A stretch of DNA of 64,000 nucleotides from the NCBI GenBank assembly GCA_963833575.1, contig CAWHXY010000004.1, forward strand, positions 352,001 through 416,000, given 5' to 3'. This document shows, piece after piece, positions 1 to 64,000 of this stretch (within the stretch, counting starts at the first letter, position 1; the number at the start of each line of letters is the position of its first letter). The DNA is from Candidatus Bathyarchaeota archaeon. GTDB taxonomy: Archaea; Thermoproteota; Bathyarchaeia; Bathyarchaeales; Bathycorpusculaceae. The position numbers and the translations under genes were made by a program. The notes below the pieces were generated by a model. That model worked only from the letters and a program-made list of their open reading frames with translations, did not search any database and was not told the origin of the DNA.

Positions 1-20
1 ACTCTAACAAAGCGAAAGTT

Positions 21-671
21 TCACGCTTCTGCCAGTATATTGATCAGTAAGCGTCGCTCTGCTTTCCGCAAGTGCTCCCCTAACGTTGAACCTCCAATGT
101 TAAGCTTTTTAGCAAGTTTTTCTGAGTTTATTCTTCGTGGAATGTCATAGTATCCAAGCTTGTAAGCTGCGATCAAGACATCCCTTTGCTTTTGGGTTAG
201 CTTGCTGAGAGGTGAGTCGGGTGAGAAGTTTGCTTCAGTCAGCGAAACTACTCTATGTCGGATTCCTAATGCCGTTATCTTCTTGACAAATTCGCCAACT
301 TGTTGTGCACTCCCGAGAAATGAAAAAGTTACTTTTCTCCCTCTGATTTCAAGGGGAGGGAACAAATATCCGCCAATGCCTAAATAATTAAGAATTGAAG
401 ATAGACTTGGCCCGCCTTTCAAGAAGACTGTGTAGGTTCTGCTGTTTTCTTGTTCAAGAAGCTGTGCTTCAACTAATAAGCCTCCAGCAAGCAGGTCTTC
501 GATTTTGAATGAGTCGTCCCTAAATTCAATTCTCGATATTACTGCGAACTCTTCACTGTCTTGCCTTAGGAAATGCAGAAAATCCAACGATTTTATTTTC
601 TGAAAGTCCCCTATTTCTAATCCTAATTTAGAAAGTTCTTTTTCTGAGATTTCTAAAATTAATCGACGCAT
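21..671 (-). CDS. Bat/HTH_10-family transcriptional regulator
   Basis: C-terminal LTQKQRDVLIAAYKLGYYDIPRRINSEKLA...EHLRKAE is the typical HTH_10 motif; divergent from the MMPL gene. Confidence 0.85.
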   Translation of the reverse strand: MRRLILEISEKELSKLGLEIGDFQKIKSLDFLHFLRQDSEEFAVISRIEFRDDSFKIEDLLAGGLLVEAQLLEQENSRTYTVFLKGGPSLSSILNYLGIGGYLFPPLEIRGRKVTFSFLGSAQQVGEFVKKITALGIRHRVVSLTEANFSPDSPLSKLTQKQRDVLIAAYKLGYYDIPRRINSEKLAKKLNIGGSTLGEHLRKAERRLLINILAEA

Positions 672-713
672 AAACGATATTCGTTTTCGTTTGATTTATT
701 CTTTGGTGCTGAC

Positions 714-727
714 CCGCATGTATGCGG
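714..727. promoter_or_regulatory. Palindromic operator candidate CCGCAT-gt-ATGCGG
   Basis: Perfect 6-bp inverted repeat between the divergent HTH regulator and MMPL gene. Confidence 0.4.
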
Positions 728-844
728 TAGAAAACTAATCCGTCAGCCAGCCCTCTAAAACCCTCTATTAAACAAAGATAAAGTTGGCTCAAAAATGATA
801 GTGAAAAAATGTCGTATTGACCATTCCGACAGGAGCAGATACTG

Positions 845-3800
845 ATGCCTAAGTCTTTCTTCGATTCATTAAACGCGTTTATTCGTAAACGTTACCGATG
901 GGTTATCATATCGTGGTTAGTTGTTGTGTTGCTTTCGTTGATTCTTGTTCCAAGCTTCTTTTCGGCAGTTTCTTATGATATTGTAGGTAGCGTTCAACCG
1001 CCTTCAAATAGTGAGTCAGATAGGACGCTTAAAATTCTTGATGCTCAGTTTCCAGAATTGAGTAATACTAGTCAAAATATTCTAAGTGTTGTTGTTCAAG
1101 GTACTTCACCTTACTCGGATTCATTGAAAGGTGTTATTCTCAAGTTGAATAGCACAATTTCAAAAGATAAAGATGTCAATAATTTTACTGGGGTAACAAG
1201 CCTTTACTCAGTTGAGGCAAGCTTACTAAATGAGTCTCTACCAGAGATTATTAATCAGACTGCAAACCTACAATCAAACATAACTACCATTAACTCAGGA
1301 CTATACGTTCTGCAAGATAACCTAACAGCACTAAGCACAAATCTATTTCAGCTGCAGAACGGCATCAACCAAACAGCCCAACTAGTATTTGGAGTCCCAT
1401 CGGCGTTCGTCGGCGTATGGCAAGGGGTTGTTCAAGGGTTTAACGCTCAGGGCTTAACAAACCCTGACCCATACATGGTTAATGTTCAAGCAAATTCAAC
1501 AGTGTTCACCGTAACTTCGAATTTTGGAAACAATGCCGAATCTATTGGCTACTACACTGCTTTCTTTAACGCTTGGAACAGCAGTTACGCAACTCTGCCA
1601 ATTAGCACCTTAATTTCTGACCGAGAAGCCTTTGCGATAGGTCAAGCTGTTTCGTCTCTTCTTAGCAGTTCCCAGCTCGACTCACAGACAAGCCAAATGA
1701 TAGGACTTGCAGCGTCAAATCTTACAGTTTCAAATTGGAACCAACTTTCAGCAATAGAAAATCTGACTATTTCAACTGTGGCATTAAGTATTCCTTCAAA
1801 TCTTTCATCTTCACTGGGGGTCTCGGCAACAAGCCTAGTCAATGAATTGTATAGCTTTGGGCCTTCTCCTTCAAACGAAAGTATTGCAAACTACGCCATT
1901 GCCCTTATAGAAACAAACTACTCGAACCAGACAATTCCGGATGTTGGATTTTCTGTTTCTAGCCTAATACAAGCTTCTTATGATCTTGGCCGATCACCTA
2001 GCAATACTCAATCGTGGGATCTATCTTGCGACTTTATTTCAAACGCCACTCAAAATGCTTTTATAGATTCGCCTCTGTTCAAAGTGAACAGCACATCATT
2101 AAGTTATCTTCTTTACACATTGCCCCAGAACACAACAATTGCTGACATAAGTAACGCCGTTGACAACGAGATATCAACTCAATCATATGTAAATTGCCCC
2201 TTTGCACTTCTAACCTCACTAACCAAGAATTTTGTAAACTCAAATAATGATACCATGCTAATTATCCTCAATTTCGCCTCAAGTCCAGAAGCCGACATAG
2301 TCGCGCACATAAGAACCGATATAGATACTACAGGGTTACAAAACTTTGGCACAGTTTATGTAACAGGCGGACCTGCCGTTTCCTTGGATTTGCGAAACAC
2401 CATTCTACCTGTCCTCGATATTACGCTGTTACCAGGAATCATTCTTTCCATCATAATCGTTGGACTTTTGCTTTTTTCGGTAACAGCGGCGGTGATTCCA
2501 ATAATAATGGGGGGTAGCTCCATTGTGGTGTCTCTTGCAGCCATATACCTTGGCATTGTTAAGATAGGGAACGCCAGCTTAACGTTTCTGACGCCAGCGT
2601 TAACACTGCTCTTATTGTTGGGCCTTGCGGTAGATTATGCAGTTTTGCAAATCAGACGCACAAAAGAAGAGCGTCTTCAAGGTAAATCAATCGAAGAAAG
2701 CGTAGGCATCTCAATTAAATGGGCAGGACAAGCTGTACTAACTGCAGGAACCACTGTCATAGTAGCATACGTTGTGATGGCATTAGCCAACGTTCCACTT
2801 TTTAGCACTGTTGGGCTTGCTATAGCAATAGGTGTCTCAGTTCTACTTGTCGCATCAATTACTCTGCTTCCAGCCCTCGAAATTGCGTTAGGTGATAGAC
2901 TTTTCTGGCCAGGTCTAAACAAACGCTTCATGAGAAACTCCAACCATAAGGGAATTTTGAAACGAGTAGTTGAAAGTACGCAAAAAAGGAAAGTTCTTGT
3001 AGTAATCATAATTGGCTTAGTATCTTTAGGCGCCATATTTGTCACTTTTAACACGCCCTTTAACAATGATGTTATGAAACTGATTCCAAACTTTTCAAGC
3101 AACCAAGGACTAAATGTTATATCAGACAACTTTGGAAGCGGAACAATATACCCAACATACATCACAGTCACAATGCCCACGCAGATAACATATGGAGATA
3201 ATCAATTCAACCAAACTCTACTTAACGAAATCGAGCATATCACCGCTACAGCTGCCGATTCAAAAGGCATCACAACTGTTGTAAGTCCAACGAGACCTTA
3301 TGGGAATTCATTCAACTACTCAAACATCGAAAACACGTCTGATGCCCTACGCTTGCAATATGAAAACCAAATGTTTACAGCAATTGGAAAAGACAACAAA
3401 ACCGTCTTAATCACCGTTGGACTCTCAGAATCAATCTTTAGCCAAAATGCGCTTAACTCTTTGTCTCAAATGGAAAAGACAATTAACAATTTAACGATCA
3501 TAAGCGGCACAACAATTCATTTTGGAGGTCAAGCTCAATCAACAAGTGATAGCGTATCATTCATGAATACTCTTGTTCCAGAAATTACAGCAATTCTAGC
3601 CGCTACAATATGCATAATTTTGTTTTTCCAACTAAGATCAGTATTAATGCCTCTTTATCTAATAGCTACGATACTTTGCAGTGTCATTTTATCCTTAGCA
3701 GCAATTTCACTGATATTCCACAGTGGCTTTAACTTGCCTATTGTTGTTTATGTTCCTTTGTTCGTAGTAGTAACAACGATTGGTGTCGGAGTAGACTATG

Positions 3801-4141
3801 GAGTATTTTTCGCTAACAGAGTACGCGAGGAAGCGGAAAACGGCAAAGCAGACAATGAAGCAGTAGTCATGGCTGTAGACAAAGTCTGGACGACCATTCT
3901 TGGACTTGGGCTTGTGTTGGCAGCGGTGTTCGCTTGTTTGCTTATACCTGGAATAGGAATTTTCGACGAACTAAGCATCGCCATTGCTATAGCAGTTTTA
4001 CTAGCAATTACTGTTGGTATCCTATTCTTTGTGCCCGCACTAATGGGACTAACACAAAAACTAAACTGGTGGCCACATAAACGATCCAGTGTAAACAATA
4101 AGAAAACAATAAAGGACAAGGATGTTAAAGACGAACTTTAA
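845..4141 (+). CDS. MMPL/RND-family membrane transporter
   Basis: 1098 aa; two TM bundles with GLAVDYA and GVGVDYG motifs; large extracellular loop. Confidence 0.9.
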   Translation: MPKSFFDSLNAFIRKRYRWVIISWLVVVLLSLILVPSFFSAVSYDIVGSVQPPSNSESDRTLKILDAQFPELSNTSQNILSVVVQGTSPYSDSLKGVILKLNSTISKDKDVNNFTGVTSLYSVEASLLNESLPEIINQTANLQSNITTINSGLYVLQDNLTALSTNLFQLQNGINQTAQLVFGVPSAFVGVWQGVVQGFNAQGLTNPDPYMVNVQANSTVFTVTSNFGNNAESIGYYTAFFNAWNSSYATLPISTLISDREAFAIGQAVSSLLSSSQLDSQTSQMIGLAASNLTVSNWNQLSAIENLTISTVALSIPSNLSSSLGVSATSLVNELYSFGPSPSNESIANYAIALIETNYSNQTIPDVGFSVSSLIQASYDLGRSPSNTQSWDLSCDFISNATQNAFIDSPLFKVNSTSLSYLLYTLPQNTTIADISNAVDNEISTQSYVNCPFALLTSLTKNFVNSNNDTMLIILNFASSPEADIVAHIRTDIDTTGLQNFGTVYVTGGPAVSLDLRNTILPVLDITLLPGIILSIIIVGLLLFSVTAAVIPIIMGGSSIVVSLAAIYLGIVKIGNASLTFLTPALTLLLLLGLAVDYAVLQIRRTKEERLQGKSIEESVGISIKWAGQAVLTAGTTVIVAYVVMALANVPLFSTVGLAIAIGVSVLLVASITLLPALEIALGDRLFWPGLNKRFMRNSNHKGILKRVVESTQKRKVLVVIIIGLVSLGAIFVTFNTPFNNDVMKLIPNFSSNQGLNVISDNFGSGTIYPTYITVTMPTQITYGDNQFNQTLLNEIEHITATAADSKGITTVVSPTRPYGNSFNYSNIENTSDALRLQYENQMFTAIGKDNKTVLITVGLSESIFSQNALNSLSQMEKTINNLTIISGTTIHFGGQAQSTSDSVSFMNTLVPEITAILAATICIILFFQLRSVLMPLYLIATILCSVILSLAAISLIFHSGFNLPIVVYVPLFVVVTTIGVGVDYGVFFANRVREEAENGKADNEAVVMAVDKVWTTILGLGLVLAAVFACLLIPGIGIFDELSIAIAIAVLLAITVGILFFVPALMGLTQKLNWWPHKRSSVNNKKTIKDKDVKDEL

Positions 4142-4257
4142 CCATTCAGCACTATTGATGTCTTGAAAGGCTATGACAATGAAACCTACTAGTATAGTCC
4201 CGTCCAACGATAAAATGTTATTATAATTAGATCCTCAATATCTTTTGAGGATAATTA

Positions 4258-5169
4258 TTGATTGATTATCTTGTTGGGACAGGTGGATGGAGCTACTTCA
4301 ATGTTCCAAATAAACCCTCTTTGAAAGCCTACAGTGAAATATTCAATTTTGTAGAAGTAAACTACACATTTTATGAGTACCCACCTGTACAAACTGTTGA
4401 AAAATGGAGAAAAACTGTTCCAAAAGACTTCACGTTTTCCGTGAGATGTCATCAAGACTTAACGCACAAAATAGGCTTAAACCCAGTAGATGAAGCCTAC
4501 GAAGTATTCTACAAAATCAAAACCTACGCTAATGTTCTGCAAACCCCTTACGTGGTGTTAGAGACTCCTAAAGGCTATGTAATAGACAACTGTACAAGAG
4601 ATTTTCTGTCTACATTAAACTTGAAAGGCGTCGAGCTTGTCTGGGAATACAGAGCACCCCTAACTGAAGAAGTAACTAACTTGATGCAAGATTTCAACAT
4701 AATACAGAGCGTCGATTTGTCAATCCAGAAACCAAGCTACAACTTGGATGTAACTTATTCAAGATTATTTGGAAAGGGACAAAACAACATCTACCAATTC
4801 ACAGATGATGAACTAGTGGAAATACAACATAATGCTGAAGAGACCAATTCAAAGCAAGTAATTCTAGCTTATCATGGTTTGAGGATGAATGGTGACGCTT
4901 TGAGGTTTCAAAAGCATTTGGAAACTGGGAATTTCTTACCTGTAACTTCTGCTACCGGTGTAGATTCAGCGAAAGCGGTCTTAGCTGAAGACGCTACGTT
5001 CCCAACTTCCAAATCAGAATTAATCAAAAAACAAGGCTGGAAAGTCATAGATGTTAAACAAAACAAAACAGCTCACCTATCCGAATTTCTAAACAGAATT
5101 CCAGACAAAAACTACAGCCACATAAACGAAGTTGTGAAGGAGCTAGAAGTAGTTATTGGACAAAAATAA
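4258..5169 (+). CDS. DUF72 family protein with extra C-terminal helical domain
   Basis: VGTGGWSY, VEVNYTFY and YSRLFGK motifs; tail FPTSKSELI...IPDKNY resembles DUF2795. Confidence 0.8.
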   Translation: MIDYLVGTGGWSYFNVPNKPSLKAYSEIFNFVEVNYTFYEYPPVQTVEKWRKTVPKDFTFSVRCHQDLTHKIGLNPVDEAYEVFYKIKTYANVLQTPYVVLETPKGYVIDNCTRDFLSTLNLKGVELVWEYRAPLTEEVTNLMQDFNIIQSVDLSIQKPSYNLDVTYSRLFGKGQNNIYQFTDDELVEIQHNAEETNSKQVILAYHGLRMNGDALRFQKHLETGNFLPVTSATGVDSAKAVLAEDATFPTSKSELIKKQGWKVIDVKQNKTAHLSEFLNRIPDKNYSHINEVVKELEVVIGQK

Positions 5170-5983
5170 CATTATTTTAGGAACTTGCGGATGGAGTTAC
5201 AAAGAATGGGAAGGCAACTTCTACCAGATTAAGAGCGGGCAGAGCAAACTTCGAGCTTACTCAAGAGTGTTCAAAACTGCTGAAATAGACTCAACTTTCT
5301 ACCGCAATCCCACTAAAGGAACAGTTATGGGGTGGCTAAAGTATTCACCCAGTGACTTTGTTTTTACTGCTAAACTACCTAAAACAATAACCCATGACAA
5401 CATGCTGGGTTTAAAGAATGATGTTAAGGCAAATCTTGAAGTGTTTTTGGATTTAATGAGACCCCTTCAACTGGGTGGAAAACTTGGGTGTTTACTCATT
5501 CAGTTGCCGCCAAAATACACGTATAATCCGGGGAACCTGGAAGATTTTTTCAAGTTGCTTGACCCCATGTTTAGGTATGCAGTGGAATTTAGAAATGTTA
5601 CATGGTTGCTTCCTGAAACAGTGACTTTTAAGCTCTTAGAGAAATACGAAGTTGCTTATACTATTGTGGATGAGCCGCTTCTTCCGCCAGAAATCCATTT
5701 GACCACTGATTTTGCTTATTTCAGATGGCATGGCAAGGGTGAAGACATCTGGTTTAACTACAGGTACAATGCAGAAGAGCTAGATGCTTGGATTCCGAAA
5801 GTGCAAGAAACCTCAAGCAAAGTCAAGAAAGTCTACGGGTACTTTAACAATCACTACCACGGCTACGCTCCAGAGAACTGCCTTCAATTAATTGAAAAGC
5901 TTGGATTAACAACTGAAGAACAAAAGAGGGCGAAGACGAAAAACACTGTTAAACAATCGCAACTTGGCTCTTTCTTTAGTTAA
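5156..5983 (+). CDS. DUF72 family protein
   Basis: GTCGWSY, EIDSTFY, LIQLPP, FRWHG and YFNNHY motifs; overlaps the upstream DUF72 gene. Confidence 0.9.
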   Translation: MDKNNIILGTCGWSYKEWEGNFYQIKSGQSKLRAYSRVFKTAEIDSTFYRNPTKGTVMGWLKYSPSDFVFTAKLPKTITHDNMLGLKNDVKANLEVFLDLMRPLQLGGKLGCLLIQLPPKYTYNPGNLEDFFKLLDPMFRYAVEFRNVTWLLPETVTFKLLEKYEVAYTIVDEPLLPPEIHLTTDFAYFRWHGKGEDIWFNYRYNAEELDAWIPKVQETSSKVKKVYGYFNNHYHGYAPENCLQLIEKLGLTTEEQKRAKTKNTVKQSQLGSFFS

Positions 5984-6166
5984 ACTCTTCACATGCATTC
6001 AAAACTTCAAACAGCATGATTAGCTTCTTGAAACCAGTAGATCGAATCTAAAAACAATTCAAACTCTAACCAAAAAACCACTTAAACCACAAAGAAAAAA
6101 AGCACAATAGAGCCAGCAATAACTAGATTTCAGAGTTTCTAAACAAATCTCTTCTGGATTCTGGAT

Positions 6167-6314
6167 TGTCTAAAAATGTCAAATCGCGTCAAATTGTGTC
6201 AATTTATGTCAAATTATGTCAAAAAATGTATCAACCTGCGACTAAATCAAGCCTTAAACCAAAAAAGCAACCCAGAACAAACTGGAAAAAATGGCAAAAA
6301 GGTGTTGTTGTTCT
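6167..6314 (+). repeat. Dispersed repeat copy A (TGTCAAATTA-type 10-mer array plus conserved tail)
   Basis: 6-7 units at 10-bp period, then TCAACCTGC...AAATCAAGCCTTAAACCAAAAAAGCAACCC; homologous to 20796-20936 in inverted orientation. Confidence 0.85.
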
Positions 6315-6321
6315 ACTAATC

Positions 6322-9300
6322 TTACCAGAGTTTCCAGGGTAAGTCGTCCATGTACTCGTTTAGGGAGCGGATGGAGTTGCCGTTTTTGCCTTTTTGCTTT
6401 AGTACATCAACAAGTGCTGCTGCCAACTGCAGGTTTGTTATGACTGGTATGTTGAACTCTACTGCTTGGCGTCGGATAATGTAGCCATCAGTTAGGATGT
6501 CTGAGAAACTGTTCTGTCTATTTGCTATGGGCACGTTAATTACTAAATCTATTTTGCGTTCTTGCAAATAGTCTAAGATGTTGGGGTTGGCTTGGGGTTC
6601 CCTTACTTTGTAGAGGAAAGTTGCATTTACGCCAGCTTGATTGAGAACCTTAGCTGTATGAGCAGTCGCGTAGATTCTAAAACCCATCTCCGCTAAAGCT
6701 TGGGCGATGGGTACTACACGTTTTTTCCGTTCCTCATCGCCGCCTACACTTATGAATACGGCACCGTCTTTGGGCGGTATGGTAAATTCTGCCGACTGCA
6801 AAGCTTTTGAAAAAGCATCCGAAAAGTTTTCGCCTAAACAGGCCACTTCGCCAGTGCTAAGCATCTCAACTCCCAAAACAGGATCTGCACCGCTTAAACG
6901 CATAAAACTAAACTGAGGAACCTTAACACCCACATGAGGCGCAACAGTCATCGGCGACAGCTTAACGCCATCAATTTTCTTACCCAACATTGCTAAAGTG
7001 GCAAGTTCAATGAGGTTGATTCCGCGGGTTTTACTTACAAACGGCATGGAACGTGAAGCTCGCAAATTGCATTCAATCACATTAACTACATCATCTTTTA
7101 CAAGGTACTGAATGTTGTAGGGTCCATGAATGTTGAGAGCTTTGACTATTCTTTGTGTGCAATCCTCTATTTTCTTTTGAACCTCAATCTTTAGGGCTTG
7201 AGGAGGAATAGTCATGGTTGCATCGCCACTGTGGACCCCAGCATTCTCCACGTGCTCCATTATAGCGCCAATCAACACGGTTTCTCCATCAGAAACCCCA
7301 TCAACCTCGACTTCTTTAGCACGATTAATAAATTTACTAATAACAACTGGGTGATCAGGCGAAACCTTCGCCGCTAAATTAAGGAAATTCTCAAGAGACG
7401 TCTCGTTATACGCCACGCGCATTGCTGAGCCTGACAGCACATAGCTTGGACGCACAATAACTGGGAATCCGATTTTTTCAGCAAACCGCTTTGCATCACT
7501 AATAGAGAGGAGTTTGCTCCATGGAGGCTGAGAAATCCCCAACTGATCTAGAAGGGCACTGAATTTTGAGCGGTCTTCAGCCAAATCCACATTCTCAGCC
7601 GATGTGCCCAGAAGTTTTACGCCAGCATTTGCAAGTTTCATAGCTAGATTATTTGGAATTTGACCGCCAACGCTAGCGATGACTCCTAACGGATTCTCTT
7701 TCTCGTAAATATCCAAAATCCGTTCAGTAGATAATTCTTCAAAGTATAGTTTGTCTGAAACATCATAATCGGTTGAAACGGTTTCGGGATTATAATTTAC
7801 CATTATTGCTTCTTTTATGCCGTTTTTCTTTAGTGCCCAGATTGTGTTTACGCCGCACCAGTCAAATTCTACGCTTGAACCTATCCGAAAAACCCCAGCG
7901 CCCAACACAATTACTTTGCTTTCGGTAGTGCTTAATTCGATGTCATCCTCGTCTCCACCGTATGTGAGGTAGAGATAGTTTGTTTTGGCAGGCCATTCAG
8001 CGGCTAAGGTGTCAATTTGCTTTACTGCCGGAATTATGTTAGCTCCTTTTCTATATGCCCTTATTGTAAATTCATCTGTACATTGGCATTGGGCTATTTG
8101 CTTGTCTGAGAAACCTAAGCGTTTAGCTTCACGAATAACTTCTGCAGAACTACTTTCTCCAAGATTTAGCTCACGAAGTTCTGCTTCCATGTTAATTATG
8201 TTCTGAATCTTATGCAGGAAAAACGGATCTACACCGCTTAAACGATAAATTTCATTTATGGATATTCCCAATTTTAATGCTTTAACAAGCTCATAGAGTC
8301 GTTCATCAGTTGGGTTTGCGATTGCATCTCTAATTCTTTCTTCTGATTCAGGCTCAGAATCCTCGGGGTTGCAGACTAATCCTATTTTGCCAATATCCAA
8401 CATTCGCACCGCTTTCTGCAATGCCTCTTCAAAACAGCGTCCAATCGCCATAACCTCGCCCACCGAACGCATCTGAGGCCCCACATGGCGATCAGCATTC
8501 TTAAACTTCTGCAGATCCCAACGAGGAATTTTCACCGTTATATAATCTAATGCTGGTTCGAAGCAGGCGGTTGTGACTTCAGTTACTTTATTTATCAGCT
8601 CGGGAAGCGTGTAACCAAGCGTTAACTTTGTCGCTATATAGGCTAAGGGATAACCTGTAACTTTGCTCGCTAAAGCTGAGCTTCTGGACATACGGGAGTT
8701 AACTTCGATAACCCGGTATTCTTCGGACTTAGGATGGAGAGCCCATTGGATGTTACATTCGCCAACAATACCCAAACTTCTAATCGCATTTATCGAAGTA
8801 GACCGGATCAAATGGTATTCGCGGTTTGACAACGTTTGTGATGGTGCAATAACTATGGAGTCGCCGGTGTGAACGCCCATAGGGTCAAAGTTTTCCATGT
8901 TGCAAACTGTTAAGCAGTTATCGGAGTAGTCACGCATGACTTCATATTCAACTTCTTTCCAGTGACCAACATACTCTTCGATGAGAACCTGTCCAATGCG
9001 GCTTTGAGCTATTCCGCGGGTCGCAATTTCTTTAAGTTCAGCGACGTTGTGAGCAACTCCAGCACCTTTTCCGCCAAGAGTGTAGGCAACACGCACTATG
9101 ACCGGGTAACCGATTTCCTCAGCTACTTCTAAGGCGTGGTTTACGCTTGTGGCTGATTTGCTTTGTAACGGTGGAACACCTGCTTTAAGCATTGCTTGGC
9201 GAAACCGCTCTCGGTCACCCGTGTCTTCTATGGCTTTGACAGGCGTACCTAAAACTTTAACATTATACTTTTGCAGTATGCCTGATTTTTCCAGTTCGAT

Positions 9301-9597
9301 ACCGCAGTTAAGAGCTGTTTGTCCGCCGAATCCTAATAGGATGCCATCGGGGCGTTCTTTTTCTATGACTTTTTCGACGTATTCTGGGGTGACGGGAAGA
9401 AGATAGACCTTGCCTGATAAACGTGGGTCAGTCTGGATGGTGGCTATGTTAGGGTTAATTAGTACTGTTTCAATGCCCTCTTCTTTGAGAGCCTTCAGGC
9501 ATTGGCTTCCTGAATAATCAAATTCGGCTGCTTCACCGATTTTTATTGCGCCGCTTCCAAGAACCATCACTTTTTTTATCCAGTCAAACTTGGGCAT
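6322..9597 (-). CDS. carB: Carbamoyl-phosphate synthase large subunit
   Basis: GSGAIKIGEAAEFDYSG; two ATP-grasp domains; C-terminal MGS domain. Confidence 0.98.
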   Translation of the reverse strand: MPKFDWIKKVMVLGSGAIKIGEAAEFDYSGSQCLKALKEEGIETVLINPNIATIQTDPRLSGKVYLLPVTPEYVEKVIEKERPDGILLGFGGQTALNCGIELEKSGILQKYNVKVLGTPVKAIEDTGDRERFRQAMLKAGVPPLQSKSATSVNHALEVAEEIGYPVIVRVAYTLGGKGAGVAHNVAELKEIATRGIAQSRIGQVLIEEYVGHWKEVEYEVMRDYSDNCLTVCNMENFDPMGVHTGDSIVIAPSQTLSNREYHLIRSTSINAIRSLGIVGECNIQWALHPKSEEYRVIEVNSRMSRSSALASKVTGYPLAYIATKLTLGYTLPELINKVTEVTTACFEPALDYITVKIPRWDLQKFKNADRHVGPQMRSVGEVMAIGRCFEEALQKAVRMLDIGKIGLVCNPEDSEPESEERIRDAIANPTDERLYELVKALKLGISINEIYRLSGVDPFFLHKIQNIINMEAELRELNLGESSSAEVIREAKRLGFSDKQIAQCQCTDEFTIRAYRKGANIIPAVKQIDTLAAEWPAKTNYLYLTYGGDEDDIELSTTESKVIVLGAGVFRIGSSVEFDWCGVNTIWALKKNGIKEAIMVNYNPETVSTDYDVSDKLYFEELSTERILDIYEKENPLGVIASVGGQIPNNLAMKLANAGVKLLGTSAENVDLAEDRSKFSALLDQLGISQPPWSKLLSISDAKRFAEKIGFPVIVRPSYVLSGSAMRVAYNETSLENFLNLAAKVSPDHPVVISKFINRAKEVEVDGVSDGETVLIGAIMEHVENAGVHSGDATMTIPPQALKIEVQKKIEDCTQRIVKALNIHGPYNIQYLVKDDVVNVIECNLRASRSMPFVSKTRGINLIELATLAMLGKKIDGVKLSPMTVAPHVGVKVPQFSFMRLSGADPVLGVEMLSTGEVACLGENFSDAFSKALQSAEFTIPPKDGAVFISVGGDEERKKRVVPIAQALAEMGFRIYATAHTAKVLNQAGVNATFLYKVREPQANPNILDYLQERKIDLVINVPIANRQNSFSDILTDGYIIRRQAVEFNIPVITNLQLAAALVDVLKQKGKNGNSIRSLNEYMDDLPWKLW

Positions 9598-10742
9598 TAT
9601 TTAGCCTCCAACGTTTTAGCGAATTTATCAAATAACAACTCAGTGTCGTATGGTCCTGGTGACGCTTCAGGATGCCACTGCACAGCAAAAACAGGCTTAT
9701 TTCTGTGTTTGACGCCCTCTGTCGTCTTGTCGTTGGGATTAACGAACCATGGCTCCAGCGGCGTTTTCTTTAACGATTCTAAATCGATTGCATACCCGTG
9801 ATTTTGAGTGGTAATGTAGCATCGGTTACTGTTTAGGTCAAGGGCAGGTTGGTTTTGGGCGCGATGACCGAATTTTAGTTTGTAGGTGTCTCCGCCCATT
9901 GATAATGCCAATATTTGGGCACCTAAACATATTCCCATAAGTGGAACCTTTTCAACTAATTCCTTGATGCACTGTATTGTGTTAGTGCATTTTTTGGGGT
10001 CTCCTGGACCGTTGCTTAAGAAAACACCGTCAGGATCGTAAGCCATTACTTCGCTAGCGGAGGTATCATAAGGCACTCGAACAACATTGATACCTCGTTT
10101 AAGCAAATTACGAATAATGCTATATTTGACTCCACAGTCTATTAGTACAACGGTTTTTTTACCTTCAACGCTATATTTGACGGGTTTTTTAACTGAAACT
10201 TCTTTGACTAAATCCGTTAAGTTGGGGTCAGCAATGTTTTTGCCGTTACTAAGAATAGCGTTCAAATCAGGTTCTTCACCTGATTCAAAGACTTGCAGAA
10301 TTCCAAGCATGACACCGTGAGTTCTGAGTTTTTTTGTCAGTCGTCTAGTGTCGATTCCATAAATGCCTGGGACACCTTCGTCAAGTAGCCACTTGTCGAG
10401 GGTTCTTGTGGATGCCCAATGAAAAGGTTCGTGGCATAACTCATGAATTACTAAGCCTTGAACTTGGATGTGGTCTGACTCAAAATAGAGCGGAAAACCA
10501 AGATTTAATTGAGTTGAGGGAACGCCGTAGTTACCTACAAGAGGGTAAGTAAACGTTAAAATTTGACCTTTATAGGATGGATCAGTAAGCGCTTCCGGAT
10601 AACCAACCATCTGAGTAGAAAATACTACTTCTCCTGAGATCTTTCCTGTTGCGCCAAAACCTTTGCCGATAAATGACGTTCCGTCTTCAAGAAGCAGAAT
10701 TGCTTTTTTATTTTTGTTGGACGTGCTATGTTGTGGGACCAA
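9597..10742 (-). CDS. carA: Carbamoyl-phosphate synthase small subunit
   Basis: LEDG, SNGPGDP, GICLG and QWHPE motifs. Confidence 0.98.
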   Translation of the reverse strand: MVPQHSTSNKNKKAILLLEDGTSFIGKGFGATGKISGEVVFSTQMVGYPEALTDPSYKGQILTFTYPLVGNYGVPSTQLNLGFPLYFESDHIQVQGLVIHELCHEPFHWASTRTLDKWLLDEGVPGIYGIDTRRLTKKLRTHGVMLGILQVFESGEEPDLNAILSNGKNIADPNLTDLVKEVSVKKPVKYSVEGKKTVVLIDCGVKYSIIRNLLKRGINVVRVPYDTSASEVMAYDPDGVFLSNGPGDPKKCTNTIQCIKELVEKVPLMGICLGAQILALSMGGDTYKLKFGHRAQNQPALDLNSNRCYITTQNHGYAIDLESLKKTPLEPWFVNPNDKTTEGVKHRNKPVFAVQWHPEASPGPYDTELLFDKFAKTLEAK

Positions 10743-10746
10743 AGCC

Positions 10747-12264
10747 CTATTCTACCTGCATGTTTGAATTTTTAAGTTTTGCGTTTTCAGTTTTTTCTGA
10801 AGTGTAGGTTTCTAAGGTTACGTTGAGTTTCTTTTCAGCATCGGCAAAGCTCTTTTTAAGTTTAGCTGTATCATTTTTTGCTTCTGCCATGGTTTTCTTG
10901 CTTGTTGCGATGGATTTTTCAACCTCAACTGCTGATGGACCGCCTTGCACTTTATACATTTCGACTATTTTACGCGGATTTGTGCATTCACTGATGTCCT
11001 CTTTCTTAACTGTCAATTTGACTCCAGCAGCTTGTAAAGCGACCGTTTGTATCATTTCAGGTGTTGCATATAGTAAAGTCTGATGTGAATCGATAAGTGT
11101 CTTAACAAGAGCGCCAACTATCTTGTGAGATGTGCGGAAAGCTACATTGTATTTTCGTACAAATAAGTTGGCGAGCTCTGTTGCTCCGACGAAACCTACG
11201 GCGGCTTTGCTTTCAACGTTTGATGAAACTTTCAAGTTAGGAATAAGCGTTGAAAATATGTTAAGTGACTGGGATAGGTTGTCTACTTCAGCCCAAAGTT
11301 TCGGGGTTACCTCCTGGAAATCTAGATTATATGTTGAAGGCAAACTTTTCACTGCAGCGGCTGAAGCTACGAAATCGCCTAGTGCATAGCTGGCATGTGC
11401 ACGGATGACTTCAAGCACTTCAGGATTCTTTTTCTGCGGCATAATGCTACTAGTTGAAGTGAAATCGTCGGGTAATTCAACTGTTCCGAACTCTTGAGAA
11501 CTCCAAATTATCAAATCCTCAGCTAAACGACTTAAATTCACGGCAAGCAAAACCAAAGCCGCTTGAGTTTCAAGAATAAAGTCTCTGCCTCCCACCGCAT
11601 CAAGCGAATTCTCCAACACATTATCAAAGCCTAAAAGCTGAGCGGTCCGTTTCCGGTTTATTGGGAAACTTGTAGTTGCTAATGCTCCTGCGCCAAGAGG
11701 ACACAGATTAACACGTTCAAAAGCTCCCTGCAGTCTTCCCAAGTCTCTCTCTAACGCTTGAACCTGAGAAAGCAAATAATGCGCAAATGTAACGGGTTGC
11801 GCCGCCTGCAAGTGAGTGTACTCTAAAATGACTGTGCTCACGTGTTTAGTAGCTGTGTCTAAGAGGCTTTTCTGCATCTCAATGACACCAAGCATCATTT
11901 CGACAAGTTCTTTTCTGAGTTGCATGCGAATGGCGGTTACAACTTGGTCATTTCTGCTTTTTGCGACATGCAGGTTTCCGCCGATTTCAGGTCCCGTTTC
12001 CGCAAGGACAGCCTCTTCAACTGCCATATGAACGTCTTCAGCAGAAGAGTCAAGATTAGCTTTAGACTGTTTAGAGAGGGCTTTTAGGATTTTTGCGCCA
12101 TCTTGCCACTGAATAATTTTCTGCTCCATGAGCATTATTACATGGGCTTTATTGATGCCAATGACAGCGTTGGCTAAGCGCTCATCATCTTTTCGTGAAG
12201 ACGTAAACTTTGCTACATCTTCACGCACGGATGATAATCGTCCGCCATGCAGAATCTTTGACAT
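10747..12264 (-). CDS. argH: Argininosuccinate lyase
   Basis: KSRNDQ, YTHLQAAQP and SSIMPQKKNPE motifs. Confidence 0.97.
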   Translation of the reverse strand: MSKILHGGRLSSVREDVAKFTSSRKDDERLANAVIGINKAHVIMLMEQKIIQWQDGAKILKALSKQSKANLDSSAEDVHMAVEEAVLAETGPEIGGNLHVAKSRNDQVVTAIRMQLRKELVEMMLGVIEMQKSLLDTATKHVSTVILEYTHLQAAQPVTFAHYLLSQVQALERDLGRLQGAFERVNLCPLGAGALATTSFPINRKRTAQLLGFDNVLENSLDAVGGRDFILETQAALVLLAVNLSRLAEDLIIWSSQEFGTVELPDDFTSTSSIMPQKKNPEVLEVIRAHASYALGDFVASAAAVKSLPSTYNLDFQEVTPKLWAEVDNLSQSLNIFSTLIPNLKVSSNVESKAAVGFVGATELANLFVRKYNVAFRTSHKIVGALVKTLIDSHQTLLYATPEMIQTVALQAAGVKLTVKKEDISECTNPRKIVEMYKVQGGPSAVEVEKSIATSKKTMAEAKNDTAKLKKSFADAEKKLNVTLETYTSEKTENAKLKNSNMQVE

Positions 12265-12280
12265 CTTTTTATCTTCCTAA

Positions 12281-13513
12281 TCACTTTTTAGATATACTTG
12301 CTTTTTTTCCAGCCGATTTCTTACTCGTTTTTTTCAGGGCATTGTACATTCTTGTTTGCAATCCCCACAGTTCAATGAAGCCTTTAGAGTAGGACTGATT
12401 GAAGGAGGTTTTGATGTTGTAGTTAGCCAAGTTTTTGTCATAGAGCGACATAGGTGAGGAGCGACCGATAATCTGCATGCTGCCCTTGTAGAGTTTAAGT
12501 TTTACTTCCCCGTTAACATTTTCTTGGGATTTGTTGATGAATGCGTCCAAGTCATCTTTCAATGGATCAACCCACAGTCCAGCGTATGCAAGGAACACCC
12601 ATTCAGCGTCAACCTGCTGTTTAAATAAGACCTGATGACGAGTCATAACCATTTTTTCAAGGTCTTTATGAGCTTCCAAAATCACTGTTGCCGCTGGGCA
12701 TTCGTAAACTTCACGAGATTTTATACCGACAAGGCGGTCTTCAATGTGATCTATTCTGCCCACACCATTTCTGCCAGCAATTTTATTCATTTCCTCAACA
12801 AGTTCAAGGGGCAACATGGACTCGCCATTAACAGCTACTGGAACTCCTGCTTCAAATTGAATAGTAACGATTTCAGGAGTGTTAGGTGCTTTTTCGCCAG
12901 AAACCGTCCATTCATAAGCGTCCTCTGGAGGCTCTTGACTTGCATCCTCAAGCAGCCCACATTCAATGGCTCTTCCCCAGACGCTTGCATCTATGCTATA
13001 TTTTTTGGCTGCATTAGAGACAGGAATGCCTTTGGTTTTTGCATAAGCGATTTCTTCTTCACGCGTCATACCCCATTCGCGCACTGGAGCAATAATTTTT
13101 CTGTCAGGCGCTAAAGAACCCAACGTCACGTCGAACCGTACCTGATCGTTGCCTCTTCCCGTGCACCCGTGCGCTAACGCGGTAGCGCCTTCTTTTTCGG
13201 CGATTTCAACCATTTTCGCAGCGATTAATGGTCTGGAGAGGCTTGTGCTTATTGGATACTTACCCTCATAGAGCGCGTTTGCTTTTATTGCTGGAAAAAT
13301 GTAGTCTTTCGCAAATTCATCTTTTGCATCAATAGAAAAATGTTTGAGAACGCCCAATTTCTTGGCTTTTTCTTCAGCTGCTTTAAGATCTTCCCCTTGA
13401 CCAACATCAACAGTTACTGTAATTACCTGTGCATCGTATTTTTCTTGAAGATATTTAATTAACACGGATGTGTCTAATCCGCCGGAGTATGCTAATACGA
13501 TTTTTTCTGTTAT
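12281..13513 (-). CDS. argG: Argininosuccinate synthase (start extended to an ATA codon at 13513)
   Basis: HGCTGRGNDQVRF and GIKSRE motifs; the conserved KIVLAYSGGLDTS lies upstream of the track start; GAGGGAG SD sits 5 nt before ATA. Confidence 0.95.
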   Translation of the reverse strand: MTEKIVLAYSGGLDTSVLIKYLQEKYDAQVITVTVDVGQGEDLKAAEEKAKKLGVLKHFSIDAKDEFAKDYIFPAIKANALYEGKYPISTSLSRPLIAAKMVEIAEKEGATALAHGCTGRGNDQVRFDVTLGSLAPDRKIIAPVREWGMTREEEIAYAKTKGIPVSNAAKKYSIDASVWGRAIECGLLEDASQEPPEDAYEWTVSGEKAPNTPEIVTIQFEAGVPVAVNGESMLPLELVEEMNKIAGRNGVGRIDHIEDRLVGIKSREVYECPAATVILEAHKDLEKMVMTRHQVLFKQQVDAEWVFLAYAGLWVDPLKDDLDAFINKSQENVNGEVKLKLYKGSMQIIGRSSPMSLYDKNLANYNIKTSFNQSYSKGFIELWGLQTRMYNALKKTSKKSAGKKASISKK

Positions 13514-13637
13514 TTTTGCTCCCTCATTTTTTAAGCTAAATTGTTCCCGTTACCTTTAACGCTGTATTTTTAAAGGTTTTGACTTTTTTGTTACTTAACA
13601 AAATTTAAATGTACCATTTGATACAAGATGTTCCAAT

Positions 13638-14216
13638 ATGACAATAGCTCAAGATGTCCGAAATTACCTGAGAAACAAACCTTACCTACTGGAAGCCTTA
13701 GAAAAAGGCATAGTAAACCTGAGCGAGCTTTCGCGTCAAATACAAAAAGAAATAAAAACCAATGACACCAGCGCTATAAAAGCTGCACTACGCCGATATT
13801 CAGAGGAACTACAGAAGCACAAACATAAAAGAGAAGAAAAAGTCCTCCTCCTTCTAAAGCGTAGCAGCATATCTGTATACGATCGAAAGGCAGTAATAAT
13901 AACTGCAAAAGAAATTGCCGTTAAAACGGGTATGGGAGTTGATTTAGTTGGCAAATTTGTTTACTTACTCGATAGGAGCGATTTGCCTGAACGCGTAAAC
14001 GCTTTAATTAAGCATGATAATTGTACAATGATTGTCGTTCATTCGCCTGAAGAACTTGAGGCAACCCCGGGAGTTGTCGCGTTCCTAACTGCTCTTCTTG
14101 CAGAGCAAAATGTGAACATAATTGAGTTCATTTCTTGTTGGACAGAAACAATTATTGTCGTTGAGAAAAAAGACAGCCTCAAAACCTATGAGACTTTAAC
14201 CAACATGGTAGGTTAA
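13638..14216 (+). CDS. HTH plus ACT-domain amino-acid-responsive regulator-like protein
   Basis: GIVNLSELSR helix-turn-helix-like N-terminus; TPGVVAFL...NVNIIEFISC ACT-like C-terminus; lies between the arg and thr operons. Confidence 0.7.
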   Translation: MTIAQDVRNYLRNKPYLLEALEKGIVNLSELSRQIQKEIKTNDTSAIKAALRRYSEELQKHKHKREEKVLLLLKRSSISVYDRKAVIITAKEIAVKTGMGVDLVGKFVYLLDRSDLPERVNALIKHDNCTMIVVHSPEELEATPGVVAFLTALLAEQNVNIIEFISCWTETIIVVEKKDSLKTYETLTNMVG

Positions 14217-14315
14217 GAAGCGTAACCGACAATAATAAAATTAATAATGCTGTGACTGATATTTCAGGTACAACTTCACGATCATTCCAATAATTACTGT
14301 AAAGGAGTTTAAACT

Positions 14316-15566
14316 ATGACACATCAAGAATGCATAAACTGCAAAACACAATATGGTATAGACGAGATTCTTTATTTCTGCAAGAAATGCGGGGACATTC
14401 TTGAAATAAAATTTGACTTCAAAGAACTAGCACAAAGCCTCAAAGAAAGCGACTGGAAAACAAAACCTCTATCCGTTTGGAGATACCGCAACTTCATGCC
14501 TATCCACGAAGCTACGAACGTAGTCACCTTAAACGAAGGGGGTACAGGTCTGCACCGCTCACAAAGGTTAGGCGATGAGCTAGGATTAAAACAGCTTTAC
14601 GTTAAGAATGAAGGCGAAAACCCGACAGGCAGCTTCAAAGACCGAGGTATGACCGTTGGCGTTACCAAAGCTGCTGAGCTTGGCGCAAGACATGTTATTT
14701 GTGCTTCAACAGGTAACACCAGCGCCAGTTTAGCTGCTTACGCTGCAAGGGCTGGATTGAAATGCACTGTTCTTATTCCCTCAGGCAAGATTGCCTATGG
14801 AAAATTGGCACAAGCCATGATTCACGGCGCCAAAGTTTTACAGGTCCGAGGAAACTTTGACCAAGCCTTAGAATTCGTTCTTAAACTTGCTGAAAAGCAC
14901 AAGAGCATTTACCTACTAAACTCAATTAACCCCTTCCGCATTGAAGGACAAAAATCGCTGGGATATGAGATCTGCGAACAGCTAAACAACAAAGCTCCAG
15001 ACAGAATCATAATACCCGTCGGAAACGCAGGTAACATAAGCGCCGTCTGGAAAGGCTTAACTGAATTCCACCAACTTGGGTTTATAAAAACACTCCCAAA
15101 AATGACTGGGATACAAGCTGTCGGCTCAGCGCCCATTGCGCAAGCAATCAAAACAAACAGCGAAAAAATAATTCCAGTTGAAAACCCAGAGACAGTAGCC
15201 ACAGCTATTCGAATCGGCGCCCCAGTAAGCTGGAAGAAAGCAGTAAACGCTATTCACGAATCGCATGGAACCGCGGAAACCGTTACCGACGAGGAAATCT
15301 TAGATGCACAGAAAATGCTTGCTCGCATTGAGGGAATTTTCGTGGAGCCTGCAAGCGCCTCATCCATTGCAGGGTTAAAGAAACTGGTTAACAATGGAGT
15401 TATCGACAAAGACGAAAGGGTAGTATGTATCACGACAGGGCACGGTTTAAAAGATCCTGATACTGCGATTAAGCAAAGCGAAAAACCCATTGAAGTTGAT
15501 GCTGAAATCTCAGCAATCGAACAAGCTTTGGGATTGCAAACTCGAAGGGTCATTTTGGCAAGGTGA
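14316..15566 (+). CDS. thrC: Threonine synthase
   Basis: NPTGSFKDRG PLP-lysine motif; ASTGNT; TGHGLKD. Confidence 0.97.
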   Translation: MTHQECINCKTQYGIDEILYFCKKCGDILEIKFDFKELAQSLKESDWKTKPLSVWRYRNFMPIHEATNVVTLNEGGTGLHRSQRLGDELGLKQLYVKNEGENPTGSFKDRGMTVGVTKAAELGARHVICASTGNTSASLAAYAARAGLKCTVLIPSGKIAYGKLAQAMIHGAKVLQVRGNFDQALEFVLKLAEKHKSIYLLNSINPFRIEGQKSLGYEICEQLNNKAPDRIIIPVGNAGNISAVWKGLTEFHQLGFIKTLPKMTGIQAVGSAPIAQAIKTNSEKIIPVENPETVATAIRIGAPVSWKKAVNAIHESHGTAETVTDEEILDAQKMLARIEGIFVEPASASSIAGLKKLVNNGVIDKDERVVCITTGHGLKDPDTAIKQSEKPIEVDAEISAIEQALGLQTRRVILAR

Positions 15567-16618
15567 ATATGAAAATGAGGATTATCTTAGTTGGCTATGG
15601 CGTAGTCGGGAAGGGTGTAACCACTATTCTGGCTCAAAGAAATGTAGAAAAAATTAAAGATTATGGGTTTAACCCAAAAATAGTTGCCATCGCTGATATT
15701 GATGGCGCTGTCATCAGCCCAAAGGGTCTGAGCCCTGAAAAGCTGGAAGCTATTAAGCAACGTGGGTACCCAATTTCTGCAGATCCCGACTTCGGACAAC
15801 CAGGAATCCCAGCGTTAGAGGTTATTGAGTCGGTTGAAGCAGAAGTGGTTGTTGAAGTTACACCTGTAAACATTAAAAACGGTGAACCAGCCCTATCACA
15901 CATCACCACGGCTTTTAAAACGGGAAAACATGTCGTTACAACTAACAAAGGACCATTAGCCCTAGCCATGCCAGCCCTCACAGAACTAGCGGATTATAAC
16001 AATGTTTACCTACGTTTTAGCGGTACCGTTGGGGGTGGAACACCCATGCTGGAGTTTGCTAAACGATGCCTCGCAGGCGACAAAATTCTATCCATACGAG
16101 GAATACTAAACGGTACAACCAATTACATTCTAACTGAAATGTCACAAAACCGCGTTACGTTCCAAGAAGCATTAGCAAATGCGCAGAAACTTGGTTACGC
16201 TGAAAGAGAACCATCAATGGATATTGACGGATTTGATACCGCATGCAAAGTAGTCATTTTAGCAAACTGGATTATGAACAAAAAAATCACCTTAAAAGAC
16301 GTTGACATAACAGGCATCCGAGACGTTTCTTTGCAAGCACTTGACGAAGCTTCAAAAAGAGGCAATACAATCAAGCTCATAGGTTCAATAGATGGCGACA
16401 AACCAGCCGTTAAGCCAACAGAAATACCCAAAAACCACCCCATATGCGTCAGCGGAGTTCTCAATGCAATAACTTTCTCTACTCAATATGCTGCAGAACA
16501 AACTCTCATAGGTAGAGGCGCAGGGGGAATTGAGACTGCGAGTGCAGTTTTAAGAGATCTTCTAGACATAAGACATAAGTTAGCAAACCGGATGCTAAAT
16601 AATAGCTCGGAGTCCTAA
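15563..16618 (+). CDS. hom: Homoserine dehydrogenase
   Basis: GYGVVG, VTTNKG, GILNGTTNYIL and GRGAGG motifs. Confidence 0.95.
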   Translation: MNMKMRIILVGYGVVGKGVTTILAQRNVEKIKDYGFNPKIVAIADIDGAVISPKGLSPEKLEAIKQRGYPISADPDFGQPGIPALEVIESVEAEVVVEVTPVNIKNGEPALSHITTAFKTGKHVVTTNKGPLALAMPALTELADYNNVYLRFSGTVGGGTPMLEFAKRCLAGDKILSIRGILNGTTNYILTEMSQNRVTFQEALANAQKLGYAEREPSMDIDGFDTACKVVILANWIMNKKITLKDVDITGIRDVSLQALDEASKRGNTIKLIGSIDGDKPAVKPTEIPKNHPICVSGVLNAITFSTQYAAEQTLIGRGAGGIETASAVLRDLLDIRHKLANRMLNNSSES

Positions 16619-16620
16619 AA

Positions 16621-18027
16621 ATGAAAATCGTAATGAAATTCGGCGGCACAAGCGTTGCTACAGGCGAAAACATACGTCATGTGGTTGATTTGGTTACTAA
16701 GAACGCAAAAAAAGATAGAGTTGCCGTAGTTGTGTCAGCTTTAGCGGGCGTAACTAACAGCTTGATTGAAGTTGCTGAGCGGGCCAAGAAAAGCGATGAA
16801 AAACATATCCAAACTTTTACCAAAGAGTTGATGAACAAACATTTAGAGGCAATTTCGACTGCAATCAAAAGTAAAGAGATTCAGATGGAAGTTACTCAAA
16901 TTACCGAGAAAACTTTAGCCGAGCTAGAGAAAGTTTTAACAGGCATCTGCTATGTTGGCGAGGTTACATCAAAATCTAAAGATTATGTGGTTTCCTTTGG
17001 TGAGCGATTGTCTGCGCCTATTGTTTGGGGAGCCATAAAAGATGCCGGATTTGAAACCCAATGGTTTACTGGCAAAGAAGCAGGTATTGTCACTGACTCC
17101 AACTTTGGTGAAGCTGACCCACTTATGAACTACACGACTCATCTCATCCGAGAACGACTTGTACCACTAATGGAAAAAGGAGTCATTCCAGTTGTTACAG
17201 GCTACATTGCCGCTAATCAAGATGGCATAATCACCACTGTTGGCAGAGGCGGCTCAGACTATACCGCAACTATATTGGGGGTAGCATTAAATGTTGACGA
17301 AGTTTGGATTTGGACTGATGTTGACGGCATAATGACCACAGATCCCAAAATAGTTAAGGCAGCTAAAATGCTTTCACAACTAAGTTATCAGGAAGCGGCA
17401 GAAATGGCGATTTTCGGCGCCAAAGCCATGCACCCCCGCGCGTTGGAACCTGTAATTAAAGAAAACATTCCGGTTAGAATTAGAAGTGTTTTTCATCCAG
17501 AAAACCCGGGGACATTGATTACTAAAGAACCTGACTCGAACACAAAAGAAGCCGTTAAAGCGGTAGCCATGATTAAGGATGTTGCTATGCTCAATGTGGG
17601 CGGAGCAGGAATGGTTGGAGCGCCCGGAAGTTATGCTAAAGTGTTTGATGTTCTTGGAAAAAACAACATTAACGTCATGATGATTTCTACTGCGGCTTCG
17701 GAAGCAAACATTTCAATGATTATTAAACGGGGCTTGTTGGGCAGGGCAATTAGCAACTTGGAGATTGCACTTTTGGACAGAGGCGGATTAGTCAGTGAGG
17801 TTTCTGCGGAAGATGATGTCGCCGTAATAGCTGTTATGGGCGCTAACATGAAGGGGACCTTAGGCGTCGCATCAAAGATATTTTCAACTGTCGCCAAAAA
17901 AGGCATAAACATACGCATGATTGCACAAGGCAGCTCAGAACTAAACATTTCCTTTGTCGTAAAAGAGAAAGATGGAGCAGCAGTTGTTAGAGCCATACAC
18001 GAAGAATTCAACCTAGACAAAATCTAA
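16621..18027 (+). CDS. lysC: Aspartate kinase
   Basis: KFGGTS, GRGGSDY, WTDVDG; two ACT domains. Confidence 0.95.
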   Translation: MKIVMKFGGTSVATGENIRHVVDLVTKNAKKDRVAVVVSALAGVTNSLIEVAERAKKSDEKHIQTFTKELMNKHLEAISTAIKSKEIQMEVTQITEKTLAELEKVLTGICYVGEVTSKSKDYVVSFGERLSAPIVWGAIKDAGFETQWFTGKEAGIVTDSNFGEADPLMNYTTHLIRERLVPLMEKGVIPVVTGYIAANQDGIITTVGRGGSDYTATILGVALNVDEVWIWTDVDGIMTTDPKIVKAAKMLSQLSYQEAAEMAIFGAKAMHPRALEPVIKENIPVRIRSVFHPENPGTLITKEPDSNTKEAVKAVAMIKDVAMLNVGGAGMVGAPGSYAKVFDVLGKNNINVMMISTAASEANISMIIKRGLLGRAISNLEIALLDRGGLVSEVSAEDDVAVIAVMGANMKGTLGVASKIFSTVAKKGINIRMIAQGSSELNISFVVKEKDGAAVVRAIHEEFNLDKI

Positions 18028-18100
18028 ATCTGAAAAGGGAAAAGGAAATGGGAGTTCCGTTCCTTCCACAGATTTCTAAAAGGTTTCTTATCCATGTAAA

Positions 18101-18260
18101 GTTTGCGACTGATCTAATCCAAAATAGGCTAAACTAGATTAAAAAAGCTTAAACTAGATTAAACTAGATCAAACTAGATTAAACTAGATCAAAACGCACT
18201 CAACCTGAAAAAAATTCAAGTCTTAAACCAAAGAAGCAACCCAAATCAAGCTGCAAAAAA
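18101..18260 (+). repeat. Dispersed repeat copy B (AAACTAGATT array plus tail)
   Basis: GTTTGCGACT, about 7 10-mers, then CTCAACCTG...TTCAAGTCTTAAACCAAAGAAGCAACCC. Confidence 0.85.
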
Positions 18261-18331
18261 ATTGAAGCACCCTGCACAACGCTTGCTCTTCCCGGCCACA
18301 AATTCGTCAATGGCTCGCTAATCCACATCAT

Positions 18332-18425
18332 GTTTGCGACTAATCTAGCTTAAACTAGCTTGAACTAGCTTAAAAGGGCTTAAATTAGCTTAAACTAGAT
18401 TAAAATGCACTCAACCTGCAAACGA
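18332..18425 (+). repeat. Dispersed repeat copy C (AAACTAGCTT array, truncated tail)
   Basis: 85/89 nt identical (counted by hand) to the reverse complement of 25178-25266. Confidence 0.9.
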
Positions 18426-18523
18426 TACATACCCTAATTTACAAAAACATTGTGAAATAAGCTGTTCAAATTTGCTGTGGATTCCAAATAAGAACAATAT
18501 CGTGGACAGTAAATAGACAAAGC

Positions 18524-18655
18524 AGGGTATCGGGGACAAAAAGGGACAAATCGCGACATTTTGGGACAATTAGCGACAATACTAGACGAAACCTACACCT
18601 AAATTAAGCTCTAAATCAAAAAAGCAACTTGAAATGCAAAGAAAAAACTGCACAA
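18524..18655 (+). repeat. Dispersed repeat copy D (GGACAAA/CGACAAT array plus tail)
   Basis: GAC recurs every 10 bp about 6 times, then AAATTAAGCTCTAAATCAAAAAAGCAAC. Confidence 0.75.
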
Positions 18656-18685
18656 AAAAATCAAAAAAGAAACCACTTGCCTCGC

Positions 18686-20737
18686 TTATTTCGTTCCAAG
18701 TTGCTCAAGCATCACCAATGGATTGTTAGTTGCTGGTAGGCACATTTGGTCTTTGCAGACATAGGCGGTTGCTTTGCCATCGATTTGTCGGTAGCCTAAA
18801 CCCGCTTGGTCTGGACTTTTAAGCATGACAGTAGTGGTTGGCAGGTAATGTTTCCTTAATGCATCAAGCATGTCTACGGTGTCTTTCTGTTTTAGGTCTC
18901 CTACTAAGGTTACAATGTAGGATGGCCCAATCAAAAAGTCAAACGCACAGAGGAAGAAAGTGTAGGCTTCTGGTACGCCTTCGATTTCCTGACCGAATGT
19001 TCTGGTCATTTCTGTTGCCTTCTGGTCGTAAGTGGGTTCGTTGGTTAAGCGGCTAAGCAACATCAAATCCAGTAGCGCTACGGAGTTGCCAGATGGAAGA
19101 GCGCCGTCGTATAGCTGTTTCATTTTTGGCATAGATGCCTCAGCGTTCTGTGCTTGGAAGAATCCGCCGTTCTTGTCATCCCAAAACTTCTTAATCATAG
19201 TTTTCGTTAAAGCGGATGCGGCTTCAAGGTATTTATCTTGGAAGGTTGCTTCGTAGAGCTCAATTAATCCATAAGTGAGAAAGGCGTAGTCGTCAAGGAA
19301 GCCGTTGATGGCGGTTTCTTCTTTTGCGTAGCGGTGATAAAGCGTGTCGTCTTTTAGCATTTTGTTTAAGATGAAGTCAGCTGTTTTCACGGCTTTTGAA
19401 ATATAGTTAGGTTGGTCAAGAATAACTCCGGCTTTAGCCAATGCCGCTACCATTAAGCCATTCCAATCCGTTAACACTTTATCATCTATGGCAGGAGCTA
19501 TACGTTTTTTTCTTATTTCAAAAAGGGTGTGTTGAATTTTGCCAAGCCTCATGATGAGTTCGTCCAGAGTTAAGCCTTTATAGGCTGCAAGTTCATCAAG
19601 CGGTTCGGCGAGGTGGAAAATGTTTTTGCCTTTGCCATTAGGAAAGTTGCCTTCAGCTTTTAACCCAAAAAGGTGCACAGCCAAATCTGCATCCGAAGGC
19701 TGTAACAAATCAAGGACTTCTTGAAGGGTCCACATATAATACTTGCCTTCTTCACCTTCAGAGTCAGCATCTTGAGCTGAATAGAAGCCGCCTTGTGGAG
19801 AAGACAAATCGCGAATGCAGTAATCTATGGTTTCCTTAGCAGTTATTTTGAATTTTCCAGCCCCCGTCACCTGATACGTTTCAACATACGCTAACGTGAG
19901 CAGGGCTTGGTCGTAGAGCATTTTCTCAAAATGCGGCACCAACCATTGATGGTCAGTACTGTAACGATGAAAACCAAGACCGATTTGATCAAATATTCCA
20001 CCAAGTCTCATTCGCCGAAGCGTCTGCTCAACCATACCTAAAGGCTTCTTTTGACCTGTTTTAGCGTAATAGCGCAGAAGATAGAGGAGTTTGTGAGGTG
20101 TGGGAAATTTTGGTGCTGTTCCAAAGCCGCCGTTATCTGGGTCATAATCAAGCGTTAAACGATCGTAAACATCTTGCAATATTTCTTTGCCGAGTTGAGT
20201 TTGGCTTGTTCGTGTTTCTATCGCTTGTATCCGCGCCTTTATATCGGCGCCCACCATCTCCGCCTGTTGACGCTGAATTTTCCACACTTGCATAATTTGG
20301 GGAACAAGATCCAACATACCGACTAATCCTGGTTTACTATATTTTGGGATGTAGCTTGCAGCGAAAAAAGGGTTCAGCTTAGGCGTAAGCATTATGTTGA
20401 GGGGCCAACCGCAGCTTCTGCCCATAGCTTGACATACAGCCATGTACACCGCGTCCAAGTCGGGTCTTTCTTCTCGGTCAACTTTGATGCAAATAAAAGC
20501 TTGGTTTAGGAGGTCTGCAACCAGCTGATCGTTGAAGCATTCCTCTTCCATAACGTGGCACCAATGGCAGCTGGAGTAGCCGATGCTTAGAAAGATTGGT
20601 TTGTCTTCAGCTTTCGCTTTGTCTAGGGCTTCTTGGCTCCAAGGATACCAATCGACTGGGTTGTAGGCATGCTGGAGAAGATACGGGCTTTTTTCTTTAA
20701 TCAGCCGGTTTGATTTTCGATTTTGACTTGACTGCAA
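18686..20737 (-). CDS. YyaL/SPATA20-like thioredoxin-domain protein
   Basis: [28 protein letters not shown] and [10 protein letters not shown] motifs. Confidence 0.95.
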
Positions 20738-20795
20738 AAAACAGAAACCTTCTTAACACAGTAATATCGAGGACTTTTTTATTAAGTTGTTTGAA

Positions 20796-20936
20796 AGAAC
20801 AACAACACCTGTGGTGCCATTTTTGTTATTTGTGTCTTGGGTTGCTTTTTTGATTTAGGGCTTGAATTGGTTGCAGGTTAATACATTTTTTGACATTATT
20901 TGACACAAATTGACGTTTTTTGAAATTATCAGACAA
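20796..20936 (-). repeat. Dispersed repeat copy E (TGTCAAA array plus tail)
   Basis: Reverse complement aligns with 6167-6314, including the final AGGTGTTGTTGTTCT. Confidence 0.85.
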
Positions 20937-20989
20937 TGAAAATATATGGTCGAAAGTAAACAACACATAGAATTAGTTTCGTTTAAAGC

Positions 20990-21013
20990 AAAAAAAGAAA
21001 AAGGGTTTTGTTG
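20990..21013 (-). terminator. Pyrimidine/U-rich terminator shared by the PQQ-propeller genes
   Basis: CAAAACCCTTTTCTTTTTTT after the stop codon; similar motifs at 48371-48394 and 52612-52637. Confidence 0.55.
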
Positions 21014-21020
21014 TGATTTT

Positions 21021-23642
21021 TTATGCACGTTTTCTGAGTAAAACCAATCCGACTACGGCTATTGCAATAATTATAACGATTACTCCAACGACGTTGTATA
21101 TCATGAGGTCTGCTGTTGTTGCTAAGTTTGATGGAGCGGTTGTCGTCATTGGTGTTGCTGCCGGAGAGGTGGCTGTGAAAGATGTTTCTGCAGATGTTGG
21201 ATAGTATGATTCTGAGCCTGCGAAGGTAGCGATGACTTTGTAGTCTCCGGTGATGTCGGGTTTCCAGGTGAATGTGAACATGCCGCTAGTGTCGCTTGTG
21301 GTTGTTCCAACGTTTCTTAGGTTACCGTTTGAGTCAACGACGTCAATTGAGATAGGAACACCGGTTGCGTTTGATGGGGGGGTTTGCTGCATGTAAACGT
21401 ATTCCATCCATGCTGACATGCTTGAATCTGAAACTACTGGAAGGCCATTAGGGAAGTTCTTTGCTACTGCTTGCTGCTGTGCGCCTGCAGAGATATCAGT
21501 TATTGTGCCTCTGATTACTACTGGTGCGCCTGTGGTTGTAACTGTATCAGGTGCGGTAACAGTCATAGCGGTAGGTCCTTGTCCATAGGAGTATAGCTGG
21601 TTGTCATAGGCGTTGAGTACGGTCATTATGCCATCAACTATAGTTGCGCCGTTAGTGACGTCGAAGCCGTTTATGCTCCAGATGAGTTTTCCGTTAGTGC
21701 AGTTAATTGCTAGTTGCTGTGCTCCCCTAAACAACGGCGGGCTGTATTCGTGACCCTCGTTGAGGAACCACACGCCATCTGCAACTGATCCTCCGCTGAA
21801 GACCCAGAGCGGCCAAACACCATATGGAGTATCAGAGCCAGCGAGACCAGTTACTGCGTTAGTGCTTGTGTACCACAAGATGTTTCCGTTCAATATGTTA
21901 ACTGCCCACATGTCTCCACCGAAACCCATTATGTACATTACGCCATTTGCCAGAATAGTTTGGTAACCGCCGATGCTGTCGTATGGGTTTGGAACATCGA
22001 AGATTCCATTGCTGCCTGAAAGCTGTACCGGACCCCATGATAGAACACCTGTATTCATATTATATCCAGTTAGTACTCCTGTGGCTGATTGCAGCTCAAC
22101 AAATATTCCGTATCCTGCAGTCGTAACGCTTACTCTTGTATATGGTGTTAGAGTTCTGTTAGTAACCCATAGCTGTGCTCCAGTGTTGGCATCAAAACCT
22201 GCTTCTATTTGGTAGCCAGTGTTGAAGTATGTTGCGTTTCCTGCAGTGAGCAGAACTACTCCGCTGTTGACAGTGCTTATCGATAGAGGCGCGGGGAACG
22301 GAATGTTTGAGATGTTGGTTGGTAGTTGGTTTGTCCAAACTGTGCCGCGACCAAAGTCAATGAGGCTGCCTAACGCTGGTCTTAGCATCCAGTTCGCGAC
22401 TGTAACACCGGGTGTATATTGGCTGGTAGGATAAAGAATGGCTTGAGTAGAGTTCCACATGTTAAGGGTTGGCTTGCTAGGAACTGTAGTGTTTACGAAG
22501 TAGCCGATCAAGTCTCCGTTTGAGTCTTCTGTTAGGGACATGGAGGTGCCGTTTGCGATGCTTAGAATGTAGTTGCCGGTCATTGCATCATAGATGTTGT
22601 AGGTGAGTCCTGTCAATACGGCTGTTGACGATAGCGAAGCTCCGAGTGGGTTACCAGTTGTCCACAAATATGCGGTAGTTCCATATTGGTTGGGTGATAC
22701 ATATTGGAGTAATTGGCCGCATCTTAAGGTCTGTGTGGAATTGTATGTCCATAGGGTTTGTCCTGTGCGTAAGTCTACTGCAATCCATCCTGCGGGATAT
22801 GTGGATGCTCCTGGGTATAGCTCGTAGTACATGACACCGTTCATGATGATTGGTGCCCATTTTGGTTCGTACTGAGAGGTTGAGTAATAGTTGCTTGTGT
22901 CGGTTCCACCGAATTCTCCGCCCACTAAGCCTCCGAACGCTACTGGTTTTGTCCAGAGGATGTGCGCAGCGTTTGGTGCAGTAGTGTATGGGTTGTAGTC
23001 TCCAGTCAGATTATACTTGCCTGTGTTAGCGAAACTGTGTAGACCTAATCCTAGCCAGTTGCCGGTAATGTTGTACCATAAGCCGTTTGTTGATTGTACT
23101 GGTCGTGTCCAATAGTTTGATGGAAGTGGAGTTGTTGGAATTTGTGGTATTGGCTGTTGTTGTACTGAAAGGATTACAGAGGGACTTGTAGAAGCCATGA
23201 ATGTGTCGTTAATGTATTCATTTGTTTTTGCTGCTCCGTTTTCACCTGTCAATACTTGTCCGGGAAAATTCATTACAAACGTGTAGTTGCCGGTTTGACT
23301 TGGCGTATAATCAGTGTGTGTTCCTCCGGTATCGTCAGTGGTAAACGGACCTAGAGTTTCTGTGGTTCCATCCGGATGAGTGACTGTAACAGTCAAGCCA
23401 TGCCATCTGTCTCCTAATGCGCCGTTAGCAGTAGGCGGCGGTATTTGCAACCAAAAGTTAACATTAACTGTCTGACCAATGCCGCAGGGGTTTGGTGCTA
23501 CATTCATGTAAGCGTATGTTATGATATGATATGGTGGCGTATGTGCACTAGTATTCGGAAATAGCATCATTGAAGCGCCCATAGAAATTATTAATAACAT
23601 CGAGATCGTAATAGCTGCTGTTTTATTCTTACCAATTTGCAT
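21021..23642 (-). CDS. PQQ-binding-like beta-propeller surface protein, paralog 1
   Basis: Signal peptide; AHILWT, EHEYSPPL and NAYDNQLY motifs; Ig-like domain, Thr/Pro linker, C-terminal TM plus basic tail. Confidence 0.85.
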   Translation of the reverse strand: MQIGKNKTAAITISMLLIISMGASMMLFPNTSAHTPPYHIITYAYMNVAPNPCGIGQTVNVNFWLQIPPPTANGALGDRWHGLTVTVTHPDGTTETLGPFTTDDTGGTHTDYTPSQTGNYTFVMNFPGQVLTGENGAAKTNEYINDTFMASTSPSVILSVQQQPIPQIPTTPLPSNYWTRPVQSTNGLWYNITGNWLGLGLHSFANTGKYNLTGDYNPYTTAPNAAHILWTKPVAFGGLVGGEFGGTDTSNYYSTSQYEPKWAPIIMNGVMYYELYPGASTYPAGWIAVDLRTGQTLWTYNSTQTLRCGQLLQYVSPNQYGTTAYLWTTGNPLGASLSSTAVLTGLTYNIYDAMTGNYILSIANGTSMSLTEDSNGDLIGYFVNTTVPSKPTLNMWNSTQAILYPTSQYTPGVTVANWMLRPALGSLIDFGRGTVWTNQLPTNISNIPFPAPLSISTVNSGVVLLTAGNATYFNTGYQIEAGFDANTGAQLWVTNRTLTPYTRVSVTTAGYGIFVELQSATGVLTGYNMNTGVLSWGPVQLSGSNGIFDVPNPYDSIGGYQTILANGVMYIMGFGGDMWAVNILNGNILWYTSTNAVTGLAGSDTPYGVWPLWVFSGGSVADGVWFLNEGHEYSPPLFRGAQQLAINCTNGKLIWSINGFDVTNGATIVDGIMTVLNAYDNQLYSYGQGPTAMTVTAPDTVTTTGAPVVIRGTITDISAGAQQQAVAKNFPNGLPVVSDSSMSAWMEYVYMQQTPPSNATGVPISIDVVDSNGNLRNVGTTTSDTSGMFTFTWKPDITGDYKVIATFAGSESYYPTSAETSFTATSPAATPMTTTAPSNLATTADLMIYNVVGVIVIIIAIAVVGLVLLRKRA

Positions 23643-24011
23643 TTTTGTTTTTTCTCCTAAATGTGTTTTTGTGCTGAGAAAAAGTAATGAATACTTTTCC
23701 CAACTCTGGACTTGTTTGTTAATGTTCTTTTAAATAACTTGTGTAATTTTTCTTTCTTGTAACAGTTTAAAAAAAGTTATTTGATGCCAGGTAAATGAGT
23801 TGAATTTGAATTATTCAGAAACATTATCTTCCAAAAAAGTGAGGGAAGACTTGTTACGCAGTCTTATTCGATGTTTTTCATAAATTTTCTGCTATTTGAG
23901 TTGGTTTTTTAGCAAAAACTGCTTTATGCATTAATTCATTTAGTTGTTAGGAGATGAGAATATCATTCGGGGTTGATTTGGAAAAAAATATAAAAGGACT
24001 CCGTGTAATTA

Positions 24012-24956
24012 ATGGTTGAAAGAGAGAGATTAACTTTGAAAAAAACCATCGCCATTCTAATTATAGTATCTCTAATTTTACCTACACTTAGCGTGTTTAC
24101 TGCATTATCAGTTAATGCGCAAACGCAAGGTAGCACTTCCGAAGCGCAAATTATCAGTTACAGGTCATACGCTGCTCCTTCAAACACTGTACTAGCCAGC
24201 GCCGCTGGCGACTTAATTGTCGTCGGTGAAGTTCAAAATGTCGGTTCAAACGTGATAAGCAATATAACCGTTGAAGGTGTGGGCTTAAGTTCTGCTGGAC
24301 AGACTTTAACTACCGTTGTAACTCAAGCTTTTGTTTACGATATGCTTCCTGGGCAGAAGGCACCTTTCTATTTGGATTTAAATGCAGGCAGTACAACCCA
24401 AGGTCAAAACTTGGTGTCCTCAGTTAGCACTTTCAATATTTCAGTGACTTCTGTTACAGACACTTTCGAAAGACAATATACAGGCTTAAAGATCCCAGAT
24501 ACTGGCCTTAGTGGCATTCTTGACCCAACCACAGGCATATACACTGCTGTAGGAACAATAGTGAATAACGGATCTCAAACAACTGGACAGGTTTGGGCTG
24601 TTGTATCATTCTATGACTCTGCAGGTAAACTTTTAAGCTTTAATTTTACAAATTACTTATCCGACTCGCTTAGACCAGGCGACGCAACAAGGTTTTTGGC
24701 AACTCCTGTAGATGACACATCTGACTTATCAAATCAAATTGTGACTTCTACCGCGACCATTGACTCCCTCACCAGTTCTCAATCGACTTCAGGGCAACCT
24801 ACCTCTTCGCCCACCGCCACACCAACATCAAGCGCCCAATTTCCAACGTTGCCAATAATAGTTGTAGTAGTTATTGTTGTGGTTGCAGTCGGTGCTCTGA
24901 TGTTACTGAGAAGACGCCAAAAGTTGCCGCCACCGCCTCCACCATCAACAGAATAA
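24012..24956 (+). CDS. FxLYD-like Ig-domain surface protein with C-terminal TM anchor
   Basis: Two repeats of GEVQNVG/GTIVNNG...SFYD...LxPG; Ser/Thr/Pro linker; TM helix; poly-Pro tail. Confidence 0.7.
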   Translation: MVERERLTLKKTIAILIIVSLILPTLSVFTALSVNAQTQGSTSEAQIISYRSYAAPSNTVLASAAGDLIVVGEVQNVGSNVISNITVEGVGLSSAGQTLTTVVTQAFVYDMLPGQKAPFYLDLNAGSTTQGQNLVSSVSTFNISVTSVTDTFERQYTGLKIPDTGLSGILDPTTGIYTAVGTIVNNGSQTTGQVWAVVSFYDSAGKLLSFNFTNYLSDSLRPGDATRFLATPVDDTSDLSNQIVTSTATIDSLTSSQSTSGQPTSSPTATPTSSAQFPTLPIIVVVVIVVVAVGALMLLRRRQKLPPPPPPSTE

Positions 24957-25135
24957 GGTTTTGCTTGAAACTCACCCTGTAAGAGCTTTTCTTTTTTCCT
25001 TTTTTCTTATGCTTTTTTTACTTTGATAACCGTTTGAAGAATAATTATTGGATTAAGGGTTGAATGTTATTAGAAATTGCGGGGTTCCAAGGGTAGCTTA
25101 CTAATTTTTTTGAGGGGAACTGGCGTATTTTTCTT

Positions 25136-25266
25136 ACTGTTTGGTTTTGGTTGCTTTTTTGATTTAGGTCTTAAATTGTTTGCAAGTTGAGTGCATTTTA
25201 ATCTTTTTTAAGCTAATTTAAGCCCTTTTAAGCTAGTTCAAGCTAGTTTAAGCTAGATTAATCGCA
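25136..25266 (-). repeat. Dispersed repeat copy F (AAACTAGCTT array plus tail)
   Basis: Inverted near-copy of 18335-18423, followed by the full tail ACCTAAATCAAAAAAGCAACC. Confidence 0.9.
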
Positions 25267-25359
25267 TAATCCCAAATAGCCGCACTAAAAACTGGCGTTG
25301 TAGATTGTAACATTCAGTTGTTTTGGGAGTTGCTTAATTTTGAGAGGCTTTTTCAATTT

Positions 25360-25470
25360 CCTTTTGCAGTTTTGGTTTTGTTTTGATTGCAAGTTGTGTG
25401 TACTTTTTTGTGCTAGAATTTGATAGGACGTGTTGATATGTGTTGAACACTGCCAAATTGTGCCAAAAAG
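25360..25470 (-). repeat. Degenerate dispersed repeat copy G
   Basis: Minus strand TTTTTGGCAC AATTTGGCAG TGTTCAACAC ATATCAACAC..., then CAACTTGCA and an A/C-rich tail. Confidence 0.5.
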
Positions 25471-25518
25471 CATTTATAATGTCTAAGAAAAAACGTGAAA
25501 ACGGGAATAGTTGTTAAT

Positions 25519-26070
25519 TCATTTTGTAGTTCTTTCTTGTGGTTCTTTGTATATTTCTTTTTTCCATTTTTGTTCCCAGCTTGCCCAACCCGTTTTAACC
25601 AGGCTTTCTCGTAAATGAGGGTTTTGAGCTACCCATTCGAGAAAACTCCAGAAACGCCTCTTGTTTAAGAGAAGCTCCCGCGGCACTCCCTTTTCAACAC
25701 ACCACCGAACATAGCCATCATCAACTAGTTGCCTAAGCTCGCCTGTTGCTTCAACTTTTTGGACTTTGAACCCTTGCTTTCGCAAATGTTCAATCATGGA
25801 AGAAAGAACATATTCTGAACAAACATGAAAACAAGTTTCGCTATCAGGCTGTAAAACATCCACAATTTCCTCTGCAATTTTCACTGCGTCAACTAAATAT
25901 TTTTTGTTTCCAAAGTTTGGGGGCTGAAAAGATGATGTGGGAATTCTGCGTTCCATAACCATTCGCCCAGGGGGTTTGAGCGCGCCCACGACCACACCAA
26001 GTAAGAGATCACCCCACCCTGAAGCATCTACCAAAATCATCTTACCTGGAAGATAACAATCCATCGCCAA
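25519..26070 (-). CDS. Hypothetical protein, possible RNase H-like fold
   Basis: ILVDASGWGDLLLGVVVG resembles the RNase HII-type first strand. Confidence 0.6.
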   Translation of the reverse strand: MAMDCYLPGKMILVDASGWGDLLLGVVVGALKPPGRMVMERRIPTSSFQPPNFGNKKYLVDAVKIAEEIVDVLQPDSETCFHVCSEYVLSSMIEHLRKQGFKVQKVEATGELRQLVDDGYVRWCVEKGVPRELLLNKRRFWSFLEWVAQNPHLRESLVKTGWASWEQKWKKEIYKEPQERTTK

Positions 26071-26288
26071 TCTTCAATCACTTTTCTGTTGTTAACAGTT
26101 CATGACGGTTTAACTTTAACTATTGTATACTTATTTTTAACTCAAAACAAATCGAGCATACTTAAAGGGGTACTCTTTGAAAGGCCGCTGTCCTTCTTGG
26201 AGCATACTCTTAACAAGAGTCGATAAGCCAAGCTATAGAAGTTTTTTCTTTTGTCATATATGCGAAAAGAGCAAATTAGAATTTACTG

Positions 26289-26354
26289 CTATTTGCCCGT
26301 TTTTGCTTCATGTTTTGCTTTTTTAGCTGCATTCTTCTTTTTCAGAGACGGCAT
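26289..26354 (-). CDS. 21-aa basic microprotein MPSLKKKNAAKKAKHEAKTGK
   Basis: ATG...TAG ORF with a TTTTAAG TATA-like box upstream; below the ORF-track length cutoff. Confidence 0.45.
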   Translation of the reverse strand: MPSLKKKNAAKKAKHEAKTGK

Positions 26355-26480
26355 AACAATTTACCAATCTTTATTTCTCCAAACGAAGCTTAAAAGACTT
26401 GTCACCCTTGCCGATTCTACATACACCCTTTTACCCAAGAAAAAACCAGTTCAACTGGTCGGTAAACCTACTGCAAAAGG

Positions 26481-27458
26481 CTAAACAACACTACTATTCT
26501 TTATTGGCTTCTTTGGCGAAAGAGTTTTGGTTATTTGCTTTAATTGATAGTCATTTAACAGAATTTCTGAGTTTTTAAGTCCAATAGTAGCGTTTTGGAG
26601 CATTTCGTAAAATCGGCTGCGCTCAACTAAATAGGTCTTTCTTATTTCGTAAGCAAAATGCAAGTCACCTTGGTCAGTCTCTACTTTACTTTTGTCATAT
26701 ATTTGGGCGAATTCAACAGGTATTTTGATTTGTCTCTTCGTCAAGTTGGCGATAAATGCTAAATCGCCTAGTTTCAGTTGCTTGAAAGAGCTGGGACCAA
26801 TATCAGGCATTACTGCGATTTTGGTTGGCCAATTGGTTTCCTTCTTAATTTTCCGATCAGACTGTTTTGATGTCTGTTCTGGAAGAGCGAAGTACCATGT
26901 GCTAATGTAATCATCTGTCCATTTTTTTATTTGCATCAAGGTTTTAGGTTTTTTTGTGGTCTTGATCGACTCATTCTTTTTTGAAATGCTCCATATTTTC
27001 TTGTAATTCTTTAGATCTCTGATTGGTTTTCCCTTCTCCCAAAGAGTAGTAAAGAAGCTTTTAACTTCGCCAACTTCTGCTCCATCAAGGAGTACTCCAG
27101 CTTCAACATTGTTTTCAAAATCAGTTTTAGTCAGATTTGCTGATGTAAGCAGAGCTGTTTTGTCAAAAATGTAGATTCGAGATTGAAAAGACTCAAGTGA
27201 CTTGACAATAGTGTTCTTAAAATGCTCCATGAAATACTCCACTTCGCAGGGATTAGTACCGCCTCTTTTCACAGCGTCATCAGTAATTGTGAAAATGAAT
27301 CGAATATCTGATGGAGGACTCTTCAGAATCTCTTGGGAAAAGATTTCGTGGGCCTCAAATCCAACTGAGGGAGAGCACACCCACATAACCTCTTTTGCTT
27401 CCCGGGATATTTGCTGAATCGTCTCGTAGAGTTTGACACCTGAAAGAAATGTAGCCAT
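26481..27458 (-). CDS. PLD-like (NgoFVII-type) domain protein with degenerate HKD motif
   Basis: CSP...FQSRIYIFDKTALLTSANLT...NVEAG; His and Lys of HxK are replaced by Gln and Arg. Confidence 0.7.
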   Translation of the reverse strand: MATFLSGVKLYETIQQISREAKEVMWVCSPSVGFEAHEIFSQEILKSPPSDIRFIFTITDDAVKRGGTNPCEVEYFMEHFKNTIVKSLESFQSRIYIFDKTALLTSANLTKTDFENNVEAGVLLDGAEVGEVKSFFTTLWEKGKPIRDLKNYKKIWSISKKNESIKTTKKPKTLMQIKKWTDDYISTWYFALPEQTSKQSDRKIKKETNWPTKIAVMPDIGPSSFKQLKLGDLAFIANLTKRQIKIPVEFAQIYDKSKVETDQGDLHFAYEIRKTYLVERSRFYEMLQNATIGLKNSEILLNDYQLKQITKTLSPKKPIKNSSVV

Positions 27459-27586
27459 AGCTTTAAATTAGCTTAATTGAATAAAAAATTTTCTTATAAT
27501 ACTCTTAGTCCTTATTGAAAACTAGCGGTTCAAAAAAATTGATAGATATTGGGAAAGAATGGCTATCCGCTTGAATCAAAGCACCC

Positions 27587-27742
27587 TTATTCTTTCTTTT
27601 CGCTACCGTGCATCTTCCACATTTCCTGCATTCGCATAGGCATCTTAGATATGGCATCTTTAGCCAAATCCATCAGTTCTTCGTTTACTTCAACTTCTAC
27701 CGTTAGTTTCAATTTGCCTTTCTTTTCGGCCATTTCAGTCAT
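27587..27742 (-). CDS. 51-aa small protein (MTEMAEKKGKLKLTVEVEVNEEL...)
   Basis: Strong AGGAGGTGG SD before ATG; overlaps the stop of the upstream gene. Confidence 0.65.
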   Translation of the reverse strand: MTEMAEKKGKLKLTVEVEVNEELMDLAKDAISKMPMRMQEMWKMHGSEKKE

Positions 27743-28052
27743 AGAACCACCTCCTAAACCTGCTTAGTTGACTTGGGAACAAGTTACCTAGAAGATAAAT
27801 CGCCTGTATACAGGTCGTATCCAAATTAATTTCAACCCGATAATGAAACTTACCTAAACGCTTAGTTTTAGTTTTATAATCTCCAATTGTGCCCGTTTCC
27901 TCGAATCTATGCAATTGCTGGTTTGTCAATAGTGTAATCGCAGTCGGCGCCAGAGGTTCAAAAACAAAAACAACTCTTAAAAGAACACGAATAGCACTTT
28001 CAACAAGTGATTCTGACAGAGATTCTCTCTTAGTCAATAATTTATCCTCCAA
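27735..28052 (-). CDS. Hypothetical protein
   Basis: 105-aa ORF coupled to the downstream small ORF. Confidence 0.5.
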   Translation of the reverse strand: MEDKLLTKRESLSESLVESAIRVLLRVVFVFEPLAPTAITLLTNQQLHRFEETGTIGDYKTKTKRLGKFHYRVEINLDTTCIQAIYLLGNLFPSQLSRFRRWFYD

Positions 28053-28155
28053 ATAATATTTTGAAGTAGGTAGAATGTAAAAAAGTTTCTCAAGGAGGGC
28101 TTAAGAATTATGCAATCAAGCAATATTCGCGATAATTTCAACGAAGTGTCTTAGT

Positions 28156-28725
28156 TTAGCTTTTGCAAGATTTTATGCATTCAACTAGCGATTTGAGGTT
28201 TCCTATGTCCTTATCTAATGTTATGAAGTTCCCAACATTGCTAATTGCGTAAATGGGAATTTTTACAACTACTTTGCTTACGAGAGGTTTTTTGAAGCCG
28301 AGTTCTGCGGCAGCCTCGTTATTTAAGATAACGTATAAACCTGTGACTTGCCAGTTGTCTGTTTCTATGTCTAAACCTTCCACTTCACCTATGGAAAAAC
28401 CAGTGGTGCCTACAATTTTTTTGCCATCTAACTTAGTGGATCCTATTTGGTTTTCTTTTTCTGCAATGTCTTTTAGATTTCTCACCGGCTCAACAAGTTC
28501 TATGACATCACCAACAACTTTGATCAACTGAGTTGGTAAACATATGACGATTTTGCTTAAGAATGGTTTTTTGAAGCTGAGTTCGTCTGTAGCCTCCTCA
28601 TTTAATCCAACGTAAAAAGCTGTGGCTTTCCAAGTGCTTAAGTCAAAGTATAAACCATCGAATTCCCCTAGAATGTAACCTTCAGATCCAACAACCTTTT
28701 TGCCCTTTAACACATTAGGATTCAT
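28156..28725 (-). CDS. Tandem PRC-barrel domain protein
   Basis: Two internal repeats of LxGKKVVG..G..GE..GL..D...W. Confidence 0.8.
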   Translation of the reverse strand: MNPNVLKGKKVVGSEGYILGEFDGLYFDLSTWKATAFYVGLNEEATDELSFKKPFLSKIVICLPTQLIKVVGDVIELVEPVRNLKDIAEKENQIGSTKLDGKKIVGTTGFSIGEVEGLDIETDNWQVTGLYVILNNEAAAELGFKKPLVSKVVVKIPIYAISNVGNFITLDKDIGNLKSLVECIKSCKS

Positions 28726-28958
28726 CGTAACTCACTCTTTTGCTAATTTGGATTGTTGAGAATAAATAGATTGCCTCAGTATCAGCTGATCAAACTTATG
28801 ACAAAACATAAGAAACTAAAAGTCAAATAAAAGGAAACTGAGTATCTGCCTTAAAATAGTTTTGCCGCCCTAACTTCAAAAACCAAAAATAACTTTCAAA
28901 GATTAACATAAAGAATTGAAGACTTTAGTAGCAATTCCTTTTCCATGCAGAATAGTGT

Positions 28959-29396
28959 TCAGAGTTTATCGGCGGCTAATGGATATCGACTCATCGCGGC
29001 AAGCATTACTTCACTGAAGGATTTTTTCCCTACGTGCCTCGCAAAATCTGAAGCAGCTATTATACCGACCAACACATCTTCCTTGACGACGGGGAGTCTC
29101 CTAATTCTGTACTTGACCATTTTCCTCGCTGCTTCTCTAAGTGAGGCATCCTCCTCGATTGTTATAAGTGGATTGGACATAATTTCAGAGATTTTAGTAT
29201 CAAGCGGTTTTTTCAGCGCCAATACCCTTCTAACCAAATCTCTTTCAGTAACTATGCCCTTGGCCTCAACGCCGTCCATAACAACAAGATCGCCAACGTC
29301 TTGATTGTGCATTAGTTTTGCAGCGTCAAGCACTGTTTCTTGAATATCAATTGTGATAACATTAGTTGCCATAAAATCTTTTACTGTTGGCATCAT
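28959..29396 (-). CDS. CBS-domain pair protein
   Basis: VKDFM, GIVTERD and IRRLPVV motifs. Confidence 0.9.
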   Translation of the reverse strand: MMPTVKDFMATNVITIDIQETVLDAAKLMHNQDVGDLVVMDGVEAKGIVTERDLVRRVLALKKPLDTKISEIMSNPLITIEEDASLREAARKMVKYRIRRLPVVKEDVLVGIIAASDFARHVGKKSFSEVMLAAMSRYPLAADKL

Positions 29397-29700
29397 TAGA
29401 AAAATCTATAAACTGACGTATAAGAGTTTTGCATAACAAAAATCCGGGTGCCACGCTATGAACTTCCTTAGTTTATGTTGTTTTACAGAATTAGAAGTTG
29501 CCATCTAGCATCCATGAAAATGCATTGCTTTTTCAGCGATCAAGTTTTGACACCTTTTATGTATTCATTATTCTAGTTACAGGTGCTCAGAAAAAAGCTT
29601 GCCACGATAGGATTAAACTGCGTCACGATTTGGAATTGACATTTATTAAAATAAAATGATTTTTGACTGTCATTAGGCTAAAAAAAGAAAGAAGATGTGT

Positions 29701-30264
29701 TTATGTTACTTTGACTTTCCGTTTTTGCTTAGGTATTTTTTTGGGAAGGGAAATTTCCAGAATGCCATCGTTTAAGTTAGCAGTAACTTCGTCGACCTTT
29801 ATTTCTTCAGGCAAATCTATTGTTCTATAGAATGTTTTGCATGCACGTTCTTTACATAAGTATTCGTGTTCTTTCTTGTCGTATTTCCATCCTGCATCGC
29901 CGGTAATTACAACAAAGTTGTCTTGGACGTCGATTTCGATGTTTTCCTTTTTGAAGCCTGGCATTTCCGCTTTTATGAGGAAGTCTTTTCCGCGGTCTTC
30001 AAGATCCATCGTTGGAACTCGAGTTTCTGGCATAAGAGAGAACGTATTAGCCCAAGTTGAGGGAAAAAGGAGGTCTTCAAAATCATTTCTAAATCGCTCA
30101 AAAGTGTCGTCAAACGCTTCATAAAGGTCTGAAGGAGACGTTGGGGTTAAAGTGGACTGTTTTTTAGGTGATTTAGCGATTGCCGCTGGCTTTTTCTTTG
30201 TTATTGCTAACTCAGTTTTTTTAGAAGTAGTGTCATTTTCAACTGGTTTTTTCTTTTCAGTCAT
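29701..30264 (-). CDS. Hsp20/alpha-crystallin small heat-shock protein
   Basis: AEMPG, ER, FYRTIDLP and ANLNDGILEISLPK motifs; likely start MTEKK. Confidence 0.9.
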   Translation of the reverse strand: MTEKKKPVENDTTSKKTELAITKKKPAAIAKSPKKQSTLTPTSPSDLYEAFDDTFERFRNDFEDLLFPSTWANTFSLMPETRVPTMDLEDRGKDFLIKAEMPGFKKENIEIDVQDNFVVITGDAGWKYDKKEHEYLCKERACKTFYRTIDLPEEIKVDEVTANLNDGILEISLPKKIPKQKRKVKVT

Positions 30265-30447
30265 AAAAATTCGCCTATAATATCCATGTTTTCGCAAGAA
30301 TTTATTGTTTACTTATTTACCTAGTTTATCAAATCTTGAAGGATGTAACGCGACAATTCTGTGATCCCAAGTTAGTCCAACTTGACAAGACGGTCATGGA
30401 AAGCTTTTATTAGGAAACAAATACAACTCCATTCGGAGAATTAAATA

Positions 30448-30960
30448 TTGAAAAATCTGGTTGTACATTATTCAAGAACTGAGACTACCAAATTTGGGGC
30501 AGAAACTATTGCTGCTGAGCTAGGTTCAGACATTGAAGAAATTGTTGATTTAAAGAAAAGAGAAAGCAAACTAAACTATATGAGTTCAGCCGGGAATGCT
30601 TCGGGTGGAAAAGAAACTAAGATCAGTCCAATTAACAGAGTTCCTTCAGATTATGACCTGATAATTATTGGGACTCCGATTTGCCTGGAGCCCCACACCA
30701 GCAATCAGAACCTACATAAAAAATAATAATTTGTCTGGAAAAAAGTAGCATTATTCTTCACGTTTGAAAATAATTTGCGTAAAGCTATAGAAAAAACCAA
30801 AGCCTTACTGCCCAACTCAATATTCGCCGGCGAACTCACTTTGGCCAAAGTCTTTAATGACAAAGAAGAGACAGCAAACAGAATCGCTGCTTGGTGCAAC
30901 AGTCTAAAAACCTCTTCAGGCCTTTTATCAAAGACAAACAAAGTTGATAATGACACTTAA
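30448..30960 (+). pseudogene. Frameshifted flavodoxin-like protein
   Basis: YSRTETT...IIGTPI in one frame continues as AWSPTPAIRTYIKNNNLSGKKVALFFT in another frame near 30682. Confidence 0.75.
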
Positions 30961-31002
30961 TTAAAACGTGAACTTGCCTATCCCAAATACCTGTTTTAAT
31001 GC

Positions 31003-31242
31003 TCAGTAATAAAGTAAAGGATGTTTACGTGCAGTTGAAAAAAACCCGAGCAGCAACAGCAATAATCCAACCAATACTATGAACCCGCCAACAAACAACG
31101 TCGCTGCTGACTCAGGGAGAACCGAAGCTGAACCAAAAGAACCACCATTTTGAACCATGCTTACAGATAAATAGGCTACAACTGTTCCTGCAAGTACAAA
31201 AATTAAGCCAAACACAAGATAATAACCAAACGAACTTGACAT
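31003..31242 (-). CDS. Small two-TM membrane protein
   Basis: Two hydrophobic segments; ATG start. Confidence 0.6.
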   Translation of the reverse strand: MSSSFGYYLVFGLIFVLAGTVVAYLSVSMVQNGGSFGSASVLPESAATLFVGGFIVLVGLLLLLLGFFSTARKHPLLYY

Positions 31243-31461
31243 AGCAGTACATCCACTGACAGATTTTTTGACGCTTCTTTCAGATGTTACAAACCTTGAC
31301 TTATCAAGTTTTTATTGTGCTGGAACATGCTTAAGTTTTATGAATTGAAAAACAAAATAACAAATAGTGTTAATTCCGTAAGAGATGATGCACTCGAAAA
31401 AAGCTCAAATTATGCCTCTACTAAAATGAATTAATAAATGTAAAAAAATGTTTTAGAGAGA

Positions 31462-32529
31462 TCATCCTATGTTTACTGGTTTGGGCTTTCGTTTTACACC
31501 GCATTTGCTGCACTTTTCTTCTGAGAGGTATCCGCTTGTTTTATTCTCATATTTGATTTGACCTTCTGAATACCAAGATGTGTTCTCCGCAAAGCTTTTC
31601 TTGACCGGGATGAATTCGTGAGTAGGTTTTTTGAGAGTGTCTAAAGTTCTTGAGTTCTCTGCGAGTTTGGTGTTAAGTTCTTCGAGTTGTGATAATTCAT
31701 CCTTTTGATAGTTTTCCAGTTGAGATTGAATTTTTCTAAGTTTGTCAAGAGCAGTTTCTAATTGGCGTATTTGGGCGGTAGCCTCTGCTAGCGCTCCGTA
31801 TTTATTGATAGTTTTGTTGATTTTTTCAATTCCAAATGATATGGATACTTGTTGATTTCTTATTTTTGCGTAATTATTCACTATTTTACTAATTTCTTTG
31901 TTTTGTTTACTTAGGTTTTCTATTTGGGTTTTGTAATTAAAGAATTCTTGATCGTAGTTTTGAGGGATTTCACAGCACAGAGGCTGTTTGCCTTCAATTT
32001 CTTTTGTTGCGTTTAAAAGTCGGGCTGCTTCTCTTTTATGTCTATCAATTTGGCTTCTGTCAGGTACCTGAAAGTCTTGCCATTCATCTGCGATTGATTT
32101 CACTTTATTAATGGTACTCGATCTTAACTTTGCTTTTCTTTCGAGATGTATTGCATCTTGCAACTGCCTCGTAATAAGGTCAGTCCGTGCTTTTGCCAAA
32201 GCATCAATTGATGACTTGCCTTTGGGTGTCAGCTCAAAAACAATTTTTCCTTGCCAATTAGCTTTCCGGATCAAGTGCTTTTCGCATAGCCTGTTAATAC
32301 TTATTTGCACTTGTTCTAGGTTAGTGCCCATTTTGTTACTAATTTTTGCGAGTGCCAGTTTTTCAGTTTGTTCATTTGTTGCTTTTTTGTCGAGATAATC
32401 CAAGATAGCTTCGTCGATTGGTAATTTACTTGTGTCATTGACAGTCGTGTCGGTACAGCTCCATTTAGGTATGACTTGTTCTAGGCTAAATTCAATTGCA
32501 ATATATCGAATTTGACTTTTATAAATCAA
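31462..32529 (-). CDS. Winged-helix plus coiled-coil hypothetical protein (true start probably downstream)
   Basis: INRL...LIRK...FELTPKG wHTH; long heptad region; C-terminal CxxC. Confidence 0.6.
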   Translation of the reverse strand: MIYKSQIRYIAIEFSLEQVIPKWSCTDTTVNDTSKLPIDEAILDYLDKKATNEQTEKLALAKISNKMGTNLEQVQISINRLCEKHLIRKANWQGKIVFELTPKGKSSIDALAKARTDLITRQLQDAIHLERKAKLRSSTINKVKSIADEWQDFQVPDRSQIDRHKREAARLLNATKEIEGKQPLCCEIPQNYDQEFFNYKTQIENLSKQNKEISKIVNNYAKIRNQQVSISFGIEKINKTINKYGALAEATAQIRQLETALDKLRKIQSQLENYQKDELSQLEELNTKLAENSRTLDTLKKPTHEFIPVKKSFAENTSWYSEGQIKYENKTSGYLSEEKCSKCGVKRKPKPVNIG

Positions 32530-32664
32530 TATCTAACTTTCTTCACATACTCTAGGCATGAACCCCTACCTATGGATCATGGCTCTATAGCAGGACATTT
32601 TTGAGGTTCGAAAGACAGTTTATAAAAAAAAGAAAGCAAGAGGTTGTTAGTTTTTTGCGTTTGG

Positions 32665-33327
32665 TTATGTTAGTTTTGTGCCGCATTCGCCGCAGAAGCT
32701 CGTGGCTGCGGGGTTTTTAGCTCCGCATTTGGGGCATACTTTCAGTCCTAATGGCGCTCCGCAGTTATTGCAGAATTTGCCTGATCCTGCTGGTTTTCCG
32801 CATACGGGGCAGAGTGTTTGTCTCTGTGTTATTTCGCCTGTGTACACTTGGGTAGTTTCGGCTTTTTGTTTGATGTCTGTAACCATTTTTTCGGCTCTTG
32901 CTGCAGCTACTTCTGTGCTTTCCCTTGGCGCGTCTTCGACACATAGTCCTTCTTGTTCGTTCCAGTCGTTTTCGCAGACGTATTTGTGGCATCTTGGGCA
33001 TCGTTGGAAGTGGCCTTTGGCTTCGTTTTGTGCAAGTTCAAATGCTTGTTCGTGTTCTTTGTGCCATTCTGGTGTCATGCCTTGGAATCTTTCGCTCATG
33101 ACATCTGCGCCTTGTTGAAGCGAATAGCCGCTGCTGCGCCCAGCTAGTTGAGATCCTATGGAAGCGACCTGGCCTACTCCTCTCCAGAATCCTTTTTTCT
33201 TGTAGGTTTTGCTTGCAATGAAGTTTGTTTTGTAGCCGTCGTTGCATATGTCGCAGTTGAACGTAAATTGGAACCCTGCATCCGTGCTATTGTCTTGATA
33301 GTTTCGGGTAAAAGGTTGAAGTGGCAT
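32665..33327 (-). CDS. Multi zinc-ribbon (double zinc ribbon) protein
   Basis: Many CxxC pairs; C-terminal CPVCG...CNNCG...CPKCG...CGECG. Confidence 0.8.
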   Translation of the reverse strand: MPLQPFTRNYQDNSTDAGFQFTFNCDICNDGYKTNFIASKTYKKKGFWRGVGQVASIGSQLAGRSSGYSLQQGADVMSERFQGMTPEWHKEHEQAFELAQNEAKGHFQRCPRCHKYVCENDWNEQEGLCVEDAPRESTEVAAARAEKMVTDIKQKAETTQVYTGEITQRQTLCPVCGKPAGSGKFCNNCGAPLGLKVCPKCGAKNPAATSFCGECGTKLT

Positions 33328-33332
33328 TTTTT

Positions 33333-33668
33333 TTATCTCCCTGTTATGTTTAGTGGTTTACCGCATTTTATGCATTTCTCTCCGAGCGGTGGCTGTTCGG
33401 TTTTGCACTTAGGACAGATTACTGTAAGTCTTTTACCGCAGCTTTGGCAGTAGTCTCCGAAAAATGTTGACTTTCCGCAGTATGGACAGTTTGTTTGAAG
33501 CGTCAAACCGCAACTGCTGCATTTGACTTGCCCGGTTTCGATTGGATTTCGGCATTTGGGGCATCTTTGAGGCCCAACTGGGTTGACTTTTCCGCAGAAT
33601 GGACATACGTTGTCGTCAAAAGATACGAGTTTTCCGCAATATTTACAAGGATGCTTGTAACCCGGCAT
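33333..33668 (-). CDS. Zinc-ribbon repeat protein
   Basis: Eight CxxC pairs in 111 aa; operonic. Confidence 0.8.
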   Translation of the reverse strand: MPGYKHPCKYCGKLVSFDDNVCPFCGKVNPVGPQRCPKCRNPIETGQVKCSSCGLTLQTNCPYCGKSTFFGDYCQSCGKRLTVICPKCKTEQPPLGEKCIKCGKPLNITGR

Positions 33669-35159
33669 TCATTGACCTCCTTTACTCCATTTTTCGTGGT
33701 CATCTATACTTTTGGTATTAAAGGCTAATAAGCTAATTACATCGGCTTTCCATTGTTCTTGGGATGCGTGAATTACTCTGCCCACAAATTGCTCTCTGAG
33801 GACTTTGAGCGAAGGAATTTTTGATATGGCGAACCTATATTGAGTATACCGAGTGCTTTCAAGCTGGTTTTCTGTGAGGTATATTGGTTCTCTTCTGAAA
33901 TTGATTTCAATCATGGATCGATTGAAGTTTTTGATGAAACTCTCTAATTCTTTAGTTAAATCATCATCTTCAGTTTGAGCGTATTCTTTTCTTCCAGCTG
34001 ATTTGAAAAAGTAGGTTGCTCCTATTGCGCCTGTTTCTTGTTCCTGGCCTTGGTTTTGAAGTGTTTCTTCTGGTATTTCGGAGTCCTCGTTTTTTATTAG
34101 TTGATCCTTGTTTTCAGAGTTGTCTTGAGTGTTGAATGCTTCTAGGGCGACTGTGTTGCTTAGTCTGTTTGTTCCTGGATTGAGAAGTGGGAATAGCATC
34201 CACATGTAAGTGCCTGTTAAGTCGCCCATGAGTCCGCGTTTTAGTCCTAAACAAACTTGGTCTTTTGCTGCAAGTGAATTCAGGAACTCATATTCCATCG
34301 TTAAGCCTGCTTCGTCTATTTTCTTGGTTAGTCGTCGCCAGAGGTCGGTTGATTGCTGTTCGATTTCTTTTCTTTTTGCTGCCAGCCCATCTTTCATTAG
34401 AGTTGCTAGTTTGTTTATTGTAATCGGTGTTGCTTCTGGAATTAGTTCTTTTATGCTTTGTTGTGTTCTAAGAATCATTTTGTTTATCGCATCTGAGAGG
34501 GCTTTTGCAAGTGGATCAAAGTTCTGTCCAAGTTGGGTGAATTCGGTTTTTTCTTGGGATTCGTTTGTTATCGTCAGTTTGTAGTCTTGTTTGTTTACTT
34601 TGGTTATGTAGCAATATGGAATACGGATAGGTTCGTTTTTTTGTGGAAGAACCACTAGTGCCGTGTCGTAGAGACGGATTTCACAATGTCCGGTTTGATT
34701 TATTTGGCCGTTTGGTTCAAGTTGTACGTATTGCCCTTCGAAGCCAGCCTGGAGCAGTGATTCTTCGATAAGCAAATACTTGAGCATGAGTTCGTTTCGG
34801 AGCTTGAATAATAGGAAAAGGAAGTCTTCGTAATTATATCCTAAGCTCCAAAGGTTTAGCTTTTCTTTCGAACTTAAGAAAAGGTCGACTTTATAGTCGT
34901 AGTCCGATATTCCAACAATGTCGGTGTAAGCGAAAAGCATGGGCTCCCCGAACGTAACGGTCAAAGTCAAGTACTGTTCGTCGAGAGTAGCCTTTGCTTC
35001 TCCTTCCTCTCTTACGTTTGACATATCATCGTAGAGTTTGTAGTTGAGTGCAACTTCCATAGTTTCACCTTTAGGGACTATTTGTGTGGTTAGTGACATA
35101 TCTAATTTTGCAGGTTGAGTACTAAAAAATATTGAGTTGTACACGAGAATATTAAACAA
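33669..35159 (-). CDS. Hypothetical protein, possibly tandem PH-like domains (start probably MEVAL at 35060)
   Basis: Long ORF abutting the zinc-ribbon genes; two similar beta-rich segments. Confidence 0.65.
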   Translation of the reverse strand: MFNILVYNSIFFSTQPAKLDMSLTTQIVPKGETMEVALNYKLYDDMSNVREEGEAKATLDEQYLTLTVTFGEPMLFAYTDIVGISDYDYKVDLFLSSKEKLNLWSLGYNYEDFLFLLFKLRNELMLKYLLIEESLLQAGFEGQYVQLEPNGQINQTGHCEIRLYDTALVVLPQKNEPIRIPYCYITKVNKQDYKLTITNESQEKTEFTQLGQNFDPLAKALSDAINKMILRTQQSIKELIPEATPITINKLATLMKDGLAAKRKEIEQQSTDLWRRLTKKIDEAGLTMEYEFLNSLAAKDQVCLGLKRGLMGDLTGTYMWMLFPLLNPGTNRLSNTVALEAFNTQDNSENKDQLIKNEDSEIPEETLQNQGQEQETGAIGATYFFKSAGRKEYAQTEDDDLTKELESFIKNFNRSMIEINFRREPIYLTENQLESTRYTQYRFAISKIPSLKVLREQFVGRVIHASQEQWKADVISLLAFNTKSIDDHEKWSKGGQ

Positions 35160-35269
35160 GACTGTACGACATAAAAAAGCATGAGAAAGAATTAGAAAAG
35201 TTAATGCGGTTTTAGGCTACTTGTAATTCGAAGATTTAAAAACTGTTTTGAATAGCCCCACGCAAAGAT

Positions 35270-35605
35270 TTAAGAAGAGAATTCTCCTTGGCTGATATGC
35301 GTTAATTCATGTTCCAAACTCTCAACAAGGTCAGCAGATTGTTTAACTAAAATGATGAAAGCTTCTTCAAACACAAACGTACAAGCTTCAATTAACTTGT
35401 CATTAAAATCTACTCCATATTCTTTAACTCTGGTATCAATCACACCGGGATTTTTCTTTAATAGTTTTAACATGTGATCGAAGTCTTTTTCATCAAATGT
35501 GTAGGCGTAGATATCTGGAAAAGGTTTGCCTGAAATTTTTTTCCAAACAACTTTAAGGAGCTTGGTAGAAACTGTCCTTGCAGAGGTTAATTTAGGTAAA
35601 TTCAA
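35270..35605 (-). CDS. Small HExxH-motif protein
   Basis: LEHELTH near the C-terminus. Confidence 0.55.
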   Translation of the reverse strand: MNLPKLTSARTVSTKLLKVVWKKISGKPFPDIYAYTFDEKDFDHMLKLLKKNPGVIDTRVKEYGVDFNDKLIEACTFVFEEAFIILVKQSADLVESLEHELTHISQGEFSS

Positions 35606-35925
35606 CTGCTATCACTTTAAAAAAGAACTAGCGGAGTTTATCAAGATTCAGGTTTTCTGAGATTCCTAAACCGCCATCTCTGATCTTGTTGTCGCCAAGG
35701 AGAACCAGTCATTGAAGTTGTTAATTTTAGAATACTTGACAAGTCAGGAAGCCATAGTTTCCTGAACTAATCTTCTCTTTAACTTAAGAAGTTGTCTCTG
35801 AAAAATCAATGCTGAGTTGGTACGGTAAAATACAGTTGTTACACCATTAACACACCCACAATCCTTCTTATTTCTCTCTATAGAAGTAACATAGGTATAT
35901 TCCACCACAACTAGGGAGAACTATA

Positions 35926-36066
35926 TTGGCTAACTGTCCAAACTGCAAAAAAGAAATATGCAAACCAGAGAAATCTCTCAAAAACTGTGTTTTCCAAATA
36001 GACGTTTATGTCTGTAGTGCTTGCGGACAACAGTTTAGAGAGACAAAAGATCAGTTTTCACGTTGA
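35926..36066 (+). CDS. 46-aa zinc-ribbon microprotein (MANCPNCKKEICKPEK...CSACG)
   Basis: GGGAG SD plus TTG; two CxxC; paralog at 62616. Confidence 0.7.
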   Translation: MANCPNCKKEICKPEKSLKNCVFQIDVYVCSACGQQFRETKDQFSR

Positions 36067-36284
36067 TAAGCAGAAAGCAGGTTTACATTTGCTATTCAGC
36101 TTTTTTGATTTATACGTATTGTCTGTTTATTATTATTTGTTGTAATTAGACATATACTTGTGCAGATTTGTAGGAAAAATCACTATTTTAATTCTTTAGC
36201 CATACTTCTGCATTGTCAGAATTTTCTGAAAAATAGGAAAGCTTAAGTATTAAAAACGTGTTTTATTGGTCATGGCGATTAAGT

Positions 36285-36536
36285 GTGAGTAGTTGTGAAG
36301 GAGACACCTGCAGAATTGATGCTGTCATTACTATGGATGCGAAAGGGCAAATTGTTCTTCCCAAAGATTTACGAGAAAAGGCAAATTTCAAGCCAAATGA
36401 CAAAATAGCTGTGGTGGCTTGCGAGAAGAACGGCGAAGTGTGCTGCATCATGATTTTAAAAGCTGAGAGATTCGTCGGTGCCGTAACGAAAACGCTTGGT
36501 CCATTGCTTAAAGGAGTAACTAACCAGGAGAGTTAA
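36285..36536 (+). CDS. AbrB/MazE-type protein resembling the HgcAB-associated HgcC family
   Basis: [14 protein letters not shown] AbrB motif; Cys-rich N-terminus and VCC; directly upstream of arsM. Confidence 0.7.
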
Positions 36537-36538
36537 TA

Positions 36539-37366
36539 ATGAAAGAAGAAAAAGTTAAGAAAATTGTTAGAAATCGTTATGCAAAGGTCGCTAAAACAAA
36601 TGGTTCTTGCGCGGCCTCAAACGTGAGCTGTTGCTCAGCCCCTTCAAACCAGCAGGTGAGTAAAATGATAGGATATAGCGAAGAAGAAATAAATGCAGTT
36701 CCAGAAGGTGCCAATCTGGGATTAGGCTGTGGGAACCCTACAGCATTGGCTTCTTTGAAAGAAGGTGAAAGAATTCTCGATTTAGGTTCAGGTGCAGGGT
36801 TCGATTGCTTTTTGGCAGCCAAGAAAGTTGGCAAACAAGGAAAAGTAATTGGAGTAGACATGACTCCGGAAATGCTTGACAAAGCAAGAGCAAACGCTAA
36901 GAAAGGCAAATACACAAATGTAGAGTTTAGACTAGGAGAAATCGAAAACCTACCCGTTGCCGACAACTCGGTTGATGTCATAATTTCAAATTGCGTAATC
37001 AATCTCGCTCCAAACAAGAAGCGCGTATTCGAAGAAGCTTTCAGGGTTCTTGCTCCAATGGGTCGATTAATGGTTTCGGACATTGTGCTCTTAAAAGAGT
37101 TGCCTGAATCTATCCGAAATAATGTTGAAGCTTATGCTGGATGCATTTCTGGAGCGGAAATCAAGAACAAGTATCTCGAACTAATAAGGAAGGCTGGATT
37201 CCAAGAAGTTAAAGTCATAGAGGAAAAAACATACCCACTTGAATACATCATAAGCGAATCCACTTTGAAAGAAGCTATTAAGATGGCAAGCATGACGGAA
37301 GATGAGGTAAAAGAAGCGGCGAACATTGTGGTAAGCATTAAAGTCTCAGCAGTAAAAAACAATTAG
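36539..37366 (+). CDS. arsM: Arsenite S-adenosylmethionine methyltransferase
   Basis: [26 protein letters not shown] and AGCISGA motifs. Confidence 0.92.
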
Positions 37367-37379
37367 CGAGGAATCAATT

Positions 37380-37958
37380 GTGAAACTCTCCCTTCCTGCA
37401 CAAACAATATTGCTCCCTTCTCCAGTGCTGATCATTGGAACATATGGCCCAGATGGCAGACCCAATATTATGACTGCCGCCTGGGGAGGAATAGCATCCA
37501 GCAAACCCCCATGTATTAGTGTGTCTCTCAGGGAGGCGACGCTTAGCTATCATAACATCAAACAGACCGAGGCCTTCACAGTAAATATTCCTTCTGAAAA
37601 GTACCTCAAAGAGGCCGACTTTGTTGGCATAGTTACGGGAAGAGAATGTGACAAATTCAAAGAGACTCGACTTACCGCGGAAAAGAGCAAATTAGTCAAT
37701 GCCCCAATCGTAAAAGAATTTCCATATGCTCTTGAATGCCATCTGGTTAAGAAGGTTGATCTTGGCTTGCACACAATGTTTATTGGAGAAATCGTCGGAA
37801 TGGTCGCTGATAGTGAGGTTCTAAGTCCAAACAAACTTCCAGACATCGAGAAAGTGCGACCTTTACTGTTTGGTTCATTTGGCAGTATGGCATATTATAA
37901 TTTAGGCGACAAACTTGGAGATGCATTCGCAGTTGGAAAAGAAATACAACGGAGCTAA
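37380..37958 (+). CDS. Flavin reductase/flavoredoxin family protein
   Basis: PNIMTAAWGG, FTVNIP, LEC and HTMFIGEI motifs. Confidence 0.88.
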   Translation: MKLSLPAQTILLPSPVLIIGTYGPDGRPNIMTAAWGGIASSKPPCISVSLREATLSYHNIKQTEAFTVNIPSEKYLKEADFVGIVTGRECDKFKETRLTAEKSKLVNAPIVKEFPYALECHLVKKVDLGLHTMFIGEIVGMVADSEVLSPNKLPDIEKVRPLLFGSFGSMAYYNLGDKLGDAFAVGKEIQRS

Positions 37959-38100
37959 ATTTAGCTATGCAATAAGAATTAATCAAAAAAGCAAGTTAAT
38001 TAACTCAATTTTTATAGAAAGGTTATAATTAAGCTGTCGAAGAGAATTATAAAAAGCTTCGCAAATAGCGTTGTTTCAAATGGGACAATACTGTACCTAT

Positions 38101-38130
38101 TTGTAACATAAATGTCACAATACTTATTAC
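38101..38130 (+). promoter_or_regulatory. Palindrome TTGTAACA-taaa-TGTCACAA plus TATA-like CTTATTA upstream of the BHB RNA
   Basis: 7/8 inverted repeat abutting a TATA-like box about 25 nt before the RNA stem. Confidence 0.45.
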
Positions 38131-38153
38131 AAACCGTAAACTAAATTACTTTT

Positions 38154-38386
38154 GCAGGTCAAGGAGCAAGCTTTAGATGCAATGCATTGAGGCATAGAAG
38201 CGTGCTAGTTGAAACAGCGAAAAATTAGTACGCGGCTAAGATCTTTCCTCAATGGGCTGAACATGTATAGTGTTGGAATCAACTAAGCCGCGAAGCAGCA
38301 GATTCATAACGGCACAAAGAATCTGCAGCGATTAAGATCGCGCTTAGATGGGCCGTAAACAACAATAAGGCTCAGACTTGACCTGC
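38154..38386 (+). ncRNA. Structured non-coding RNA closed by a canonical bulge-helix-bulge motif (putative circular RNA precursor)
   Basis: GCAGGTCAAG-GAGC-AAG-CTT ... AAG-GCTC-AGA-CTTGACCTGC; at least 5 internal helices; G-U pairs favour the + strand. Confidence 0.7.
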
Positions 38387-38558
38387 GATAAACTAAGTGG
38401 GAAAAAAATAAAACATAAAGTAAATTTAAATTCCACTTTTTTATTCTTAGTTTTTAGGTCAAACATATTCGTTAGTTTTTTTGATCTTCGAAATTCTAAT
38501 ACAAGAGCCAAACCTCAAAGAAAACTATAGCAAAACAAGCTAAGAAATCATAATTAGA

Positions 38559-39491
38559 TTATTTGATTACGAGCTTCTGTGAATGCTTGTCGTGTGCTTC
38601 ATCTGACTCTATTCTTATCTTGAATTCTAAGACTTCATCAAATATCTGTTTTATCTTCTCTTCTACATTAGAAGCTATTTGATCTGCTTCCCTGACAAGC
38701 ATTTCACTGGAAACAACAATATTCATGTCCCCAGTCATGTATGGACCTACCTTTCTCACGCGAATGCTATGTGCTTCCTTAACGCCTTTAACGCTTTTAG
38801 CTAATTCTTCAATTGCACCAATGATATCTCCACAATTGCAAGCATCCACTAGAACTAAAGATGACTCTTTGAATATCGAATACGCGCCGACAAAAATGGC
38901 GCCAGAGATAAAGATTCCAGCAACTGAATCCGCATGCAAGATACCCAAGTACCTGTTAAGTGCAACACCACTAAGAACGGCAATTGAAGAAAGCACATCT
39001 AAAGTGCCGCTGAGCCCACCAACCTTCAGAGAGTTTGAACCAAACTTTTTTGATGCTCTATTAATCCATACAGATACTAGAAGCACGACTATTGTAGACG
39101 CAGTAGCAACTATAATTGCTGTTTCGGCGTTAGTAATTGCTTTTTGTGTCATCCACGCATTGTACGCTTCAAGAAGAATAAAACCCCCAAAAATAGCTAA
39201 AACGAAAGCTGCGATAAGACTCCCAAGAGATTCTATTCGATAATAACCAAAATGGAATGTACCATCAGGTGATCGCCTCGAAAATCTTAAGCCAATCCAC
39301 ACGACTAGAAAGATTATTGATGTTGCGATTGAGTCTATTCCATCGGCCAATAAAGCGACGCTATTAGAGAATAATGCCGCAATAACTTCAGCTATACCGA
39401 CTGCCAAAACTACGAAAAAAGCTATTTGCGCAACTACTGAACTCTTTTTCAGATCTCTTGATGACAAATCTATATCAACCTTGTTCAGCAA
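38559..39491 (-). CDS. Cation diffusion facilitator (CDF) transporter
   Basis: SVALLADG.DS and FHFGYYRIESL motifs; C-terminal dimerisation domain. Confidence 0.9.
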   Translation of the reverse strand: MLNKVDIDLSSRDLKKSSVVAQIAFFVVLAVGIAEVIAALFSNSVALLADGIDSIATSIIFLVVWIGLRFSRRSPDGTFHFGYYRIESLGSLIAAFVLAIFGGFILLEAYNAWMTQKAITNAETAIIVATASTIVVLLVSVWINRASKKFGSNSLKVGGLSGTLDVLSSIAVLSGVALNRYLGILHADSVAGIFISGAIFVGAYSIFKESSLVLVDACNCGDIIGAIEELAKSVKGVKEAHSIRVRKVGPYMTGDMNIVVSSEMLVREADQIASNVEEKIKQIFDEVLEFKIRIESDEAHDKHSQKLVIK

Positions 39492-39762
39492 CTATGGACT
39501 TCTAAGTCGGGTGTATTTAACACTTTAAAAAAACAATTCTTAAACTTTTTTGCAGCGTTTGAATTAATTTTACATGAAGTATTTAGTCTGAACGATTTTG
39601 AAATAAGTAAATTCTCAGTTAGCATAGCTTATTATCTCAATGTGATCGCAAGAACAGATTAAGTAGTTTTGGGCAAGTCATAAGCCTTCGCGATATCAAT
39701 TTCACTAAAAACCCTAGAAATTCTAATAAACAACAATATGAGTTTGCAAGAACGATGAAGAT

Positions 39763-39870
39763 ATGAGCTCTAACAAGAAACTCCATTGCAAAAATTGCGG
39801 TCGCGAAATTACCAAACACGATCATGAGAATTGCGACGGAATGTGTTTGGAATGCTGGGACGATGAATAA
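39763..39870 (+). CDS. 35-aa zinc-finger microprotein, possibly truncated (MSSNKKLHCKNCG...CLECWDDE)
   Basis: Two CxxC motifs in a short ATG-TAA ORF. Confidence 0.45.
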   Translation: MSSNKKLHCKNCGREITKHDHENCDGMCLECWDDE

Positions 39871-39931
39871 CAGAGTAGTTCGTCGGCAAATTCGACTATC
39901 TTAAGGTTGTATGAGTTCAACTTCAAAAAAG

Positions 39932-40531
39932 CTACCATTCGTCTCTTCTGCTGGTTTGCTCATTTTTGACGTCTTCGTCAGTTTGATGGTAAATTCCTTT
40001 GTCAGAATCTGAAACTATAAACAAGTCAGTCCCCGCGATATGGTTAACAATTGGAATTTTCACCAATCTATCTTCTCGTCTGATTGGCACATATTCTATG
40101 CTTAGTTCTTTGCTCGCCGACGCAAGTTTTTCTCCATTCGACCATAACTCAAACATTTCAACTTTTATTAGGTGTGGTCCAGCGCTTATGCCTTTCATAT
40201 TTAGAACTGTTGTTAGCTCAAAATCGTCTTTTGTGAGTAGTCCTTGGGGAATGCTGAGGCGGGTAGTATTCGTCATGTGGCTGTCAAAATATAAGTCGAG
40301 TGTTATTTTTGAGTAGGCAGCCTTTGAGGGCAACAATCGAAAACTAGTCTTGAGAGCCAACTCGTCCTCTCTTGTTATAGCGACGATTTCAGATATTATT
40401 ATTTTTTTCTTGGAGCTACATACTGAGGTTTGAGCGGATATCTTTTTTGTGACAGGTAAAGTGTCAAATGTTGTTTGGTTGAATTGGTTTACTTCAGCAA
40501 TCATTTTTTCTCTTGAGCGCCTGGTTTTCAT
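39932..40531 (-). CDS. Hypothetical protein (beta-rich, Ig-like)
   Basis: 199-aa ORF with ATG start. Confidence 0.6.
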   Translation of the reverse strand: MKTRRSREKMIAEVNQFNQTTFDTLPVTKKISAQTSVCSSKKKIIISEIVAITREDELALKTSFRLLPSKAAYSKITLDLYFDSHMTNTTRLSIPQGLLTKDDFELTTVLNMKGISAGPHLIKVEMFELWSNGEKLASASKELSIEYVPIRREDRLVKIPIVNHIAGTDLFIVSDSDKGIYHQTDEDVKNEQTSRRDEW

Positions 40532-40857
40532 TGGTCTGCAAACCTACTCTTTGCTTATAACACAATACCCAGTTAAGTTACACGGTTAATATCTGATCCA
40601 AACATAGTAAATAGTTACGAAAACTGCAACAAAGAAATTATAGTTTGTCCCATCATGAAATCAATATTCTTCTTTATTTAATTCTAAATTAAAAGAAAAA
40701 AATCTTTGGAAAAAAAATAAAATTTCTTTCTTGTATTTAGTAACTGAAGTTTATTGATCCAAGAATTAGTTTTAGTTTGTTAAGCGCTTGTTGCTTCAAC
40801 TTGTGCCAACATTATTTTATTATCTAAGAAAGCTTAACGGTAATTAAGGTAAGAAGA

Positions 40858-41097
40858 ATGAAGCAAGCGTATGCTTATACTGTGGATTTAACCAAAATAG
40901 ATGGCAAGGGAGATTTTTCATGTCCAAAATGTGGAGTTGTCATCTCGCCAGATGAGACTTCCGAAGAGATCTATAGCATTGTAGAGCCAAAAGTCAATGG
41001 TTACGGTTTAGAAGAAATAGTGATTTGCTGCACCAATTGTGCAAGTCAGATTCACCTTACTGGATTTTCTCTCTTGGAAAAACTATCAATTAAGTAA
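40858..41097 (+). CDS. Zinc-ribbon protein
   Basis: GDFSCPKCG..ISPD...CTNC..IHLTGF; paralog at 62767-63063. Confidence 0.8.
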   Translation: MKQAYAYTVDLTKIDGKGDFSCPKCGVVISPDETSEEIYSIVEPKVNGYGLEEIVICCTNCASQIHLTGFSLLEKLSIK

Positions 41098-41190
41098 TTG
41101 ATAACCTCAATGATTGTTCTATTAGAAGTTCCATTTTTCAGAATCGATGAAAATCGTTGTTGTTTTTAAAGCACACAAAGTCTATACTTT

Positions 41191-41352
41191 TCAAATAGTT
41201 GAGATTTTCATAATGATTTCTCGGTATCGCGTATCATTGAAGTCTTTTTCACAAGCCACCAGTACAAGTCTGTTTTCAGTTCCCTTGCACTGATATATCG
41301 TGAAGTATTTGCCGTCTTTGATTTCTTCTCCACACAACACACACTTCTTCAA
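41191..41352 (-). CDS. 53-aa Cys-containing microprotein (MKKCVLCGEEIKDGKY...)
   Basis: GGGAG SD plus TTG; CxxC and two more Cys. Confidence 0.55.
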   Translation of the reverse strand: MKKCVLCGEEIKDGKYFTIYQCKGTENRLVLVACEKDFNDTRYREIIMKISTI

Positions 41353-41528
41353 TTTTCTCCCTTGCCCTTAACGTGCTTTATGCATTACAACTATAATAGC
41401 GTAAATGTTGGTTCCAACTTGGCAAAGGCAATAGAATCCGCCTAACAAAAAATAATTAAACCCAAACATTAACCAAGTTACAGCAAAGTTCTTATTTTAT
41501 TAGCCACTAAAATTTTATTGTTGATTAT

Positions 41529-41960
41529 ATGCGAAAAGTACTTGTTATTTATTATAGTCGTTCAGGAAATACTGAAAAGATGGCAAAAGCAGTCGCACAA
41601 GGCGCCAAAAGCGACCAAAACATAGCCGTTGACCTAAGCTACCACATCGAAGCTGACGAACTAGCAAACTATGATGCCATACTCGTTGGTACACCAACAT
41701 ACCACACTCAGATGCCTATCGACTTCAAAAACCTCTTTGAAGAAGCATCAGCAAAACAGATAAACCTAAAAAACAAAGTCGGCAGCGCCTTTGGATCGTA
41801 TGGATGGAGCGGAGAGGCACCCCAAGCTGTCATCGAAATACTCAAGAAATTTGAGATGCAAGTTATAGAACCGCCCATACGTGCCAAATACGTTCCTGAC
41901 CAAAAAGCTCTCGACGCTTGCATTGACCTAGGGAAAAAAGTCGCCCAACAATTAAGCTGA
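41529..41960 (+). CDS. Flavodoxin (FprA-like flavodoxin domain)
   Basis: YYSRSGNTEKMA, GTPTY and AFGSYGWSGEA motifs. Confidence 0.9.
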   Translation: MRKVLVIYYSRSGNTEKMAKAVAQGAKSDQNIAVDLSYHIEADELANYDAILVGTPTYHTQMPIDFKNLFEEASAKQINLKNKVGSAFGSYGWSGEAPQAVIEILKKFEMQVIEPPIRAKYVPDQKALDACIDLGKKVAQQLS

Positions 41961-42067
41961 TAATTTAGCTTTACACAGCAGGAGCGAGCGTTTTGGTAGT
42001 TTTCTTCTGTTCTAGCGCACTCAATGTCTTCAAACATGACAACTGAAGTTGGGCTTTGAAACAATAC

Positions 42068-44662
42068 TTATTTTCTATTTTTGAAAATCAACTCGCCACT
42101 TTTTTCATCGACTATAATTTCCGTGTTCTTGTCGACTTTTTCTTGCAAGATCATTTTTGATAATTCGTTTAGCAAGTTTTTTTGAATAACGCGTTTTATT
42201 GGTCTAGCTCCAAACTGAGGGTCAAATCCGACATTCGCAATAAAATCAACGGCTTTTTTGGTTATTGTAAGTTTGATGTTGGTTTTTTCGAGCATTTTTT
42301 GAACGTTTTTTAGTTGAAGTTCTACTATTTTTCTTACTTCTTCTCGTATTAACGATTGGAACATTATTATTTCGTCAATTCGGTTAAGGAATTCTGGCTT
42401 AATGCTTCTTTTCAGCAAATCGAAGACTTGAGTTCGTGTTTGGTTTATTATTTCTTCGCGGTTTTCTTCATTCATTTTTTCTAGGTTTTCTTGGATTATG
42501 TGAGATCCGATGTTTGAGGTCATGATGATTATGGTATTTTTGAAATCTACGGTTCGACCTTTATTATCTGTTAGTCTGCCATCATCAAGTACTTGGAGCA
42601 GTATGTTGAAAACGTCAGGGTGTGCTTTTTCAATCTCATCGAGAAGTACAACAGAGTATGGTTTTCTTCGAACAGCTTCAGTTAGTTGTCCGCTTTCTTC
42701 ATAGCCTACGTATCCAGGAGGCGCGCCAATGAGTCTTGAAACCGTATGCCGTTCCTGATACTCAGACATGTCAATTCTGATCATGCTATTTTCATTGTTG
42801 AATAGGAATTCGGCTAACGCTTTGGCTAATTCGGTTTTTCCAACTCCTGTAGTGCCCAAGAAGATGAAAGATCCGATTGGCCGCTTGGGATCTTGTAATC
42901 CTGCACGGTTTCTCCTAATAGCATCCGCTACTGCATTTACTGCTTCATCCTGTCCGACGACTCGCATGTGAAGTTCTGTTTCTAGATTAAGCAGTTTTTG
43001 TTTTTCACTTTGGAGCATTCGACTAACAGGGATACCTGTCCAGCGAGAAACTACTTCCGCAATTTCTTCCGCATCCACTTCTTCATTTACCATGGCTGAA
43101 TCCTTCTGCAACTCTAACAGTTTCTTCTTTAGAGTTTCAATTGTTTTTTCTGCTTCTGGAATTTTGCCGTAGCGAATTTCTGCGACACGTCCAAGATCGC
43201 CATTGCGGTTTGCGCGCTCATCTTCAAACTTTAGTTGTTCGATCTCGTTCTTTTTGTTCTGAATTTGTTCAACTATATCTTTCTCAGAGTGCCATTTTGC
43301 GCGTAATTGATTGCGTTCTTCACTTAGGTTCGCGATTTCTTCATTGAGCGACTTGAGTTTCGCCTGATCTTTTTCACGTTTTATGGCTTCCCTTTCAATT
43401 TCTAGTTGGCGAATTCGGCGGTCTTTTACTTCGAGTTCTTCAGGTTCAGAATTGATTTCAAGTCGAAGTTTTGATGCAGCTTCATCAATCAAGTCTATCG
43501 CTTTATCTGGAAGGAAACGATCGGATATGTACCTTTGTGAAAGTTCAACTGCAGCAATTATTGCTTCATCCTTGATTCTGACATGGTGATATGTTTCGTA
43601 ACGTTCTTTTAGACCTCGAAGAATGGAAATAGCGTCTAACGTGTCAGGTTCATTGACCATTACTGGTTGGAACCGTCTTTCAAGGGCTTTGTCTTTTTCA
43701 AAATATTTTTGATATTCGTTTAATGTAGTGGCGCCGATTGCACGTAATTCGCCCCTTGCTAATGCTGGTTTTAATATGTTTGCTGCGTCCATTGCTCCTT
43801 CACCACCACCTGCTCCTACCAGTGTATGAATCTCGTCGATGAATAGTACTATTTCGCCTTCAGCTGAAACAACTTCTTTAACAACGCTTTTGAGTCGTTC
43901 TTCAAATTCACCCTTATATTTTGCGCCTGCAATAAGGGCGCTCATGTCTAGTGAATAAATTTGTTTTGATTTCAGATTTTCAGGAACATCTCCGTCGATT
44001 ATGCGGTGAGCTAGTCCTTCTGCAATTGCGGTTTTGCCAACGCCTGGCTCTCCGATTAGAATTGGATTATTTTTTGTTCTTCGCGATAGGATCTGGAGGA
44101 CACGTCTGATTTCCTCGTCGCGGCCAATAACTGGGTCAAGTTTGCCTTTTCTAGCCATGTCGTTTAGGTTGATTGCATATTTGTTTAAGGCGTTATAGGT
44201 TTCTTCTGCTGTTTGAGAATTAACAGTTGATCCTTTGCGAAGTTGCTTGATTGCTGTCTTTAAGTCTTTTTCGGTGACTCCATTTTCGTGAAGTAATCTT
44301 GTAGCTGAATCGTTTTGGGCCAAAATTCCTAGAAGCAGATGCTCGATGGAAATGAACTCGTCTTTGCCCTCTGAAGCTACCTCAGCGGCCTTTTGTAGGG
44401 CTCGATTAGAATTAGATGAAAGATATTGTTGTCCACCACTAACCTTAGGTAAACAATCAATCAGCTTATCAAGCTCTTTTGAAAAAACATCAAAGTTAAC
44501 ATTTAATTTTTTCAACAAATAGGGAACTACGTTTTCGTCAACCATCAATATTGCTTTCAACAGATGTGAGGGCTCAATTGATTGGTTTTGTTTTGCCGTA
44601 GCAATTTCCGTAGCTTTTTGAATTGCTTCTTGAGATTTAATGGTAAAATTATTCAAGTCCAT
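42068..44662 (-). CDS. clpB: ATP-dependent chaperone ClpB
   Basis: Two AAA+ modules ([16 protein letters not shown]) and a coiled-coil middle domain. Confidence 0.97.
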
Positions 44663-45101
44663 TTACAATCTCCTCTTTAACAAAGCAGTTTCTAACTCAG
44701 CTATATTTGTTATTCTGCAACAAACAAACATTTCAAACTATTAAATTGTAAAGATACTTAGTTGATAAGAACTAGTTTTTAATCGCGTCTCGGTATGTAA
44801 TTTAAGCATGAATTGGTTGAATTTCTACGCTTAGGTAATGTCTTTTGATGCAGTCTGTTTTTGGGCATCCTTCACAGCCGATAAAGTTAGTTTTCTGGCA
44901 AGGCAGGATATAAGCTCGGTCCATTTTTTCACTTCCTGTTTTTTATCGTGTATAATGTGTCTTAATATACACTAAGTGCTTGCTTAAGAAATTTTCTGAA
45001 CGCACGTCAATATTTGAATATCACCGCATGTTATTTTGAAGTTTAGAAGTTTACAAAATGCAAACAAAAATCTAAAAGATGAAAAAAAGAGAATAAAGCA
45101 G

Positions 45102-45215
45102 TTATCTGCTGTTTCTCAATCGATTAATTTGTTGTTCAGATAGCCTGCGATCTGATTCAGCCCATTTTCGTTCAGCCTCGACAAATGCTCTTTCCGCATG
45201 AGAGTGATCAGGCAT
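45102..45215 (-). CDS. 37-aa microprotein MPDHSHAERAFVEAERKWAESDRRLSEQQINRLRNSR
   Basis: GGTGA SD before ATG; TATA-rich upstream; T-rich downstream. Confidence 0.5.
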   Translation of the reverse strand: MPDHSHAERAFVEAERKWAESDRRLSEQQINRLRNSR

Positions 45216-45532
45216 TCTTAATCACCAGAAGAAAAGGCGTTAATACCATATGAAATATATAGTTTCTATAATTTATTTATTTTCCTTTCTCAGATTTAAA
45301 CCCAACAAGAAATTTTGGCAGCTTGAATTTCAATCACACTCATGGTTTTACTGCATATTTGGTGCAACAGAGGCATCAAATCGCACTATGTCAAATTGAG
45401 AAAATTTATTAACACGGTTGCAGTTCAAGTTTGGTTTGACGAAAGTAGCATTTTTGCTTACCCCAATTGGTAAGTTTTGCGCTTTCGTTAAAGAAAACAT
45501 AAAAATCTAAAAGAAAAGGAGAAAAAGAAAAA

Positions 45533-48355
45533 ATGCAAATTAGTAAAAACAAAACACTAGGTATTACGATCGCAATATTGTTAACAATTTCAATGGGAGC
45601 TTCAATGATGCTTATACCCAACGCTATCGCACACACACCATCACAGAGCATTCAACTCTTCGCATTTATCAATGTGGCACCTAACCCTGCAGGCATAGGT
45701 CAAGCTGTAACTGTCAGCTTCTTTCTCAATGAACCACCAATGACAGCAGGCGGTCCATATGGAGACAGATTTGGTCCTTTCACGGTAAATGTTGTAAAGC
45801 CTGATGGAACCAATGAGACACTCGGACCATTTATTTCCGATGACACAGGAGGAACAAGCACTCGCTACACACCCACTCAACTTGGCACATACCAATTCCA
45901 GATGTTTTTCCCAGGAATGAAAATGACTGGATCAACTAACAACCCAGCTTCAGCTGGCGTCAGTCCCAGCAGCGGGCTCATCAGTAATACTGCTTATATT
46001 AATGACACTCTCCTACCGGCAACAAGCTCAGTAGCAACGCTTACAGTGCAACAACAGCCAGTACCATATGTCGCAGGAGCTCCGCTTCCTACATCTTATT
46101 GGCAAACCCCAATAAACGCAATGAACGTTCAGAACTGGTACGCAATTGGCGGTCCTTACCTTGGCCTCTATATTGGTTACAGTGCAGGTAAAGGTGCTTC
46201 CAACTACAATACAACAACAAACTTCAACCCATACTCTTTGGCGCCACAAACATCTCACATCATGTGGACAAGACCAATAGCATTCGGAGGCACAATCGGT
46301 GGAGATGCAGGCGGAACAACAACCTACGGCAACTACTATTCAACCTCTCAGTACGAACGCAAATATGATCCAATAGTCATCAATGGCTACCTCTACTACA
46401 CTCAATTCCCAGGAAGCTCGACTAGCCCAGTAGCTAACGTCGCAGTTGACTTATTCACTGGAAAAACAATATGGACAAACGATGCAAGCAACTATAACGG
46501 TGGCAGTCCAACACAGAACATGCTAACAACGACAGGCGTCGTTACGCCATTTACATGTGGCCAAGTACTCGATTACGTGTCACCTAACCAATACGGAGGA
46601 ATTGCTTATTTATGGACAACAGGGAATCCTGCCTGGATCACTCCAAGTGTTATGAACTTAACTGGAACGACCCTAAACATGTTTGACGCTATGACTGGTA
46701 AATACATCCTCAGCATTGTTAACGGAACAGGTTTCAGCTATGGAAACACGGTAGACGCAAGTGGAGATTTGATATCTTACTACACAAATACCACCGTTGG
46801 AACACAAACAATCTACGGCCAAATTCTGCCGGTTACTGGACCAACACCGACAAAAGTCACTAACACTGCGGGCAACTCACTCCTCGAAGCATGGAACTCA
46901 ACTCAATGTATTATGGAAGGTGCTGGCTGGTCAACTGGATCGGCTTCAGGCTGGCAATGGAGACCCGTACAAGGTTCACTAATTCCATTTTCATATGGAA
47001 TACAATCCGCATGGCAACTACCTGGCACTGTACCAGTTGGTGCATACGCAAATAATGCTACATTGCCAAACACTTGGACAATCATGGGCGTTAACAGCGG
47101 TGTAGCTATTCTTTATTCAGCAGATAACGCAGGACTCACAAACTACTTCCAAAGAGGATCCACAGTCTTTACAGGTTACGACATAAACACGGGAAACCAG
47201 CTATTCGTCCAAAATGAAACCTTCACACCTTACACTGCAGTCAACCTAGACAACTATGGCAACGTCGCCGACGGACTTTTCACCACAGTTATCAAAGAAA
47301 CTGGTCAAGTTACCGCATTCAGTGTCACGACAGGCCAGCAAGCATGGCAAACAACACTTACAGGCGACAATGGCGCACCTATCAATCCATACGATACTAT
47401 CGGCGGAATCAAAGGAAACGTTTACGGCACCAGTTTCCTACTCTTCGGTTTCGGAGGAGACGCCTGGTCTTTAAACATGGCTAATGGCAAACTTAACTGG
47501 TATACAAACACAACTAAACTCATGGGCGACGCTGGCTCTAACACCCCATATGGCGTTTGGCCTATCTGGGTACAAACAGGCATTGGCGGCGGCGGCGGAA
47601 TAGAATGGCTTGAAGTAGGACACGAATATGCACCACCATTGTTCCTTGGAGCACAACTACTGGCATTGAACACTACAACTGGACAACTAGCATGGAGTAT
47701 ACCTTCCTTCGATGTTGATGCAAACCCCGAATTAGCATACGGCATTATGACAACACTAAACGCATATGACAACCAAGTCTACGCTTACGGCCAAGGACCA
47801 AGTGCAACGACTGTTACAGCACCCAGCGTAGGCGTAACAACAGCAACACCAGTAACCATAACAGGCACAGTAATGGACGTATCTGCAGGCGCAAAGCAAG
47901 AAGCAGTAGCAGCGAACTTCCCCAACGGTCTACCAGCAGTTTCTGATGCAAGCATGAGTTCGTTTATGGCATCTGTTTACATGCAACAACCAATTTCTCA
48001 TGACATTACCGGAGTTCCAGTTACACTAAGCGTTGTTGACTCAAACGGCAATTACAGAACCATAGGCAACACTACAACCGACGCTACAGGTTCGTATGGT
48101 CTCAAATGGACACCTGACATATCTGGCTCTTACACTATCGTTGCTACATTCTCAGGATCAGGAGCATACTACGGATCAACAGCTCAAACATACCTATATG
48201 CCAGCGCAGCAACCACACCAGCACCAACAACCGCACCTCAATCAAATCTAGCAACAACAGCAGATCTAATGATATACGTAGTCGCAGCAGCAATCGCCAT
48301 AATCATCGCAATAGCCATAGTTGGCATTGTAATAGTAATGCGGCTCAAAAAATAG
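45533..48355 (+). CDS. PQQ-binding-like beta-propeller surface protein, paralog 2
   Basis: Same architecture and many identical blocks as 21021-23642 (YYSTSQYE, GHEY.PPLF, NAYDNQ). Confidence 0.85.
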   Translation: MQISKNKTLGITIAILLTISMGASMMLIPNAIAHTPSQSIQLFAFINVAPNPAGIGQAVTVSFFLNEPPMTAGGPYGDRFGPFTVNVVKPDGTNETLGPFISDDTGGTSTRYTPTQLGTYQFQMFFPGMKMTGSTNNPASAGVSPSSGLISNTAYINDTLLPATSSVATLTVQQQPVPYVAGAPLPTSYWQTPINAMNVQNWYAIGGPYLGLYIGYSAGKGASNYNTTTNFNPYSLAPQTSHIMWTRPIAFGGTIGGDAGGTTTYGNYYSTSQYERKYDPIVINGYLYYTQFPGSSTSPVANVAVDLFTGKTIWTNDASNYNGGSPTQNMLTTTGVVTPFTCGQVLDYVSPNQYGGIAYLWTTGNPAWITPSVMNLTGTTLNMFDAMTGKYILSIVNGTGFSYGNTVDASGDLISYYTNTTVGTQTIYGQILPVTGPTPTKVTNTAGNSLLEAWNSTQCIMEGAGWSTGSASGWQWRPVQGSLIPFSYGIQSAWQLPGTVPVGAYANNATLPNTWTIMGVNSGVAILYSADNAGLTNYFQRGSTVFTGYDINTGNQLFVQNETFTPYTAVNLDNYGNVADGLFTTVIKETGQVTAFSVTTGQQAWQTTLTGDNGAPINPYDTIGGIKGNVYGTSFLLFGFGGDAWSLNMANGKLNWYTNTTKLMGDAGSNTPYGVWPIWVQTGIGGGGGIEWLEVGHEYAPPLFLGAQLLALNTTTGQLAWSIPSFDVDANPELAYGIMTTLNAYDNQVYAYGQGPSATTVTAPSVGVTTATPVTITGTVMDVSAGAKQEAVAANFPNGLPAVSDASMSSFMASVYMQQPISHDITGVPVTLSVVDSNGNYRTIGNTTTDATGSYGLKWTPDISGSYTIVATFSGSGAYYGSTAQTYLYASAATTPAPTTAPQSNLATTADLMIYVVAAAIAIIIAIAIVGIVIVMRLKK

Positions 48356-48421
48356 CCAAAAGCTTCAAAACAACCAAACCCCTTTCCTTTTTTTAGTTCT
48401 TAAAAAAGAAAATTCAAAATA

Positions 48422-48519
48422 GAGATAAATAGTCTTTGTTTAGATTCACAAGACAGCTGTAATTCGTGATAGAGTTGGCATTTGCTCTTTTTATTGTTCT
48501 CGAAGTCTAAGCAAATCTC
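48422..48519 (+). ncRNA. Hairpin sRNA candidate, divergent member of the anti-RBS family
   Basis: 12-bp stem TTTGTTTAGATT/AGTCTAAGCAAA enclosing TCGTGATAG..TTGGCATTTGCTCTTTTT, shared with the 52483 and 61361 elements. Confidence 0.45.
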
Positions 48520-48604
48520 AATTGGTCAAAAATCTTCTAATATGTCAGTACAAGCGTCTACGTCACGCTTTTATTAGGCTTATGAATAACAATGCGACGC
48601 TATT

Positions 48605-49096
48605 TTGCTGAGACAACAAAACAGCAGGCGACAAACGATTCTTATATTCGCAATGTTGTTTGTATTTATGGTACTTGACCTTCAAGGCAATTTAGTTTCT
48701 GTTGTTCAAGTCTTAGCATTAATTTTGCTTGTAATAGGAGTTTATCCTTACCGAATAAGAACAAAAAACAGAAACCTCATCATGCATGGGTTCCTAAGCA
48801 TCTTAGCTATTGCTTTAAACCTTGCCACCGTATTCGCAGTAATGCTTCCAGCTTTAAGTAATCGTTTGACTCTCGTTAGCAGTTTGTCGATTTTACAGTC
48901 AGCAGTTGTTTGGCTGCACGTTGCCTTAGGAATAACTGCCATAACTTTAGGTTTTGTAATCATTATTTCATGGATAACTCATCCTTTAGGTGAACTCGGA
49001 TGCTCAAAAACCTGGAGGCTAATGATACCCACTTTCTCAATTTGGCTTATCACATTGATAATAGGGTTAGCAATACAAATATTCAACATTATTTAA
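48605..49096 (+). CDS. DUF420-like four-TM membrane protein (start probably near 48668)
   Basis: Four hydrophobic helices with two His residues (MHG, WLH). Confidence 0.6.
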   Translation: MLRQQNSRRQTILIFAMLFVFMVLDLQGNLVSVVQVLALILLVIGVYPYRIRTKNRNLIMHGFLSILAIALNLATVFAVMLPALSNRLTLVSSLSILQSAVVWLHVALGITAITLGFVIIISWITHPLGELGCSKTWRLMIPTFSIWLITLIIGLAIQIFNII

Positions 49097-49167
49097 TGCG
49101 TGCTTACTTTTTAGTTAATTAAAATCTATTTTAGTTCTTTGCAGGTTGAACAAACACCTTCACGACG

Positions 49168-49300
49168 TTTTTTGTTGAGCTGGTTTTGGGCTGCTTTTTT
49201 GGTTTGGGGTTTGATTTGTTTGCAGGCTACGTCATTATTTGTCAGGAATCGTCATTAATCGTCGCATTTCGTCACGATCCGTTACTAATCGCCACAATTC
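49168..49300 (-). repeat. Dispersed repeat copy H (TGACGA-type array plus tail)
   Basis: GAC at 10-bp period about 7 times, then GCCTGCAAACAAATCAAACCCCAAACCAAAAAAGCAGCCC. Confidence 0.8.
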
Positions 49301-49337
49301 TGAAAGTGTCATGTCTTTTAGCCGAAAAAAATGTTGC

Positions 49338-50687
49338 CTAAGTCTTATGAAAGTTTTCGAATTGGATTTTATAGGTGCTCAGTCGCCACAAATAATCACA
49401 CGAGTTATGGTCAGGATCCATCCGATTGATTATTTCAATTAAGTCATCTGGAACAATCAGTACGAGACAGAAATATTCACTATATCGTTTTCGAAAAATT
49501 GAAAGTTTGACCAAGACTTCAATAATGTTGGCTTTAACGCCATGCGGCTCAAGCAGAACTTTTCTACCTCTATCAGTAAACTGAGGGAGAAGAAAATCCG
49601 GTTTGTAAGTTAGCAATGGATTATCTTTAGATAAACGGAATTCCATGAACTCATAATAAAAAATTACCTGCTTGTTTTTCAGAAAATCAAAAACATCTCT
49701 TTCAAATCCACTGAATGCTCCTGGTTCAGCAATAACTTCGCCGACTCGATTGTAGTGTGAAACTACACTTAAGTATTGGATAAGGGGTTGCACCAAATCT
49801 TGGTATTTTTGAATGAAAAACCGCAGGGATTTTTCTAATGAAGTTAACGTAAGGTCAGAGTATTCCAGCCAAGTTCCAAGCATAAAGAAGGGGAAATCAA
49901 TTTTGGCGGGATCTTCGGGAAAGAGTGAACGCGCAAAGCCAGTTAGACGTTGGGCATCGGCATCAAATTCGGCGGTGTTTTTCCACCAGCTTTCTGGTCT
50001 AATTTTTCTATTTAACATTAAGGGCAAGTTTTCATTATTATTTAACCCTAACGCAACGTAAACTCGCAGTTTTGGAGTTGTTAACGGTACCATCAAATCT
50101 TCAGGATTAAATTGGAACAGCCCAAGGTCAGGTGAGCCTCGAACCATCCAGCGCAGATAAAGCCAAGATTTTGAAGTATGCTGCTTATTCATACCCCTAA
50201 CTTTGTACGATAACTGTTCAACGAAGTCTATTGGTTTTCTACCCTTTTGGTTTAATTTGTCGGAGTAATTAATCAGATCACCATTGGCTTTTTCTTCGAC
50301 GAACTGGTTAACTGAGCACAATACGTTAGGGATTTGCGCTTTTGCTTTGCCCAAATGCTCCAATTTTTGATAATTGTATTCAAATTTAGTAATTTCTTGC
50401 GCAAATTCGTTTGGATTCTTTATTACATACAGTTTACTTTCAAACACAGAAAAAAGATGATGCAGTAGCAAACTTGTGTTCCGTGGATTTCCAGTTAGCC
50501 CAAAGTCGCTCAGTGATGCCAGGAGCAAAAAGTAGTGTGCCGCTTCCCTTTTGGCCTCATAACTGTCAAGTGGCATAAAACGTAGTTTTGTATTTTCCAA
50601 GTTAAGTTCTATGTCGGGAACACAACTATAAATTTCGACAAATTGCGTGATTAGTTCTCTTAGGGCTGGTGGAACCTCTGCAGTCAT
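49338..50687 (-). CDS. DUF2400 (TIGR02757)-like domain fused to a PD-(D/E)XK-type nuclease domain
   Basis: WLYLRWMVR..PDLG and FPEDPAKIDF motifs; C-terminal TYKPDF...LEPHG. Confidence 0.65.
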   Translation of the reverse strand: MTAEVPPALRELITQFVEIYSCVPDIELNLENTKLRFMPLDSYEAKREAAHYFLLLASLSDFGLTGNPRNTSLLLHHLFSVFESKLYVIKNPNEFAQEITKFEYNYQKLEHLGKAKAQIPNVLCSVNQFVEEKANGDLINYSDKLNQKGRKPIDFVEQLSYKVRGMNKQHTSKSWLYLRWMVRGSPDLGLFQFNPEDLMVPLTTPKLRVYVALGLNNNENLPLMLNRKIRPESWWKNTAEFDADAQRLTGFARSLFPEDPAKIDFPFFMLGTWLEYSDLTLTSLEKSLRFFIQKYQDLVQPLIQYLSVVSHYNRVGEVIAEPGAFSGFERDVFDFLKNKQVIFYYEFMEFRLSKDNPLLTYKPDFLLPQFTDRGRKVLLEPHGVKANIIEVLVKLSIFRKRYSEYFCLVLIVPDDLIEIINRMDPDHNSCDYLWRLSTYKIQFENFHKT

Positions 50688-50854
50688 ACTTGAAGCTTGG
50701 TTGCTTCTACTTAATTAGTTTTACAAGAAAAGAAAAAATGGTTGCCGGACCTGAGCACACTTTTTCAGTATGTTTTAAGTTTTTTTTGTTTTTGGGTTTA
50801 ATTTTTTGGATAATACCTAAAATTTATTTAATGCATATTACTTGATTAAGCAGA

Positions 50855-51346
50855 ATGGATCCTGTCGTTAACATCGATGAAATAGACAACCAAATTCTAC
50901 ACATGCTTATCCAAGATGCCCGCACGAGCCTTAAGGATATAGGTAAAAAATGCGGAATTTCAACAGTTACAGCTTTGAATAGAATTAAGCGGCTTAAAGA
51001 AACAGGTGTAATAACTGGTGCAGCACTTTTTGCTGCGCTTGATGTTTTTCAGTTTCAAATTGTCGCTTCCATTGGAATGGAGATTGAAGCAAGCGCTAAC
51101 GTTCAGGAAATTCTCGAGTTCTTTGAAAAGAACACCTATCTAGTTGAACCCTCAAATAGTATCGGAAAATACGATCTTCAAGCTGTAATTTATGCTGAAG
51201 ACATAGCGAGCCTAAATAACCGCGTTGAGATGGTCAGAAGACTTCGCGGAATTAAAAGGGTAATGGTATCTGTTTGGTCAGGAATTCCTTACCTCAGTTT
51301 TGATAATATTAATCTCACAAGCAGAGAGGATAGAAAGCGTGGATAA
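50855..51346 (+). CDS. Lrp/AsnC transcriptional regulator
   Basis: IDEIDNQIL..L..DAR.S...RIKRL...GVI; GKYDL. Confidence 0.9.
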   Translation: MDPVVNIDEIDNQILHMLIQDARTSLKDIGKKCGISTVTALNRIKRLKETGVITGAALFAALDVFQFQIVASIGMEIEASANVQEILEFFEKNTYLVEPSNSIGKYDLQAVIYAEDIASLNNRVEMVRRLRGIKRVMVSVWSGIPYLSFDNINLTSREDRKRG

Positions 51347-51830
51347 ATTAGATTACCTAGTTTTAAGCGAACTTGAAAGAGATGCATCACTTTCGTTTGT
51401 TGCTATTGCCAAGAAGGTTGGATCAACCCCTTGCACTGTTAAGCGTCGGTATGAGAAGTTCAGACGAGAGGGGATAATTTTTGGGTGTATTGTATCACTG
51501 AATCTTTCCAAATTAGGATTTTGTGGCAAAGCCACGCTCTCAATAACCCTAACGCCTAACAGTAACAAGTCAGTCACTATAGAATACCTTAGAACCGTGA
51601 AAAACGTAATAATTGTAACTGAAATCATCGGCGCCTACGACCTTATGGCAATCGCGCCAATCACTGATTTGAAAAGTATTCAAACATTGTTGGACGAAGT
51701 TAGAAAAGCACCTAACATACATAGAGTTGAATTTTCCTGCGTAGACAATACGGATTTTCCCGTTAGCCCAAACTATGGCACTATGTTGAGCCAGAAGGGC
51801 AAGACTCTGGCTAGTGCTAAGAAAAAGTAG
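51339..51830 (+). CDS. Lrp/AsnC transcriptional regulator
   Basis: GTG start after GAGGA; DKLDYLVL, GII and GAYDL motifs. Confidence 0.88.
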   Translation: MDKLDYLVLSELERDASLSFVAIAKKVGSTPCTVKRRYEKFRREGIIFGCIVSLNLSKLGFCGKATLSITLTPNSNKSVTIEYLRTVKNVIIVTEIIGAYDLMAIAPITDLKSIQTLLDEVRKAPNIHRVEFSCVDNTDFPVSPNYGTMLSQKGKTLASAKKK

Positions 51831-51867
51831 GGGATGAAGAAGGGCAGATCTAAAATGGTGGGGGGAA

Positions 51868-52458
51868 ATGAATAGCAAGGAAATAGGGACAGTTATTGCT
51901 TTCACAGCTCTTACAACAACGTTAAACTTTGTCCGAGTACCCGTGCCTTATATGCCGGCGTTCGCTTACCAGTTGGGCGATGTTGTTTTGGTCGTAGTGC
52001 TGTTACTTTTTGGCATCAGAATTGCCATCGCCGCAGCCACTTTGAATATGTTGATAAACATAGTGCTTTCTTTAAGTCCAGCAGGGCCGATTGGTCCACC
52101 TTACTATTTGTTATCGGTTGTTGCAATGTTTTCAGGAGTCTATATTTTTGAAAAAGTGATAAAGAGAAGAATACTAGCCAACCGAGATATAATCAAAACT
52201 GTTTCTCTTGCAACCGGATTTGGAGTTTTAACCAGAGTTCTGATCATGCTACCATTCGACTATTTTGTTTATGGTTTCTTGGTTTCTTTGGTATCTGGCT
52301 TGAGTATTTCGGTTTCGTATGCAATTGTGCTAGCTTCTATGCCCGGGATTATCGTATATAACATCACAGTTCCAGTTATTATGATTCCAATAAGCTATTC
52401 TATAGCCAAGAGCGTGTCGAAGTACCGCTTGTTAAAGTCTGATTCTACCTTGTTTTAA
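51868..52458 (+). CDS. ECF transporter S-component-like membrane protein
   Basis: About 6 TM helices; AFTALT...VPVPYMP..YQLGD motif. Confidence 0.7.
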   Translation: MNSKEIGTVIAFTALTTTLNFVRVPVPYMPAFAYQLGDVVLVVVLLLFGIRIAIAAATLNMLINIVLSLSPAGPIGPPYYLLSVVAMFSGVYIFEKVIKRRILANRDIIKTVSLATGFGVLTRVLIMLPFDYFVYGFLVSLVSGLSISVSYAIVLASMPGIIVYNITVPVIMIPISYSIAKSVSKYRLLKSDSTLF

Positions 52459-52482
52459 GATGTTAGGTATAGGCAGAAATTA

Positions 52483-52588
52483 AGAGTTTGCTGAGGCTCT
52501 GTCCACTTTAGGAGAAAAGAACGCAAATGCAAATGCGCTATCACGATTGCTAATATCATGATTAAGCCAGAGTCCTATTCAGCCTCTT
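52483..52588 (-). ncRNA. Hairpin sRNA candidate with BHB-like closing stem and anti-SD/anti-AUG loop
   Basis: AAGAG-GCUGA-AUA-GGACUCUG...CAGAGCC-UCAGC-AAA-CUCUU; loop UUUGCAUUUGCGUUCUUUUCUCCUAAA; covaries with the 61361 copy. Confidence 0.65.
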
Positions 52589-52644
52589 CTATTATGTTCT
52601 TTGTTGGGACTAAAAAAAAGGAATAGGGTTTTGATTGTGGTTGC

Positions 52645-55173
52645 TTATGCTCGTTTTCTGAGCATTAGCACCATTACCATGCCGACTATTGCTATCGCAA
52701 TGATAATTGCAACTACTGCTGGGACAAAGTACGTATCGTATGCTGAAGTGTTATTCTGGACTATTGGTTGAGATGTTGCTGCTGGTGCATTTTCTACGTT
52801 TATGGCAGTTTCAGCTGTTGATCCATAATATGAATTGGAGCCTTCGAAATTAGTAGAGACTGTGTATTGTCCTGGGACACTTGGAGTGAAAGTAAAGCTG
52901 TAGTAGCCGTTTGCATCGCTTGTTGCTGTACCAACTGTGTAAGTATTGTTGTTGGGGTCGAGAACACTGATTGTAACGGGTACTCCTGTGGCGTTAGTTG
53001 GTCGTGGATACTGCATATAGACATATTGCATCCATTCTGTTTGACTTGCGTCAGAGACAGCGGGTACACCTAGTGGGAACCGCGCAGCGACATCATATGT
53101 TTTGGTGCCTGGGGCTATATCAGTAACATACCCTTGCACCATTACTTTATCGCCGTTTATTGATATTGTCGGATCTGCTTGAACTGTTGTTTCAGTTGCG
53201 CCTTTTCCAAATGCATATATACGGTTGTCGTATCCTGCGTTGAGTCCTGCAATTACTCCGTCACCGATAACTGGCGTTCCGCCCCACCAACTGTCAAACC
53301 AACTGCAGGTGTATATTACCTGACCGCTTGTTGCGTTGAGGCAGGTCATATATGCACCTTTAGCTTGTAGGTTGGGGTGGTGTGTTGCGTAGGACAAGTA
53401 GAGTTTTCCGTCAGTAGCGAACCAGAACACTGTCGGCCAATTGTTGCTCCACAAGACTTGAGCATAGTAGTCTGTACAGTTGTAGGTCCATAATCTTTGG
53501 CCAGTGTGGATATTGTAGGCAATTGTCATTCCGCTCTGGCGTTCGCTGTAGAAGATGCCATATGCGATCATGGGGCCGTACCATTTGTCATAGTACGCAA
53601 GGTATGGTTCTTGGTCGGTTTGCCATAAGTAAGCACCCGTGTCTAAACTAAAGCCGTAGAATCTTAGACTTTCTCTGCAAGATATAATGAATACACGATC
53701 AGTGAAGCTCACATCACTCCATACCCAAGTTCCTCCGGTAAAATCTGATGGTACTGTCCAAGTGTTATTGAAGATCAGTTGTCCAGCGGTCCCTACCTTT
53801 GTGCTTATAGCCCATGAAGTAATTGTTGGTCCGGTTGCACCTGGGAATGCGGATGATGTTGATCCAAGTACGCAATCGTCAAATTGAGCATTGCAAACAG
53901 CTCCGGGCAAACCAAGGGGTATCGAAACGTTATAATCATAACCTTGGCTTGCGTCTATTATGCTTCCGATTGGAGTCCAACTGCCATCACCGACTGACCC
54001 CGTAAGCTGTGGGTTGATTGCTCTGCTTGAGTTCCATTCAGTCAACCTACCATTTGTAGTGTCAACGGTGTATCTGTAGATTACGCCATCTGGTCCATAG
54101 TAGTTGTAGTCTGGATTTCCCGCAGGCACGTTTATTAGTTGATATAGCCAGCGTCCAGTAAGAGGGTCATACGCATTCCAAGTATAGGATAATGTTTGCC
54201 CGAATGCACCGGTTACAGGTGTCGAAGTGAATAAGTATGCGAAAGTGCCGTCAAGGTTGAATCCTTTCCAGTGGAAGACTTGGCCAAAGGATAGGCGTGT
54301 GTTGTTCCAGTTCTTTTCCCAAAGTTGTTCTCCAGTTTTAAGGTTTATAGCTACAACTGTTTGTTCAGATATTGGTGCTCCGGTTGAATCATATCTGTTG
54401 AAGTACAATACGCCGTTGATTACTATTGTGTTTAAGAATTTGCCTACGTATGCATCGCCCATCTCCATTCCTCCTCCTTCAGCGGTAATGTTGCCGCCTG
54501 CCAATCCTCCTTCAGCGTATTGATAAGTCCATAGTACGTGAGCGGTTTCAGGTGCACCTTCGTTACCGGGTATGTACTTATCATCTGGGGGCATTGTGTA
54601 ACTTCCTATGGCTCTTAGCCAGTCACCGGTCAATGGAGCCCATTGTTCGAATTGGGCGTTTATTGGACGGTTCCAGTATTCAGTTGGCAGTGGGAAAGCT
54701 GGAAAATAAGCTATTGGGTTTTGCTGTACTACTAGGTAAGTTATTGGACTGTCACTGGCGGCGTATGGTATGGAGCCAACTCCTACGAAGGGAATTGCCA
54801 TGTTTTGTGCTGGGAAGTGGGTTTGGAATTTGTATGTGCCGACCATTGTTGGAACATAAATTGAGCCTGTCCCCCCTGTTGCGTCAGTACTAAATGGGCC
54901 TAGGGTTTCAGTGGTGTTGTCAGGTTTTGTTACTGTTACAGTCAATCCTGTCCATTTAAAATAGGTTCCAGCTGTGGGTTCTGATATTCCGATGTGGAGA
55001 AGGACTTCTTGGCCAACGCCGACTGGATTTGGGGTAGTTCCGAGAAACGCATATGTTTTTTTAGGAGTTGCTGTTGTTGTCTGCGCATTGCTTGTTGGAT
55101 ATGCTGCAATTAGAGAAACTGCAAATGCAAGTATAATAAATACTGCTGCGATTTGATTTATGCTTGTTTTCAT
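52645..55173 (-). CDS. PQQ-binding-like beta-propeller surface protein, paralog 3 (more divergent)
   Basis: PNPVGVGQ, AHVLWT, YDNRIYAFGKG and PAVSDAS motifs; C-terminal TM plus RKRA. Confidence 0.85.
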   Translation of the reverse strand: MKTSINQIAAVFIILAFAVSLIAAYPTSNAQTTTATPKKTYAFLGTTPNPVGVGQEVLLHIGISEPTAGTYFKWTGLTVTVTKPDNTTETLGPFSTDATGGTGSIYVPTMVGTYKFQTHFPAQNMAIPFVGVGSIPYAASDSPITYLVVQQNPIAYFPAFPLPTEYWNRPINAQFEQWAPLTGDWLRAIGSYTMPPDDKYIPGNEGAPETAHVLWTYQYAEGGLAGGNITAEGGGMEMGDAYVGKFLNTIVINGVLYFNRYDSTGAPISEQTVVAINLKTGEQLWEKNWNNTRLSFGQVFHWKGFNLDGTFAYLFTSTPVTGAFGQTLSYTWNAYDPLTGRWLYQLINVPAGNPDYNYYGPDGVIYRYTVDTTNGRLTEWNSSRAINPQLTGSVGDGSWTPIGSIIDASQGYDYNVSIPLGLPGAVCNAQFDDCVLGSTSSAFPGATGPTITSWAISTKVGTAGQLIFNNTWTVPSDFTGGTWVWSDVSFTDRVFIISCRESLRFYGFSLDTGAYLWQTDQEPYLAYYDKWYGPMIAYGIFYSERQSGMTIAYNIHTGQRLWTYNCTDYYAQVLWSNNWPTVFWFATDGKLYLSYATHHPNLQAKGAYMTCLNATSGQVIYTCSWFDSWWGGTPVIGDGVIAGLNAGYDNRIYAFGKGATETTVQADPTISINGDKVMVQGYVTDIAPGTKTYDVAARFPLGVPAVSDASQTEWMQYVYMQYPRPTNATGVPVTISVLDPNNNTYTVGTATSDANGYYSFTFTPSVPGQYTVSTNFEGSNSYYGSTAETAINVENAPAATSQPIVQNNTSAYDTYFVPAVVAIIIAIAIVGMVMVLMLRKRA

Positions 55174-55571
55174 GTTTTACATTCCTTTCATTTTCGTGTT
55201 TTTCATGTCGGCTTATTCAGTTTATAAGACTTTTCAATACAGCGGTAGCATATGACTTTTATTTAATTTATTTCAACATTATCGCTAAAAATAGTTCATT
55301 ATGTTCATTCTGTTTATCACATCATTTCAAAATTGAGGACACACCTTTTCGCCTTGTGCGCAGTTTCTTGACTGAGTGGGCCAAAGATGGCCCCAATGTT
55401 CACAAAACTTGATGTTTATGGTTTTTTCAAAATTCAAAAATGCCTAAATCTCAAAATCAAGAGTTTCTAATAAAAAACTTGAAGTGAATGAAAAGACGGG
55501 ACTAAAGTTTTCGTAACGTTATCATAATGGATATTAGCGGAAGAATCGATATTTCTTGTGAGGAATTATAA

Positions 55572-55826
55572 TTGATTAAAGGCAAATTTGAGGAGCAGAT
55601 TGTTGAGCCGTATTTACCAAACAAGATTGTTCCCCCAGAATATATTAGAGATGTCTTGAATGAGGCAAACCAAGATTTCCCATCTTTAGATTTTGAAATT
55701 GATGTCCCTCACAAATGGGCAATACAAGAGTACAAAGAAAGATACGAAGAGTTGGAACGCCAGATGATGGAAATTTTATCATGGCGCATAAGATGGTTTG
55801 GAAATAAAGAAACAGACAAAAAATAA
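55572..55826 (+). CDS. Hypothetical small protein
   Basis: GTGAGG SD plus TTG; 84 aa; 3' end overlaps the convergent gene. Confidence 0.5.
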
Positions 55827-57500
55827 CAACACTTGTTTCAAATCTCGATTATTTTCTTTTTTTTTTCTTTGTCCAAAATAAACCGAAATGGTCAGAGCAA
55901 TGACCACAATTGCAACTACCAAAAGTACAACTTCATTCTTAAAGCTAAGAAGGGTTGACGTAGAAGACTGATTTGACGGAGTTGCAGTGGATTGACTTAT
56001 CGGAGTTGAAGCCGGGGACGAAGATGGAATTGACAACGGGGTTGGCGATACTGCTGTGTGGGTCGGAGATGAAGTGGGGACGGCTGACGAATATGTTTGA
56101 GCGGTCGAAGAGTCAGCAACAAAATTAGCGGGTTCAATTAGGGTTAATTGAGGAGATTGTTCAAAGTCAAATGAGTTCATCATATCGCTGGCATTCACGT
56201 CTCTTACTCCAAGAGTTTGAAGATTGAAATTTACTTCTGCAAGTTTGAGCATCGACGAGAATTCGTATTGTGTGTGGTCGATATAGTGAGATTTTGCCCA
56301 AGGGGAAATGACCAAGGTTGGAACGCGGAAGCCTAAGCCGCTTTGATCAATTTGTGGTGGAGCAACGTGATCGTAAAAACCTCCATAGTCATCCCAAGTT
56401 ACTACGATGGCAGTTGATTGCCAATATGGGCTGTTCATAACTTGATTAATGAGGTATGAAACATAATCCATTCCAGCGTCCGAGCGGGCTGGAGGATGCT
56501 CACTGACAGATTCGTTTGCAAAAACTGAGGGCAAGGTCGGAGGATGCCAACTTCCAGGCATGATCCAAGACACTGCAGGCAAATTATTGTTCTGTATATC
56601 AACCGAGAAATTCTCCGTATTTTCTACGTGCGCCGAAAGCTCTTCAGGATGGATTTGGAAATAATTGAACAGAGGAAGAACATTCCACAGCGTGGGCTCA
56701 ATAGGATTTGTGTTCCCATCGTACCACTTCCAAGACAAATTACCAATAGAAAGTTCTTCAGCTAAAGTTGACCAGGTCAAGTTTGCTTCTGGCCAAACCA
56801 CAGTGGGAGCTTTACCGCCAGGAACAGTTATGCAGGGCGGATTATCAATTATGCTGCCGTTTGAAACCCAAGAATCATTTGAGTCGATTGGACCATCGGT
56901 CCCTGAAGCAATGTAAAGATGATTTGGAAAACTTGGTCCCATCTCAGAAGAAAAGAAATTGTCATCCAAGACATACTTATCCGCGTAATCCCAATAATAA
57001 GGGATATCACTTCTATTGTAATAGCCCAAAGTTAAGGTGCTTCCTTCAGCTTGGACAAAGCCATCCATTTTGCCGTTATCATAAGCCTGACGTGCAACTT
57101 CTGATGAATGATCAATGTCCTGGCCAATTGATTCAGAGATAAGATGAAACGGCAACTCAGAAGTGTTATTAACAGGCGCAAGATCTTCAGGATCAGCCAC
57201 TCCAGGTGGAAGTTCATCTCCTACTATTGAAATTGGTTGGGTGACGTTAAGATGGTAGGGTTCGACATAACCTGACGTTTCGTTGTTTGGGTCGACGGGA
57301 ACAGAGGTATTTGATAGAATGCCGTTAGCTCCAGGATAAGTTCCAAAGTAATTATCAAATGAATGGTTCTCTTGAACAATAAATATTAAATGCTGAATTT
57401 TTGTTTGAGAGTTATTGGAAGATTGAATTGGAAGAATAACTCCAGAACTTAAAATAAAGATTGAAATTATGATTGCCGCTGCAAACACGATTGTTTTCAA
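55779..57500 (-). CDS. Membrane-anchored phosphoesterase (phospholipase C/acid phosphatase family)
   Basis: [29 protein letters not shown] and GFRVP motifs; S/T/P linker plus TM. Confidence 0.9.
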
Positions 57501-57902
57501 AGCTTATTCGCCTATTTGCAGCACTTGGTTCGTTTGATGCACAGCCCTTCAATAAAATTATTGCATTAATAAATAAACCGCAAAAAGCTCTGAACAGTGA
57601 CTTCAAAAACAAAAAGCAGGGTACAGATATTTCTGAAGAGACAACCATTTGATTTTTGTTGCTTCAGTTTAGCGAGCGAGGTTCGTGCCTTAGTAATTGC
57701 AAAATTGGAGCTTGAAAATAGCGTGAAAATGAAAAAATGGGCAAATTCGCTTTTAATGCTTTCAGCACATCATTTCATTGTCTCTACTATCAATTGGAGA
57801 CAAATTCTTCGAACTAAGCAAATTTATTCCGACAGGTGCTTCACAAATAATTCTATGAACCGCAATGTAAACTAATAGAAACGACTTTTCTATGACCCGA
57901 AC

Positions 57903-59390
57903 CTAACATCTTCTCTTCTTCAAATAAGCAAAAACAGCTAGCACAATCGCAATCCCAATTCCCGCTATTGCAACACCAGTTATGATCCAAGTGTTGGAAG
58001 AAGGCGAAGGCGACGTTGAGGGTTGAGTTGAGTGAGTTGGAGTAGGTGAACCAAGTTGTGTCGGTGAAAGAGTTTGAGTTGGAGAAGGTGAGGAAGTTGG
58101 TGTCGGTGTGGTACTCGGTGACGTAGTTGGCGACGCTGACTGTACAGGAATAAAAGCACTTGAGCTTAGATTGGTAACCAAGCCGATTCTATATATTAAC
58201 CAACCCGTAGGGAAAGTGATCGTTCTCACTATTTGTCCAGCTGGGTTAACTTCAATTAAATCAGCTCCAGTATCATTGAAGCCCCAGGGTTGGTTTTCTG
58301 GAAATTGATGCGTTGGACTGCCGAAGTCACCAATCCAGTCTCCGTTTGGCAATATGTCGGTTGCTCCCAAAAATTGTGTATAGTATTGTTCTGGCGCAGT
58401 CCAACTCCAATTTACAAAAGCGGTCATGTTTTGCTCGTTTAATGTCAGCTCTATCATTTGGCTATTGGCATCATTTGGATTTGTTATGTTATCAAAATCG
58501 TTATTAAACATGGTAAAAACATCTGGTGCGACTAGCTCAAGGTCATGACTGTGAAACCAGAGGCTTGAAACTTGAGTGCCGTTTGCTCCAAGAAGGGTAA
58601 AGTTGCCAAACTGTCCACAAGCCCAGATAATGTCGCCGGATGTTTGATTAATTTTGTAGAAAGTATTTGTGTTCCTTACATTCAGATAGATTACGTTATG
58701 AGTGTAGTCCCAATCTAGAGCGTTGGCATGCGTGAAATCGATCACGGTTTGTCCATTGAGTGTAGCTGTAAGATTGAAAGGATCAGTTTCAGTGAGAGGT
58801 ATATGATCATAAGAGTCCCAACTCCACAAAATATTACCTGCGGTGTCAACTTCCACAATTTTGTCAACTAAAATCGAATTGTTTCCCACTTCTCTCACGT
58901 AATCCTGCAAAGTAAGAAATGTGTTATTGATCGGATCATATTCAAGGTCATGTTCACCAATAACTTCAGGAAAGTCTTGAGTTGAGTTTGAATCAACATT
59001 CCATATATGCGAAGCATAGGTCGGAGCGGCGTTTGATCCGTCTACCTCAGGCTCGCCCTGAAACATTAAAGTGTCCGTTGCAATGTTCTTCACGACGCCA
59101 TAGGCACCGTTGGATTCCCGAAGATCTATCAGTGTACCGTTGGTGTTCATAACCACCAAATAATCATTGAGTCCAAAAGCTAATAATCCATTCCAAGCGT
59201 TTCCAAATGTAGTAACAGTGCATGGCAAAACAAATCCTTGAGCGGCCACCTTTTGAACTGCTACTTGATCTATAGGGAAGAATCCAATGGAAAAAACAAG
59301 AATTACAATTAGTGTTGTAGTTTCAATAACAATTAGACTCTTAGATAACATAAAACTAAATTTCGCCTCAATTTCCTGAAAATCAGGCAA
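57903..59390 (-). CDS. Aryl-sulfate sulfotransferase-like beta-propeller, membrane-anchored (start probably 59351)
   Basis: DFTHANAL, NVRN, HSHD and FNN motifs; TP-rich linker plus TM. Confidence 0.8.
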   Translation of the reverse strand: MPDFQEIEAKFSFMLSKSLIVIETTTLIVILVFSIGFFPIDQVAVQKVAAQGFVLPCTVTTFGNAWNGLLAFGLNDYLVVMNTNGTLIDLRESNGAYGVVKNIATDTLMFQGEPEVDGSNAAPTYASHIWNVDSNSTQDFPEVIGEHDLEYDPINNTFLTLQDYVREVGNNSILVDKIVEVDTAGNILWSWDSYDHIPLTETDPFNLTATLNGQTVIDFTHANALDWDYTHNVIYLNVRNTNTFYKINQTSGDIIWACGQFGNFTLLGANGTQVSSLWFHSHDLELVAPDVFTMFNNDFDNITNPNDANSQMIELTLNEQNMTAFVNWSWTAPEQYYTQFLGATDILPNGDWIGDFGSPTHQFPENQPWGFNDTGADLIEVNPAGQIVRTITFPTGWLIYRIGLVTNLSSSAFIPVQSASPTTSPSTTPTPTSSPSPTQTLSPTQLGSPTPTHSTQPSTSPSPSSNTWIITGVAIAGIGIAIVLAVFAYLKKRRC

Positions 59391-59589
59391 GCAACTAAAA
59401 GAGTGGTAACTATCACAGACCTATAAAGAATTGTGATTGATTCGTAACAGTTACACCGTTTTGCGTTGTTACAATTCATTTGGAAAAAAGACAGCTTTAC
59501 GACAACATTCAGAAGTCAAAGCCGCGTCAATAACATACCGTTTTTGAACTTTTTTTATCGTTTAACTTGATGACTCAAACAGAATCTCA

Positions 59590-60846
59590 CTATAATTTAG
59601 AAAGTCTGGTTGATAATAACGGTACAATCATTTCTTCAGGCGTCATTCCGCCATGGGCACCATAGATGTTTTGGGGCGTTTCTCTTGGGCGGTATTGGTG
59701 GAGGATTATGTTTTTGCTGTGGCTCAATGCTGTAAAGGTTCCAACTGTTGTTTGTAGTCGATCTAAGTTCTTGACTGGACCAAACGCGCCTTTTTCAATT
59801 AGATCAGCTGACCGCATCACGCGGAATCCTTGAAGGCTGTTTTCCAAAGCTTCCCTGAGTGGCTCTTGTTGACCATATTTTGGGAAAAAATATGTGGACC
59901 GCATGTCTCCAGTCGGAGGTACAAGAAAAAGATTGGAAACGGGCGGTTGATTAAGAAAATGTGTTTGCCCCGTTTCCACTACGCCATGATCCGCGGTTAT
60001 AAGAAGCATCGTTTTCTGCTTTGTAACCATTGAAAGCTTCTCGATCAATTGACTTCTTAGAAGGCTTTCAAAGAGTTGTAGCTCAGCTGACACCTCCTCT
60101 GAATAGGGACCATATGAGTGTTCCATTGTGTCAATGCCTCCATAGTAAACGATTAAAAGAAGCTGTCCCGGCTGCTCAAGAGCCCGCTTAACCTGAACCA
60201 TCATGTCCGAAGCCAACGCATAACCAACCAAATCCTGACGCCTATGAATCAACCGTGATAAGCCGCTGCCCGCAAGATTTCTTCGCGTGAAAGTCTTAAC
60301 ATTGACACCTTCGTCAAGGAGCAAAGGCGGCCAGGGAAAAGAAGACTCTGAAAAAAAATCAACCAAATCAATTCCGCTACTATACCCGACAGCAGGCGCC
60401 ATTTCTAACGTGTTGAATATGAGTCCGTAATCGGGAACATACATGTTAAAGCCTATTACGCCGTGCAAAGAGGGAGGTACACCTGTGAAGATGCTAATTA
60501 AAGCGGTTGACGTGGTTGAGGGAAAAGAACTCGATAAAGCCTTCAAAACGCCCCTTTCTGCCAAATCATAGAAGCCGCCTTTAAACTTCTCCATATGAGA
60601 AACGAGGCGATCGTAGCCTAAGCCATCAACCACGAAAAGAACAACCTTGTCCACACCAGAAAAATCATCCACAACCGCACCTGAAAGATTCACCCTCACC
60701 AAAGCTTTAACAGAAAAGATTTTCCCAACAACTGAACCAATGTTGGCGATGTTGAACTGTTCATAATCTGGCAAAACAAAACTTTCCAAAAAAGAACGAC
60801 GACTAACCAACCCATTAACATCTTCTTTGAAAACATCAAAATCCAA
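59590..60846 (-). CDS. Alkaline phosphatase superfamily / nucleotide pyrophosphatase-phosphodiesterase
   Basis: VDGLG, FPSTT, D..EH..GP, TADHG and GAHGG motifs. Confidence 0.88.
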   Translation of the reverse strand: MDFDVFKEDVNGLVSRRSFLESFVLPDYEQFNIANIGSVVGKIFSVKALVRVNLSGAVVDDFSGVDKVVLFVVDGLGYDRLVSHMEKFKGGFYDLAERGVLKALSSSFPSTTSTALISIFTGVPPSLHGVIGFNMYVPDYGLIFNTLEMAPAVGYSSGIDLVDFFSESSFPWPPLLLDEGVNVKTFTRRNLAGSGLSRLIHRRQDLVGYALASDMMVQVKRALEQPGQLLLIVYYGGIDTMEHSYGPYSEEVSAELQLFESLLRSQLIEKLSMVTKQKTMLLITADHGVVETGQTHFLNQPPVSNLFLVPPTGDMRSTYFFPKYGQQEPLREALENSLQGFRVMRSADLIEKGAFGPVKNLDRLQTTVGTFTALSHSKNIILHQYRPRETPQNIYGAHGGMTPEEMIVPLLSTRLSKL

Positions 60847-60973
60847 ACAAATCCCACTCTATTTGAAGCAGAGCTTCCTTATATTTCTTAAAATAGGAAA
60901 AACAACCAGCTAAGATATGAAAAGGAAAAAGCAAAATAGCATTGAAATGTTACTTAAGTATAGAGGGAGTAAT

Positions 60974-61093
60974 TTGGAAGCATATGCTGTCTTAGGTAAA
61001 TTGGCTGATATAGATAAAAAATTAGAACTAATAGAACAACGATTGAGAAATATTGAAACAAAGTTAGATATCATTCAAGGTCACAAACCATAG
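60974..61093 (+). CDS. 39-aa coiled-coil microprotein
   Basis: GAGGGAG SD plus TTG; heptad pattern LADIDKKLELIEQRLRNIETKL. Confidence 0.45.
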   Translation: MEAYAVLGKLADIDKKLELIEQRLRNIETKLDIIQGHKP

Positions 61094-61360
61094 AAACCAA
61101 ATGTGGATAATTAAATAATTACAAGAGCATCTTGTTAAATTACCCCTATGTTTCGCTGAAAAACACTTCTGTTTTTTTCAATAATAGCAAATTAATCACT
61201 TTACTTAAAGTCACTAAGAACCACGAACGTGTATGAGCCTACAGCCAAAGTTATTAATTTCAAAACGGTTTGCTGGACGCTTGATTAAATTGTCTTGCTG
61301 CAAAAACTATAGAACAGCTTCAGTCCAAAACGTTTTTTTTAGCTGCGAAAAATGTCGAGA

Positions 61361-61475
61361 AGTAGGGTTTGCTGAGGCTCTGGGAGTTTTCTTTTAGGAG
61401 AAAAAGAAAAATGCAAATACCATCACGATTGCTATTGTACTTCGTGAATTTAACCAGAGCCTACTCAGCCCCACT
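61361..61475 (-). ncRNA. Hairpin sRNA candidate with BHB-like closing stem and anti-SD/anti-AUG loop
   Basis: GGG-GCUGA-GUA-GGCUCUGG...CCAGAGCC-UCAGC-AAA-CCC; loop AUUUGCAUUUUUCUUUUUCUCCUAAA is complementary to 45517-45540 and 23635-23661. Confidence 0.7.
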
Positions 61476-61638
61476 GTTTTTGATTGGTTAACTCTTATTG
61501 GCACATTCTCTTAAGAATATGTAATCAGTGCCACTTCTGACAGGAATTGGTAGCAATTTGAGACTAAATTTGACTGAATGTGGAAAAAAGTTGATAAGTC
61601 CCTGCAAAAATTCTCATTTGCTTTGAGGGAGAATAGCA

Positions 61639-62485
61639 ATGCTTCAAAGTGACGAAGCAACCGGAACACTAATGGATTTAGGACTTACGTATTTGCAAGC
61701 GAAAACGTACTTAAGTCTAACTAAGTTTGAAAAAGCGGAAGCCAATAAAATTGCGAAAATTTCGGATATTGCTCGACAAGACAGCTATAGAATAATGGCA
61801 ACACTTGAAAACCTAGGTCTTGTAGAAAAAATAATAGCAAAACCGATTTCATACAAAGCTACGCCTCTGAAAGAAGGCTCCTTAATGTTGCTACAAAAGA
61901 AAACTAAGGAGCACAGGATATTACAAAAGAAAACAAAATCACTTTTAGATGGTGACCAGAAAAGAAATCTTCTAATCGCTCATGAAGAAAACACACAATT
62001 CACAATTACTTCTGAAAGGAAACTTTTTGTGAAAAGGCTAGAAAAATCATTTGAAGAAGCTAAAACCTGTGAGAAGGTTTTTTCCAGCGGCAGGTTTACA
62101 TTTCACTTTGTTTCATTTTTTCCAAATTCTCAAATTGGCATTGAGGAAGGGTGCAAAAATTCGAATAATTACTGAAGCCACAGAATTCACCTCAATAAGC
62201 AAAAAAATAGAAATATTAGAGAAAAATCCTTTTTTCAAAATCAAATTTGCTTCTTCACCCATTAATTTTGGAATAATACTTTTTGATAACAAACAAGTGA
62301 ATATGTGCATTTCTAATAGTAGCCATGCAGAGGTTCCGAGTTTAGGCACCAATAATCAACAATGTGTAGAGGCAGCCAAAATGATGTTTGAAGTTATGTG
62401 GAATAATGATCAAGAAAGAAATATTAGAAATCTGGAAACTCTGCCTCAAATTGAGGAATTACATGAGAGAACTATTCAGCGCTAG
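61639..62485 (+). pseudogene. TrmB-family transcriptional regulator, split by a frameshift
   Basis: LGLT..QAKTY...IARQDSYRIM..L...GLVEK HTH; the C-terminal domain continues in another frame from a T6 run near 62078. Confidence 0.75.
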
Positions 62486-62615
62486 TGGCAATAAAAAGCA
62501 AAGCTCCTAAGGATTCACTGGTATTTCTACTCAAGCCCTTTTGTTGTAGCATTGTGTGACAACTTCACTTTATCCCTTAACTTGTATCGTGTAATTTGAT
62601 TAAGAAGTGTACTTT

Positions 62616-62822
62616 ATGGGTACTTGCCCTAATTGTGGAAAAGAAAATTCCAAGCCAAAGAAAACCATAGAGAACAGTCTATTTCATTTAACGTATTACA
62701 TTTGCGATAATTGCGGAAATCTTTTACAATATCCTCTTGAGGGCATAATTACAGTGGGTCACCGGTTTAAACATGGGTCACATAGGATAACGATTCTTCC
62801 GTTTTTTCAAGAGGTTTTTTAG
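62616..62822 (+). CDS. Zinc-ribbon microprotein (MGTCPNCGKENSKPKK...CDNCG)
   Basis: Paralog of 35926-36066; the extended tail may reflect loss of the stop codon. Confidence 0.55.
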   Translation: MGTCPNCGKENSKPKKTIENSLFHLTYYICDNCGNLLQYPLEGIITVGHRFKHGSHRITILPFFQEVF

Positions 62823-63063
62823 TATTGATCTTCGATAGTTCTTCCAACATGGAAAAACCAGTTAAGTGAAGTTGGATTCCACATTTGTTGCAGCAAATCA
62901 CCACTTCATCCAAACCGTGACTGTTGACTTTTGCTTCGATAATCGTGTATGCGTTCTCGGTGCAATCGTCGGGAGAAATAGTATTTCCGCAGCATGGACA
63001 TGAAAAGTCTCCTTTTCCACCAATTTTGTTCAAATCTATCATATACGTACTTTTTTGTTTCAT
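62767..63063 (-). CDS. Zinc-ribbon protein
   Basis: Start MKQKSTY after GGAGG; paralog of 40858-41097. Confidence 0.8.
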   Translation of the reverse strand: MKQKSTYMIDLNKIGGKGDFSCPCCGNTISPDDCTENAYTIIEAKVNSHGLDEVVICCNKCGIQLHLTGFSMLEELSKINTKKPLEKTEESLSYVTHV

Positions 63064-63263
63064 CTTTCTTGCCTCCTTTACAGGTTTCAATGTTGTGGAG
63101 AGATTATTAATCGATTTTTCCGATTTCCACTCAAATAGGCACCAAATTACTACCAAATTGAGTTTGTTGAAAAATAAACGAAACTTTGGAAAGACAAGTT
63201 TTAGGTTCCAATTTGAGCAGCAAAACAAATAATTAGGAAAGGTTATTTCTGAACAAAGAGAGG

Positions 63264-63731
63264 TTGAGTATTTTGTCTTGGGAAATATTAGATGAAAATA
63301 CATTAAGCAAAATCAAGAAACAGAAGGACTTTGAAGATGAAACATCAAAGAAACTCATGCCGTTATATGAGTCTGCTAAAAACCCAATAATAAAACTCTA
63401 CATACACAGTATAATTCTGGATACCATGAGACATTCAGATACTTATCAAATGCTTATCGATTTAAATGATCGAGCTCAAATAGGTGAAGAAAGCGCGAAA
63501 ATTGGAGAACAAGAGTTGAAGAGCCACATCACAGAGGAAGCCAAGATGCTAGCTCAAACGGAGCAAATCAGCAAATCAGTGAAGGATAAAAGGATCAAAC
63601 AAATAGTTCAGAGCATACTTGAAGACGAACAAAAACATCACAGGGTATTGAGTGAATTGATGAAGATTTTGAAGAAAGAATCAAAAGAATGGGACGCCTA
63701 TTTATACGACCTGATGACGGGTTTCCCATAA
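63264..63731 (+). CDS. Ferritin-like/rubrerythrin-like protein
   Basis: D..RH and ED.QKH di-iron-type helical motifs. Confidence 0.75.
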   Translation: MSILSWEILDENTLSKIKKQKDFEDETSKKLMPLYESAKNPIIKLYIHSIILDTMRHSDTYQMLIDLNDRAQIGEESAKIGEQELKSHITEEAKMLAQTEQISKSVKDKRIKQIVQSILEDEQKHHRVLSELMKILKKESKEWDAYLYDLMTGFP

Positions 63732-63856
63732 AGGCCTTCTTCTTTTTCAAAACAATTCTTTGTAGCTTGCATAAAGGCAGATTTGCACCATATTCAACCT
63801 ACAAAGTAATGAGTCTATTTCGCCTGGTTGAAAGGTTATCTTTGAACTGCGACTCT

Positions 63857-64000
63857 TTATGGAAAAGATGTATCGGGATATCGCCCCATAGCTTCCAGTA
63901 TTTCTTCAGAGACTGACTTTTTCCCGGCATTTCGTACAAAATCCGAAGCAACGACTATACCAACTAATTTGTTCTGTTTCAAGACTGGAAGTCTTCTAAT
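63857..64000 (-). CDS. CBS-domain protein, 3' end (truncated by the window edge)
   Basis: IRRLPVLKQNKLVGIVVASDF...AMGRYP closely resembles 28959-29396. Confidence 0.8.
   Translation of the reverse strand: MRRLPVLKQNKLVGIVVASDFVRNAGKKSVSEEILEAMGRYPDTSFP

Follow-up and report, generated by a model that had tools for sequence, protein, structure and literature searches.

The window, i.e. the whole 64,000-nt stretch of DNA analysed here, contains a dedicated gene (38154-38386, + strand) for a non-coding RNA that is processed at a motif of the bulge-helix-bulge type (BHB) and closed into a ring of 206 nt. Leaving function aside, we put the probability of this reading at roughly four in five. The source organism is an uncultured soil archaeon of the class Bathyarchaeia, whose genome (2.75 Mb in eight contigs, 94% complete) harbours a single copy of the gene. 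A flavin reductase is encoded upstream on the same strand, and a cation-efflux protein is encoded downstream on the opposite strand, in convergent orientation. The strands of these flanking genes thus indicate that the RNA gene is not a leader. It is free-standing and is predicted, from conserved motifs on either side, to have its own BRE/TATA promoter and oligo-T terminator. The genes further upstream (36258-37958) are ordinary and code for a small AbrB/MazE-type protein, a class I SAM methyltransferase and the flavin reductase.

The ends of the gene pair into an hBHBh' motif with the polarity of tRNA-intron BHBs, in which the 3'-strand bulge lies beside the outer helix and the 5'-strand bulge beside the inner helix. 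Pre-tRNA BHB motifs have this same polarity as 38154-38386. The first-pass annotation had described a 10-bp outer stem, the helix GAGC/GCTC, the bulges AAG and AGA and the inner pairs CTT/AAG, and the sequence bears out each of them in position and orientation. The outer helix h joins 38154-38163 to 38377-38386, the former strand being removed with the leader and the latter with the trailer. The central 4-bp helix H pairs GAGC (38164-38167) with GCUC (38370-38373), which stays in the ring. The 5' bulge AAG (38168-38170) and the 3' bulge AGA (38374-38376) harbour the putative cut sites, 38169/38170 and 38375/38376, respectively. The inner helix h', formed by CUU (38171-38173) and AAG (38367-38369), has only 3 bp in the window copy, and after ligation it closes a 7-nt loop that contains the joint.

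We determined how often such a motif occurs. An hBHBh' of 10+4+3 bp with Watson-Crick pairs only is found once on both strands of the window, at 38164, and in none of 20 block shuffles. If G-U pairs are allowed, a 10-bp outer stem is not special (nine instances in the window, compared with a shuffle mean of 4.05), and a 6-bp outer stem is common (213 instances, with a shuffle mean of 176). BHB geometry is not rare, and the motif alone is therefore only suggestive; the proof comes from homologues and from RNA.

A BLAST search against 60 relatives identified one, two or three copies of the RNA per genome, of 68-90% identity, in 26 of 36 congeners. A pattern scan of one genome per species gave 67 loci, the titles of which are almost all those of Bathyarchaeia or Bathyarchaeota MAGs. 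The covariance model R1, built on 26 aligned copies, has 93 matches (73 of them distinct) in 97 loci, and 62 of the 67 pattern loci are included. Five pattern loci in bacterial MAGs have no R1 match and were taken as chance occurrences. One full two-module copy (206 bits; L078) comes from a MAG labelled Methanocella sp.; the 12-kb contig that carries it is probably a mis-binned one of Bathyarchaeia.

The + strand of the gene folds at -81 kcal/mol (z = -5.87), and none of 200 shuffles folds as well; the value for the - strand is z = -2.81. In the 73 distinct homologues with the same architecture as the window gene, 94.2% of the cells of the full model are paired, as against at most 40.3% when partners are slid by one to three columns. 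Changes on both sides of a pair (double changes) occur in 47 of 69 pairs, and no observed measure is reached by any of 500 shuffles. In the outer helix, 97.1% of cells are paired and all 10 pairs show double changes. Variation in the central and inner helices is restricted to wobble changes within this set, the inner helix being 99.5% paired. Both bulges are conserved as well. The first A and the last G of the 5' bulge are invariant in the alignments and its middle base is variable, and the 3' bulge is AGA in 26 of 26 aligned sequences and in 19 of a set of 20, the remaining one being AGG.

The alignment showed that the RNA consists of two copies of one module, which points to an internal duplication. 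Each module comprises a lower stem, an asymmetric internal loop (..GA(A) on the 5' side, GAYNAAGAC on the 3' side), an 11-bp upper stem and an apical loop AAAAC-R-GCGAAA. Directly 3' of the lower stem, the motif GGGC-Y-G pairs with the AAAC-R-GC part of the apical loop in a pseudoknot. In line with this duplication, R2, the model of the short form described below, matches both halves of the RNA, at 390177-390268 (E 4e-9) and 390249-390381 (E 3.6e-6) of the source genome's contig.

Module 1 (38185-38259, + strand) has a lower stem, P4, of 38185-38192 with 38247-38254, an upper stem, P5, of 38200-38210 with 38223-38233 and the apical loop GAAACAGCGAAA. Its asymmetric internal loop carries ..GAA on the 5' side and GGCUAAGAUCUUU on the 3' side. 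The helices CATTGAGG/CCTCAATG and GCGTGCTAGTT/AATTAGTACGC, both proposed in the first-pass annotation, hold up across the 73 homologues, with double changes in 5 of 8 pairs of the lower stem and 10 of 11 of the upper stem. In module 2 (38283-38356, + strand), the lower stem P7 (38283-38288 with 38342-38347, annotated as CTAAGC/GCTTAG) has double changes in 7 of 8 pairs. The upper stem P8 (38295-38305 with 38319-38329), annotated as GCAGATTC/GAATCTGC and here extended to 11 bp, has them in 10 of 11. The 3' side of the module 2 internal loop reads GAUUAAGAUCGC, and the family consensus is GAYNAAGAC. The two modules are separated by a short, variable hairpin, AACAU/GUGUU (38260-38274, + strand). 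The annotated pairing is kept in 91.1% of cells, but its changes are one-sided only (0 of 5 pairs with double changes), so that it is a weak candidate. A further annotated helix, GCGAT/ATCGC, falls away, as it is paired in 25.5% of cells, is not conserved and competes for bases with the two pairs that close the 11-bp stem. A pairing of the 5' UAGAUGC with GCAUCUA is possible in many copies but missing in the G003-type and G015-type copies, and it was not adopted.

The pseudoknots were left out of the covariance model, so the alignment was not fitted to them. PK2, which pairs ACGGC (38309-38313) with GCCGU (38352-38356), has double changes in all five pairs; this possible pseudoknot of the first-pass annotation is thus supported by covariation together with the rest of the structure. 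Given the internal duplication, which had gone unnoticed in the annotation, module 1 carries a second pseudoknot, which had likewise been missed. This PK1 (CAGC 38215-38218 with GCUG 38256-38259) is 99.3% paired and almost invariant in the two-module set, so that it is backed mainly by homology to the pseudoknot of the one-module genes, in which two of four pairs have double changes. The internal loop would have to fold the ~22-bp hairpin back on itself to bring the apical loop to the hairpin's base. A K-turn consists of a C-stem, a 3-nt bulge and tandem sheared G-A pairs, with L7Ae as its partner. By eye, the invariant G-A beside the upper stem and the GAYNAAGAC strand opposite do not fit the 3-nt bulge consensus of K-turns, and we could identify the internal loop neither as a K-turn nor as another named motif.

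The genes of this family carry one module (~133-138 nt), two modules as in the window or three modules, all in the same BHB frame. One-module genes are found in several families and orders of the class (loci L129-L148, L153-L154 and L165-L174). In a set of 20, they have double changes in 39 of 50 pairs overall, including 10/10 in the outer helix, 9/10 in P4 and 10/11 in P5. Their inner helix has 11 bp, with double changes in 8 of 11 pairs, and their ring would measure ~106 nt. The central helix is paired in every sequence with letters at these positions (71/71 two-module and 20/20 one-module). In the one-module genes its first pair is G-U or A-U and its fourth C-G or U-G. Together with the G-C of the two-module genes, the first pair thus runs from G-C through G-U to A-U across the family, with either C-G or U-G as the fourth. 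In one congener, a gene of 316 nt (L024:1501-1816, - strand; G013 C12:34746-35061) contains three modules, module 1 occurring twice ahead of module 2. One- and two-module genes co-occur in some genomes; one of them (G052) has one two-module and three one-module copies.

Among the genomes searched, the RNA family appears from sequence to be confined to the class Bathyarchaeia. In the order of the source organism, R1 matched 73 of 151 genomes, with 33/34 in family f11, 19/19 in genus g16, 20/20 in g18 and 13/35 in the window's own family. In the class, 25 of 151 genomes have a match, 12 of them outside the order, and R2 had no match in 131 genomes of other classes of the phylum. As these larger searches used stricter filters and many incomplete genomes, the lack of a match means not found rather than absent.

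Pfam analyses of 102 of 235 flanking ORFs yielded no conserved neighbour across the family. The neighbours are varied and include glutamine cyclotransferase, CBS, pyrophosphatase, SBF, CbiM/CobD, aminoacyl-tRNA synthetases, ELP3 and TGT, among others. At 11 loci, a CxxCxxCC protein (PF03692) of ~180 residues is encoded next to the RNA gene in either orientation (L054, L012, L077, L069, L093, L033, L022, L070 and L013 are among these loci; in L033 it is fused to a SET domain). It is not found in the other subtype, and its presence may be plain synteny. The 183-residue neighbour protein of the second subtype is unrelated to the PF03692 protein and has no Pfam family.

The architecture of the RNA suggests what the ring might do. 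It would present two homologous modules, each a ~22-bp hairpin with a conserved asymmetric loop, bent so that its apical loop pairs with the GGGC-Y-G just 3' of it, as the covariation of the pseudoknot indicates. We tentatively propose, at somewhat less than even odds, that the ring is an exonuclease-resistant, multivalent binding scaffold, each module of which binds one copy of the same partner, either a protein or possibly a small ligand. This reading follows from the anatomy, in which a ring presents one to three identical, strongly conserved modules. The number of modules, which is one, two or three depending on the gene, would then set the valency. In broader terms, these genes could represent a new class of housekeeping RNA in Bathyarchaeia, obligately circular and made from dedicated genes, with one to three autonomous pseudoknotted modules, each a binding or catalytic unit, the number of which tunes the valency; we regard this as possible, though less likely than not.

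The modules might instead be aptamers or ribozymes, in which case the ring would sense or sequester a small molecule or catalyse a reaction. In several riboswitch aptamers, a hairpin is bent and its loop is paired with the hairpin's 3' tail, the bend containing an A-rich strand, and the modules are built in a similar manner; the nucleotides of the loop and the bend are moreover near-invariant across orders. However, no Rfam riboswitch or ribozyme family is matched even at E<=5-10, the RNA is not located upstream of any conserved gene, and the RNA contigs described below show no cleavage product besides the BHB joint. We thus consider ligand-binding or catalytic modules to be unlikely.

The evidence for the ring itself comes from environmental RNA. 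In 20 metatranscriptome runs from 16 studies, 11-13% of the sampled locus words are present, and four runs from four studies (two wetlands, a peat and a bioreactor) were compared at a threshold of 80% likeness or more. All of this evidence consists of assembled contigs of relatives, the best of which is ~97% alike, with 7 differences in 210 bases. From the expected EndA cuts, the first-pass annotation had predicted a circle of 38170-38375, with ...GGCUCAG|GCUUUAG... as its junction. This joint is present, at the above threshold, in contigs of all four runs compared, and it was found for several family members. Its counterpart in another member reads ...GGGCUUAG|GCUUUAAUCGCG (runs X1 and X9).

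The contigs locate the joint in two ways. Some of them (in runs X4, X17 and X9) jump back from 38379 to 38182, 38199 or 38212, and the intervening letters are those of the 5' part of the ring. The alignment overruns 38375 by four bases because the GCUU that follows the joint resembles the genomic ACUU. Others (in runs X17, X9 and X1) first fit the gene at 38170 and are preceded by ...AAUAAGGCUCAG, which is the 3' end of the ring up to 38375. With starts at 38170 or 38173, contigs of 211-214 nt extend across the joint and thus contain the whole ring and a few repeated bases. The contig ends and back-joints therefore place the joint between G38375 and G38170, where cuts behind the second nucleotide of either bulge would put it, and yield a circular RNA of 206 nt. 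Contig cover is confined to the bins of 38159-38398. No contig reaches 38054-38158 or 38399-38486 and none joins 38169 to 38376, as an exon-exon joint would, but contigs of diverged relatives are not expected there, so that this lack carries no weight. The joined 20-mer, searched with up to two mismatches, has no match in the organism's own genome (2.75 Mb) or in 174 related loci (0.8 Mb) that contain gene copies; the joint is therefore not templated in DNA. Biogenesis of the RNA as a BHB-processed ring is thus well supported.

The contigs give neither ends nor strand nor the ratio of rings to linear molecules, and the ring could therefore be a processing intermediate that is reopened elsewhere. 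As for archaeal 16S rRNA, the functional form would then be a linear, circularly permuted RNA, and re-linearised circular intermediates are the accepted model for pre-rRNA, as described in PMC12918454. In contrast, the contig tables show no position at which many molecules begin or end, though contigs cannot show such ends, and several of the contigs of 211-214 nt span the whole ring and the joint. In addition, the conserved 7-nt loop that carries the joint sits on a stem that covaries, and this arrangement resembles a finished structure. A mere intermediate is thus quite unlikely in our view, and we favour the ring as the product.

The RNA appears to belong to no known family. At gathering thresholds, Rfam has no match, including to rRNA families, in the whole 64-kb window. 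At E<=10, three sub-threshold matches were obtained in 37900-38600, all of them outside the RNA, and at E<=5 nothing rises above gathering in 19 one-module loci. All Rfam scans, which used the linear gene sequence rather than the permuted, joined ring, gave sub-threshold matches only, to the unrelated families mir-737, snoJ26, PreQ1 and snoZ168. ARAGORN predicted no tRNA gene in the window, and there is no tRNA match in Rfam. These searches agree with the first-pass annotation, which had noted neither tRNA nor rRNA around the motif and could assign no known family to the RNA. Our literature search, which did not extend to supplementary files with possible lists of circular RNAs, yielded no account of this RNA. 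Several known types of RNA were considered and rejected. For a tRNA intron, ARAGORN and Rfam detect no tRNA exons; for an rRNA processing stem, the enclosed RNA has only 206 nt and no rRNA family matches in the window. A missing or permuted housekeeping RNA was discarded since SRP RNA (151.6 bits, contig C7), RNase P RNA (184.1 bits, C7) and 5S rRNA (C6) are encoded elsewhere in the genome. The RNA was also not retained as a C/D or H/ACA guide sRNA, no such family matching within 38154-38386.

A guide function deserves a further comment. As a trans-acting antisense or guide RNA of C/D, H/ACA or sRNA-like type, the ring would use one of its loops, for example that of 7 nt at the junction, to pair with targets. 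This junction loop, GCUYAG|G, belongs together with its surroundings to the most conserved parts of the RNA, and C/D guide RNAs are known among archaeal BHB introns, as reported in PMC12558985. However, matches to C/D models are all sub-threshold. That of snoJ26 (16.5 bits, gathering 50) lies in the downstream flank, at 38398-38436, and that of snoZ168 (21.5 bits, gathering 36; E 0.97) is the one snoRNA-model match among the 19 one-module loci. Unlike guide pockets, the internal loops do not differ between the two modules or from species to species. Finally, complements of 12-mers across the joint have 7-36 matches per word in the organism's own genome at up to one mismatch, which is about the number expected by chance. 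Together, these observations make a guide RNA improbable. That the gene is without function, being left over from an orphan or selfish BHB intron or from a known RNA in degenerate form such as a permuted SRP or RNase P RNA, is very improbable: its BHB frame is that of introns, and the SRP RNA of Thermoproteus is an example of a known RNA concealed in a permuted BHB gene (PMC4731332), but the canonical SRP RNA, RNase P RNA and 5S rRNA genes are present elsewhere, there is no local Rfam match, the gene has a conserved promoter of its own, the structure covaries strongly over several orders, and the RNA is near-universal in f11, g16 and g18.

We analysed the sequences around the gene for transcription signals. 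The predicted promoter (38098-38129, + strand) comprises a near-palindrome, TTGTAAC-N-GTCACAA, that overlaps the BRE position, followed by the TATA-like box ACTTATTA. The palindrome and the box, which the first-pass annotation had pointed out, are conserved in the family. In the upstream alignment, two-module genes share TTTTGT..C-N-GTCRCAAAA-TTTATAA, with GTCRCAA 39-41 nt upstream of the outer stem; the motif is anchored at this fixed distance in 54 of 72 distinct genes. The promoter PWM scores 40.7 at 390098 of contig C4, which corresponds to 38098 of the window. TTATATA is found equally far upstream of the stem in one-module genes, which also carry a T-run no more than ~12 nt behind the stem. 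With archaeal promoter spacing, a BRE/TATA element at such a position places the transcription start a few bases before the outer stem, and its position thus points to this motif as the BRE/TATA promoter.

Downstream of the gene, the 3' trailer (38396-38442, + strand) is a probable terminator, with the hairpin AGUGGGA (38396-38402)/UUCCACU (38431-38437) followed by a U run. Most two-module genes of the window's subtype have AGTGGAA...TTCCACTTTT on their downstream side as well. The trailer hairpin (AGUGGRA...UUCCACU) with its U-run is missing from the G003-like subtype and from one-module genes.

The palindrome and TATA motif also occur at two other sites of the genome, C1:11486-11517 (- strand, score 38.0) and C6:74917-74948 (+ strand, score 27.1). 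The genes behind them code for a zinc-ribbon protein of 72-76 residues that ends in EDWGE, which we take to be LysW-like, and for a TFS/RpoM-like protein of 115 residues. It is possible, as far as the motif goes, that the RNA gene and the lysW-like and TFS genes share a transcription-factor site. However, the two further strong sites in the genome are too few to interpret as a regulon.

From these elements, we propose the following pathway. Transcription would start a few bases before 38154 and would end in the oligo-U tract after 38437, as the conserved motifs suggest. The ends of the transcript then pair into the helix-bulge-helix-bulge-helix motif, as its sequence and covariation show. A splicing endonuclease would cut each 3-nt bulge behind its second base, and RtcB would join G38375 to G38170, the joint seen in RNA contigs. 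The organism's genome encodes two proteins with tRNA_int_endo (PF01974) matches above cut-off (96 and 70.5 bits; frames of 203 and 198 residues), probably forming an alpha2-beta2 EndA-type enzyme, and one RtcB (PF01139, 588 bits, above cut-off). The EndA-type genes lie in the regions C7:351219-351458 and C6:37209-37463, and the RtcB gene lies at C4:637563-638873. We infer from the motif and the cut positions that EndA and RtcB perform the cutting and joining.

Soils, peat and sediments harbour Bathyarchaeia as one of their most abundant groups of uncultured archaea, and to our knowledge almost nothing is known of their RNA biology. The present RNA is conserved, transcribed and equipped with a full biogenesis signal, and its compact fold is built from modules of ~90 nt and includes a covarying pseudoknot. 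The ring is a well-defined target for structure determination and for the search for partners. Its gene also offers a natural, minimal BHB cassette for the expression of RNA rings.

By analogy only, the RNA resembles CsrB and RsmZ in that one small RNA combines structured, near-identical modules whose number varies. Those RNAs are linear multivalent decoys of bacteria, with simple GGA hairpins as modules, and the Bathyarchaeia ring has no homology to them. The production pathway is already known from other RNAs, namely tRNA introns, pre-rRNA and a permuted SRP RNA, as described in PMC12558985, PMC12918454 and PMC4731332, respectively. What is new is a dedicated unit with a ring as its only notable product, an RNA family limited to Bathyarchaeia among the genomes searched and a modular pseudoknot fold. 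The use of EndA and RtcB would thus extend from introns, rRNA and one permuted SRP RNA to a whole family of dedicated circular-RNA genes.

The RNA shares with excised tRNA introns the hBHBh' signal, the cut positions in the bulges, the circular product and the joint in a 7-nt loop, as these are described in PMC12558985. One such intron, that of archaeal tRNA-Trp, is a C/D box RNA once excised, according to the same source. In contrast, the ring gene has its own promoter and no tRNA exons or C/D boxes, and its 'exons' amount to a 16-nt stem half plus a short leader and trailer. Circularised precursors of 16S and 23S rRNA, as well as circular 23S rRNA in ribosomes, are reported for uncultivated archaea including Bathyarchaeia in PMC12918454. 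As in the pre-rRNAs described there, from the same class, a BHB in a long processing stem brackets a structured RNA that is then circularised; yet the ring has only 206 nt, no similarity to rRNA and a transcription unit of a single gene. In Thermoproteus tenax, a circular SRP RNA is made from a permuted BHB gene (Plagens et al. 2015, PMC4731332). This SRP RNA belongs, in permuted form, to a universal family and has SRP19 and SRP54 as its known partners, whereas the Bathyarchaeia ring matches no known family and is not permuted relative to any known RNA.

Follow-up and report, generated by a model that had tools for sequence, protein, structure and literature searches.

A folded repeat of about 110 bases, of which the 64,000-nucleotide stretch of Candidatus Bathyarchaeota DNA analyzed here (the window) holds two full copies, is a new, conserved, structured element tied to the genes for PQQ surface proteins. 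The two copies, 52482-52588 and 61365-61472, can be aligned end to end, and the homology between them that the initial annotation had proposed holds over their whole length and extends to a family of 26 aligned copies. The first copy lies behind a PQQ gene, paralog 3, and on the same strand. The annotation had placed it about 55 nt past the stop codon and U-tract of that gene; we measure 57 nt from the TAA to the start of the element on the minus strand, behind a run of eight U residues. The sequence details quoted at that stage are likewise all present in the DNA, namely the outer stem AAGAG/CUCUU against GGG/CCC in the other copy, the inner hairpin AUCAUGAU/AUCGUGAU, the loops, and the translation start of paralog 3 (GAAAGGAATGTAAAACATGAAAAC). 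The explanation that we favor, to which we would give a little less than an even chance, is that the element is a precursor RNA of the gene strand that would be cut by the splicing endonuclease EndA and perhaps circularized, with a product that pairs with the start regions of MQ-type paralogs. The features in the window that bear on this explanation are collected in Table 1.

Table 1. Coordinates of the element, its predicted parts, its host gene, and predicted target regions in the window.
Feature	Position	Strand	Description
Host gene "paralog 3", 842 aa	52645..55173	(-)	PQQ-type beta-propeller surface protein; Ig-like domains, C-terminal membrane anchor, ...LRKRA tail
U8 run (A8 on the plus strand) between paralog 3 stop and element	52612..52619	(-)	Likely mRNA terminator; could double as TATA-like box
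Element, outer helix to outer helix	52482..52588	(-)	Covariance model 86 bits, E = 5e-16
Outer helix h, 5' strand AAGAG	52584..52588	(-)	Partner CUCUU at 52482-52486; compensatory versus GGG/CCC in other copies
Central 4-bp helix H, 5' strand GCUG	52580..52583	(-)	Partner CAGC at 52490-52493
3-nt bulge B1, AAU	52577..52579	(-)	Predicted cut past the 2nd base, between 52578 and 52577, following the tRNA rule
Inner helix h', 5' strand AGGACUCUG, one A bulged	52568..52576	(-)	Partner CAGAGCCU at 52494-52501
Hairpin P3, AUCAUGAU-loop-AUCGUGAU	52540..52562	(-)	G-U on the minus strand; from fold and alignment
Hairpin P2, 8-nt loop UUUGCAUU at 52526-52533	52520..52539	(-)	Loop antisense to A-AUG-CAA-A, the MQ-type paralog start
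Predicted single-stranded CUUUUCUCCU	52510..52519	(-)	Antisense to the paralog-family Shine-Dalgarno AGGAGAAAAG
3-nt bulge B2, AAA	52487..52489	(-)	Predicted cut past the 2nd base, between 52488 and 52487
Second full copy, "61361 element"	61365..61472	(-)	Orphan, no PQQ gene adjoining; same bulge-helix-bulge: GGG-GCUG-AGU-AGGCUCUGG ... CCAGAGCCU-CAGC-AAA-CCC
Third copy, decayed	48428..48515	(+)	73 nt past paralog 2; nhmmer E = 9e-4, covariance model E = 9e-6
Paralog 2 start region, AGGAGAAAAAGAAAAAATGCAAATT	45508..45547	(+)	Gene 45533-48355, starts MQIS; predicted target
Paralog 1 start region	23628..23667	(-)	Gene 21021-23642, starts MQIG; best predicted target of the 52483 element

Paralog 3 is one of 30 PQQ surface-protein paralogs in the genome, and its Pfam matches comprise PQQ_2 (at 2.3e-7), Big_3_5, and CarboxypepD_reg. 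Bathyarchaeia are among the most abundant archaea of sediments. Genes for extracellular PQQ-domain proteins are expanded in this group, and lignin or humic matter is believed to be what the proteins act upon, according to the excerpted text of a published study (PMC11697101), in which the element is not mentioned.

The copy at 52482-52588 folds at -34.9 kcal/mol (z = -3.4) on the minus strand, which is that of the neighboring gene, and at -27.7 kcal/mol (z = -1.5) on the plus strand. Read on the minus strand, the loops of the element are UUUGCAUU and CUUUUCUCCU; predicted folds and covarying stems place the former in a hairpin loop and the latter between helices, and both are thus predicted to be exposed. 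The stem of P2 varies in a compensatory manner between GAGCA/UGCUC, CGCA/UGCG, and AAAAGAAA/UUUCUUUU, and the 3' half of P3 together with its loop is antisense to codons ~10-15 of the paralogs (GCUAUYACGAUUGC). Of the helices that close the element, the central GCUG/CAGC is Watson-Crick paired in 95-100 of 102 copies from relatives, h' has changes on both sides at 9 of its 9 pairs among those relatives, and pair 5/138 of the outer helix is once A-U versus G-C in the alignment of 26 copies. In the plus-strand reading, the consensus of the element is GGG-UUU-GCUGAGGCUCUGG ... AGGAGAAAA ..., followed by a small hairpin with the loop AAUGCAAA, and then ... UCACGA-loop-UCGUGA ... CCAGAGCCU-UCU-CAGC-CCC. 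In the decayed third copy the arms are degenerate and the image of AGGAG is gone.

Searching the 2.75-Mb genome with nhmmer recovers 26 copies at E <= 1.2e-9 and 2 weak ones, the decayed copy in the window being one of the two. Over the 26 aligned copies the consensus structure is 90% paired, as against 31-48% when the partners are slid, and 11 pairs have changes on both sides, a number reached by 0 of 500 shuffles. The 102 copies of relatives, for which 100 of 106 loci were used as sources and 6 left out, are 94% paired, with both-sided change at 12 of the 16 outer pairs. Of 24 other species sampled in the genus, 21 have matches to a covariance model built from the 26 own-genome copies, as does one genome of another family, at 0 to 22 copies each; 15 additional genomes of the order have none. 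A draw of 120 genomes across the class yields matches only in two families (f1, 4 of 9 genomes; f7, 2 of 3), with none in 108 genomes of 28 other families under the stricter filters of this class-wide scan.

None of the known RNA classes that we searched accounts for the element. Rfam 15 has 0 matches in the window at the gathering threshold and gives only noise for 52400-52700 (E of at least 6), ARAGORN finds no tRNA within the window, and we saw no K-turn, C/D-box, or H/ACA motif in the element by eye. The literature searched does not describe it either, supplementary files lying outside that search and possibly containing a mention. We also considered a small protein-coding gene and rejected it: the copies differ in reading frame and keep none conserved, with loop variants AAUGAAAA, AAUAAAAA, and AACGAAAA in the genome itself. 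One copy in a more divergent genome (G040, discussed below) has ACG in place of AUG, and its partner strand has changed to compensate.

The position of the element relative to PQQ genes is fixed. In its own genome, 18 of 28 copies sit 61-75 nt beyond the stop codon of a PQQ gene in constant orientation, the plus-type reading being convergent with the gene, and one of these 18 linked host genes belongs to a second PQQ subfamily. Foreign loci fetched by means of the protein carry the element in 15 of 29 cases, and in 15 of these 15 it lies directly past the stop codon in the same orientation, down to 34-44% protein identity. In G040 it stands behind 14 of 15 paralogs, 37-55 nt past the stop. Placement at random with respect to PQQ genes, against which the initial annotation had set its own reading, is ruled out by these counts. 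The other 10 of the 28 own-genome copies have no PQQ gene adjoining. One of them, the 61361 orphan, is intact and is missing from the syntenic loci of the close relatives G044 and G009, which implies that copies are able to move or to persist after their gene is lost; inspection by eye reveals no target-site duplication at this site. Being non-syntenic, this orphan keeps some mobility possible. Scattered sites with target-site duplications, as for a MITE-like mobile repeat, are not what we find, the position behind PQQ genes being constant.

The interior of the element is a shortened image of the ribosome-binding site, the start codon, and codons ~10-15 of the PQQ family. In the genus, the interior in its plus-type reading runs AGGAGAAAA(A)GAAAAA-AUGCAAAU and then GCUAUCACGAUUGCUAU, and the paralogs run AGGAGAAAAAGAAAAA-AUG-CAA-AUU, about 20 nt, and then GCUAUUACGAUUGCAAU. 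The start region of paralog 2 is identical across 25 nt to the interior of several elements. The blocks AGGAG, AUGCAAAU, and GCUAUCACGAUUGC of the genus have counterparts in G040 in GGUG, AUGAAAAAAC, and UGCUACUAUCACUUUGGU: elements there read GGUGAAAAA-AUGAAAAAAC-(CA)-UGCUACUAUCACUUUGGU, and a paralog (L207) reads GGUGAAAAAGA-AUGAAAAAC, 20 nt, and then UGCUACUAUCACUUUGGU, with 18 nt in its 5' coding sequence identical to the G040 element. Elements and paralogs of G040 depart from the source genus in the same way, and the elements of two further lineages (L183 and L177) likewise track their own paralogs. That the internal gap is the same across lineages shows the architecture to be old, with a sequence that goes on following the paralogs. 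Separately, we note that gene conversion, and not selection for pairing, could be what maintains the likeness to paralog starts.

Genome-wide there are 26 occurrences of the motif GGAGRARA-N2-10-AWGCAAA, of which 17 lie in elements, 5 at MQ paralog starts, and 4 elsewhere. When paralog starts are compared with element interiors, arms excluded, the median score is 15 versus 8.5 for controls (p = 7e-13), the controls being 242 other genes that bear a Shine-Dalgarno (GGAG) site. The initial annotation had held that the gene-strand loops are complementary to the Shine-Dalgarno and start of MQ-type paralogs, and this complementarity does exceed background: the mean antisense duplex energy of the interior is -23.6 kcal/mol for the seven MQ paralogs, -17.3 for the other paralogs, and -16.8 for the controls. 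MQ starts are preferred by 25 of 26 elements. The contrast that had been drawn between the starts in the window is also borne out, in that the 52483 element is predicted to pair with paralog 1 (MQIG) at -33.0 kcal/mol, which 0 of 242 controls equal, with paralog 2 (MQIS) at -24.1 kcal/mol, equaled by 14 of 242, and with its own host, paralog 3, at -19.9 kcal/mol, equaled by 51 of 242. Duplex energies of the whole element do not separate the family from the controls; they are uninformative because the GC-rich arms pair with anything, and interior-only tests were used instead.

The proposal that genes carrying an element lack the target, with mutually exclusive expression of the paralogs as its consequence, fares less well. 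It stands in the genome itself, where 0 of the 16 carriers of a strong element start with MQ versus 7 of the 14 other paralogs (Fisher p = 0.0017). It does not extend to a second genome (G003), where 4 of 7 MQ paralogs carry an element versus 7 of 8 others (p = 0.28), nor to G040, with its 14 carriers among 15 paralogs. Nor is the match of an element to its own host poorer than that of other elements (mean rank 0.56, p = 0.41), and scores of own starts against own elements, at 6-13.5, are at the level of controls. Both genomes and this comparison of own with other elements argue against mutually exclusive expression. Independent pairs on a quick protein tree give 0 same and 4.5 opposite on average (p ~0.06), both traits being scattered; that tree was made from the coding body, which undergoes gene conversion, and since coding bodies are exchanged with borders at the stop codon, the protein tree is not the history of the flanks. 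Nearly all elements have the same specificity, which amounts to many carriers versus few targets and not to mutual exclusion. The distribution of carriers and targets may therefore reflect a bias, not a rule, and a hierarchy may fit it better than mutual exclusion.

The outer stem provides a separate line of evidence. On the gene strand it forms a canonical bulge-helix-bulge (BHB), with a 4-bp central helix and two 3-nt bulges on opposite strands, in the order GGG-GCUG-AGA-AGGCUCUGG ... CCAGAGCCU-CAGC-AAA-CCC. One bulge measures 3 nt in 101 of 102 copies and the other in 102 of 102, H being GCUG/CAGC. Of the flanking helices, h has 3 bp (the window copy and G040 reach 5-6 bp) and is 89% paired, and h' has 9 bp and is 94% paired. 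We took the rule for the topology from three intron-bearing tRNAs of the same genome, in which the 5' strand runs through the stem, the central helix, the bulge, and the inner helix, and the 3' strand through the inner helix, the central helix, the bulge, and the stem; tRNA-Arg(ccg) is the clean case (UCGGC-CUCC-GG/A-CGCUUC ... GAAGCG-GGAG-UU/A-GCCGA, with a slash after the second bulge base). This strict canonical topology is passed by 129 of 153 unique copies on the gene strand (24 fail) versus 2 of 153 on the other strand. Covariation is seen at the two base pairs that fix the 4-bp register (AU 75/GC 9 and GC 94/AU 3), and this register has 12 compensatory cells versus 1 such cell at the register-specific pairs of a rival 6-bp register. 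In the plus-strand reading, pairing is as good in the 6-bp register as in the 4-bp one. That the BHB geometry is confined to the gene strand is new support for a gene-strand reading, which it would favor by its handedness. The genome encodes two genes of the EndA family (PF01974; 203 and 198 aa) and one RtcB gene (494 aa).

How the element would come to be transcribed can be considered from the U6-U8 run that lies between the PQQ-gene stop and the element, whose strand and spacing would fit an origin in the same transcript. A matching T-run is kept behind an element-less paralog too, so that the U-run is probably the terminator of the host mRNA, and its place ahead of the element speaks against the favored explanation. 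The end of the run lies mostly 26-34 nt ahead of the central helix, a spacing that would also be suitable for a TATA-like box if transcription started at helix h. The options for the origin of the precursor are thus read-through of the host mRNA or a promoter of its own. Between the U-run and the element we also observe GCAAUGGAGAAGAG, read on the gene strand and conserved in the genus, which is predicted to be able to pair with the CUUUUCUCC stretch.

In the favored explanation, the element would be an RNA gene on the same strand as the PQQ gene ahead of it. A heterotetramer-type splicing endonuclease (EndA) would cut both 3-nt bulges and free an RNA of 90-110 nt, predicted for the window copy as the 90 nt from 52488 to 52577, and the ligase RtcB may close the freed RNA into a circle. 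This RNA would keep the 9-bp stem and display antisense segments in two hairpin loops and one single-stranded stretch, which would face the Shine-Dalgarno, the AUG-CAA start, and codons ~10-15 of the family mRNAs. Pairing at the start region of MQ-type paralogs would be expected to lower their translation. We infer transcription of the gene strand, and with it cleavage, circularization, and repression by the element RNA, from sequence features. A more extended scenario, in which many PQQ loci would each release a circular antisense RNA from their 3' flank by means of the tRNA-splicing endonuclease and RtcB, and would jointly restrain the few paralogs that they mirror, so that BHB excision would set up a hierarchy of paralogs, is possible but doubtful.

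We consider it unlikely that the element is instead a small RNA gene that lies on the plus strand of the window and runs toward the PQQ gene. Such an RNA would be a mimic of the start region, with the Shine-Dalgarno and AUG in loops together with the first signal-peptide codons, and could act as a decoy for factors that bind starts, for example a repressor protein, another RNA, or the small ribosomal subunit. The match to paralog starts applies equally to this strand, its unpaired regions are A-rich, and T5 runs within 25 nt past the closing stem are found on it in 46 of 101 copies versus 6 of 101 on the gene strand. These T-runs may, however, be a purine-rich leader of the gene-strand RNA read backwards, and upstream on the plus-type strand neither the 101 copies of relatives nor 14 copies of G040 share a promoter at a constant distance. 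Conservation ends within ~7 nt past the far end of the element. Wobble pairs are divided between the strands: over all modelled pairs the gene strand has 89 G-U versus 80 A-C, within H and h' it has 45 versus 20, and in the outer helix h the other strand is favored by 20 versus 7. Folding energies on the two strands do not separate over 153 copies (p = 0.14), with the gene strand folding better in 23 of 26 own-genome copies and the other strand in 9 of 10 G040 copies. Against a convergent RNA, too, the two near-invariant 3-nt bulges and the 4-bp helix have no known role in the mirror topology.

It is likewise improbable, in our estimation, that the element is a selfish or neutral repeat (an intron-like BHB or a MITE-like inverted repeat) that arose once from an inverted paralog 5' end, spread by gene duplication, and had its interior kept by gene conversion without a regulatory role. 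The copies that adjoin no PQQ gene, the orphan absent from two close relatives, and the existence of decayed copies would all be expected of such a repeat, as would the sequence of the arms, whose conservation goes far past what a helix alone demands. Gene conversion does occur in the coding regions of PQQ paralogs, with sharp borders at the stop codon, but the blocks common to elements and paralog starts are just 17-25 nt long and inverted, which is short for conversion. Constant position and orientation down to 34-44% protein identity, the absence of an evident target-site duplication at the orphan (by eye), and an interior conserved most strongly in the Shine-Dalgarno image and the loop, with stems that covary, also speak against it. 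An action at the level of DNA, in which the inverted 5'-end image would invert or recombine with the 5' ends of paralogs and so switch off or shuffle genes, we regard as very improbable. The element does hold an inverted copy of a 5' end, G-U and A-C pairs are near-symmetric (89 versus 80), as a DNA palindrome would give, and after an inversion the plus-strand T-run past the element could stop transcription. Host starts do not match their own elements, however, and for this reason we reject inversion of the host gene via its own 5' image; the common blocks are again only 17-25 nt, we noticed no recombinase gene adjoining the copies, and the compensatory changes seen inside individual copies are indicative of a single strand that folds.

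If the more extended scenario is true, the element would be the first regulatory RNA family found in Bathyarchaeia. If a multi-copy RNA bounded by a BHB has an interior that co-evolves with the start sites of a gene family, the splicing endonuclease would gain a role in gene regulation, and RNA cross-talk among archaeal paralogs would have a case open to direct testing. The element may be a new kind of RNA regulator, and it would bear on the control of dozens of PQQ paralogs.

Several known systems are similar in part. The sRNA162 of Methanosarcina mazei reportedly masks a ribosome-binding site. In the excerpted text of PMC3510493 it is an archaeal trans-acting sRNA, to which the element is alike in the predicted pairing of exposed segments with the Shine-Dalgarno and start of mRNAs. 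It differs in being single-copy, in lacking a BHB, and in having no link to the 3' ends of a paralog family, and the two have no sequence in common. The sibling sRNAs LhrC1-5 of Listeria exist in several near-identical copies and direct CU-rich loops against the AG-rich Shine-Dalgarno of surface-protein mRNAs. The element resembles them in its multiple copies, pyrimidine-rich loops, and surface-protein targets, whereas LhrC is bacterial, linked to Hfq, and unrelated in sequence; the sole Rfam match to LhrC nearby is noise (15 bits versus a gathering score of 110, E = 9.5) and falls outside the element. Young plant microRNA genes arise by inverted duplication of their target genes, and there, as in the element, an inverted image of the target explains both origin and specificity, but domain, machinery, and size are different and the analogy is one of origin only. 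Bacterial sRNAs derived from 3' UTRs exist, as do alternative 3' UTR isoforms in archaea. With 3' UTR-derived sRNAs the element shares the arrangement of a regulatory RNA directly behind a coding gene and on the same strand; it differs in the U-run that intervenes and in a release that would occur via the splicing endonuclease and not via RNase E or termination.

The closest structural likeness is to substrates of BHB splicing. tRNA introns, 16S/23S processing stems, the cbf5 mRNA intron, and the intron in the 5' UTR of Haloferax HVO_1309, as given in the excerpted text of PMC7714728, have in common with the element the 4-bp helix, two opposite 3-nt bulges, the tRNA-type topology, and helices on either side. 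The products of known BHB processing are often circular, and beyond tRNA and rRNA the same excerpt cites only the cbf5 mRNA and one Haloferax 5' UTR as substrates (PMC7714728). Compared with these, the element lies outside tRNA, rRNA, and coding regions, is present in multiple copies (~27 per genome), sits behind the genes of one paralog family, and has its conserved target-like sequence in the part predicted to be excised, not in the flanks that would be joined.

The spacer between the U-run (U6-U8) that follows the PQQ stop codon and the element, AGUCUUAAAAAGCAAUGGAGAAGAG on the gene strand, is conserved across the genus (window 52589-52611; relatives' loci L058-L166). Its first part resembles the TATA region ahead of the paralogs (AGUCUUAUAAA), and another part, GGAGAAGAG, could pair with the CUUUUCUCC of the element.

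The paralogs G000:C4:949593-952175 and G000:C7:124169-126736, both in the genome that holds the window, have near-identical coding sequences (branch lengths of 0.004 and 0.005) and flanks that are unrelated all the way to the start and stop codons. An element lies behind one member of the pair and none lies behind the other. This pattern looks like gene conversion confined to the coding body.

A third, decayed copy is found behind the MQIS paralog; no other MQ paralog of this genome shows even a remnant of an element. The copy has degenerate arms and carries AAUAAAAAGAG in place of the AGGAG image, the interior part that mirrors the family's Shine-Dalgarno. A further small palindromic motif, CAGUGYCAYUUCUGACA, is common to two copies that are orphan or in tandem; it lies at a distance of 75-95 nt from the element, on the plus-type strand of the latter, the opposite of the gene strand. 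A tandem pair of elements occurs between two PQQ genes in the same orientation at G000:C4:949049-949445, with the second element 148 nt upstream of the start of the next gene.

Coordinates of features in the window and in the rest of the genome (G000)
Feature	Location	Remarks
Third element copy, decayed	window 48428-48515	follows the MQIS paralog (45533-48355) at a distance of 73 nt
CAGUGYCAYUUCUGACA motif	window about 61540-61565	
CAGUGYCAYUUCUGACA motif	C4 about 949250	minus strand
EndA-family gene	C7:351219-351458	203 aa
EndA-family gene	C6:37209-37463	198 aa
Intron-bearing tRNA gene (example)	C4:608391-608490	ARAGORN
Intron-bearing tRNA gene (example)	C4:744701-744822	ARAGORN
Intron-bearing tRNA gene (example)	C6:127089-127259	ARAGORN

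Eight intron-bearing tRNA genes are predicted in this genome by ARAGORN, some with introns that are long or oddly positioned. Within one predicted intron of 81 nt, GGGUUUGCUGA matches the arm of the element over 11 nt, which is roughly at chance expectation for the genome. The family of the splicing endonuclease EndA is represented by two separate genes, as is expected of the enzyme type with two subunits; this type reportedly accepts relaxed bulge-helix-bulge (BHB) motifs (PMC7714728).

Follow-up and report, generated by a model that had tools for sequence, protein, structure and literature searches.

Positions 61361-61475 of the window (the whole 64,000-nucleotide stretch of DNA analysed here) hold a copy of a surface-protein gene start, placed within a hairpin between a phosphodiesterase gene and a TrmB-type regulator gene (61639-62175). 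The question raised by this locus is what such a hairpin does and from which strand it would act. A preliminary description had proposed a trans-encoded RNA, read from the minus strand, that silences a subset of PQQ-propeller surface-protein paralogs in the manner of MicF and MicC; the sequence strings quoted in it were all found at their positions when the sequence was re-read. On the plus strand, 61393-61418 consists of a purine-rich SD, an A-rich spacer, an ATG and five further bases. The element is composed of the following parts.

61365-61473, minus strand: whole element in this orphan copy, from outer helix h to outer helix h
61454-61473, minus strand: 5' half of the bulge-helix-bulge stem, read from the sequence, with h GGG(G) at 61470-61473, H GCUG at 61466-61469, bulge AGU at 61463-61465 and h' at 61454-61462
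61365-61383, minus strand: 3' half of the stem, read from the sequence, with h' at 61375-61383, H CAGC at 61371-61374, bulge AAA at 61368-61370 and h CCC at 61365-61367
61371-61383 / 61454-61469, plus-strand coordinates: outer stem
61423-61447, minus strand: inner hairpin P2, with arms TCACGA / TCGTGA at 61423-61428 / 61442-61447
61393-61418, minus strand: centre, antisense by sequence match to the family SD, spacer, ATG and next five bases
61369-61463, minus strand: RNA of 95 nt predicted to be excised, with the cuts placed after the second base of each bulge

No Rfam family matches at gathering score anywhere in the 64-kb window, and the interval 61300-61560 gave only two chance-level Rfam matches (E = 5 and 7). 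No tRNA gene was found in the window, and a search of a plasmid collection returned no match.

Copies, genomic context and spread

The window belongs to a genome of 2.75 Mb (8 contigs, 41% G+C), in which iterated nhmmer searches recovered 29 copies of the element; 61361-61475 is one of these, and 27 are full length. Full-length copies of this hairpin of about 110 bases measure 105-135 nt and end sharply with GGGTTTGCTGAGG... at one side and ...CTCAGCCCC at the opposite side. A covariance model places the orphan copy at 61359-61487 on the minus strand. Nine full-length copies and two fragments are orphans, and three half-copies are present, none of which is fused to family genes.

Eighteen of the 29 copies follow an ORF of 825-1074 aa on the same strand, at a distance of 55-68 nt from its stop codon. 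In all 18 the SD-sense strand is antisense to the ORF, so that the minus-strand RNA of the element is the gene strand. Seventeen of the 18 ORFs belong to a PQQ/Ig family with 30 members (blastp among about 2500 ORFs, with starts and ORFs taken from our own crude ORF caller), and 17 of the 30 members carry the element. The term trans-encoded, used in the preliminary description, therefore does not suit most of the family, which resides mainly in the 3' flank of the paralogs. The remaining element-bearing ORF (918 aa, C4:206598-209354) is not placed in the PQQ/Ig family by blastp, and may be a different surface protein with an acquired module. The family genes and element copies of the window are listed below; PQQ_2 and Ig-like domains were detected in both of the family proteins scanned.

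45533-48355, plus strand: paralog 2, 940 aa, PQQ_2 and Ig-like domains, start region 45517-45540
48379-48399, plus strand: C-rich stretch and T7 run after paralog 2, likely terminator of the family
48406-48524, plus strand: third copy, degenerate, 61 nt beyond the paralog 2 stop (nhmmer and covariance model)
52478-52601, minus strand: second copy, 55 nt beyond the stop of the 842-aa paralog (nhmmer and covariance model)
52608-52621, minus strand: the same C-rich/T-run motif after the 842-aa paralog
52645-55173, minus strand: 842-aa paralog, PQQ_2 and Ig-like domains, with the second copy in its 3' flank
21021-23642, minus strand: paralog 1, 873 aa, start region 23635-23661

The third copy has lost its anti-SD and its stem is weakened. 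The 3' flank of paralog 1 is free of the hairpin element.

The linked copies share a common flank. Past the stop, the gene strand shows about 25 A-rich bases, a C-rich stretch with a T6-T8 run, 22-31 further bases and then the element; the C-rich stretch and the T-run occur in 18 of 18 linked copies. Because element-less paralogs also have the T-run past their stop (by eye), it is the gene's likely terminator. The terminator region of the family comprises an A-rich tract, TTTCC(C) and the T6-T8 run, often followed by AGTC, and the motif recurs across genera in element-bearing genes. A run of at least five T's is located within 65 nt upstream in 68 of 77 copies, and the orphan at 61361-61475 is without the usual upstream spacer. 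In many species a conserved CAATGGAGAA-like motif is present on the gene strand 20-10 nt upstream of the element, often within these 22-31 bases of the linked copies; it resembles an SD and could pair with the element's own anti-SD, and inspection by eye detected no covariation between them.

Signals for separate transcription were sought on both sides of the element. TATA-like hexamers are enriched 40-50 nt before the genes of this genome and are not enriched before the element (15 of 77 copies, compared with 12.5 ± 3.2 in shuffles); several copies have a CTTAAA-type box upstream. On the gene strand no T-run is located downstream of the element, and T5-T6 runs occur inside it. The missing promoter enrichment and the missing T-run after the element leave no sign of an independent transcription unit, and the likeness to a free-standing gene of the MicF/MicC type was thus not upheld.

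The orphan locus is rearranged in both of the closest relatives found (loci L133 and L134). In one of them, an element-less family gene occupies the syntenic site of the orphan, and in the other about 1.6 kb holding the element and the TrmB-type regulator gene is absent. Judged by this comparison, the interval 61100-62750 is a hot spot for rearrangement. Inspection of the sequence past the stops of element-less paralogs revealed no precise 'empty site'. A function as translational insulator for a downstream paralog was rejected, as few copies have a family gene downstream. Integron attC sites possess R''/R' core sites and form arrays of diverse cassettes beside an integrase. This assignment was rejected as well: the ends of the element misfit the core consensus (compared by eye), and the linked genes are dispersed paralogs of one family.

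The search of relatives with a covariance model, suggested in the preliminary description, was performed with a model built from 25 copies and recovered the element in 29 of 60 related genomes; up to 22 copies occur per genome. Relatives of this genome include Bathyarchaeota/Bathyarchaeia MAGs of bog, fen and soil. The positive genomes include 27 of 36 from the same genus and both genomes of genus g16, which belongs to another family. Of 150 genomes drawn evenly from the order, 35 were positive, with 18 of 35 in family f1, 16 of 35 in f7, 1 of 25 in f6 and 0 of 34 in f11. Hits of the model number more than 400, with hundreds of copies spread over two families of the order. The position behind the gene is also observed elsewhere. 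Orthologue loci in other genomes contain a copy in 18 of 38 cases, 12 of them 52-94 nt past the stop, and of 29 best-hit loci from other genomes, 22 have the end of a same-strand family gene 45-96 nt ahead of the element.

Stem covariation and the bulge-helix-bulge at the stem base

The stems covary in homologs, a point on which the preliminary description had made its proposal depend. Among 43 copies from other genomes, compensatory changes were observed in 15 of 21 pairs, and 93.4% of cells are paired compared with 88.1% in shuffles, none of 500 shuffles being as high. A further 31 copies, of greater divergence and drawn from five genomes, have compensatory changes in 14 of 21 pairs, and 73 doubly changed cells were counted where 21 are expected (0 of 500 shuffles). 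All of these figures are generous, because the alignments had been fitted to the model and the sequences share ancestry. The inner hairpin P2 has compensatory changes in 4 of 5 pairs in the relatives and in 5 of 5 in the divergent set, and the inner helix of the outer stem (8-9 bp) has them in 7 of 8 pairs.

The claim that the element is not a peptide gene also holds. In 68 copies the frames after the ATG divide 17/17/15, with 2 not placed and 17 without ATG(C/A)A, and the frame lengths range from 3 to more than 27 codons. With neither frame nor length conserved, a small peptide on the SD-sense strand was ruled out, and the 29 copies, with their covarying stems, make up a family of structured elements that do not code for protein. 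Inspection by eye showed a possible ATG near the gene-strand 5' edge in part of the copies only.

Which strand forms the functional RNA is less evident from folding. The minus-strand fold of the orphan copy reaches -38.6 kcal/mol (z = -4.7) and the fold of the SD-sense strand -41 kcal/mol (z = -3.7), both far better than shuffles. Wobble pairs had been cited in favour of the minus strand. Overall the counts lean that way, with 18 G.U versus 9 A.C in the genome itself and 35 versus 22 over the whole structure in the relatives, but the argument is weak: in the relatives the inner helix favours the gene strand 18 to 3, whereas the outer helices favour the opposite strand (3 versus 11), and both strands fold. 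The strand is better argued from the bulge-helix-bulge geometry than from wobble pairs.

The gene-strand stem is composed of an outer GGG/CCC helix, a central GCUG/CAGC helix of 4 bp, two 3-nt bulges and an inner helix of 9 bp. One bulge, AGN, lies 3' of GCUG and the other, AAA, lies 3' of CAGC. The stem was compared with the hBHBh' motif of the archaeal splicing endonuclease, as defined in PMC7714728, and a canonical bulge-helix-bulge was observed in 23 of 25 own copies and in 37 of 43 copies from relatives. The 4-bp central helix is fully paired in 23 of 25 own copies and 41 of 43 from relatives; both bulges have 3 nt in 25 of 25 and 42 of 43, the AAA bulge being retained in 25 of 25 and 38 of 43; and the outer helix, for which at least 2 bp are called for, forms 2-3 GGG/CCC pairs in 25 of 25 and 41 of 43. 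A cruder, ungapped geometry test was passed by 68 of 94 copies, several of the failures being mis-anchored matches. The pair that sets the 4-bp register covaries (A-U 57, G-C 11, G.U 9, A.C 4, other 4), and were the central helix 5 bp long, the same position would be without a partner in 5 of the 43 copies from relatives and 9 of the 31 divergent ones. In the orphan copy, four G's permit a slipped register of similar energy with a central helix of 5 bp or 3 bp.

Handedness and cut sites were parsed by hand from an intron-containing tRNA-Ser of the same genome. In this tRNA-Ser intron the bulges are located 3' of the central-helix strands, and each is cut behind its second base. Only the gene strand of the element shows the same handedness, the other strand being wrong-handed. 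The genome encodes a two-subunit splicing endonuclease and an RtcB ligase: two tRNA_int_endo (EndA) ORFs and one RtcB ORF score above the Pfam cut-offs. Intron-containing tRNAs are present in it. Sequence does not vary in the central helix, the bulges or the outer helix. Such invariance is no requirement of the endonuclease, which indicates that some further constraint acts there; we count this point against our preferred reading. A K-turn was ruled out, since no tandem G.A pairs adjoin the bulges (by eye). The acceptor stem of one intron-containing tRNA (C6, 271005-271154), GCUGAGG/CCUCAGC followed by A, resembles the stem base of the element. Kinship with it was judged a coincidence because the 7 bp are broken by a bulge on either strand.

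The antisense centre and its predicted targets

The centre at 61393-61418 matches the paralog 2 start region (45517-45540) with one gap, and it matches the reverse complement of 23635-23661, the start region of the minus-strand gene paralog 1; the antisense relation to PQQ-propeller starts first reported for these two paralogs is therefore confirmed. In the minus-strand fold of many copies, the anti-ATG is predicted to be single-stranded and the anti-SD to lie in a small hairpin loop. Among 68 copies the anti-ATG context is kept in 54 and CTCC in 53, primarily at a mutual spacing of 9-11 nt. This spacing agrees with that from GGAG to ATG, which is 8-13 nt in the family and peaks at 8-11 nt in the genome.

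Targets were ranked by scanning the 25-nt centre against windows -22 to +9 of every candidate start within the first 30 codons of 2514 ORFs. When the centre came from the copy at 61361-61475, members of the 30-gene family filled 7 of the first 10 places, 14 of the first 25 and 18 of the first 50 (Mann-Whitney p = 4e-14, a value that overstates significance, as do the other p-values, because paralogs and related genomes are non-independent). With three other copies, 3-5 of the top 10 are family genes. Several unrelated purine-rich starts rank high too because the centre is pyrimidine-rich. The PQQ starts thus stand ahead of generic SD regions, and the subset favoured within the family is that of the 'MQ' genes, which include both named paralogs; on these two points the preliminary description proved right.

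The predicted pairing is directed away from the host gene. The start of the own host gene has a mean rank of 18.3 among the 30 paralogs, where chance gives 15.5, and pairing in cis with the host's own start (a 5'-3' contact within one mRNA) was ruled out on this basis. Paralog 2 is the best match of 7 of 17 copies, and paralog 1 is third among the predicted targets. Element-less paralogs are the better targets (-19.8 versus -14.9 kcal/mol, p = 0.0015, a difference inflated by two linked genes with doubtful starts). The top seven targets comprise six element-less ATGCAA genes and paralog 2, whose own element is degenerate.

The centre also differs between genera together with its putative targets. 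In genus g16 the family start is GAAGGTGAAAAAATGAAAAAAC, and the reverse complement of several g16 elements contains the same 22 bases. Within a genus, duplexes average -17.0 and -15.7 in energy; across genera the averages are -10.0 and -10.6. In these comparisons the centre is seen to track lineage-specific changes of the family start region. A decaying inverted duplicate was rejected, as it does not fit an element centre and a start region that change together between genera. In g16 copies (L124-L131, genome G052), a sense-like AAAAAUGAAAAA stretch replaces the inner hairpin; its ability to pair with the copy's own anti-AUG suggests a self-masked form of the antisense.

Proposed action, its alternatives and its setting

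The sequence evidence points to an element that is probably a gene-linked antisense module released by an endonuclease rather than a stand-alone sRNA gene. In the reading that we prefer, and to which we give about even chances, RNA from read-through transcription is cleaved within the bulges and may be circularised, and it masks the starts of a subset of the paralogs. A fraction of transcripts would pass the T-run terminator, and the read-through RNA would fold into the bulge-helix-bulge. The splicing endonuclease would cut both bulges and free an RNA of ~95-105 nt, with possible circularisation by RtcB. The exposed anti-SD/anti-AUG would then pair with a subset of family mRNA starts and block ribosome binding, such that expression of an element-bearing paralog would lower the translation of 'MQ' paralogs. 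Orphans such as 61361-61475 would act likewise if transcribed. This mechanism explains why promoter and terminator are missing and why the element keeps its position past the gene, and it covers the strand, the geometry and the co-variation as well. Counted against it are the strong upstream T-run terminator, the lack of a promoter, the missing T-run after the element with T5-T6 runs inside it, the weak wobble counts, the folding of both strands, the slipped register and the high-ranking non-family targets. A bolder form, which we hold only tentatively and consider doubtful, is that these endonuclease-carved and probably circular RNAs silence the other paralogs and thereby impose a hierarchy, or a near-exclusive choice, among ~30 surface proteins.

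It is unlikely, in our view, that the element is a structured tail or a back-up terminator and insulator of surface-protein genes, which would stabilise the mRNA or stop read-through, use its T-rich centre for termination and have no antisense role. Such a tail would fit the location directly past the primary T-run, the T4-T6 runs in the centre, the T-runs that often follow the stem on the opposite strand, and the failure to find a promoter belonging to the element. T-richness, however, leaves unexplained a conserved anti-ATG and anti-SD at genome-typical spacing, the 22-nt identity with the g16 family start and the family-specific ranking, and 13 of the 30 family genes keep the T-run without the element. 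An action at the DNA level, in which the inverted 5'-end copy serves recombination (on/off gene inversion or gene conversion between paralogs) that keeps the sequences alike, is improbable. Compensatory changes in two hairpin stems within 110 nt indicate a folded single strand, an element fits its own gene start no more closely than the starts of the other paralogs, inverted 'off' arrangements of a gene were not encountered and the half-copies are unfused to family genes; these points outweigh for us the inverted SD-ATG copy itself, the likeness that reaches into signal-peptide codons in some copies, the frequent variation of large surface-protein sets by recombination and the rearranged orphan locus.

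The chance that the SD-sense strand is the functional one, as a decoy for ribosomes, a translational repressor or another antisense RNA, or as the source of a tiny peptide, is similarly slight. This strand folds as well as the other, T-runs often follow its stem and the outer-helix wobble favours it 11 to 3, yet it has no conserved reading frame, its upstream flank varies between copies, its bulge-helix-bulge is wrong-handed and the inner-helix wobble is against it. Very improbable, finally, is a selfish, MITE-like miniature inverted-repeat element with a captured gene start. Across two families of the order the element keeps the same position, distance and orientation to one gene family, and its centre co-varies with host-gene starts. 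MITEs insert at many unrelated sites and leave target-site duplications; no such duplication is visible at 61361-61475, the sole copy inspected. The multi-copy state with terminal inverted repeats, the 9 full-length orphans and 2 fragments, and the orphan that lacks its upstream spacer are the features that such an element would share.

The gene-linked antisense reading has partial parallels among known RNAs. In bacteria, the sRNAs MicF and MicC use an exposed stretch to pair with the RBS/start region of their targets. Pairing of this kind is predicted here, as it is described for sRNA162 of Methanosarcina mazei (PMC3510493), and the sequence provides what RBS masking calls for: an accessible complementary stretch, a top 10 held mainly by the family, and co-variation between genera. 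sRNA162, MicF and MicC are single, independently transcribed genes, whereas the element occurs in 2-27 copies per genome, lies beyond the 3' ends of genes from the very family it is predicted to target, is without a visible promoter and is bounded by a bulge-helix-bulge stem.

A different likeness concerns the 3' location. CpxQ and SroC are bacterial 3'UTR-derived sRNAs. RNAs of this class are encoded on the mRNA strand and co-transcribed with the gene; 18 of the 29 copies of the element lie on the strand of their gene, 55-68 nt past the stop, yet beyond a T6-T8 run that looks like its terminator. Like the bacterial 3'UTR-derived GlnZ (PMC9731577), the element is predicted to be a same-strand regulator at the 3' end that is released by an endonuclease and acts in trans. 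For GlnZ, CpxQ and SroC the cut is made by RNase E, and the RNA ends with the terminator of the mRNA itself; the element is located beyond the terminator, and the enzyme predicted is the tRNA splicing endonuclease.

Archaeal tRNA introns carry C/D box sRNAs, and circular products of tRNA and rRNA processing occur. As with these C/D box sRNAs, the RNA predicted here would be freed by bulge-helix-bulge cuts; unlike them, it has a host that is neither tRNA nor rRNA, and its payload is antisense instead of a methylation guide. To our knowledge, the bulge-helix-bulge/splicing-endonuclease system is so far known from tRNA, rRNA and two mRNAs. PMC7714728 describes two mRNA introns of the bulge-helix-bulge type, one located in the Haloferax volcanii HVO_1309 5' UTR, whose excised piece is found as a circular RNA, and one in the cbf5 mRNA of Crenarchaeota, and it mentions circular RNAs. 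The element resembles these two in bearing a splicing-endonuclease motif in mRNA rather than in tRNA or rRNA. As described there, HVO_1309 and cbf5 each represent one gene; the motif occupies the 5' UTR or the coding region, and the excised piece is not known to have a function. The element, in contrast, lies past the terminator, recurs across the members of a gene family and encloses an antisense payload, its cleavage being predicted. Among titles and abstracts on the bulge-helix-bulge in Bathyarchaeia, no such element was found, nor was one found among the records on the archaeal splicing endonuclease together with antisense, circular or intron sRNAs. The combination appears to be undescribed in the literature searched, a body that lies outside subscription journals and supplements.

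Uncultured and abundant in soils, peat and sediments, the Bathyarchaeia are archaea for which we know of no RNA-based regulation. If correct, the gene-linked antisense reading would describe the first regulatory RNA family in Bathyarchaeia, give the splicing-endonuclease system a new task in the release of trans-acting antisense RNAs, and introduce translation-level cross-talk between paralogs of a large surface-protein family. The hierarchy among surface proteins, if true, would be an RNA-based archaeal counterpart of antigenic-variation control. The element is sharply defined, so the idea is directly testable in peat and soil metatranscriptomes and with recombinant endonuclease.

A second dispersed repeat, unrelated to the hairpin element, was also observed in the window. 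It measures ~100-135 nt, contains GTTGCTTTTTTGATTTAGG and is found at 20796-20930, 25129-25266, 49169-49228, 18335-18449 and 6189-6314; a 135-nt query gave 63 BLAST hits in the genome. One copy is located ~150 nt past the stop of paralog 1, the gene without the hairpin element. Short tandem and inverted repeats of an 11-nt, TAGATTAAAC-like unit adjoin copies of the GTTGCTTTTTTGATTTAGG repeat at 18109-18464 and 25206-25263.
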